Assembly (NCBI GenBank): GCA_043803815.1
Contig: JAZDJR010000007.1
Location: 1 to 21,024 of the forward strand
DNA: 21,024 nt
Origin: Candidatus Micrarchaeota archaeon
Lineage (GTDB): Archaea > Iainarchaeota > Iainarchaeia > Iainarchaeales > JAGVWC01
Reading direction: 5' to 3'
Shown here: piece after piece, positions 1 through 21,024 of the stretch
How positions within the stretch are numbered: position 1 is the first letter of the stretch
Layout: the number at the start of each line of letters is the position of its first letter
Notes under the pieces: model-generated
Database searches by the model: none
What the model saw: the letters and a program-made list of their open reading frames with translations, nothing else
Told to the model about the DNA's origin: nothing
Position numbers and translations under genes: made by a program

Positions 1-1
1 T

Positions 2-34
2 GTAGCGCACGCCAACGTGTTGTTGGCGCGCTAC
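2..34. other. GC-rich stem-loop (possible terminator or REP-like element)
   Basis: GTAGCG-ca-CGCCAAC / GTTGGCG-CGCTAC inverted repeat with a 5-nt loop, about 100 bp past the stop of the AsnB-Dph6 gene; may be cut by the window edge. Confidence 0.4.
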
Positions 35-131
35 CAGCGCGAGTACAACAAAACGCCACACTCAGGAATAAAATACCAAACACCCAACAAAATCTTTCAA
101 GAAAAACGAAAAAGCGGAGTCATATCCGCTG

Positions 132-2282
132 TCACGTAACAATTAACTTCTCTTTTTTTACAACCCATTCGCCCGTGCATTCGTTTTGCATTTTGGTTTC
201 GCTTTTTTGAACCACAATTTTTTTCTTAAAAAGCGGGCAGTCCAAAACCAAAGTTTCGTATTCCCCGCCTTCGCCGGCCATATTAATCCCGAATTTTTCG
301 TGCAGTTTTTGGAGTTCTAAAATAGTGCGCTCCGTAAGTGTTTTTCCAAGCCAGGTTTTGTCCAAACCAGCGCAGGCGATGGAAGAAAACGTTACTTCGA
401 ATTTTTTTCGCACGAGTTCTTTGAGTTCGTGTTCCTGGTTTTTGTGCCAGAGCGGGGAATATATTTTGAGGCCGAGTTCGTCGCAGATTTTTTCGATTCT
501 TTCGCGCTGGTAATTGGAAAAGAGCGCTCCGTTGACGATTCCGTCGAGTGAGAACCGTTTTTGGGCGGTTTGAATCGCTTTTTTTAAGTCTTTTAATTCG
601 ATTTCCTTGTTGCCGCGGGTTTTTTGAAGGACTAAAGGAATTTCGCTTGCTTTGCTCTGAAGTTTAACGAGTTTCACGTTAGGGGTGTGAAACATGTACG
701 AATCCTTGTTTTGGCTTTGGATGGTAATCAAGGCGTCAATTGTATAGTGCTTACTTTTTTGGATGAGCGCCGCGTACCAGCCGTCTTTTCCACCGCTGAC
801 AAGCGCGCCCAATCGTTGGTTTTGGGTTTGAAAAAACGTGTTCAAATAATCGGATTTGGTGCGGTAACCGTGTTCTTTGGCGAGTTTTTCAATAGCTTTG
901 TCCGCGTTGGAACCGTATTGCGCCGCGCGCTTTGGCTGGTTGTACAGTTCTTCGGGCAACCCCCATTTTTTGGCCAGCATTCGAAGAAGCCCCTTGGTTT
1001 GGTTAGGATTTTGTTTGAAGCGAAACGGCAACCGGACCGCCAAATCAACGACGATTGGGTCGTAGTAGGGTACGCGCAGCTCGACTTGGTTTTGCATGGA
1101 AATCGTGTCGTCGCGGTACTGGTCGTTTTCATAGGCCTTGATGACATACGACAGGGATTCGCGATTGGGGTTCTGGCTTTGCTGCTGTCGCAAATAGCCG
1201 CCGAACAGGCCGTCTGAACCCTGGCCGCTGAAAGCAATTTTGATTTTGAGTTCCAAAAGTTTTTTTGTTGCCAAAAAAAACGGCACGCCAACGCTGACTT
1301 TGGTCGGGTCCGCGGTTTCAATGGTCGAACAAACGGTTTTCAGTATTTCTGGGAGTTCTTTCAAAGAGGCGCTGGCTACGTGCAGGGAAAGCTCGAGTTT
1401 TTTGGCCGCGTTTTGGGCTTGCTTTAAGTCTTTGGGTTCCAAAAAGTGTTCATCCAAAATGGCCCCGTGCACGAGAACGGGTTTTTTTCCAAATCGAAGG
1501 CAGGCCGCGGTTAAGAGTACGGAGTCGATTCCTCCGGAAAACAACAATCCGAATTCTTTTTCCGGAATGCGTTTTCCAACCGCGGATAGCAGGCGTTTTT
1601 CAAGTTCGCGGGTGAGTTCTTCGTCGCTTTTTTCCAGTGTTGGAGTAATGGAAAAAAACGGGCGTTTTTCAAATTTCAAAGTATTTTTTTTGGTGTCAAA
1701 AAACAGGAAGTGACGGGGGTTGAGTTCGGTGGCCTTGGCAAAGCCCATTGCGTGCAAGGCTTTTGCTTCGGAGGCGAATGCAAAGCGTTTTTTTTCATGG
1801 GAATACCAGACCGGTTTGATGCCCACAATGTCGCGACCCAAGAGCACGGTGTGTCCGCGCCAATAGGAAAACGCGAAGTCGCCGTCAAGTTCTTCCAAAA
1901 CCTTTGGCCACTCTTTGGATTTGGTGTTTTCCAAGAGCAAAAACAACGTTTCGGAATCGTTTTGGGGAATTTTTTTGAATTTGGATTTGTAATGCTCCGT
2001 TAATTCTTTCCAATTGTAAATTTCGGTATTGGAAACGAGTTTTCCTTTTCCGACAAACGGCTGTGGACAAAACGAGACTACGGAGTGCAGGCAGTGGCCG
2101 ACGACATTGGCGGTTTTTGGAAAAACCTTTTTTGAAATTCCGGCAAAGTTTTTCGAATCAAGTTTGGTGTTCTCAGTTGCAATCGAGTAATGGTCCGCTC
2201 CGCGGTTTTGGATAGTCTGCATTCCCGCCAAAAGAATTTTCGCCGCGTTGGAGTCATTGAACAAGCCGATGATTCCGCACAT
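132..2282 (-). CDS. Fusion of glutamine-hydrolysing asparagine synthetase-like protein (AsnB: Ntn-GATase + synthetase) and diphthine--ammonia ligase (Dph6)
   Basis: N-terminal MCGIIG (Cys2 nucleophile), QNRGAD, NTEIYN, RDIVGIKP, LFSGGIDS, SGQGSDGLFGGY, ELRVPY (AsnB). The last ~230 aa have SGGKDG, SYMFHTPN, YQRERIEKIC, SPLW, AGEGGEYET (Dph6/DUF71 PP-loop). Confidence 0.88.
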   Translation of the reverse strand: MCGIIGLFNDSNAAKILLAGMQTIQNRGADHYSIATENTKLDSKNFAGISKKVFPKTANVVGHCLHSVVSFCPQPFVGKGKLVSNTEIYNWKELTEHYKSKFKKIPQNDSETLFLLLENTKSKEWPKVLEELDGDFAFSYWRGHTVLLGRDIVGIKPVWYSHEKKRFAFASEAKALHAMGFAKATELNPRHFLFFDTKKNTLKFEKRPFFSITPTLEKSDEELTRELEKRLLSAVGKRIPEKEFGLLFSGGIDSVLLTAACLRFGKKPVLVHGAILDEHFLEPKDLKQAQNAAKKLELSLHVASASLKELPEILKTVCSTIETADPTKVSVGVPFFLATKKLLELKIKIAFSGQGSDGLFGGYLRQQQSQNPNRESLSYVIKAYENDQYRDDTISMQNQVELRVPYYDPIVVDLAVRLPFRFKQNPNQTKGLLRMLAKKWGLPEELYNQPKRAAQYGSNADKAIEKLAKEHGYRTKSDYLNTFFQTQNQRLGALVSGGKDGWYAALIQKSKHYTIDALITIQSQNKDSYMFHTPNVKLVKLQSKASEIPLVLQKTRGNKEIELKDLKKAIQTAQKRFSLDGIVNGALFSNYQRERIEKICDELGLKIYSPLWHKNQEHELKELVRKKFEVTFSSIACAGLDKTWLGKTLTERTILELQKLHEKFGINMAGEGGEYETLVLDCPLFKKKIVVQKSETKMQNECTGEWVVKKEKLIVT

Positions 2283-2283
2283 T

Positions 2284-2484
2284 TTAAAATTTCCTTTTTT
2301 GGGGCGTTGTTTTGATTAGATAAATGGTTCGGGTGTTTGCGTTTACTTTTATCGGGCTATTAGTTATCAGGCGATTATCTTTGAGATTGCTGATGACGTT
2401 TTTGTTTTTTGACCCAGCCATTCGCATGCAGGCATCCGCGTATTGAATGCTGTATTCGCGGGAAAAAAGCCGGGTGTAGGTCAT
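2284..2484 (-). pseudogene. 66-aa ORF, possible internally deleted remnant of a PEP-utilising (mobile-domain) family gene
   Basis: Fills the gap between dus and asnB-dph6 exactly. C-terminal half (GSKNKNVISNLKDNRL...IKVNANTRTIYLIK) resembles the G-x-K-x-A-T-x-x-LKDG-x-x-V-x-VDA-x-x-G-x-V end of PEP-utiliser mobile domains, without the catalytic His motif. Confidence 0.3.
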
Positions 2485-2494
2485 AATTCTAAAA

Positions 2495-3403
2495 TTATGG
2501 AAACAATGTGTTTATTGAATTTGTGCAGTCTTCAATCGAGCGGACTTTTTCGAGTTTTTTCACCAAATCCGCGCTTTTGTTCGCGCTTGCAAACCGAATG
2601 GCCTGCTGCTTGATACGGCCGCTATGGGTAAAACCAAGTTCTTGGCAAAGGACAAGGTAGCGCTTTAGGCCGTCGATTTTTGAAATTCCTTTTTTGCCCG
2701 ATAATTCCGCAAAAATTCCGGGGTTTCCAATGGCACTGCGTGCAAGCATTACCGCTTCACACCCGGTTTTTTCAAAAATCAGTTCCAGGCTTTCCTTGTC
2801 GCGCACTCCGCCATTATTGATAACGGGAATCCCGATGGATTCGCGAATCAGCCTAACCGCATCAAAATTGATGATTCCGGTGTGGAATTGCTTTGGGGTT
2901 CGCGCGTGGATGGTAATCGCGTCGCAGCCGTTTTTTTCAAGGATTTTGGCGATTTCAACCGCGGTCTCGACTTTGTACGGAACCCGCATTTTGGCGGTTA
3001 TGGGCTTATCGGTTGCTTTGCGCATGGCACTTATGATTTCGCCGATTTTGACAGGATCGGACAATAACGCCGAACCGACCCCTTGGCTGGTGGCTTTTCG
3101 AACCGGACACCCCAAATTCAGGTCAAACAGGTCGGCTGAAGGGTCTGCATTTTGGACTGCCAAAGCCGCGGTTTTGGGGTTATTGGCAGCGATTTGAACC
3201 CCTAAAGGCCGGTCGGATTTGTGGGCTTTGGTCTCTTCCACTATTTTGGAGATTTTTCTGGCCAATGCCTCGGCGCTAATCATTTCGGTGAAAGCCAAGG
3301 CCGCGCCTTGTTCCCGGCAAAGCACCCTAAAAGCAGGGTCCGTGACCCGAACCATGGGAGCGAGCCAGAGCCTACCTGAAATCGATAAAGAACCCAGTTT
3401 CAT
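2495..3403 (-). CDS. dus: tRNA-dihydrouridine synthase (Dus family, DusB-like)
   Basis: LAPM, TEMISA, VQIA, DLNLGCP (catalytic Cys), TAKMR, IHART, NGGV, MLARSAIGNP motifs. Confidence 0.92.
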   Translation of the reverse strand: MKLGSLSISGRLWLAPMVRVTDPAFRVLCREQGAALAFTEMISAEALARKISKIVEETKAHKSDRPLGVQIAANNPKTAALAVQNADPSADLFDLNLGCPVRKATSQGVGSALLSDPVKIGEIISAMRKATDKPITAKMRVPYKVETAVEIAKILEKNGCDAITIHARTPKQFHTGIINFDAVRLIRESIGIPVINNGGVRDKESLELIFEKTGCEAVMLARSAIGNPGIFAELSGKKGISKIDGLKRYLVLCQELGFTHSGRIKQQAIRFASANKSADLVKKLEKVRSIEDCTNSINTLFP

Positions 3404-4036
3404 AACAAAATTGAAAGAAGGAAAAACTGTTAAAGGAACGGGAAGAAAAAGGTCAAAAACCCAAAAGTAGTTATGTATAAGATGTAATATCGTCGTTTGC
3501 CGTAAAAATAGTTTTTTAAATTTAACAAAAAATCGAAGTTTTTGATGTGTTAAGTCAACATCAGCAAGAAAAAAACTCTTTTCTTTTCAAAAAGACTCTT
3601 TGAAATGATATTTTTGGAATTTTTAGGACCAAACCAAGCAACCACTAACCGACCGGGGCAGGTTCCAACCCCAACTTGACCGGTTCGGTCTGTTCGGGAG
3701 CCCAAAACAGCCTCAAAACGCCAATTCTACTTGGCAAAAATCAACCAAAACCAATGGTTTGGAATTCAAATTTTTTCAGTCGATTTTATTCATTTTTACA
3801 ACAAATTCTTTGGAAAAACTGGCCAAACCCATACCAAATTTTTTCTTTTTGGAAAAAAGGGGCTTTCAGATAGGGGTCGGAGCTCGTAAAGTGCTTAGAA
3901 ACATGGGTTTCCGAACGAACCGGAAAGAATTTGTCACTATTTACAATAATTGGTGAGAAAATATGCGTTAAATACTCTTTTTCGTTTTCAAAATCAATCT
4001 ACGAAAAACAGTTATGTAGTAATCAGCTATAGGGCG

Positions 4037-4897
4037 CTAAACCTTGTTTTTGTAATATACATAATAGCCAATCAATAAGCCGAATAAGAGGGTTATCAAA
4101 ACCAAGAACAGGAGTTCAGGAGCTTGGATCAAAGAAACCGTAATCGGACTTGCCAAAGGTGCGGCCGAGGGGGTAACTATGGTCAGGTGGGGCGCTATTT
4201 CTTGGCTGGCTGTTTGGGCAATATTCCTAATGGTTTCTCCGGAAATCCAGGTATTCAAGTCACGGGCATTTTGGTCAATGGCTGTTTGGCCAACTGCACT
4301 AGCCCCGTTTTTTAGGGTCTCCAGCCCAAAACTCGGAGAAATAAAAGAGGATGGTAATTGTTGGAAGGTTGTATGGATTGCTTGGGTAATTCCATCTTGT
4401 AAAACCTGTTGGTTGGCCATTTGGGCGCTGGCAAGCGCTGACACAGCATCAGATGATGCTGCTGAAGAAGCTGCTGATTGAGTGACCGCATTTGCTATTG
4501 GAGCAGTGGCCCCCGCAACGGATGAAAGGGTTTGGCCGGCATTTTCGGCACCTATCGACCAGTACCGCTGGAATAACAGGGCGGCTGTGCCCAAAAAAGC
4601 CAGGGCGGAAGTGGCGAGCAGAACCATGATTTTGGTTTCGTCCGGATGAAGCAGTTTTTCTCCTTTTTTGGTTAAGGCGTAATATTTCCATTTGTGGCCG
4701 TCGTCCTCGATTTGGACCAAGCCCGCGTTTTTGAGGAGTTGGAGGTGTTCGGCAATGGTGGGTGCGGACAATGCCAGTTTTTGGGCCAGTTCGGTTTGGG
4801 TCTTTCGCTGGTGCCCAAGCTCTTTTAAAATTTGAATTCGCTTTTCGCCGGCCAATGCTTTGAAGGTTTCCTGGTCCAAAGTAATTTCGGCTTGCAT
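4037..4897 (-). CDS. ArsR-family winged-HTH regulator with two predicted transmembrane helices
   Basis: FKALAGEKRIQILKEL...TQTELAQKLALSAPTIAEHLQLLKNAGLV...KWKYYALT; hydrophobic segments IMVLLATSALAFLGTAALLF and LLFLVLITLLFGLLIGYYVYY flank an Ala/Ser/Gln-rich region. Confidence 0.85.
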   Translation of the reverse strand: MQAEITLDQETFKALAGEKRIQILKELGHQRKTQTELAQKLALSAPTIAEHLQLLKNAGLVQIEDDGHKWKYYALTKKGEKLLHPDETKIMVLLATSALAFLGTAALLFQRYWSIGAENAGQTLSSVAGATAPIANAVTQSAASSAASSDAVSALASAQMANQQVLQDGITQAIHTTFQQLPSSFISPSFGLETLKNGASAVGQTAIDQNARDLNTWISGETIRNIAQTASQEIAPHLTIVTPSAAPLASPITVSLIQAPELLFLVLITLLFGLLIGYYVYYKNKV

Positions 4898-4922
4898 TAC
4901 TAAAAATCCCTGAAAACCGTTT

Positions 4923-6167
4923 TTATTGGTTTGGTTTTGGAACGGAAAACGGCTTTTTCACCAGTAACCATATTTGGCGTTTCATCAGGTTGTTCGGGTT
5001 TTGGTATTCAAAAGGAAAAGAGTTTGCGAATTTTTCGCCAAACGAAGCAAGCGGATTGACGGGTTCAAAGTGATTGGAAAAAACAGCAGTGGAAATTTTT
5101 TGGTTTGGGCTTTGGAACGGAACCAGAACCGGAAAAATAACGCAAACAGTCTGGCCAGTTTTCATTTTTTGGGCCAAGGAATCGAAAAATGCCCGGTACA
5201 GCGTTTGCAGTTCAACAATGATTTGGCCTGCTTGGATTATGGTTGGTTTTTTGGTCCGATAGGGCCCCAGATACGGTTCGGTTACGACCAAATCAAACGG
5301 CACTTGCACTACGCGGTTTACGTTTTCCGCGCTGCCCAAAAAAATTTGGAACTCCGCTTTCGGATGGAACTTTTCCGTAATCCATTTGAGGTTTTTTTCG
5401 GTTTGCCGGACTTTTTGCTGGTCTTTTTCGATTCCGATTGCGTTCCAGTTTTGCAGCATCGCTTCCTGCAAAATGGTTCCGTATCCGCAAAACGGGTCAA
5501 GCACGGTGTGAATCGGTTTGGTGGCCGCAATATTGAGCAAAATTTTGGCGAGACGGATGGAGACGAGTTCTTTGGAGTCCTTGAACGGCCGGTTTTCGTC
5601 GCGGAATTTCCAGTCGTTGGGATTGGAAACCGCGACTGTATATCCCAGTTCAAATTGGGCGAGAATTTTGGCGATTACAATGTCTGTTTGATTTTTCAGC
5701 AGGTTCCATTTTAGGATTTCACTCGGAGATGCGATGTTTTCAGTGATTGTTTTTCGGTTCGAGCCTTTTTTTTGCGAGTTTTTGTAGCCTGCTGCTTTGA
5801 AAATGATTTTGAGGTGTTCGTTTGCGGTTTGTTCCTGCTGGGGAGTTAATCCGAGCGAGGAAACCGCGAAAACGAATTTTTCAGGCAATAAATTAAGCCA
5901 TGTTTTTTCGTTCAAAATTTTTTGAAAGTCCGCAGGCTTAAGCGACGGCAATGCGTGTTTTAGAACCGCGATTTTGAAAGTGCCCCCCAGCCGCTGCGTT
6001 ATTTTGGATGGGTCAAAAATTGTTCCGCTGACCAAAGCCGCGTTGGGCCAAATCGGTTCGATTATCCAGTTAAGCGAATTGGTTTTGGCGTAGTTGGCCA
6101 GCTCCGCAAGCGATAAAACCGGGTTTTTGCCGAAAAAAAATACGAATCGATTGGAAGAATCAGCCAT
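4923..6167 (-). CDS. SAM-dependent RNA methyltransferase, Trm11/Trm-G10 (UPF0020)-like
   Basis: FFFGKNPVLSLAEL start, RLGGTFKI, RDENRP, SIRLAKILLN, VLDPFCGYGTILQEA, VTEPYLGP. ATG at 6167 preferred over the upstream TTG at 6227. Confidence 0.8.
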   Translation of the reverse strand: MADSSNRFVFFFGKNPVLSLAELANYAKTNSLNWIIEPIWPNAALVSGTIFDPSKITQRLGGTFKIAVLKHALPSLKPADFQKILNEKTWLNLLPEKFVFAVSSLGLTPQQEQTANEHLKIIFKAAGYKNSQKKGSNRKTITENIASPSEILKWNLLKNQTDIVIAKILAQFELGYTVAVSNPNDWKFRDENRPFKDSKELVSIRLAKILLNIAATKPIHTVLDPFCGYGTILQEAMLQNWNAIGIEKDQQKVRQTEKNLKWITEKFHPKAEFQIFLGSAENVNRVVQVPFDLVVTEPYLGPYRTKKPTIIQAGQIIVELQTLYRAFFDSLAQKMKTGQTVCVIFPVLVPFQSPNQKISTAVFSNHFEPVNPLASFGEKFANSFPFEYQNPNNLMKRQIWLLVKKPFSVPKPNQ

Positions 6168-6274
6168 AATTGAGATAAGCCAAAACACTATTTTAAGGGT
6201 TGCGAAATAAGGCCAATTTTGAAGCAAGAACTGTCAGGCAAACTTTTTTAAGCTTTCCAGTCCGTTGGTTGGTT

Positions 6275-6496
6275 ATGGTTCGAACGCTTCGAAAACCCAA
6301 AAATGACCGAATTGAAAAGCCGGAAGACAAGGAATGGAAACAGTGGTACGAAACGCTTAGCAAAAAAGACCACGAGGCATACCTGGCTAAATTGGGCTTG
6401 ACGGACGAGGATAAAAACGAATTGGAAGAAGTCCGAAAAGAACTTAAAAACGCCAAAGCCGAACCAAAAGACGAAGACGACGAAGAAGACCAATAG
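6275..6496 (+). CDS. Small charged hypothetical protein (73 aa, acidic tail)
   Basis: ATG at 6275 with a TATA-like TTTTTAAG about 25 nt upstream; natural-looking helical K/E/D-rich composition; co-oriented with and 30 bp before xerA. Confidence 0.65.
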   Translation: MVRTLRKPKNDRIEKPEDKEWKQWYETLSKKDHEAYLAKLGLTDEDKNELEEVRKELKNAKAEPKDEDDEEDQ

Positions 6497-6526
6497 TTTC
6501 TTTAATTTCAAATCCGATTTTTAGTC

Positions 6527-7426
6527 ATGGCTGAAAACCCCGCTCCGCAGGCGAATAAACCCGTTGCAATGCACCCAAACGAACTTTCAGCAGAAAACCA
6601 AGCGGTGTTGGAATCGTTTCGCCAGGAGCTTGTGATTGCGGGTTATTCTCCCCGCACGATTAAGACGTATCTGTTTTTGGTAAAAGATTTTCTGGTTTTT
6701 TTGAAAAAAAATCCGAGAGATGCCAACCGTTCGGACCTGGTCGGTTTTATGGTGCAGAAAAAAGAGACCGGCAAGGTCTCACCGACGACTTTGGCGTTGG
6801 TTCATTGCGCTTTGACGTTTTTTTTCAAAAACTTTTTGCACTTGAGTTTGATGGAAGAAATTAAGTCGCCGAAAAAAGACAAGAAATTGCCGTCAGTCTT
6901 GACCAAGGACGAGGTAAAAGAACTGATTGCTGCGGTCAAGCGCGGAAGAAACCGATTGCTGGTGGAATTTTTATATTCAACAGGTGTTCGCGTAAGCGAA
7001 GCCGTTCATATGAAAGCCGATGACTTGGATTTGACTCAAAAAATCGGGCGCGTAAAAAGCGGAAAAGGAAACAAGGACCGCGTGATAATTTTGTCCAAAA
7101 ACTGGTGCAAGGACGCCAAAAAATACCTGAAAAAGAAAAAAATCAAAAGCGAATATATGTTTTCCAAGCGAACAACCAAAGACCCGATTTCAACGGATAC
7201 CGTTCAGCGGATTATCCGCGAAGCCTGCGAAAAAGCAGGCATTGCAAAAGAAGTTACACCACATACCTTACGACATAGCTACGCAACGCATCTGCTCGAG
7301 TCGGGGGAAAACATCCGCGCGATACAGGAATTGCTGGGTCATGCATCCCTGGCTACCACCCAGATTTACACGCACATCAGTACTGATACTTTGAAAAAAA
7401 TCAAGAATCCATTTGACCAGCTGTGA
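6527..7426 (+). CDS. xerA: Tyrosine recombinase, XerA/XerC-D family
   Basis: N-terminal SAM-like domain (YSPRTIKTY), LPSVLT, and the full catalytic set: TGVRVSE (R), KGNKDR (K), PHTLRHSYATHLLE (HxxR), LLGH, TTQIYTH (Y). Confidence 0.9.
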   Translation: MAENPAPQANKPVAMHPNELSAENQAVLESFRQELVIAGYSPRTIKTYLFLVKDFLVFLKKNPRDANRSDLVGFMVQKKETGKVSPTTLALVHCALTFFFKNFLHLSLMEEIKSPKKDKKLPSVLTKDEVKELIAAVKRGRNRLLVEFLYSTGVRVSEAVHMKADDLDLTQKIGRVKSGKGNKDRVIILSKNWCKDAKKYLKKKKIKSEYMFSKRTTKDPISTDTVQRIIREACEKAGIAKEVTPHTLRHSYATHLLESGENIRAIQELLGHASLATTQIYTHISTDTLKKIKNPFDQL

Positions 7427-7447
7427 ATCATTTGGAGGAAACATATA

Positions 7448-7468
7448 CCCCCGATTCTTCCACTAATA
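7448..7468 (-). repeat. Left copy of inverted repeat TATTAGTGGAAG-N4-GGGGG
   Basis: 7457-7468 CTTCCACTAATA is the exact reverse complement of 8088-8099; both copies are followed by a G-run. Confidence 0.6.
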
Positions 7469-7661
7469 ATGTTTTGGAAATTATGTTTCGATGTTTTTTC
7501 CAAGAAATTTTTTGAAAAATTGGTTGCAAACCCAAGAGAAAGTTATGTAGACTGTGGTTAATTTTGGGGTTTAGTTCGGGTTTGGAGGTTTTTTGTAAAA
7601 CATTAAGTTTAAATATATCATTTGGGGTTATTGATTAGTTTTATTTCTCCGGAGGGATAAC

Positions 7662-7979
7662 ATGACCGTAAACATTTCAAGGCTTTTTGGTTTGGATATT
7701 TACACCACGGACGCCGAGTATCGCGGCAAGGTTTTTGACCTCGTAATTAACCTGGAAAAAGGCCGAGTTGAAACGATTACTACGGAGCCTTTGCGCGTTA
7801 AATCCAAACAAGAAGCAAAAAAAATCATTACAGAAAAAAGCGTGCCTTACCGCAACGTACGGGCCGTCAAGGACATTATGTTGGTCGGCAAAACACCCAC
7901 TAACCCTGTTGACGAAGATGAGCCCGAATCAGTACCTATTCGCCCTAAAGCAGCTTATTTGACCCGTTACAGAAAATAA
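7662..7979 (+). CDS. PRC-barrel domain protein (similar to archaeal CdpB-type cell-division PRC barrels)
   Basis: ISRLFGLDIYTTDAEYRGKVFDLVIN...GRV and VPYRNVRAVKDIMLV match the archaeal single PRC-barrel pattern; GGAGGG Shine-Dalgarno upstream and TTTAAATA TATA box near 7608. Confidence 0.85.
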   Translation: MTVNISRLFGLDIYTTDAEYRGKVFDLVINLEKGRVETITTEPLRVKSKQEAKKIITEKSVPYRNVRAVKDIMLVGKTPTNPVDEDEPESVPIRPKAAYLTRYRK

Positions 7980-8087
7980 AGCGGTTTTTGCTTTTTTCTC
8001 CTTTTTCTTTTCTTTTTTACCGTTTTCTATTTAAATTATTTGATTATATTCCTATCTACATAATACGATTTTTTATCATATATATCG

Positions 8088-8106
8088 TATTAGTGGAAGT
8101 GTGGGG
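8088..8106 (+). repeat. Right copy of inverted repeat TATTAGTGGAAG-N3-GGGG
   Basis: Exact 12-bp inverted match to 7457-7468; overlaps a local TAATACGAT/ATCGTATTA palindrome (8061-8092) and the start of the next gene. Confidence 0.6.
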
Positions 8107-8703
8107 TCTGTGGTTCGAGCGTATTTCATTCAGTACAAGTTTATGGTGCCTGAAACCATCAAACATTCCTCGTACACCTATCAAAAACTGTTTCGTGCCT
8201 TGTACGGCTATATGCAAAACGTTTCCAAATCAAACGGAAAATCCTACAAATACCACAGAAAAGGCGTTTTGTCCGGAGTTCCCTATCTTCGCCCGGGCAA
8301 AAACTGCGTGATTATCCCGCCCCAAGTGTTTTCTCCGCTAATCGAGTTTTTTAAGACCGGCAAAAATCCGACTCATCGCTGGGTCGGCAAAGGCGACTGG
8401 AAAGCGGTTTATTACATGAATGAAAAAGAATTGCCAATGGAAAAACTGATTGCTCCCCTGGAAGAACTTTTGGACCGGACTTTTATCGGCGCTCCGGGAG
8501 AAACGTTTTCTTTATTAGAATCCGAAATTGACCGCGTTTTAAACAGCGTTAAAAACAATCAAACCGTTGAAGAAGCGTACAAAAAAGCGCTGTTGGCCGA
8601 AGCCCAAAAAATTACTACTTTTGAATGGTTCGCGTTGTGTACGTCCAAATCTCCGCGCCTGAAAAAGTTTGCCAACCTGACCAATTTGTTAAAATCGGCG
8701 TAA
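8101..8703 (+). CDS. Hypothetical protein (200 aa); N-terminal half resembles a small conserved archaeal family (F-R-x-LYGY...Y-x-Y-x-RKG-x-L)
   Basis: Long open frame with typical codon usage; GTG start at 8101 or 8110. Family resemblance is from memory only and no function is assigned. Confidence 0.7.
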   Translation: MGSVVRAYFIQYKFMVPETIKHSSYTYQKLFRALYGYMQNVSKSNGKSYKYHRKGVLSGVPYLRPGKNCVIIPPQVFSPLIEFFKTGKNPTHRWVGKGDWKAVYYMNEKELPMEKLIAPLEELLDRTFIGAPGETFSLLESEIDRVLNSVKNNQTVEEAYKKALLAEAQKITTFEWFALCTSKSPRLKKFANLTNLLKSA

Positions 8704-8713
8704 CTAATCTCCA

Positions 8714-8966
8714 TTACCGATTTTTTATTTTTCGAATCACCCAAAGCTGGTTTTTGTGATCGATTCCATTGGAACCCACAAACCCGTTTATTTTTCGGTT
8801 ATAAACTTGTTTTTTGCCAAAAAGATCGGGTGTTTTTCCGCTGGCTTCCTCAATAACAATTTTCATAGCGGTCGTATCATAAATCATGCAAAAAGGAAAA
8901 ATTCTTTTTGATTATTTTCCCACCGTCTTTAGCCAATTTAATCGCAAATTTCTTTAGGTTCGTCAT
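8714..8966 (-). pseudogene. Internally deleted inositol monophosphatase (SuhB/FIG family) remnant
   Basis: From 8966: MTNLKKFAIKLAKDGGKIIKKNF (IMPase N-terminal helix). In a shifted frame, 8887-8714 reads IYDTTAMKIVIEEASGKTPDLFG...GFVGSNGIDH (degenerate WD-x-AA-x-x-IVEEAGG-x-VTD-x-x-G...ASNG-x-x-H). The central DPIDGT catalytic region is absent. Confidence 0.7.
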
Positions 8967-8980
8967 TTTTTCACGTCGGT

Positions 8981-9457
8981 TTAAGCGCTTTGGTTGGTGA
9001 CCGTTGCCGTCTCGTTCGACTCGGGGACGGTTTTCTCGGCCTGTTTTTTCTTTTTTTGCCGCTCGGCCAGGTTAACCAAAAGGTCTCGTTTTCGCCACTT
9101 TCGCTTGCCGCCGGCATCGCTGGTCTCAAAAAAGCCCAAATCGCATAGGGTTTTGAGGTGAGGGTATAAACTTCGTTCGTTTTTGTACTGAATACCGAAA
9201 AGTTCCATTATGCGCCGTCGGATTTCTTCCATGTCAATCCATTCGTCAAAACCAATGACTTGGTTAAGATGGGCTGCTTGGGTGTTATCTTTAAAGTCGA
9301 CCAGGTCCCAGACTGAAACAACGTCTGGTATGGGTTGAGCCGTTGGTTTGGAACTTTCGGCGGTTTTGGTCTCTTTTTCGGGCTTTTTGGGTTCATCGCC
9401 GAGTAAATTCAGTAAAAACGTTCTTATTGCGGATTTAAGGCTCATCAGTATTATCAT
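8981..9457 (-). CDS. Hypothetical protein with probable winged-helix DNA-binding domain
   Basis: EWIDMEEIRRRIMELFG...ERSLYPHLKTLCDLGFFETSDAGGKRKWRK has helix-turn-helix plus beta-wing pattern; flanked by low-complexity charged linkers. Start may be 9445. Confidence 0.7.
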   Translation of the reverse strand: MIILMSLKSAIRTFLLNLLGDEPKKPEKETKTAESSKPTAQPIPDVVSVWDLVDFKDNTQAAHLNQVIGFDEWIDMEEIRRRIMELFGIQYKNERSLYPHLKTLCDLGFFETSDAGGKRKWRKRDLLVNLAERQKKKKQAEKTVPESNETATVTNQSA

Positions 9458-9520
9458 GACGGTAATTACTTAAAAACATTACTATCATTACCATAAAGAC
9501 AGTAATTACCAGTAATTACC
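9448..9520. promoter_or_regulatory. Array of GTAATTAC palindromes and CATTAC half-sites upstream of the wHTH gene
   Basis: GTAATTAC at 9462, 9502 and 9512; CATTAC at 9477 and 9486. Confidence 0.55.
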
Positions 9521-9848
9521 TGAAATTGTGTTTTCACTAGTAGTTATTCTGTTTTTTTGAGGTGGCCATCGCTGGCATGAGTTGGAAGAGACGTTTTACA
9601 TGGCCATTTTTAGGGGCTTTTGACGTCGTCAAGACTTTGGTCGTTTTTACCCTGTTTTTTCCTCAAAACCAAATGCGGCCCTGAACGGGGTTCGTGCTTT
9701 TCCACGGTCGTTTTTTCAAGAATTCGAAAGAACCTTCAGGGGTGAAATTGGCATTTGCTCTTGTGGGCCAGTTAAACAGTCTTTTTAGACTTGCAACTAT
9801 TGCTTCGCGACGTTTTCCATACTGTTTTAGAAGCAGTTTTTTGAAGAA

Positions 9849-9923
9849 TAGCGGGGGAAGGATTTGAACCTCCGACCTCTGGGTTATGAGCCCAGCGGGC
9901 ACTCCTAGCTGCCCTACCCCGCT
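9849..9923 (-). tRNA. Initiator tRNA-Met (CAT)
   Basis: AGCGGGG...CCCCGCT-A acceptor stem with the archaeal A1-U72 pair, three consecutive G-C pairs in the anticodon stem, loop CTCATAA, T-loop TTCAAAT; CCA not encoded. Confidence 0.97.
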
Positions 9924-10103
9924 ATTTTATGCCAAAAACGGTTAAATTTGGCTTATTTTTGGATTTAAAGTAAAATTTATGGTTTTTTCAATAATTTAAC
10001 TTATTTTTTTCTTTTGTTTTTTGTTTAAACTGCTATTTGTCCTTATTTATTGCTCTTTTTTTGATTGGTTTCGGTTCCAAACTTGTCCTACTTTTTGTGT
10101 TTT

Positions 10104-10640
10104 TTAGTTCATTTTTTCAAGTTCAGTAAGTTCTTTTCTCAGCTTTTCGAGGTTTTGGTTGGCATTTTTCAATTTTTTTTCGTTATTGGTCGAAACCAGC
10201 TCTTTTCCGCATTCCGGGCATCTAAACTGGTATTCGGCCGCGATTTCAAACGGGTGGCTTCCGCAGCCTTTTTTGCAGTTGAAAAAAACATAATTTTGTT
10301 CAAAATCCCTCTTTTTTTCGAGTTTTGAGACTTCTTCGGCCTGTTGCTCGAGTATCAGTTCTGCAATGCGCTCGGTCTTGATGGTCCAGGTGTAGGAGTA
10401 CCAGCCGGTTTTGTTGTTTCTGGTTTTTTGGTAGCAGGCCACTCCCCGGTAGTGCAAGCGGTTAAGCGTTGTCCGAATTTCGGTGATTTTGGCATTGATT
10501 TTCTTGGCGATTTCCTCGTCCGTTGTTTCTTTGCCTTTTTTGTCGCAGAACTGGACGACTTGTAATGCGAATTCTCCGCCGATGTTGCGCACGAATTCCT
10601 GGGCGATGGGTAAATTCATTATCGTGCGCTGCTTGGCCAT
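10104..10640 (-). CDS. tfe: Transcription factor E (TFE alpha)
   Basis: TDEEIAKK...EIRTTLNRLH...GWYSYTW winged helix followed by Zn ribbon (CKKGC...AAEYQFRCPECG) and C-terminal coiled coil. Confidence 0.93.
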   Translation of the reverse strand: MAKQRTIMNLPIAQEFVRNIGGEFALQVVQFCDKKGKETTDEEIAKKINAKITEIRTTLNRLHYRGVACYQKTRNNKTGWYSYTWTIKTERIAELILEQQAEEVSKLEKKRDFEQNYVFFNCKKGCGSHPFEIAAEYQFRCPECGKELVSTNNEKKLKNANQNLEKLRKELTELEKMN

Positions 10641-10690
10641 GGTATATTGGAACCTGTAAAAAACAATTTATAAACGGTTGCAGTGGAATT

Positions 10691-11215
10691 TCAAAGTTGT
10701 AAAACTTTTTTTCCTTTTTTTTGCGGGACAATGCGCAGTTTTGCGTTGGAAAATTTTTTCCGTAGTTCTTTTCCTTTTTGCAGTTCGTGCAGGATAATGG
10801 CCAATGCTGCGGTTTCGCTGTGCGGTTGTCCCGTAACGCTTATGTTGTAATCGGCGATTTGGTAAACTTCCCACGGTACTTTTTCTGCGCCCACCACGAT
10901 GCAAATTTTGCGTTTTGTCTGCAGTTTTTTCGCGATTTTTTGAATCGGTTCCCCATACATGGTTGAATGAACAAGGGTAAATCCGTTTTTTTGTTTTTCG
11001 CGGAGGGTTTTTTTCCAATTCGAGGAATAAGTTATGTAGAATTCACCGCCCCATCGCTCGGTTATACTTTGAACCGTTTTTTCAATCTGGGGCTCGTGTT
11101 CTCCGCACAAAATTATTTCGTTTGCCCCTAACGCGCGGGAGGTTAACGATACATGAGTGGTCGTGCGCAGGTCGCGTCCGACGCGGTGCCCGAGGCGAAT
11201 AACGCTGATTTGCAT
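10691..11215 (-). CDS. trm56: tRNA (cytidine(56)-2'-O)-methyltransferase
   Basis: RLGHRVGRDLRTTTHVSLTSRALGA, RWGG, HSTMYG, VVGAEKVP, ADYNISVTGQPHSE: archaeal aTrm56 SPOUT signature. Confidence 0.95.
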   Translation of the reverse strand: MQISVIRLGHRVGRDLRTTTHVSLTSRALGANEIILCGEHEPQIEKTVQSITERWGGEFYITYSSNWKKTLREKQKNGFTLVHSTMYGEPIQKIAKKLQTKRKICIVVGAEKVPWEVYQIADYNISVTGQPHSETAALAIILHELQKGKELRKKFSNAKLRIVPQKKGKKVLQL

Positions 11216-11314
11216 GCATTATTGACTGAAACGCAATCTTTAAACACGAATCTTTAAATGCCTTTTTGGGGCAATTATCTTTACTGTTTTTATTGAACAG
11301 TTTTTTTCCCGCAA

Positions 11315-11387
11315 GGGGGCGTAGCTCAGCTGGTAGAGCCCCGGCCTTTTAAGCCGGTTGTCGTGGGTTCGAGCCCCATCGCCCTCG
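11315..11387 (+). tRNA. tRNA-Lys (TTT)
   Basis: Cloverleaf: acceptor GGGGGCG/CGCCCTC, anticodon arm CCGGC-CTTTTAA-GCCGG, T-loop TTCGAGC, discriminator G. Confidence 0.95.
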
Positions 11388-11483
11388 TTTTGTTTTTCTT
11401 TCCAAAAAAGAAAAGCAAAACAAAATTGGATATTGGTTTGGAAAATTATCCAATAACAAGGAATTTTTGCAAAACAAAAAATA

Positions 11484-11555
11484 GGGCGCGTAGCTCAGCG
11501 GTAGAGCACTCGGCTCTTAACCGAGGTGTCGAGGGTTCGATCCCCTCCGCGCTCG
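11484..11555 (+). tRNA. tRNA-Lys (CTT)
   Basis: Cloverleaf: acceptor GGGCGCG/CGCGCTC, anticodon arm CTCGG-CTCTTAA-CCGAG, T-loop TTCGATC, discriminator G. Confidence 0.96.
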
Positions 11556-11568
11556 CTTCACTTTTCAA

Positions 11569-11769
11569 TCAGATTTTTTGCATTCCGTCGCACATGGGAA
11601 AAGCCGTGCAGCCCCAGAATTTGCCGTATTTGCTTTCGGCAAGTTTCATCGGAATTTTGCATTTTGGGCAAAGCGGTTCTTTGGTTTTTTGCAGGGCGTG
11701 TGCGGAGCAAACGGGCACTCCTTTGGCGTTGTATTTGGTCGCGGTTTTTCCGCAGACTGCGCAGTTCAC
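11569..11769 (-). CDS. Small double zinc-finger protein with a topoisomerase-type C4 zinc ribbon
   Basis: CAVC...CSAH followed by CPKC-x3-M-x5-KYGKFWGC-x2-FPMC. Confidence 0.8.
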   Translation of the reverse strand: MNCAVCGKTATKYNAKGVPVCSAHALQKTKEPLCPKCKIPMKLAESKYGKFWGCTAFPMCDGMQKI

Positions 11770-11823
11770 GGCTGAATAAAAGACCGAACCCTTTTTTAAT
11801 TGCTTCGCGTCAAGTTGATTATA

Positions 11824-12075
11824 ATGAAGAAAAATAAGAAAATAAAAAATTCAAAAGACTCCTTTTGGGCGGAAGGCTCCTTTGCGGAAACCATGAGTTC
11901 AAACGATATGAAGAAAAAAATGAAAACGATTCAAGAGCGGCCGGATGACCCATTGGATTTTAATTGTAAACAATGCAACACAAAAATATCCGCGCATAAC
12001 AAAGATTGGCACGCCGGTATGTGCGATGACTGTTTTAATAAAAAATATTTTCCGGATACGATTGAAAAACGATAA
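11824..12075 (+). CDS. Small basic hypothetical protein with C-terminal CxxC...CxxC zinc finger
   Basis: CKQC...HN...H..MCDDCF; ATG at 11824 (or a downstream Met). Confidence 0.6.
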   Translation: MKKNKKIKNSKDSFWAEGSFAETMSSNDMKKKMKTIQERPDDPLDFNCKQCNTKISAHNKDWHAGMCDDCFNKKYFPDTIEKR

Positions 12076-12175
12076 TTGCTGAATCGGTTTTTTGGTTTAT
12101 TCCTGTTTTCTTGGGCGTTTCACCGGCAATGACGGGCTTGCAAAGCACCTTAACTGCAAAATTCGATTTGTTTTA

Positions 12176-12955
12176 ATGGTTCAAACGACTTATGGCGCAA
12201 TATCAGACTCGGAATTGCAAGAGCCGGTATTTTCACGTTTGCCAAGCGTTCCTTTGCCGGTACTTCATGAAAATTGTCCGACTGAATTGAATCCTGAACT
12301 GGCGTATTTTGTCGGATACTTTTTTGGCGACGGCGGACTTAAAGATGTAGAAAAATCGTTTCAAAAGACCGACCATCGAGAATACAAATTAATTATTGCC
12401 GACGAATTTGAATTGCAAATGAAACTTATTCAGCGGTTGTACGGTCGACTGTTTGGCGTTATTCCACCAATTCGGTATGAACGAATAGAAAAAGGCGAAA
12501 GAACGTTGTATATTAACCCGACTTCAAAGCGCGTTTATCTTTTTTTGACAACTGTTTTTGAACTTCCAAAGGGTTCCAAAACGTCCGATTTGCACATTCC
12601 AAAAGTTATTTGGTTCGCACCTCGGGAACTTCAAGCGTGGTTTTTGCGCGGTTTGTTTGATGCGGATGGGGACACGAGAGCGGTTGAAGCGGGTTTTCGT
12701 TCCGCACCGCGTGTGAAGTTGCGGATGAAATGCATTTCGTTTGTGCAGGAAGTGAAAATGCTTTTTGAGCAAGTGTTTAACATGCACGTAAACGGCCCCT
12801 ATTTTGATAAAAATAATGCGTCGGCGTACATTCAAATAGAACGATTTTCGGATATTTGTGAATTATCCAAAAATGTGCTATTTTTGCATCCAATTAAGCG
12901 CTGGCGGCTTACAAAGACTGCGGATTTTCTCTTGTTAAAGTCCAATGCTTTATAA
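12176..12955 (+). CDS. Free-standing two-motif LAGLIDADG (DOD-type) endonuclease family protein
   Basis: ELAYFVGYFFGDGGL and WFLRGLFDADG motifs plus PKGSK...IPK; no intein splicing termini. ATG at 12176 preferred over TTG at 12092. Confidence 0.88.
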   Translation: MVQTTYGAISDSELQEPVFSRLPSVPLPVLHENCPTELNPELAYFVGYFFGDGGLKDVEKSFQKTDHREYKLIIADEFELQMKLIQRLYGRLFGVIPPIRYERIEKGERTLYINPTSKRVYLFLTTVFELPKGSKTSDLHIPKVIWFAPRELQAWFLRGLFDADGDTRAVEAGFRSAPRVKLRMKCISFVQEVKMLFEQVFNMHVNGPYFDKNNASAYIQIERFSDICELSKNVLFLHPIKRWRLTKTADFLLLKSNAL

Positions 12956-12984
12956 ATATTCTTTGTAAGATATGTGTACTAATT

Positions 12985-13078
12985 GGGACTGTAGCTTAGC
13001 TGGGAAAGCATCCGGCTGAAGTGGCATTATCGTGCCTAAGTGACCGGAGGATCGGGAGTTCAAGTCTCCCCAGTCCCA
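12985..13078 (+). tRNA. tRNA-Phe (GAA) with a 21-nt intron at canonical 37/38 (13022-13042)
   Basis: Acceptor GGGACTG/CAGTCCC-A; anticodon arm TCCGG-CTGAAG[intron]A-CCGGA; intron hairpin GGCAT/GTGCC; BHB with one G-A mismatch in the central helix; TATA box TTTATAAATA at 12949-12958. Confidence 0.93.
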
Positions 13079-13117
13079 CTTCTTTTTTTATTTTTTTCAG
13101 AATCAGAAAATAAAATC

Positions 13118-13141
13118 GTGGCGGAAAATTTTCGCCGCCAC
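13118..13141. terminator. Hairpin between convergent tRNA-Phe and the minus-strand genes
   Basis: GTGGCGG-N10-CCGCCAC with T-rich tracts nearby on both strands. Confidence 0.45.
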
Positions 13142-13164
13142 CCGAATTTTTTTTGCGAAAAAAT

Positions 13165-13230
13165 TTAGCGTTTTCTTTTTTTGGTTGTGCGTTTGGTTGT
13201 TTTTTTCGCAGTTCTTCGTTTGGTTGCCAT
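13165..13230 (-). CDS. Putative 21-aa Lys/Arg-rich microprotein MATKRRTAKKTTKRTTKKRKR
   Basis: Clean ATG...TAA frame, GGAG upstream, TATA-like TTTAAAAG about 60 nt upstream, hairpins just downstream. Confidence 0.5.
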   Translation of the reverse strand: MATKRRTAKKTTKRTTKKRKR

Positions 13231-13414
13231 TTGTTTTTTCAACTCCGATGCCGTTTGAATAGGCACTGAATAATTAGTGTCGAAAAGTTTCTTTTAAAGT
13301 TTTGCAGGGTACGCATGTTTAAATACAACGTACACAATCAGAAACGGCGTTGTTCTGCCGCTTTTTGTTTTTTTTGCCGCAAAAGTATTTTTTTTCAAAT
13401 GTTTTTGGCGAATT

Positions 13415-14986
13415 TTATTTTTTTGAGGTTTTTTTGGGTTTCTTTTTTCGGATTTGTTTTTTTTGCCGTATCGGAAACAGTTTTTTGTTTTCAGCCGGCT
13501 TGCTGGTTGTGCTTCCCGTATTTTTCATTTGGGGAAACAAAATGACGTCTTTGATTGTGGCCTGGTTGGTCAAAAGCATTACAATGCGGTCGATTCCAAT
13601 GCCGAGTCCACCGGTTGGGGGCATTCCGTATTCGATAGATTTGATGAAATCTTCGTCTACGGGTTCTGCGGTTCCGCCGGCGCGTCCTTCGCCTGCTTGT
13701 TTTTCCAAGAATTTTCGTTGCAAAGCTGGGTCGTTGAGTTCGGAGTACGCGTTTGATATTTCCCAGCGGTTAATGTATCCTTCGAATCGTTCGATTAATT
13801 CTGGGTTATTGCGGTGGAGTTTGCAAAGCGGCGTGGTTTCTTTGGGGTAATCGATTAAAAATGCGGGCTGAACCAAGGTGCCTTCGCAAAGAGCCGCGAA
13901 TAATTCGGCAATTAATAATCCGCGGATTTTGGGGCCGTCGTATTCTGGAATGTGTTCTTTAACTAATTTTTCAAGTTCTTTATCGGTTAGCGTGGTAACA
14001 TCGATTTTGGCTATTTCTTTGAGCCCGTCAAGCATAGCAAGGCGTTTCCACGGCGGCTTCAAGTCGATTTCGATTCCTTGGTAATTGATTATTGTCGTGC
14101 CCAGTACTTTTTGGGCGATAAACGCAATGGCGTTTTCGGTGAATCGCATCACGTCTTCGTAGTCCCAGTAGGCAGCATAGCTTTCCATGCTGGTGAATTC
14201 GGGATTGTGGGTTTTGTCGATGTCTTCGTTGCGAAAATTGTGGCCGATGGTGTAAACTTTTTCCATTCCACCGACAATTAGGCGTTTCAAATAAAGTTCA
14301 GGGGATACGCTGAGAAATAAGTCTTGTTTTAGCGCGTTGGAAAACGTTTTGAAGGGTTTGGCATTGGCCCCCCCGTACACGGGTTGTAACAGCGGAATTT
14401 CCACTTCGATGAATCCTTGTTGTTCCAAGTATTCGCGCATGGCGGAAATAATTTGACTGCGTGTTTCAAATACTTTGCGGACTTCGGGGTTTATGGCTAA
14501 ATCCAAGTAGCGTTGGCGGTAACGCGTTTCCACATCCGATAATCCGTGCCATTTTTCGGGCAACGGCAAAACGCTCTTGCCTAAAATTTGGAGTTCGGAA
14601 ACGAGTATGGTGATTTCGCCGCGCCGGGTTCGGACTACACGCCCATAAGCGCCGACAAAATCGCCGGCATCAAGCAAAGTGGCGAGTTCGTTGCTTTGGG
14701 GTTTTGTTTCGTTTTCTTTGATTTGGAACTGGATTTTCCCGGTTTGGTCGTGTACGTCTAAAAAGGATAATTTTCCAAAGCTTCGGATCGTCATTAGTCT
14801 TCCGCACGCGCGAACTTGGATTTTAGTTTCTTCGCCGTTAATAAGTTTGGAGAACTGTTCGTGGATTTGCTTGGCGGTGTGCGTTCGTTCGAATTTGTAG
14901 GGATAGGGGGTTATTCCCATTTTTCGGATTTGTTCCAGATGCGCCAATTTGCTTTGAATTAGGTCTTGTTCGGCCATGTCCATCAA
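13415..14986 (-). CDS. lysS: Lysyl-tRNA synthetase, class II
   Basis: OB-fold N-terminus, LPEKWHGL, RYRQRYLDL, PELYLKRLIVGG, FRNEDID.THNPEFT (motif 2), ERFE, NAYSELNDP, YGMPPTGGLGIGIDR (motif 3); Lys-rich C-terminal tail. Confidence 0.97.
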   Translation of the reverse strand: MMDMAEQDLIQSKLAHLEQIRKMGITPYPYKFERTHTAKQIHEQFSKLINGEETKIQVRACGRLMTIRSFGKLSFLDVHDQTGKIQFQIKENETKPQSNELATLLDAGDFVGAYGRVVRTRRGEITILVSELQILGKSVLPLPEKWHGLSDVETRYRQRYLDLAINPEVRKVFETRSQIISAMREYLEQQGFIEVEIPLLQPVYGGANAKPFKTFSNALKQDLFLSVSPELYLKRLIVGGMEKVYTIGHNFRNEDIDKTHNPEFTSMESYAAYWDYEDVMRFTENAIAFIAQKVLGTTIINYQGIEIDLKPPWKRLAMLDGLKEIAKIDVTTLTDKELEKLVKEHIPEYDGPKIRGLLIAELFAALCEGTLVQPAFLIDYPKETTPLCKLHRNNPELIERFEGYINRWEISNAYSELNDPALQRKFLEKQAGEGRAGGTAEPVDEDFIKSIEYGMPPTGGLGIGIDRIVMLLTNQATIKDVILFPQMKNTGSTTSKPAENKKLFPIRQKKQIRKKKPKKTSKK

Positions 14987-15027
14987 TTAGAAAAGGAAAC
15001 GATTTTTTAATTGGACTTTTTTTTCGT

Positions 15028-15771
15028 TTATTGGTATGCTTCTTCGATTTTGCGGATTTCGATTCCGTTTTCCCCGATTTGGATGGGGTGCAGGTCTTCG
15101 GAGTGCTTGGTGGCGCGCATTTTGCGGATGTGGAGGGTGCGGTTGGCCTGGGTTCCGACGCCCATGTAATGGAGCAGGATGACTCCGTCGACGACGTATT
15201 CTTCGACTCCGAATTTTCCGAATCGGTTGGAGGTTTCGTCGATTTCGCTGGTCATGATGGAGGTGACTCCGGTGCGTGCCAGCAAATAGGATATTTTCAG
15301 GACAGCTTTTCGGATTTCGTTTTCGTTTTCATAGTTGAATCCCAGCGCGGGTATCGAGTCGATGACGACGCGTTTGGCGTTTATTTTTTTGGCGATGCGC
15401 ATGATTTCAAGCAGCAGTTTGTCCAGGTCGAATCCGGTGACGGGCAGGGAAAATTGTTCGTCGCTGGGTATTCCTATTTTGACAATCGACCCGTCGATGA
15501 TATATAATAGGTTTCGCTGTTCGAGTTCGTGCAGGTCCCATCCGAACCGCAGCATGTCTTGGCGGATGAGTTCGGGTCTTTCGTCCAGTGTTACGTATAT
15601 TCCCGATTCGTTGAATTTTTTGGCGCCGTTGTATAAATATTGGAGTCCAAAGATGGTTTTGCCGGTTCCGGTGGCGCCGCTAACCAGTACGCTTCGTCCT
15701 TCGGGAAAGCCGCCTTCCATTAGTTCGTCCAGTCCGGTTATTCCTGTTTTGGTGCGGTTGGGGTTGTTCAT
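15028..15771 (-). CDS. Single-domain KaiC-like (RAD55/RecA-superfamily) ATPase
   Basis: TGITGLDELMEGGFP, Walker A GATGTGKT, YVTLDE, RVVIDS, EEYVVDGVI, IRKMRATKH. Confidence 0.93.
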   Translation of the reverse strand: MNNPNRTKTGITGLDELMEGGFPEGRSVLVSGATGTGKTIFGLQYLYNGAKKFNESGIYVTLDERPELIRQDMLRFGWDLHELEQRNLLYIIDGSIVKIGIPSDEQFSLPVTGFDLDKLLLEIMRIAKKINAKRVVIDSIPALGFNYENENEIRKAVLKISYLLARTGVTSIMTSEIDETSNRFGKFGVEEYVVDGVILLHYMGVGTQANRTLHIRKMRATKHSEDLHPIQIGENGIEIRKIEEAYQ

Positions 15772-15884
15772 GCTACCTGTATTATTGGCGGTTTCTGGTT
15801 TAATAAGCTTGAGCCAAGCCGGTGCTCGGCGGCCGCATACGTCGTCCCATCTGGCGATTGGACAGCGATATTTTTTTTAGCCAT
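15768..15884 (-). CDS. Putative 38-aa ORF translationally coupled between the PRTase and the KaiC-like gene
   Basis: MAKKNIAVQSPDGTTYAAAEHRLGSSLLNQKPPIIQVA; GAGG upstream; its start overlaps the end of the PRTase gene and its TGA overlaps the KaiC ATG (ATGA). Confidence 0.45.
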   Translation of the reverse strand: MAKKNIAVQSPDGTTYAAAEHRLGSSLLNQKPPIIQVA

Positions 15885-16542
15885 CCGTTTCCTCGCCGCT
15901 TTCGCGGGCTGCTTTGTTTTTATCCTTTTCTTCGTTTGGTTCGTTGTTCGGCAATTTTTCGTAAAAGTCTACCTTTGCCCCGTTGTTGTATTCTTCGGAA
16001 CTGAATGATTTGTTTGTATTCCGACCACGAGTTACTTTGTGGCTGACCGCGGCAAAAAAATCGGGGTCTTTTCCTTTGTATCGGGGCCTTTTTAGCAATG
16101 TAGCGGTTCGAATTTGGCTTTTTTTCAATCCGTTATCGACAAGGTATCGCATTGCAGCATCAAGGGTTTGTCCGCTTCCTACAACATCATCGACTAATAA
16201 TATTCGTTCTTGGGGTGTTACTGGTTCTTGGAGTCGTTTTGTTATGCGCGGTTTTCTTATTTTGTTGATTGTTCTGAAAAGCGGGACTGAAACTGATTGG
16301 GTGCGCGCAAAAAAAGCGGGGAATCGTTTCCATAATCGGTGGGCCAATTGGTTGTTGGAGCGGGATAATCGTATTTTTTGGATTGGGATTTGCAAATCGT
16401 TTTGTAGCAGGCGTGCAACGGGTTCCCCGTCACGGGCGATAAAAACGATTTGGGTCGGCTTAAATCCGCTTTCATTGATTTGTTGCGTTAATTTTTGGGT
16501 TAAGGCAAGTACTTCGGCTTTGGTCAAATAATCGTTTGGCAT
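15877..16542 (-). CDS. Type I phosphoribosyltransferase-fold protein (purine PRTase-like)
   Basis: IVFIARDG and the PRPP-binding loop ILLVDDVVGSGQTL, IRTATL, PDFF; basic insertion and charged tail. Confidence 0.85.
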   Translation of the reverse strand: MPNDYLTKAEVLALTQKLTQQINESGFKPTQIVFIARDGEPVARLLQNDLQIPIQKIRLSRSNNQLAHRLWKRFPAFFARTQSVSVPLFRTINKIRKPRITKRLQEPVTPQERILLVDDVVGSGQTLDAAMRYLVDNGLKKSQIRTATLLKRPRYKGKDPDFFAAVSHKVTRGRNTNKSFSSEEYNNGAKVDFYEKLPNNEPNEEKDKNKAARESGEETDG

Positions 16543-16554
16543 TGATGGTTCGCC

Positions 16555-18408
16555 CTATTCTCGTTTGGCGCTTTTGACGCCTTTTATTTTTTTGATTTCG
16601 TTGATGGTATTTTCGAGTTGTTTTGGGTTTTTTGTTTTGACGTTAAATTCGCATTGGACGCCGTTGTTTTCGGTTTTGGTTGTGGTGCTCGTGATTTTGT
16701 ATTTGTGATGGGAAAGCAGGGTAAGGATTTCCGCAATCGTGCTCGGGTTTTGGTGGGTGTTGACGCTGATAGTGGCGTTGAATTCGCCTTTGGGGAATTG
16801 GTCGTTGGTCAGCGCGATTTTTTTGGTTTCGGGCACCTGTTTCATGTTTTCGCAGTCTGTGCGGTGAATCGTTATTTTTCGTTTGGTTGTTTTGTAGCCG
16901 ATGACGTCGTCGCCGGGCAATGGGCTGCAACATTTGGCCAGCAGGATATGCCGCTGGCTTTTTTTGGATAATTGGGCTGTTTTGTTTTTTTTCGGGGGTT
17001 TGGCGGATTTGGATTCGCGTTGGAGAAAAAGCGCGGCGCGGATTTTTTGTTTGGCCTTTTCGGTTTTGACAAAGGATAGCCATTGTCGTTTGGGGGTTTG
17101 ATGGGGGCTGGTGGTGATTTCGATGACGTCTCCTGTTTCCAGTTCGTGGTTTAGGGGAACCAGTTTTCCGTTGACTTTGGATTTTTCGCAGGTTTGCCCG
17201 AGCTGGGTGTGGACCGCGAATGCAAAATCAAGGCAGGTGGCTCCGCGGGGTAGCTGAATCAGTTCATATTTTGGGCTTAGCGCCAGAATCTGATTTTTTT
17301 CAAATTGGATGGAAAGAGTCTGGATGAGATCGCGGTTTTTTTCCTGCCCCATCCATTCGGTGATTTGTTTGGCAACGGATAAGCCTGGGTCGAATTGGGG
17401 GTCTTTGGCGAATTGTTTGTATTGCCAGTGTGCGGCCAGGCCGTTTTCGGCTTCTTTGTGCATGGCCCATGTTCGTACCTGGACTTCGTAGGGGTTTTTG
17501 TTCCATTTTACGTCGATGTGCAGGGATTGGTAGCCTGATTTTTTGGGTTTGGCGATGTAATCGGTGTAGCTTCCGGGGATTTCGTCGAATTCGTTTTGGA
17601 TGGCGCTTGCGATTTGGTAGCATTCGGGAATCGAATTGCAGATGATGCGGCCGGCGATTGAGTCGTTAATTTCGTCGAGTTTTTTATTTTGTTCCTGCAT
17701 TTTTTTGTGGATTCGGTACAGGTTTTTTACCCTGGAAAAAACAAGCGCTTTGAAGTTGTGTTTGTTCAGAATTTTTTTGAGCTGGGTTTCGAATTCTTTT
17801 GCTTTTTCCTGTCGTTGGTGGCGTTTTTCGTTGAGCTGGCGTTTGAGCTGCGAATAGGTTTCGGGTTCGAGTTGTTTAAATGCCAAGTCTTCCAGTTCCC
17901 ATCGGAACTGTTGCAGCCCCAGTTTGGCGCTTAATGGCACTAGCACGTTTAGCGCGATTTTGGCTTTTTCCTGGTTGGCGGGAGTTACGGCGGCAAATCG
18001 CAGTTCGATGAGTGCGCGGCCGAGTTGAATAACAATGGCACGAATATCATGCGCGGTTGCAATGAGCAATTTGGAAAGCGTTTCGCTGGGAACAATATCG
18101 GCATTTTTTTGGAGAACCGCGGTGATTTTTATGGTTGCTTTGGCCAAGTCGATGATTTGCGGGTCGAATTGGCGCACTAATGAGTCGTCCAAAACGGGTT
18201 TGATGAGTGAGGCGCAAAGGGTTTCTTCGCCAAAGCCGTTTTCAAGCAATAATCCTGCGGTGTCCAGTGCGAGCTGGTAGCTGGCCGGTGTAATGGCGGG
18301 AGAATCGAGTTTTTGCAGGGCCAGTTCAAGAGTTGCCGTGTGGCTATCGGGCAATTGTTTTTTGAACCTACTTTTAAGTTCCGTAGCGGTATAGTGTTCG
18401 TATTGCAT
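16555..18408 (-). CDS. Long RelA/SpoT homologue ((p)ppGpp synthetase): degenerate HD, SYNTH, TGS, ZFD and ACT domains
   Basis: WELEDLAF, SRVKNLYRIHKKM, DYIAKPKKSGYQSLH, EVQVRTWAMHKEAENGLAAHWQYK (SYNTH); LPRGATCLDFAFAVHT (TGS); AKCCSPLPGD...IHRTDC (ZFD); C-terminal ACT. ATG at 18408 preferred. Confidence 0.93.
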   Translation of the reverse strand: MQYEHYTATELKSRFKKQLPDSHTATLELALQKLDSPAITPASYQLALDTAGLLLENGFGEETLCASLIKPVLDDSLVRQFDPQIIDLAKATIKITAVLQKNADIVPSETLSKLLIATAHDIRAIVIQLGRALIELRFAAVTPANQEKAKIALNVLVPLSAKLGLQQFRWELEDLAFKQLEPETYSQLKRQLNEKRHQRQEKAKEFETQLKKILNKHNFKALVFSRVKNLYRIHKKMQEQNKKLDEINDSIAGRIICNSIPECYQIASAIQNEFDEIPGSYTDYIAKPKKSGYQSLHIDVKWNKNPYEVQVRTWAMHKEAENGLAAHWQYKQFAKDPQFDPGLSVAKQITEWMGQEKNRDLIQTLSIQFEKNQILALSPKYELIQLPRGATCLDFAFAVHTQLGQTCEKSKVNGKLVPLNHELETGDVIEITTSPHQTPKRQWLSFVKTEKAKQKIRAALFLQRESKSAKPPKKNKTAQLSKKSQRHILLAKCCSPLPGDDVIGYKTTKRKITIHRTDCENMKQVPETKKIALTNDQFPKGEFNATISVNTHQNPSTIAEILTLLSHHKYKITSTTTKTENNGVQCEFNVKTKNPKQLENTINEIKKIKGVKSAKRE

Positions 18409-18511
18409 TATGAAACTACAAACCGAAAACATATTTAGGCTTTGGATTGGGTTTTTGGTTTTTTGCCTATCGGTGTTTAAATACTGTAGTTGCTTTTTTA
18501 TTTTGTTGATT
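18409..18511. promoter_or_regulatory. Divergent promoter region between the RSH and CBS-HPF genes
   Basis: 103-bp AT-rich gap; TTTAAATA at 18476-18483 (+) and CTAAATAT near 18431-18438 (-), each about 25-30 nt before an ATG. Confidence 0.55.
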
Positions 18512-19633
18512 ATGAACTCTAAAATAGTGGCGTCCGATTTGGTTTCTCAGAATTTTATTTCCGCCAAGGGCTCGGATTTCTTGTCCCAATTGGCCGGCGT
18601 TTTTTTGAAAAAAAATCAGAACCATGCCTTGGTGTTTGACGAATCGGGTGTATATTTGGGCGCGACAACCAAGGATTTTTTGCTGAAAAAACATACGGAC
18701 TTTGCGGGGGTCAAGCTCAAATCCGTTGTCAAGTCGACGCCGGTTTTGTATGCGGACGATTCCTTGGTAAATATTGCCGGCCTGATGTTTAGTTCCGAAG
18801 CGCGCGTGCTTCCGGTGTTTGAAGGCAAAAAACTGCTTGGCGCGGTGTTTGCCAGCGACGTGATTAGGCAAGTCGAGCGCCTTGATTCCGCGGGCTCTTT
18901 GCATGTGTCGGATGTCGCGTCTTTTCCGTCGACGATTATTTTGGAAACTGCGTCGGTTGAGCAGGCCATTTCTTTGATGCGGGAAAAAAAAGTCAATCGC
19001 CTGCCGCTGGTTTCATCTAGTGGAAAATTGACGGGCTTGTTTAGCTTTTCGGATTTGATGAAAAACGTGGCGTTGCACGAGCATACTCGTCCGCGCGGAA
19101 AAGGAAGCGAAAGTGCGCGGAGCGCGGATTCCGGCGTTTTGCAGTCTCCGATAAAATCGTTTGCCTCAAGCGAACCATTTGTGTGCCAGCCCAATGATTC
19201 CATGTCCGCGGTGCTTTCCAAAATGGGAAAAAACGGCGTGTCAAGCCTCGTGGTGGTTGACCAACTCTCCAAGCCCAGCGGAATTATTACGACGCGCGAT
19301 TTGCTGAAGCTTTTGGTGAACTCCAAGGAAACCAAGCGCAACATTTCGTTTGTGGACAAGCCGGCTTTGGATGAAATCGACGGCGCGGTCTTGGACAAGA
19401 CTGTTGCGGATTTCTTCGACAAGATGTCCGTGCGTTTTTCTTCGGAATTGCTTTTGACGGTTCATTTCAAAAAAGAGCTGGCAAAAGGAACCCACCAGAT
19501 TCACGATGTTCACTGCCACATGAACGGTCCCGGGCTGAAACTTTCTTCCAGCGCGCAGAACTGGAAACTGTTAAGCGCGGTACAAGATGCGCTTAAAGCT
19601 TTGCAAAGCGAAGTGCGGAAAAAGAAGCGGTAA
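18512..19633 (+). CDS. Four-CBS-domain protein with C-terminal HPF/RaiA-like domain (archaeal hibernation-factor-like)
   Basis: Four CBS repeats (HALVFD..GVYLG; RVLPV...KLLG; RLPLV...GKLTG; SSLVVV....PSGIITTRDLL), then ~90 aa with beta-alpha-beta-beta-beta-alpha pattern ending WKLLSAVQDALKALQSEVRKKK. ATG at 18512 preferred. Confidence 0.8.
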   Translation: MNSKIVASDLVSQNFISAKGSDFLSQLAGVFLKKNQNHALVFDESGVYLGATTKDFLLKKHTDFAGVKLKSVVKSTPVLYADDSLVNIAGLMFSSEARVLPVFEGKKLLGAVFASDVIRQVERLDSAGSLHVSDVASFPSTIILETASVEQAISLMREKKVNRLPLVSSSGKLTGLFSFSDLMKNVALHEHTRPRGKGSESARSADSGVLQSPIKSFASSEPFVCQPNDSMSAVLSKMGKNGVSSLVVVDQLSKPSGIITTRDLLKLLVNSKETKRNISFVDKPALDEIDGAVLDKTVADFFDKMSVRFSSELLLTVHFKKELAKGTHQIHDVHCHMNGPGLKLSSSAQNWKLLSAVQDALKALQSEVRKKKR

Positions 19634-19777
19634 ATCCGGATTTTCAAAGCGCCGTTTATTTTTGTACGGGGTGTTTTTTTGCTCTGCTTGTTGGTTCTAT
19701 TTTTTTGGTTTGGCGAATTCGGATTTGCCCTGCTTAATTTGGTTCCGGCAGATTCGAAAAAGAATTGAATAAAGAGT

Positions 19778-20047
19778 GTGGGCTCGCCTTTGAGTGGCAA
19801 GCCGTTCGTATTATCGGTTGGTTCTTGAAGGGTTCTCGCGCCTGCGTTTTTCAAAGCACTCAAAACAATAGGTACCGTTGCTTTCTTCCAAATCTGGCGG
19901 GTTGGCTACTGGTTTGGGCCTTTGAGGGCAAGCGGTCAACGTTCCGGTCAAGACCGATAATACCAATGGTCGCGCCTCAAAAGCTTGGATCCTCCCTAAA
20001 GCAGGTTTGGAGTGACAGGGCACTGCTACCGCCCCGACCTAGCCCAC
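19778..20047 (-). ncRNA. ffs: Signal recognition particle RNA (7S RNA)
   Basis: Terminal helix GTGGGCT/AGCCCAC; Alu-domain start GGGCTAGGTCGGGGC...CCCTGTCACTCC with AGCAG/CTGCT loop-loop complementarity; helix 5 GTATTATCGGT/ACCGATAATAC; helix 8 CCAACCCGCCAGATTTGGAAGAAAGCAACGG; T-rich tail. Confidence 0.92.
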
Positions 20048-20049
20048 GA
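19998..20049. repeat. Direct repeat copy 1 (5' end of the SRP RNA gene)
   Basis: 51 of 52 bp identical to 20728-20779. Confidence 0.95.
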
Positions 20050-20095
20050 AGAAGAATCGGGTGCAAAGGTTTTTTAGCGGTACCGAAACGGTTTT

Positions 20096-20461
20096 TTAGC
20101 GCACAAATTCTACGTTGGATAGTTCTTTGAATGCTTTGTCTCCGGTCAAGAATTTTATTTTTTTGGCATTGGCGATTTGATAACCGATTGCATCGATATA
20201 GGAAATGTTTTGTTTTTTGTGTTCAAAGCGGAATTGCGCGGCTTTTTTGATGGTATCGTCGTCGATTTCAACGGTTTTGGACAAAAGGCCGTTATAATAT
20301 TCTTCCGCTTGGTCGGCCCGTTCTTCCAATAGTTTGGCATAATAAAGTTCCAGCAGGTTAAGGCGCGTAGTTATGAATTCGTATTCCGTGAAATATTTTT
20401 CATAATGCGAATTTCCCTTAAAAAATTCGATTAACGCGTATGTATCGGCAAAAAACCACAC
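20096..20461 (-). CDS. vapC: PIN-domain toxin (VapC-like)
   Basis: FFADTYALIE, NLLELYY, ISYIDAIGY, FLTGDKAF acidic PIN motifs. Confidence 0.92.
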   Translation of the reverse strand: MWFFADTYALIEFFKGNSHYEKYFTEYEFITTRLNLLELYYAKLLEERADQAEEYYNGLLSKTVEIDDDTIKKAAQFRFEHKKQNISYIDAIGYQIANAKKIKFLTGDKAFKELSNVEFVR

Positions 20462-20462
20462 C

Positions 20463-20675
20463 TTAATCCCACCCTTTTTTTAGTTCGTCTTTGATTTGCT
20501 GCGCGGTTTTTTTGGTTTTCCATGTTCCGAACAGTTTTGACAAAGGAGTTACTTTTCGAACCGAAATTATAAGCCGGTCGCTGGGCTTGATTTTTTCCCG
20601 TTCGACAACTTCCTGCGAAATCGTCACGCCGACCGAGTTTCCCCACTTGCGTGCCGTTACTACCATATCCGTCAT
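20463..20675 (-). CDS. vapB: AbrB/MazE-type antitoxin (VapB-like)
   Basis: ARKWGNSVGVTISQEVVEREKIKPSD swapped-hairpin motif; GGTGGT SD before the ATG at 20675; directly upstream of the PIN gene. Confidence 0.9.
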   Translation of the reverse strand: MTDMVVTARKWGNSVGVTISQEVVEREKIKPSDRLIISVRKVTPLSKLFGTWKTKKTAQQIKDELKKGWD

Positions 20676-20684
20676 TATACCACC

Positions 20685-20710
20685 AATATAATTATATTCT
20701 AAGTTATATT
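20685..20710. promoter_or_regulatory. Probable vapBC operator
   Basis: Perfect 14-bp palindrome AATATAATTATATT (20685-20698) plus a third TTATATT half-site at 20704. Confidence 0.55.
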
Positions 20711-20727
20711 TATGGCTTTGGTGTTTA

Positions 20728-20779
20728 AAAGCGGGTTTGGAGTGACAGGGCACTGCTACCGCCCCGACCTAGCCCACGA
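20728..20779. repeat. Direct repeat copy 2 (truncated SRP RNA 5'/Alu fragment)
   Basis: 51 of 52 bp identical to 19998-20049; looser similarity continues about 30 bp into the upstream promoter region. Confidence 0.95.
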
Positions 20780-20914
20780 GAGAATTGGTTACAAAAGGGT
20801 TTTTAGGGGTTGCAAATTGGTAAAACTAATTGAAATCAGAACTTGAATTTTGGAAGTTTGTATGTCGAACCTTTAGATGTGGAAAATGCTGTGTTGCATG
20901 ATTCTGAAGTTTTT

Positions 20915-20934
20915 CGGGTTTTCTGAAAAACCCG
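20915..20934. terminator. Hairpin after the partial minus-strand ORF at the window end
   Basis: CGGGTTTT-CTGA-AAAACCCG, 6 bp from the TAA. Confidence 0.4.
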
Positions 20935-20940
20935 GTGCAG

Positions 20941-21024
20941 TTATGCGTTTTCTCCGTATCTTTTGACTTTTTGGTACGCCCAGAACTTGATGGCTGCCTC
21001 TTGCGTCATGCCTAACTCACTGGT
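20941..21024 (-). CDS. 3' end of an unidentified gene running off the window
   Basis: Open frame ...TSELGMTQEAAIKFWAYQKVKRYGENA* followed by a hairpin; too short to assign. Confidence 0.4.
   Translation of the reverse strand, partial: TSELGMTQEAAIKFWAYQKVKRYGENA

Follow-up and report, generated by a model that had tools for sequence, protein, structure and literature searches.

An order-wide pair of RelA- and SpoT-like proteins in archaea is the best-supported new point of our analysis, as judged from sequence comparisons. One partner, named R1, is encoded in the window (the whole stretch of 21,024 nucleotides analysed, from contig JAZDJR010000007.1 of a Candidatus Micrarchaeota archaeon) and is, by its motifs, a RelA-like, monofunctional, synthetase-only long RSH. 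The second long paralog, R2, lies elsewhere in the same genome (contig C29) and is, on the same grounds, a SpoT-like, hydrolase-only long RSH. At a rough probability of 0.55, we read the window as holding half of an archaeal alarmone system, with R1 as the synthetase and R2 as its partner; R1 would belong to a conserved block of genes that serve translation and transcription, and the adjacent PRTase gene and micro-ORF would lie outside it. The host genome is 85.6% complete, and the order consists of DPANN-type archaea of approximately 1 Mb.

Locus layout and the HibA-family gene

The open reading frames reported in the sequence-only reading were reproduced (Table 1), together with a 12-bp gap between RSH and PRTase, a 41-bp gap between KaiC and LysRS and overlaps of the micro-ORF with KaiC (4 nt) and PRTase (8 nt). 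The gene identities proposed there agreed with the Pfam/NCBIfam profiles and the HibA structure match. These five genes share one strand, and the CBS-HPF gene diverges from them. The 103-bp divergent spacer held only if the RSH starts at Met9 and the CBS gene at 18512; both starts agree with alignments against relatives and P. abyssi HibA, and the RSH matches of relatives begin at approximately query residue 7–9. The spacer contains two boxes that we take to be TATA-like, assuming the usual archaeal TATA consensus: TTTAAATA (18478–18485, plus strand), ending 26 nt upstream of the HibA ATG, and TAAATAT (18432–18438, minus strand), ending 23 nt upstream of the RSH Met9 ATG. The back-to-back arrangement of HibA and R1, with these predicted boxes at most 103 bp apart, would allow co-regulation. 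TFIIE-alpha, aTrm56, diphthamide synthase and archaeal SRP RNA on the contig bore out the proposed archaeal setting, and since relatives share its gene order, the contig is not chimeric.

Table 1. Features of the locus (positions in the window)
Feature	Coordinates	Strand	Size	Evidence or remark
Class II LysRS, Lys-rich C-terminal tail	13415..14986	(-)		TIGR00499
KaiC-like single-domain ATPase	15028..15771	(-)	247 aa	PF06745, PDB 2zts match
Micro-ORF	15768..15884	(-)	38 aa	open frame
Orphan type-I PRTase-fold gene	15877..16542	(-)	221 aa	PF00156 match
RelA-like long RSH, R1	16555..18408	(-)	617 aa from Met9	Pfam, NCBIfam, structure alignment, motif counts
R1, alternative start	ATG at 18432 (ORF 16555–18432)	(-)	625 aa	
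Divergent intergenic spacer	18409..18511		103 bp	read from sequence
HibA/AHA-family gene	18512..19633	(+)	373 aa	ORF open from 18410, likely start 18512

The CBS protein comprises four CBS stretches and a C-terminal HPF/RaiA-like domain, on which the Ribosomal_S30AE model alone was weak (18.8 bits versus a cut-off of 23.7); eight of 14 family members matched that model (best E 7.9e-5). Its membership in the HibA/AHA hibernation-factor family is confirmed at the level of sequence by a full-length, colinear phmmer match to the solved P. abyssi HibA-ATP structure (9sr9_H; E 1.9e-24, residues 23–371 on 22–371) and by a profile of the C-terminal domain, which matched the same chain (E 9.4e-7). Both proteins share the domain arrangement and, in the alignment, a long CBS3–CBS4 loop; the window gene differs in divergently adjoining a long RSH, and the similarity amounts to only 89.8 bits. 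As far as the available parts of the two 2026 papers go, HibA of P. abyssi and T. barophilus (PMC13324472) and AHA of H. volcanii, HVO_2384 (PMC13728122), represent the same family, and a position beside a long RSH was not found in those parts. PMC13324472 further states that P. abyssi HibA binds AMP, ADP and ATP, that neither GTP nor GMP produced an ITC signal with its CBS module (ppGpp was not among the ligands tried) and that stand-alone HPF-like forms occur mostly in DPANN, in agreement with such versions in the relatives studied here.

A synthetase-type and a hydrolase-type RSH

R1 matched HD_4 (42.8 bits), RelA_SpoT (118.7), TGS (60.5) and ACT_4 (49), in the order pseudo-HD, SYNTH, TGS, zinc-finger domain and ACT, and could be aligned to the ribosome-bound RelA/Rel structures 8fr8_I and 5iqr_8; TIGR00691 scored 435, under its cut-off of 499. 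The synthetase motifs RxK, D..R and ExQ were retained in 39/39 R1 sequences, with the catalytic residues all invariant in 38–39 orthologs, and the HDxxED hydrolase motif was present in 0/39. The best PDB match was the bifunctional mycobacterial Rel (8fr8, E 2.7e-84), which has the same domain order but possesses both active sites, as do other DPANN-labelled RSHs of approximately 640 aa; in the window R1, LIKPVLD replaces LLHDxxED, and R1 is therefore not bifunctional. As in E. coli RelA (5iqr), the ACT domain, the zinc-finger domain (Cys501, Cys502, His523 and Cys527, invariant across 38 orthologs) and the TGS histidine are kept, the latter as His408, which aligns with His432 of RelA and is found in 39/39 R1 but 1/18 R2 sequences. 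The substrate-side motif, EFDD in E. coli RelA versus RxKD in Rel, is regarded as significant; acidic xxDD occupies this place in 26/39 R1 sequences, SYTD in the window and RxKD in none of the 39. R1 is approximately 100 aa shorter than RelA, the alpha-helical domain that separates TGS from the zinc finger is largely missing (~25 residues versus ~105 in E. coli), and PF19296 was not found in archaeal RSH matches of 590–650 aa. The domains behind the earlier label of a "full-architecture" RSH were thus recovered, but the label was overstated, given the degenerate HD motif and the largely missing alpha-helical domain. Bacterial RelA uses that domain on the ribosome, and the host ribosome of R1 and R2 is archaeal and differs from the bacterial one; both points count against the reading of R1 given above.

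R2 displayed the opposite pattern, with HDxxED in 18/18 sequences and ExQ and D..R in 0/18. Its neighbours encode ArgRS, LeuRS and AlaRS. As in the RelA/SpoT of Beta- and Gammaproteobacteria, there are two long paralogs with reciprocal loss of activity; R2 differs from the proteobacterial pair in having no Pfam zinc-finger or ACT match past TGS. Counted from search rows, an R1 ortholog was present in 48/61 related genomes (E≤1.1e-80) and an R2-type match in 30/61, and an RSH match at E≤1e-20 was obtained in 153/215 genomes of the phylum. In five near-complete genomes with R1 only, the HD_4 search gave no other match; therefore, no RSH-type hydrolase that would balance the synthetase was found there. 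IQ-TREE separated 45 archaeal from 19 bacterial rows (SH-aLRT 100), placed R1 (94) and R2 (100) in one clade each and grouped both with archaeal bifunctional RSHs, apart from the sampled bacteria. The pair would accordingly be of independent origin from proteobacterial RelA/SpoT, which is represented in this tree by one Burkholderiaceae locus only. The phylogeny and the orthologs in relatives point to an archaeal clade and no recent transfer, and R1 is by this evidence vertically inherited across the order. The view that such an RSH is unusual for archaea was supported.

Gene order around R1

Linkage was counted over 41 R1 loci with fetched flanks, which come from related genomes and are not independent samples. 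KaiC directly followed RSH on the same strand in 21 and was inside the flank in 35, so that the expected recurrence of this linkage held, and the adjacency persisted at ~33–40% RSH identity across many families. LysRS adjoined KaiC in 17 of the 35 loci (12 class I, five class II). The order RSH, KaiC, then LysRS and/or Trm56-TFIIE recurred across dozens of independent assemblies, some of them consisting of one or two contigs (G018, G017). In a small control of five distant near-complete genomes, KaiC lay within 6 kb of RSH in 5/5, and genes 12–16 kb from the window RSH were not linked to RSH. Neither KaiC nor HPF was near RSH in 80 mostly bacterial loci.

The KaiC-like ATPase is a RecA-superfamily protein (PF06745, 261.6 bits) that matched PDB 2zts (PH0186; E 5.7e-65), with which it shares a single RecA-like domain, as well as KaiC CI domains. 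Identity among 33 orthologs was 50–80%, and 205/215 genomes of the phylum contained it at E≤1e-40; by these comparisons it is a PH0186-type core gene that is highly conserved in the phylum. It also occurred at 60–70% identity in family f30, which lacks RSH, and in a different order. Its role in RSH wiring is consequently backed in part, by the recurrent linkage, and weakened by its presence in lineages that lack RSH. Since KaiC followed by LysRS is found there too, RSH seems to have been added to a pair that already existed. A conserved pairing of PH0186-type KaiC with LysRS and RSH was not described in the portions of the literature available to us. The window LysRS (TIGR00499, 573 bits, above the cut-off of 427.6) was the only one found, class I (PF01921) giving no match in the 85.6%-complete genome.

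The linkage of HPF was more mixed. Among the 40 genomes with both genes, 19 have an HPF-like gene within 3 kb of R1 and 21 have it elsewhere; by locus, it was linked to RSH in 15/41, the same count as for Trm56/TFIIE, which to our knowledge have no obvious tie to alarmones. Of 15 HPF-like neighbours of R1, nine lacked the CBS module (98–119 aa). TIM was commoner in the flank (29/41) and stood between HPF and RSH in most relatives, and five genomes without any RSH match had HPF-like genes. The proposed RSH-HPF linkage thus recurs, but without the CBS module in the majority of cases and without preference over Trm56/TFIIE.

The PRTase (PF00156, 56.8 bits) retains the PRPP-loop motif and has a basic insert and an acidic tail. 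The HGPRTase model failed on it (30.8 bits versus a cut-off of 150), and the nearest PDB entry was Sulfolobus GpT-1 (E 1.2e-5). It was present in the window only (1/41 loci), without an ortholog in 60 relatives; a word-indexed search returned the self-match alone, and among 1.84 billion representatives the best non-self match had E 5.1e-14 and 26% identity. Its GC3 is 0.42 versus 0.51–0.63 in KaiC, RSH, HibA and LysRS. The suggestion that it is a wired effector is not supported by these results, which mark it as a predicted lineage-specific insertion between RSH and KaiC, outside the alarmone system. For the micro-ORF, tblastn against 40 related loci gave chance-level matches only (best E 0.55), and in 18 of the loci with KaiC immediately after RSH the gap measures 34–82 bp, leaving no space for it; it is not conserved and is probably no gene. 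Both would be local insertions.

In B. subtilis and S. aureus, the Firmicute apt-relA-dtd...hisS-aspS arrangement likewise places a long RSH near genes for a PRTase and for aminoacyl-tRNA synthetases. Adenine PRTase models reached ~16 bits on the window PRTase versus cut-offs of at least 125, and it was rejected as an Apt ortholog; it is also unique to the window genome. The synthetases also differ, with LysRS and SerRS near R1 and the abovementioned three near R2. A weak class-IIb synthetase match was seen 4–8 kb downstream of RSH in 11/80 metagenomic loci.

Interpretation of the locus

In the favoured reading, R1 would use its TGS, zinc-finger and ACT domains to sit on the ribosome, sense the 3' end of uncharged tRNA with the invariant TGS histidine and make (p)ppGpp from GTP/GDP and ATP, which R2 would remove. 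The core KaiC-like ATPase and a LysRS would probably share a transcript with R1; a search for RNA runs that contain the locus returned none. We infer the product of R1, its ribosome dependence, this co-transcription and a link to hibernation. The preserved block would comprise HPF/HibA, TIM, RSH, KaiC, LysRS, SerRS, Trm56 and TFIIE; TIM is missing from it in the window genome, and HibA and R1 therefore stand back-to-back.

A rather doubtful alternative is that R1 and R2 form a working pair and KaiC, LysRS and HibA adjoin R1 by retained ancestral order, without shared regulation or pathway. The occurrence of KaiC and of the KaiC-LysRS pair without RSH, the position and frequency of TIM, the equal retention of Trm56/TFIIE, the 21 genomes with HPF elsewhere and the relatedness of the genomes would all fit it. 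Against this, the short one-strand RSH-KaiC gaps look operon-like, the adjacency outlasts considerable RSH divergence, genes that flank the block are dispersed in 5/5 distant genomes, and LysRS of either class stays next to KaiC, suggestive of selection for this order. A fully wired switch is improbable. Here, (p)ppGpp or Ap4A made by the locus would directly bind both the PRTase and the CBS module of HibA, and KaiC would relay the signal, silencing ribosomes. Class II LysRS enzymes can make Ap4A, CBS modules bind nucleotides (the adenine nucleotides in the case of P. abyssi HibA), HibA and R1 share the divergent spacer, and HPF-type genes are near R1 in almost half of the genomes; however, the PRTase is an orphan, most HPF-like genes near R1 lack CBS, class I LysRS fills the same slot at 12 loci, and the P. 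abyssi work reports no heat signal for GTP or GMP. The "wired dormancy switch" proposed earlier is only partly supported, since the linkage is uneven, the PRTase stands as an orphan and relatives lack the micro-ORF; the RSH-KaiC and RSH-HPF linkages recur, and the wiring itself remains an inference.

It is similarly improbable that R1 is no (p)ppGpp synthetase in vivo and instead makes another product, such as (p)ppApp, or serves as a non-catalytic ribosome- or tRNA-binding factor. The non-uniform substrate-side motif, the missing alpha-helical domain and the genomes with R1 but no RSH-type hydrolase would be compatible with this, whereas the invariant catalytic residues and the co-occurrence, in roughly half the genomes, of a dedicated hydrolase paralog whose HD site is intact argue against it. 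A mis-binned or chimerically joined bacterial RSH fragment has a negligible probability and was rejected on these data: most RSHs by far are bacterial and LysRS of class II is the bacterial-type enzyme, but the gene order recurs in independent assemblies, GC is even along the window (0.39–0.49) and the RSH groups with other archaeal RSHs.

Reviews state that (p)ppGpp has not been found in archaea, and RelA/SpoT genes in DPANN were already given in 2021 as a one-sentence annotation count. The near order-wide presence of this bacterial-style RSH, back-to-back here with a hibernation-factor gene, suggests use of the alarmone (p)ppGpp by some archaea.

Layout and archaeal setting of the RSH locus

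The open reading frames of the window agreed with the gene positions, gaps and overlaps put forward in the sequence-only reading, and Pfam and NCBIfam searches confirmed each of the gene families.

Features of the window and their coordinates
Feature	Position	Strand	Remarks
716-aa fusion protein gene	132-2282	-	glutamine amidotransferase, asparagine-synthase and diphthamide-synthase domains
Two tRNA-Lys genes	11315-11556	+	UUU and CUU anticodons; LysRS gene about 2 kb away
Free-standing LAGLIDADG-like ORF	12092-12955	+	between the tRNA-Lys pair and the probably intron-bearing tRNA
95-nt tRNA	12985-13079	+	four-base anticodon by ARAGORN; Rfam tRNA score 58 bits
Class II LysRS gene	13415-14986	-	41-bp gap to the KaiC-like gene
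C-terminus of LysRS	13415-13520	-	Lys/Arg-rich tail of about 35 residues, outside the class II core match (last residue 489)
Single-domain KaiC-like ATPase gene	15028-15771	-	ORF; Pfam/NCBIfam
38-aa micro-ORF	15768-15884	-	overlaps both neighbours
PRTase-fold gene	15877-16542	-	12-bp gap to the RSH gene
Long RSH gene (R1)	16555-18432	-	ORF; Pfam/NCBIfam
CBS-HPF (HibA-family) gene	end 19633	+	ORF; Pfam/NCBIfam

The 103-bp divergent spacer described between the RSH gene, hereafter R1, and the CBS-HPF gene is obtained only if R1 starts at Met9 (18408) and the CBS-HPF gene at 18512; both start choices agree with the alignment starts of relatives and of P. abyssi HibA. The spacer contains TTTAAATA on the plus strand, with its 3' end 26 nt ahead of the CBS-gene ATG, and TAAATAT on the minus strand, ending 23 nt ahead of the R1 ATG. 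We take both to resemble archaeal TATA boxes. A scan for sigma-70 promoters and terminators, which is unsuited to archaea, returned sites no commoner than in shuffled sequences.

The source genome (1.08 Mb, 85.6% complete) contributed the window as an entire 21-kb contig. The archaeal markers of the window included TFIIE-alpha, aTrm56, the diphthamide-synthase fusion and an archaeal SRP RNA, and four tRNAs were also present. The GC content was even along the window, and the closest protein matches were labelled Ca. Micrarchaeota and Ca. Diapherotrites by NCBI. The search of genome contigs with R1 returned seven loci. The same gene order recurred in many independent assemblies, so a chimeric contig is very unlikely. 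No RNA sequencing run was listed with the locus, and one DNA run contained a small share of its words.

The 95-nt tRNA probably holds an archaeal tRNA intron. The LAGLIDADG-like ORF has a counterpart with 65% identity in one related locus (L024). The long form of the 716-aa fusion was also found in two related genomes (G017 and G040), and in two others (G031 and G027) the diphthamide part stood alone as a frame of about 230 aa.

A pair of long RSHs and their complementary active sites

R1 combines the domains by which a long RSH is recognized, namely an HD fold, TGS, zinc-finger and ACT/RRM domains, with a SYNTH domain (PF04607, 118.7 bits, cut-off 27). The remaining Pfam scores were 42.8 bits for HD_4, 60.5 for TGS and 49 for ACT_4; a CCxPxPGD...H...C segment aligned to the zinc-finger region of RelA/Rel and was followed by the ACT domain. 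The synthetase motifs RxK, D..R, YQSLH, EVQVRT and AAHWxYK were intact, and the catalytic residues Arg234, Lys236, Asp257, Arg262, Glu316 and Gln318 were invariant among orthologs. The closest solved structures were ribosome-bound Rel/RelA proteins (8fr8_I, E = 2.7e-84; E. coli RelA 5iqr_8, E = 3.2e-80). The hydrolase motif LLHDxxED was replaced by LIKPVLD, and HDxxED was found in 0/39 orthologs, so that R1 follows the RelA-type [hS] pattern of a lost HDxxED with an intact synthetase site. The earlier description of R1 as a full-architecture RSH therefore holds for the HD fold and the SYNTH, TGS, zinc-finger and ACT domains, but fails for the lost HDxxED and for the AH domain: only about 25 residues separate TGS from the zinc finger, versus about 105 in E. 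coli RelA. According to the precomputed Pfam lists of the database matches, PF19296 (RelA_AH_RIS) was present on most bacterial matches of 700-760 aa and on none of the archaeal matches of 590-650 aa. R1 scored 435.1 bits against the spoT_relA model TIGR00691, below the curated cut-off of 499.2.

The same genome encodes a second, SpoT-like RSH of 561 aa, R2, on another contig (L002:838-2523, minus strand). R2 has a strong HD domain (HD_4, 144.9 bits) and a ruined synthetase site, with KVYIAT where EIQIRT is expected. For the motif counts, 108 representative RSHs were aligned.

Motif conservation among long RSH groups
Group	HDxxED	ExQ	RxK	D..R	TGS His
R1 group	0/39	39/39	39/39	39/39	39/39
R2 group	18/18	0/18	2/18	0/18	1/18
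Bacterial long RSH	24/27	27/27	27/27	27/27	27/27

The two paralogs have complementary, strongly conserved active sites, and the tRNA- and ribosome-sensing residues are conserved in R1 only. His408 of R1 aligns with His432 of E. coli RelA, the residue that senses the 3' end of uncharged tRNA. At the site where 22/27 bacterial sequences have RxKD, 26/39 R1 sequences have xxDD, a charge reversal that distinguishes RelA enzymes from Rel. Both active sites were mostly kept in the proteins, some 640 aa long, that carry Woesearchaeota or Nanoarchaeota labels at NCBI. R1-type matches (E ≤ 1.1e-80) were found in 48 of the 61 genomes of the order sample and R2-type matches in 30 of the 61, three of these with in-frame stops. 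Across the order, two long RSHs, one synthetase-only and the other hydrolase-only, have been retained under clear purifying selection. R1 and R2 are probably active alarmone enzymes. The TGS histidine and the zinc-finger residues that R1 conserves hint that a ribosome carrying deacylated tRNA in the A site may activate it and that its product may be (p)ppGpp.

Five near-complete genomes (91-99%; G017, G018, G012, G040 and G028) carried R1 as their only RSH. In none of them did HD_4 match anything besides the degenerate domain of R1 itself, and thus no RSH-type hydrolase was found there. This and the missing AH domain count against the proposed alarmone system. For bacteria, Atkinson et al. describe a rule by which no small alarmone synthetase is found in the absence of a hydrolase. 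In family f3, two loci (L087 and L088) contained a single RSH of 460-466 aa that adjoins LeuRS and ends shortly past TGS. The L087 protein (460 aa), the sole f3 row tabulated and tallied apart from the groups in the table, had a dead HD motif and intact SYNTH motifs. RSH matches were found in 7 of the 22 genomes of f3, all of them weak, and the family is without a close KaiC ortholog (best E about 1e-45).

Gene neighbourhoods of R1 and R2

Up to 20 kb around R1 was surveyed in 40 relatives, with ORFs called crudely as the longest non-overlapping frames and then clustered; counts refer to 41 loci, the window included, and the related genomes are non-independent samples for linkage. A KaiC gene was present in the flank in 35/41 loci, on the strand of R1 in 34 of them, and lay directly past the RSH gene in 21/41 (gap of 34-82 bp in 18). 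In about ten loci (L044-L054, L058, L060) a MacB/FtsX-type ABC cassette stood between RSH and KaiC; this insertion consists of four genes, encoding two MacB/FtsX-type permeases, an ABC ATPase-like protein and a CARDB-domain protein. LysRS abutted KaiC in 17 of the 35 KaiC loci; the enzyme was of class I in 12 of these and of class II in the other five. On the other side, upstream of the RSH gene and divergent from it, a TIM gene was found in 29/41 loci and an HPF-like gene in 15/41, nine of the latter being stand-alone (98-119 aa) and six CBS-fused. The RSH-KaiC(-LysRS) arrangement is operon-like, and HibA/HPF genes are frequently near.

The two LysRS classes share the slot right past KaiC and differ by family, which looks like gene displacement in situ. 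The upstream TIM was bacterial-type in five loci (L030, L034, L039, L046 and L048; about 250 aa, 223 bits to PF00121) and the short archaeal form of about 225 aa in the 24 others; the former apparently represents a displacement within the block.

Shared gene order might reflect general colinearity of related genomes rather than preservation of this block. In a small control, an ArsR-like gene located 12 kb from RSH in the window was 51-439 kb away in five distant near-complete genomes (its matches cover the N-terminal wHTH only and are perhaps paralogs), the DPH6-fusion and Dus genes were separated by 629 kb in the only genome where both occurred, and one further query had no match. KaiC lay within 6 kb of R1 in 5/5 of these genomes. 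With KaiC near and the outside genes scattered, preservation appears specific to the block. A second control, a metagenome scan with A4 (the alignment of bifunctional DPANN-labelled RSHs), was meant for other archaeal lineages; its patterns proved too universal and the 80 loci obtained were mostly bacterial, none of them with KaiC, HPF, TIM, ArgRS or LeuRS matches nearby. The RSH ORF was measured in 24 of the 80 loci, and all were bacterial-type with at least 714 aa open; one (L090) was cut by the contig end.

The window KaiC-like protein scored 261.6 bits to PF06745 (cut-off 26.6) and has the P-loop GATGTGKT. It resembles PH0186 (2zts, E = 5.7e-65) and KaiC CI domains; with one domain and 247 aa it is not the circadian double-domain KaiC of about 500 aa (TIGR02655, 171.6 versus a cut-off of 546). 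Its identity among 33 orthologs was 50-80%, and matches (E ≤ 1e-40) occurred in 205 of the 215 phylum genomes. A paper by Makarova et al. reportedly concerns KaiC-like hubs. The identification of the last gene as class II LysRS was borne out by the lysS_bact TIGR equivalog (573.4 bits, cut-off 427.6) and by matches to both PF01336 and PF00152, the OB anticodon domain and the class II core. No class I LysRS match was found in this 85.6% complete genome. In family f30, which belongs to the order of R1 and is RSH-less, and in another order, KaiC retained about 60-70% identity. In all three f30 loci examined (L170-L172), which lack RSH, class II LysRS came directly after KaiC, so the RSH gene looks like an addition ahead of a KaiC-LysRS pair that is older. 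Selection may act on the KaiC-LysRS pairing as the unit; a functional RSH-KaiC(-LysRS) unit is possible, though less likely than not. A complex prediction from the alignments of R1 (A2) and the KaiC-like protein (A3) scored 0.00, which is informative neither way.

The CBS-HPF protein of the window has four CBS stretches and an HPF/RaiA-like C-terminal domain and was colinear over its full length with 9sr9_H (E = 1.9e-24, residues 23-371/22-371), which is P. abyssi HibA-ATP (Nature Communications 2026, PMC13324472). As described in the two source papers, HibA (PMC13324472) is the same as AHA of H. volcanii (PMC13728122), a ribosome hibernation factor, and stand-alone HPF/RaiA-like forms occur "mostly in DPANN and Nitrososphaerales". 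HibA/AHA proteins bind the ribosome across its subunits and block the tRNA and mRNA sites, which this HibA-family protein may also do. According to PMC13324472, the CBS module of P. abyssi HibA bound AMP, ADP and ATP, but GTP and GMP produced no heat signal. The HPF domain of the window scored 18.8 bits against Ribosomal_S30AE, below the Pfam cut-off of 23.7; that family was matched by 8/14 relatives (best E = 7.9e-5). A domain profile found an HPF-like gene in 45/61 genomes, including five without an RSH match. Among the 40 genomes having both genes, it lay within 3 kb of R1 in 19, representing 10 families, and on another contig or at least 18 kb away in the remaining 21. Trm56 and TFIIE were within 10 kb of R1 in 15/41 loci. 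HPF is thus linked to R1 no more tightly than Trm56/TFIIE are, which counts against a functional tie of R1 to HibA, and we regard such a tie as unlikely.

The PRTase had been put forward as a possible effector, purine PRTases (Hpt/Gpt/Xpt) being direct (p)ppGpp targets in bacteria. The protein has the type I fold (PF00156, 56.8 bits, cut-off 26.3) with the acidic PRPP loop LLVDDVVGSGQT. It failed the equivalog models for purine, pyrimidine and adenine PRTases without exception, including those for HGPRT, XPRT and archaeal HPT (TIGR01203, 30.8 versus 150; NF040646, 17.2 versus 200), and a role in purine salvage was rejected at family level. Only the PRPP loop aligned with Sulfolobus GpT-1. No ortholog was detected in 60 relatives, the gene occurred in 1/41 R1 loci, and a word-indexed search returned the self-match only; the best non-self match among 1.84 billion representatives had E = 5.1e-14 and 26% identity. 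Its GC3 was the lowest of the genes compared. We read the gene as a recent insertion. The micro-ORF was not conserved in relatives and was rejected as a gene.

The surroundings of R2 were surveyed in 20 loci (L070, that of the window's genome, and L071-L089). ArgRS was immediately upstream of R2 in 16/20 loci, LeuRS with a bacterial-type editing domain was in the flank in 13/20, and AlaRS in 12/20. Given the synthetase genes around R1, both RSH paralogs are embedded among aminoacyl-tRNA synthetase genes.

Descent of the RSH pair and its significance

Across the phylum, an RSH match (E ≤ 1e-20) was found in 153/215 genomes. Seven families tallied jointly, which by kinship labels include f30 and families of another order, had a match in 1/38 genomes. 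An IQ-TREE quick search (LG+C20, SH-aLRT support only) on 64 rows hand-picked from 108 separated 45 archaeal from 19 bacterial rows with an SH-aLRT of 100. The sequence-only reading had asked whether R1 belongs to an archaeal clade or was recently transferred, and this split sets the archaeal rows apart from the sampled bacterial ones. Within the archaeal group one bifunctional set branched first, after which the tree forked three ways without resolution (97) into a second bifunctional set, R2 (100) and R1 (94); FastTree on all 108 rows agreed. This topology fits the duplication of an archaeal bifunctional Rel with subsequent reciprocal loss. R1 grouped with the archaeal RSHs. The bacterial rows are best database matches only, with no named RelA of the Beta/Gammaproteobacterial clade or any other among them; on that sampling, a single archaeal origin is a tentative reading.

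RelA/SpoT annotations were reported by Li et al. (2021) for 69.0% of Diapherotrites and 41.7% of Woesearchaeota, with lower shares in Pacearchaeota (21.3%) and Nanoarchaeota (19.0%); in one sentence the authors predicted a bacterial origin. Atkinson et al. (2011) found no long RSH in archaea, and the 2026 paper on archaeal ribosome hibernation (PMC13728122) describes such alarmones as not detected. Archaeal RSH genes are unmentioned in the passages of that paper that were searched, and the terms ppGpp, neighbo- and synten- are absent from the accessible text of the HibA paper (PMC13324472). We found nothing in the literature on the R1/R2 split, an RSH-KaiC-LysRS operon or an RSH beside HibA; supplements (e.g., the RelA/SpoT tree in Fig. 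S34 of PMC8407392 and the DPANN HPF distribution figures of PMC13324472) and most subscription journals lay outside the search. That DPANN archaea have RSH genes is already known, as is the CBS-HPF family. What looks new is that the RelA/SpoT-like pair extends across the order, has a shortened architecture specific to archaea and sits among synthetase genes, and that a conserved RSH-KaiC(-LysRS) unit stands beside HibA.

Our joint reading, to which we assign a probability of about one in four, is that an order of small-genome archaea has a ribosome-coupled stringent response. Its own RelA-like sensor/synthetase and SpoT-like hydrolase would have arisen when an archaeal bifunctional Rel was duplicated, and both would have come to lie among aminoacyl-tRNA synthetase genes, with R1 in one operon with the KaiC-like ATPase and LysRS and sharing a divergent control region with HibA. 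Apart from that wider reading, the likely working of the locus is that R1 makes (p)ppGpp on ribosomes as uncharged tRNA builds up, and that R2 degrades it. The expression of R1 would be tied to that of the KaiC-like ATPase and LysRS, and HibA, in the window's genome, might be controlled through elements it shares with R1. From the originally proposed wiring of alarmone synthesis to hibernation, the observed locus, the recurrence of RSH-KaiC(-LysRS) and the proximity of HibA/HPF survive, and the PRTase and micro-ORF drop out.

R1 and R2 provide concrete proteins for asking whether Archaea have a stringent response, and R1 allows one to ask whether a RelA-type enzyme reads the archaeal ribosome without an AH domain. 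The pair represents a second, independent case of a RelA/SpoT-style division of labour. The synthetase R1 sits in a preserved block with translation genes, with HibA/HPF within 3 kb in about half of the genomes having both genes. If the joint reading is true, the amino-acid or tRNA-charging status would set ribosome dormancy, and (p)ppGpp would be a native archaeal second messenger.

Follow-up and report, generated by a model that had tools for sequence, protein, structure and literature searches.

The locus studied here raises the question of how a vapBC toxin-antitoxin pair came to stand between two copies of the 5' end of the archaeal SRP RNA gene. The window, i.e., the whole stretch of DNA that was analysed (21,024 nucleotides), carries this arrangement close to its end, and the coordinates of all features are collected in Table 1. 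A repeat search of the window finds a direct repeat of 52 nt (copies A and B, identity 51/52, spacing 730), and the second copy is also recovered by blastn when the SRP RNA is used as query against its own locus (E 1.2e-23). Each 52-nt copy is preceded by a TATA-type promoter stretch (U1 and U2, respectively). These two stretches are only about 70% alike, i.e., 31/44 aligned columns are identical, with gaps besides. The long repeat has a total length of about 83-97 nt with a 52-nt core, and there is no mobility gene inside the insert. Both the 51/52 bp match at offset 730 and the looser similarity past it had been stated in an earlier note on this DNA and are confirmed here. Its description of the downstream copy as complete and the upstream copy as partial holds in the sense of transcription (minus strand) but not in plus coordinates, where the lower-numbered copy belongs to the complete gene.

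Table 1. Features of the vapBC/SRP RNA locus (positions within the window).
Feature	Coordinates	Strand	Remarks
Archaeal SRP RNA gene, complete	19776..20049	-	5' end at 20049; Rfam RF01857, not truncated
Copy A (proximal)	19998..20049	-	SRP RNA nt 1-52, helix 2/3 and 5' half of helix 4; within the working gene
U1	20050..20095	-	promoter-like stretch before the complete SRP RNA; starts right after the vapC stop codon
vapC	20096..20461	-	PIN-domain toxin, 121 aa; GTG start, TAA stop 20096-20098
vapB	20463..20675	-	AbrB/MazE-type antitoxin, 70 aa; stop 1 nt ahead of the vapC start (20461)
Cassette control region	20676..20727	-	52 nt; TATA-like box, palindrome, Shine-Dalgarno
Copy B (distal)	20728..20779	-	orphan SRP RNA nt 1-52, one mismatch
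U2	20780..20825	-	orphan promoter-like stretch; CTAAAAACCC at a distance equal to that of the U1 box
IS-like multi-copy repeat, end	20887..21024		contig stops in this repeat; adjoins the cassette, not part of it

With regard to the RNA gene itself, the complete copy scores 113.6 bits against RF01857 (gathering 96.5, model positions 1-317) and is the sole full copy in the genome. Its promoter-like stretch U1 shows a TATA-like CTAAAAAACC about 21-30 nt before the SRP RNA start, and an A/T-rich box at the same distance is present in 29/29 relatives by our reading. The orphan copy B scores 49.5 bits (E 7.6e-10) with a covariance model built in this analysis. The 3' edge of the repeat is located inside the loop of helix 4, and the orphan is without the 3' strand of that helix. 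The sole A/B mismatch is found at 20733 (plus coordinates), which is U47 to C in the RNA sense and turns CUGCU into CCGCU. It disrupts the loop-loop pair at a position where a standard pair is observed in 30/30 SRP RNAs of this order, for which the 5-pair loop-loop helix is paired in 150/150 cells. That is, the complete copy retains the AGCAG/CUGCU pairing and the orphan has lost it, as the earlier note had claimed.

An assembly artefact is unlikely since the copies differ and since independent contigs, about 92% alike, span SRP RNA-vapC-vapB. These contigs stem from a public DNA run (X1). A run search listed only two DNA runs with small shares of the words (0.08 and 0.05), no RNA run and none of the organism itself. 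Run X1 represents a related organism and provides a 919-nt contig over 19778-20697; further contigs of this run continue from vapB into a diverged SRP-like stretch. For the orphan of run X1, 24 nt can be compared, which are about 79% like the window's orphan by our own count from loose letters, the working SRP 5' end being outside the cover. Run X2 covers the SRP RNA only (19778-20049), followed by about 40 nt unlike the window, and falls short of the vapC position. Copies of the IS-like repeat in which the contig stops, with an identity of 99-100%, also terminate 8 further contigs of this genome, where the flanking DNA is unrelated. Looking within the genome for a contig that shows another junction gave only this multi-copy repeat. 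An exact 32-nt pattern from the direct repeat has 0 matches in metagenome contigs and 0 in viral contigs, and a search for the neighbouring CBS-domain protein in metagenome contigs gave one distant locus only.

We also compared the SRP locus with those of other genomes. Two SRP 5' domains are observed for this genome alone among 151 genomes of the order (133 with a match), while the others with a match, which are distant relatives only, show a single one in 132/132 cases. A phylum sample of 151 genomes (138 with a match), which largely overlaps the order sample, again yields only this genome with two copies. At the SRP loci of 29 relatives, blastn detects no second copy of the 5' domain; tblastn with the window's CBS, RelA, VapB, VapC and a 27-aa end fragment reveals partial CBS/RelA synteny and no match of VapB or VapC. 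Neither a same-genus genome nor a matching metagenome contig was found for the SRP site. Since the search gave no close relative whose SRP site is empty, the case for an insertion at the SRP gene builds on distant relatives and on the analogy with other loci that are described below.

The insert consists of vapB, vapC and a 52-nt promoter/operator stretch, which agrees with the earlier statement that only vapB-vapC and their operator lie between the repeats. VapC matches the Pfam PIN family PF01850 with 37.2 bits (cut-off 23.6), while it reaches only 22.1 against 80 for the NCBIfam VapC equivalog, i.e., it is a PIN toxin but not that equivalog. Its residues D6, E38, D90 and D108 are unchanged across 8 homologues; we take these to be the positions of the catalytic acidic quartet of the PIN active site. 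A sequence search gave no PDB relative. Judging from these features, VapC is a PIN-domain type II toxin with predicted RNase activity that would be countered by VapB. For VapB, matches to Pfam MazE_antitoxin PF04014 (18.1 bits, E 0.0026, cut-off 24.7) and to TIGR02609 doc_partner (32.2 bits, cut-off 55.9) are both below the cut-off, and both align to its N-terminal swapped-hairpin region. The small vapB gene is directly upstream of vapC, with stop and start adjacent as in a translationally coupled pair, and a vapB homologue is located upstream of vapC in 48/52 related loci examined.

The control region combines a TATA-like CATAAATATAAC (about 20703-20714), the palindrome TATAATTATA as putative operator (20687-20696) and the Shine-Dalgarno motif GGTGGT (20679-20684). 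It is kept in 18/18 aligned cassettes from other loci, for which the conserved block ranges from about 45-50 nt before the vapB start to the vapC stop codon. A retro-copy of a vapBC mRNA was dropped as explanation because the cassette contains its own promoter. A MITE-like element was dropped as well, given that neither terminal inverted repeats nor conserved ends past the functional unit are visible by eye.

Such autonomy of the cassette bears on the idea that the duplication is functional, i.e., that the orphan promoter and the 52-nt Alu fragment are kept as a vapBC leader, as a decoy or for read-through into the SRP RNA. The orphan indeed retains a TATA-like box at the right distance, all parts are encoded on one strand, conservation of the 52 nt is far higher than that of the promoter part, and no oligo-T run longer than 4 interrupts the stretch between orphan and vapB. 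However, cassettes at other loci have their own promoter and operator without any SRP piece, the orphan is without the 3' strand of helix 4 and breaks the loop-loop pair seen in 30/30 SRP RNAs, and the corresponding stretch is poorly conserved in run X1. Furthermore, the 120-nt orphan plus vapB leader folds no better than its shuffles (z -0.37). We thus consider a functional duplication very improbable; an SRP-derived leader of the operon, which was the second model of the earlier note, is neither needed nor favoured where cassettes elsewhere carry their own TATA box, operator and Shine-Dalgarno. Some read-through from the orphan promoter may nevertheless occur. Since the cassette is found beside many unrelated genes, we also dropped a functional link between VapC and the SRP RNA. 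The proposal that a PIN RNase is functionally tied to this RNA finds no support, and the linkage looks incidental.

The occurrence of the window's VapC family is patchy (73/196 genomes of the order). The closest relative of the window's VapC (75%) belongs to another family. Searching VapC in genome contigs gave 4 loci, none beyond those from the genome search, and an alignment search found no VapC relatives in viral contigs. For 47 valid loci, direct matches between the upstream and downstream flank were assessed against the maximum of 377 mismatched-locus controls. This control maximum is exceeded by 9/47 loci. All of them belong to the 25 loci whose VapC is at least 50% identical to that of the window (9/25 vs. 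0/22 below 50%). The signature is thus common but not universal, i.e., 16/25 of the closer cassettes show no significant flanking repeat.

The flanking repeats beside vapBC in this Iainarchaeota-like DPANN order are direct, locus-specific and 21-120 nt long. Among the repeat-bearing loci, 7/9 match the window's geometry, with 49-85 nt between the end of the upstream copy and vapB, a downstream copy that begins at -4 to +39 nt relative to the vapC stop, and a spacing of 670-773. Outside the window, the repeats correspond to the 3' ends of alaS, of a MetRS-like gene and of a phosphoesterase gene as well as to a TATA-like stretch before purA, and an Rfam scan of 11 cassette loci found no RNA gene beside the cassettes. 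Flanking duplication is therefore not peculiar to the SRP RNA: the same cassette family shows duplications at other genes.

Two of these targets are also observed in an empty state. At the MTase/alaS site, the 3' ends of both genes abut in genomes G080 and G124, while vapBC occupies the site in G118, G130 and G105. At the phosphoesterase gene, 8/10 loci are without vapBC and show an ancestral-type 'GKL..EL' tail; the other two (G096, G060) have the cassette behind the gene and, after vapC, an orphan copy with this ancestral tail. The comparison with relatives that the earlier note had suggested hence yields empty alleles for two other cassette targets and none from a close relative for the SRP site. 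In G105, three alaS ends are found at one site, which shows tandem accretion. An orphan alaS end of this genome differs from the resident one by 20 synonymous and 1 non-synonymous codons; this orphan flanks a different insert, not vapBC. The coding pairs that flank vapBC sum up to 13 synonymous and 10 non-synonymous differences (per pair 3:3, 3:0, 1:2 and 6:5), and one orphan gene end is plainly decayed by stops and frameshifts. Near-identical cassettes at different sites were not seen, the within-genome maximum being 66%. The mobility of the cassette that these comparisons suggest is thus evolutionary rather than demonstrably current.

Given these observations, we consider it likely that a vapBC cassette was inserted just upstream of the SRP RNA gene with a long target duplication, one copy of which is perhaps foreign. 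The anatomy of the locus, the discreteness of the cassette, the recurring locus-specific duplications in relatives and the empty sites at two other targets are shown above and support this. Following this reading, a self-contained vapBC module of about 630 bp with its own TATA box and palindromic operator would have entered directly upstream of the gene and duplicated about 83-97 bp of the target, i.e., the SRP promoter and the first 52 nt of the RNA. Thanks to U1 and A next to the gene body, the SRP RNA gene would remain whole and retain its own promoter; U2 and B would be an orphan by-product upstream of vapB. The cassette may be retained via the addictive nature of the TA pair, and recombination between the two 52-nt copies would excise it, possibly as the 730-bp circle proposed in the earlier note, and restore a single gene. 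What stands of the first model of that note is hence the insertion, at the SRP RNA gene, of a minimal TA cassette without integrase; the cassette is a discrete unit found at many loci, two of them with empty counterparts. The attL/attR part of the model is not supported given that the repeats vary in sequence and length by target, with no shared core visible by eye and no integrase gene between them at the loci inspected.

The origin of the two copies can be addressed by their divergence, which is uneven: 1/52 positions differ between A and B (2%) vs. 13/44 between U1 and U2 (about 30%; Fisher p 1.9e-4). If the orphan drifted at half the rate of the promoter part, at most one change in 52 would be expected with P of about 0.002. 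Together with the mainly synonymous gene-end differences at other loci, this points to one copy having come in along with the cassette, as opposed to both being made from the resident sequence. The incoming copy would derive from a related lineage and have been joined by recombination in the shared segment, either Campbell-like or homology-anchored. Gene conversion or an orphan function could likewise account for the 98% identity of the 52-nt part, and the divergence of the orphan in run X1 (about 79% alike) is hard to reconcile with a recent event.

The same numbers bear on a true target-site duplication, in which both copies derive from the resident sequence, e.g., by filling in widely staggered breaks, and differ only by later changes. 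This is the reading given for restriction-modification (RM) units, for which both repeats are about equally close to the empty site in the consulted part of PMC2853133. It also fits the loci L041, L043 and L051, where the repeat copies are 91-95% alike over their whole length, and the one decayed orphan is what drift predicts. The difference between 2% and 30% within the window's repeat speaks against it, and the excess of synonymous differences at the gene ends suggests that resident and orphan were both still coding when they diverged. We therefore regard a true target-site duplication as unlikely, although gene conversion confined to the RNA part could rescue it.

Site-specific integration would be the recombination of an attP site that carries the SRP 5' end with the SRP RNA gene, by a tyrosine recombinase acting in trans (e.g., the chromosomal XerA or a lost integrase), in the manner of integrative elements at tRNA genes. 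The homology ends sharply on the 3' side in the helix-4 loop, which has stem arms on both sides like the sublocations in tRNA genes, and the identity peaks at the junction-side end of the repeat in the window, L039, L043 and L058. Furthermore, a phage att site in a bacterial ffs gene is reported in the accessible text of PMC12540744, and a XerA gene is located 13 kb away (NF040815, 277 bits vs. cut-off 220). XerA, however, has a housekeeping role at a site of its own, and nothing connects it to the junctions. One cassette family is found at at least 7 unrelated targets with repeats of 21-120 nt that differ in sequence at every target, and no common core is seen by eye at the junctions. Moreover, there is no integrase gene between the repeats, neither in the window nor at the other loci inspected, where the insert comprises vapB and vapC only. 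Site-specific integration is thus improbable in our view, and we retain insertion with long target duplication.

The movement of TA systems is mostly credited to carriers, i.e., plasmids, phages, transposons and integrons, while here the bare vapBC pair appears as the mobile unit. In chromosomal integrons such as the Vibrio superintegron, TA pairs are small promoter-bearing mobile cassettes that stabilise their surroundings. Integron cassettes need attC sites and IntI acting at attI; in contrast, neither an attC-like element nor a shared flank is present at the vapBC loci studied here. Insertion with long target duplication of RM gene units was reportedly described by Nobusato et al. in 2000. 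Our case fits best as the archaeal toxin-antitoxin counterpart of this process known from bacterial RM units.

According to the consulted part of Furuta, Abe & Kobayashi 2010 (PMC2853133), RM units are free of mobility genes and flanked by variable direct repeats of more than 30 bp, e.g., 46 bp. These repeats are single in genomes without the insert and often overlap the 3' end of a neighbour; the same part of the paper gives the mechanism of the long target duplication as unknown and states that none of the archaeal cases passed its screen. To this extent of the source, our loci share the small addiction-type unit, the lack of a mobility gene and the long variable direct repeats that are often neighbour gene ends. 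They differ in the cargo, which is a type II toxin-antitoxin pair, and in the host, which is an archaeon. Beyond that, one target here is the promoter and 5' end of a structural RNA gene, and in some pairs the two copies seem to have diverged in separate lineages instead of descending from a single resident sequence.

Archaeal integrative elements provide a second comparison. The sections used of Krupovic et al. 2019 (PMC6563490) describe thaumarchaeal iMGEs whose direct repeats duplicate a gene end such that the target stays whole, and integration at 5'-distal parts of RNA genes as known but rare. Tandem accretion at one site, cf. the three alaS ends in G105, is shared with the elements covered by these sections. 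Unlike these elements, which have an integrase or kilobases with element genes, we find 0.63 kb of vapBC alone, and one cassette type uses many different targets. The phage phiEf11 of Enterococcus faecalis, which has its attachment site inside ffs (4.5S SRP RNA) according to the accessible text of PMC12540744, resembles our case in the SRP RNA gene as insertion target and in the identical segment at both sides. As far as described there, this temperate phage of a bacterium encodes its own integrase and uses a 27-nt core, while our locus is archaeal, has no integrase and duplicates the 5' end plus promoter. We found no account of archaeal vapBC cassettes with long target duplications in the literature, and a term search in the consulted part of Makarova et al. 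2009 (PMC2701414) gave no mention of flanking direct repeats, integrons or transposition.

The findings extend insertion with long target duplication from bacterial RM systems to archaea and to TA systems, and they provide a data set for attacking its mechanism (about 10 repeat-bearing loci, and empty alleles for two sites). A further-reaching view, which we put forward as a tentative possibility, is that vapBC units are autonomous 'hitch-hiking' cassettes of DPANN archaea that move and leave by recombination in carried pieces of gene ends. The cassette would travel as a small circle or fragment together with a piece of its last neighbour's gene end, enter related genomes by recombination in this piece and exit by recombination between the resulting repeats. 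If true, this would be a recombinase-free life cycle as proposed but never shown for RM units, and the cassette would here have delivered a foreign copy that took the place of the SRP RNA promoter and 5' end. The case probably makes no difference to SRP biology, the working gene being intact. For annotation, it explains why pieces of essential genes such as SRP RNA and alaS occur as orphans in small DPANN genomes, and such fragments are not to be taken for assembly errors.

A repeat search returned the values of the earlier note, i.e., a direct repeat of 52 nt with 51/52 identical positions and 730 bp spacing. The window is an entire contig (21,024 bp) from a 1.08 Mb genome that is 86% complete, and several of its genes (TFIIE-alpha, aTrm56, diphthamide synthase, a KaiC-type ATPase and a putatively intron-bearing tRNA) identify an archaeon, here referred to as Iainarchaeota-like DPANN. 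Since the minus strand holds, according to Rfam, a complete archaeal SRP RNA (113.6 bits vs. a gathering score of 96.5, the single complete match), the repeat corresponds to SRP RNA nucleotides 1-52. The lower-numbered copy is the 5' start of the working SRP RNA gene and the higher-numbered one an orphan upstream of it. That is, in the sense of transcription, the downstream copy begins the complete RNA and the upstream copy stops in the Alu domain, as had been described. The 3' limit of the repeat falls within the helix 4 loop. The orphan's sole difference (CUGCU to CCGCU) does disrupt the loop-loop pairing as claimed, i.e., the contact of the helix 3 and helix 4 loops, which among 30 aligned SRP RNAs of the order shows standard pairs in all 150/150 cells (5 pairs) and covariation in 3/5 pairs.

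Upstream of both copies, similarity continues for ~45 nt (U1/U2, 31/44 aligned columns identical) and includes a TATA-like box; an A/T-rich box is present at the same distance in 29/29 relatives, as judged by eye. Two copies of a TATA-like motif, CGCTAAAAAACC (RNA sense), are found upstream of the SRP RNA, 22 nt apart. The upstream copy provides the end of vapC (final codon and stop), such that the right-hand cassette junction may lie within this final codon.

Features of the window
Feature	Position	Strand	Remark
Glutamine amidotransferase/asparagine-synthase module fused to diphthamide-synthase (Dph6-like) domain	132-2282	-	716 aa
Archaeal XerA recombinase	6527-7426	+	above NCBIfam equivalog cut-off
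LAGLIDADG-domain ORF	12092-12955		directly before tRNA gene
Same ORF together with tRNA gene	12092-13079		tRNA gene of 95 nt
RelA/SpoT homologue, long	16555-18432	-	HD, RelA_SpoT, TGS, ACT domains
SRP RNA, complete	20049 to 19776	-	
Repeat, copy in SRP RNA gene	19998-20049	-	
U1	20050-20095		
CGCTAAAAAACC, two copies	20065-20101		
vapC	20096-20461	-	PIN domain above Pfam threshold
vapB	20463-20675	-	AbrB/MazE-type antitoxin models below their thresholds
Repeat, orphan copy	20728-20779	-	
U2	20780-20825		
IS-like repeat, contig end	20887-21024		multi-copy

As the earlier note had it, only vapB, vapC and a control stretch lie between the copies; both genes share the strand of the SRP RNA. A TATA-like box, the palindrome TATAATTATA and a Shine-Dalgarno sequence (GGTGGT) are located in the 52 nt that separate the orphan from vapB. 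The four acidic residues of VapC (D6, E38, D90, D108) do not vary among homologues. Over 18 aligned cassettes, conservation extends from ~45-50 nt before vapB (AAA..TTAAATATAACT-N5-TATAATTATATT-GTG-TATAAT) to the vapC stop codon, with none observed outside these limits. Because conservation is confined in this way, the cassette is, judged by alignment, a discrete unit of ~0.63 kb. A regulatory SRP-derived leader for vapBC, the second model of the earlier note, is not needed, since the cassette brings along conserved promoter and operator sequences of its own at every location; furthermore, the orphan covers the Alu domain incompletely and contains a mispair. Transcription from the orphan promoter may read through vapBC into the SRP gene.

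Both window copies are matched (67.8 and 49.5 bits) by a covariance model for the 5' domain of SRP RNA, built from 30 relatives. It finds a match in 133 of 151 genomes sampled from the order and in 138 of 151 from the phylum, two largely overlapping samples; in both, two copies are found in the window's genome only. Within ~1.5 kb on each side of the SRP loci of 29 relatives, neither a second piece of the own SRP RNA nor a VapB/VapC homologue is present. At G008:C98:3579-3761, the Rfam SRP model matches two short pieces only (model positions 10-64 and 184-228), although the 5'-domain model yields 75 bits; this SRP RNA may be unusually reduced or divergent.

The public groundwater run X1 (Logan contigs) contains an organism that is ~92% identical. 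One contig of 919 nt covers SRP RNA, U1, vapC and vapB, and a second one leads from the upstream region of vapB into 24 nt of SRP-like letters, which are only ~79% like the window's orphan (manual count). The changes relative to the orphan (window 20730 onward) are found in both helix strands, as if from a different SRP allele. Given these independent contigs with the same order, the SRP-vapC-vapB arrangement appears real and present in a second natural population, which argues against the assembly artefact considered earlier.

VapC homologues are found in 73/196 genomes of the order, often in multiple copies, and the best match to the window (75%) is from a different family. We fetched 52 cassette loci and oriented them from vapB to vapC. 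For each, the 450 nt preceding vapB were aligned with the 450 nt that follow the vapC stop. Without a detected vapB, four loci were left out, as was L040, whose contig begins inside vapB, such that 47 loci were valid. As controls, we used 377 pairings of one locus's upstream flank with another's downstream flank (top score 31). A flanking direct match above all 377 controls is seen for 9/47 loci. All 9 belong to the 25 loci whose VapC shares 50% or more identity with that of the window, compared to 0/22 among the more distant ones. Seven loci (window, G110:C57, G096:C65, G056:C130, G041:C57, G105:C12, G158:C39) show a common geometry, i.e., an upstream copy ending 49-85 nt ahead of the vapB start, a downstream copy whose start lies between -4 and +39 nt relative to the vapC stop, a spacing of 670-773 bp and a repeat length of 21-120 nt. 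The window's closest relative (G056:C162) shares this geometry, but its repeat of 25 nt scores slightly below the control maximum. The repeat sequence differs locus by locus and is the neighbouring gene's own end: the last codons of alaS, of a MetRS-like gene or of a metallophosphoesterase-like gene, or a TATA-like stretch upstream of purA.

Within L090 (G105:C12:25599-31099, positions 71-3215), three alaS 3' ends are found (the resident, an 88% copy with 20 synonymous and 1 non-synonymous difference, and a decayed 80% copy) as well as two or three copies of an MTase 3' end. Enclosed by these ends are vapBC and small genes (149 and 168 aa) of unknown function, so the locus reads as an array of inserts, each accompanied by duplicated gene ends.

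Empty and filled sites can be compared for two targets. MTase and alaS are convergent in one genus. In G080 and G124, the ends of the tblastn matches to the two genes are separated by 31 and 41 nt, and this gap is occupied by a vapBC cassette in G118, G130 and G105. In another family, a phosphoesterase ends with '...YYFGKL.EL..' and vapBC is absent within 1.5 kb for 8/10 loci. The remaining two (G096 and G060, both of one genus) have a different short tail running into the cassette's TATA box, and the orphan gene end downstream of vapC retains the ancestral 'GKL.EL' tail. Comparison of these sites identifies, at the level of sequence, the cassette as an insertion and the duplicated segment as target sequence. 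The empty-site comparison suggested earlier is thereby available for both targets; for the SRP site, no closer relative was found in JGI metagenome contigs or IMG/VR.

From the first model of the earlier note, we retain the insertion of a discrete cassette at the SRP RNA gene but not its att-type system. The sharp repeat boundary in the loop and the polarity of identity along the repeat would suit a dedicated att/integrase origin. Against such an origin stand the many unrelated targets of the cassette family, the variable repeat lengths and the absence of any integrase from the inserts inspected; XerA, encoded 13 kb away, is of housekeeping type. The window cassette appears as one member of a family of such cassettes, and its event as a case of insertion with long target duplication in which the host is an archaeon and the insert a toxin-antitoxin pair. 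As a target, the SRP RNA gene is unusual and probably incidental. A phage att site in bacterial ffs was reported only in 2025 (PMC12540744).

The known parallel is the insertion with long target duplication of restriction-modification units, for which PMC2853133 gives the mechanism as unknown and both repeats as matching the empty site about equally. Within the window repeat, the RNA part differs at 1/52 positions vs. 13/44 plus gaps for the promoter part (Fisher p 1.9e-4). With the orphan drifting at even half the rate of the promoter, the probability of no more than one change in 52 is ~0.002. For coding repeats, differences between resident and orphan are largely synonymous. The vapBC-flanking pairs show synonymous:non-synonymous counts of 3:3 (G096), 3:0 (G056), 1:2 (G130) and 6:5 (G105), which sum up to 13:10 (binomial p 0.004 vs. 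a rough neutral expectation of ~28% synonymous). The orphan alaS end of G105 shows 20:1 (57 aligned codons) and flanks a small insert other than vapBC. Decay is clear for one of the vapBC-flanking orphans, which has two stop codons and a frameshift.

Uneven divergence and synonymous differences point to more than plain target duplication. For at least some duplications, an insert from a related lineage would bring a homologous gene end alongside, recombination inside the segment they share would join the incoming and resident ends, and later drift would be superimposed on the recombined copies. The main alternative is a gene conversion limited to the RNA part of the window repeat.

The last 138 nt of the window, 108 nt from the orphan, lie inside the IS-like repeat, of whose ORF just 27 codons are within the window; they recur at 99-100% identity, flanked by unrelated sequence, where 8 further contigs of the genome end. 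Long RelA/SpoT enzymes, as encoded here by a DPANN archaeon, are uncommon in archaea. The 95-nt tRNA gene receives no ARAGORN assignment, scores as tRNA with Rfam and probably contains an intron.
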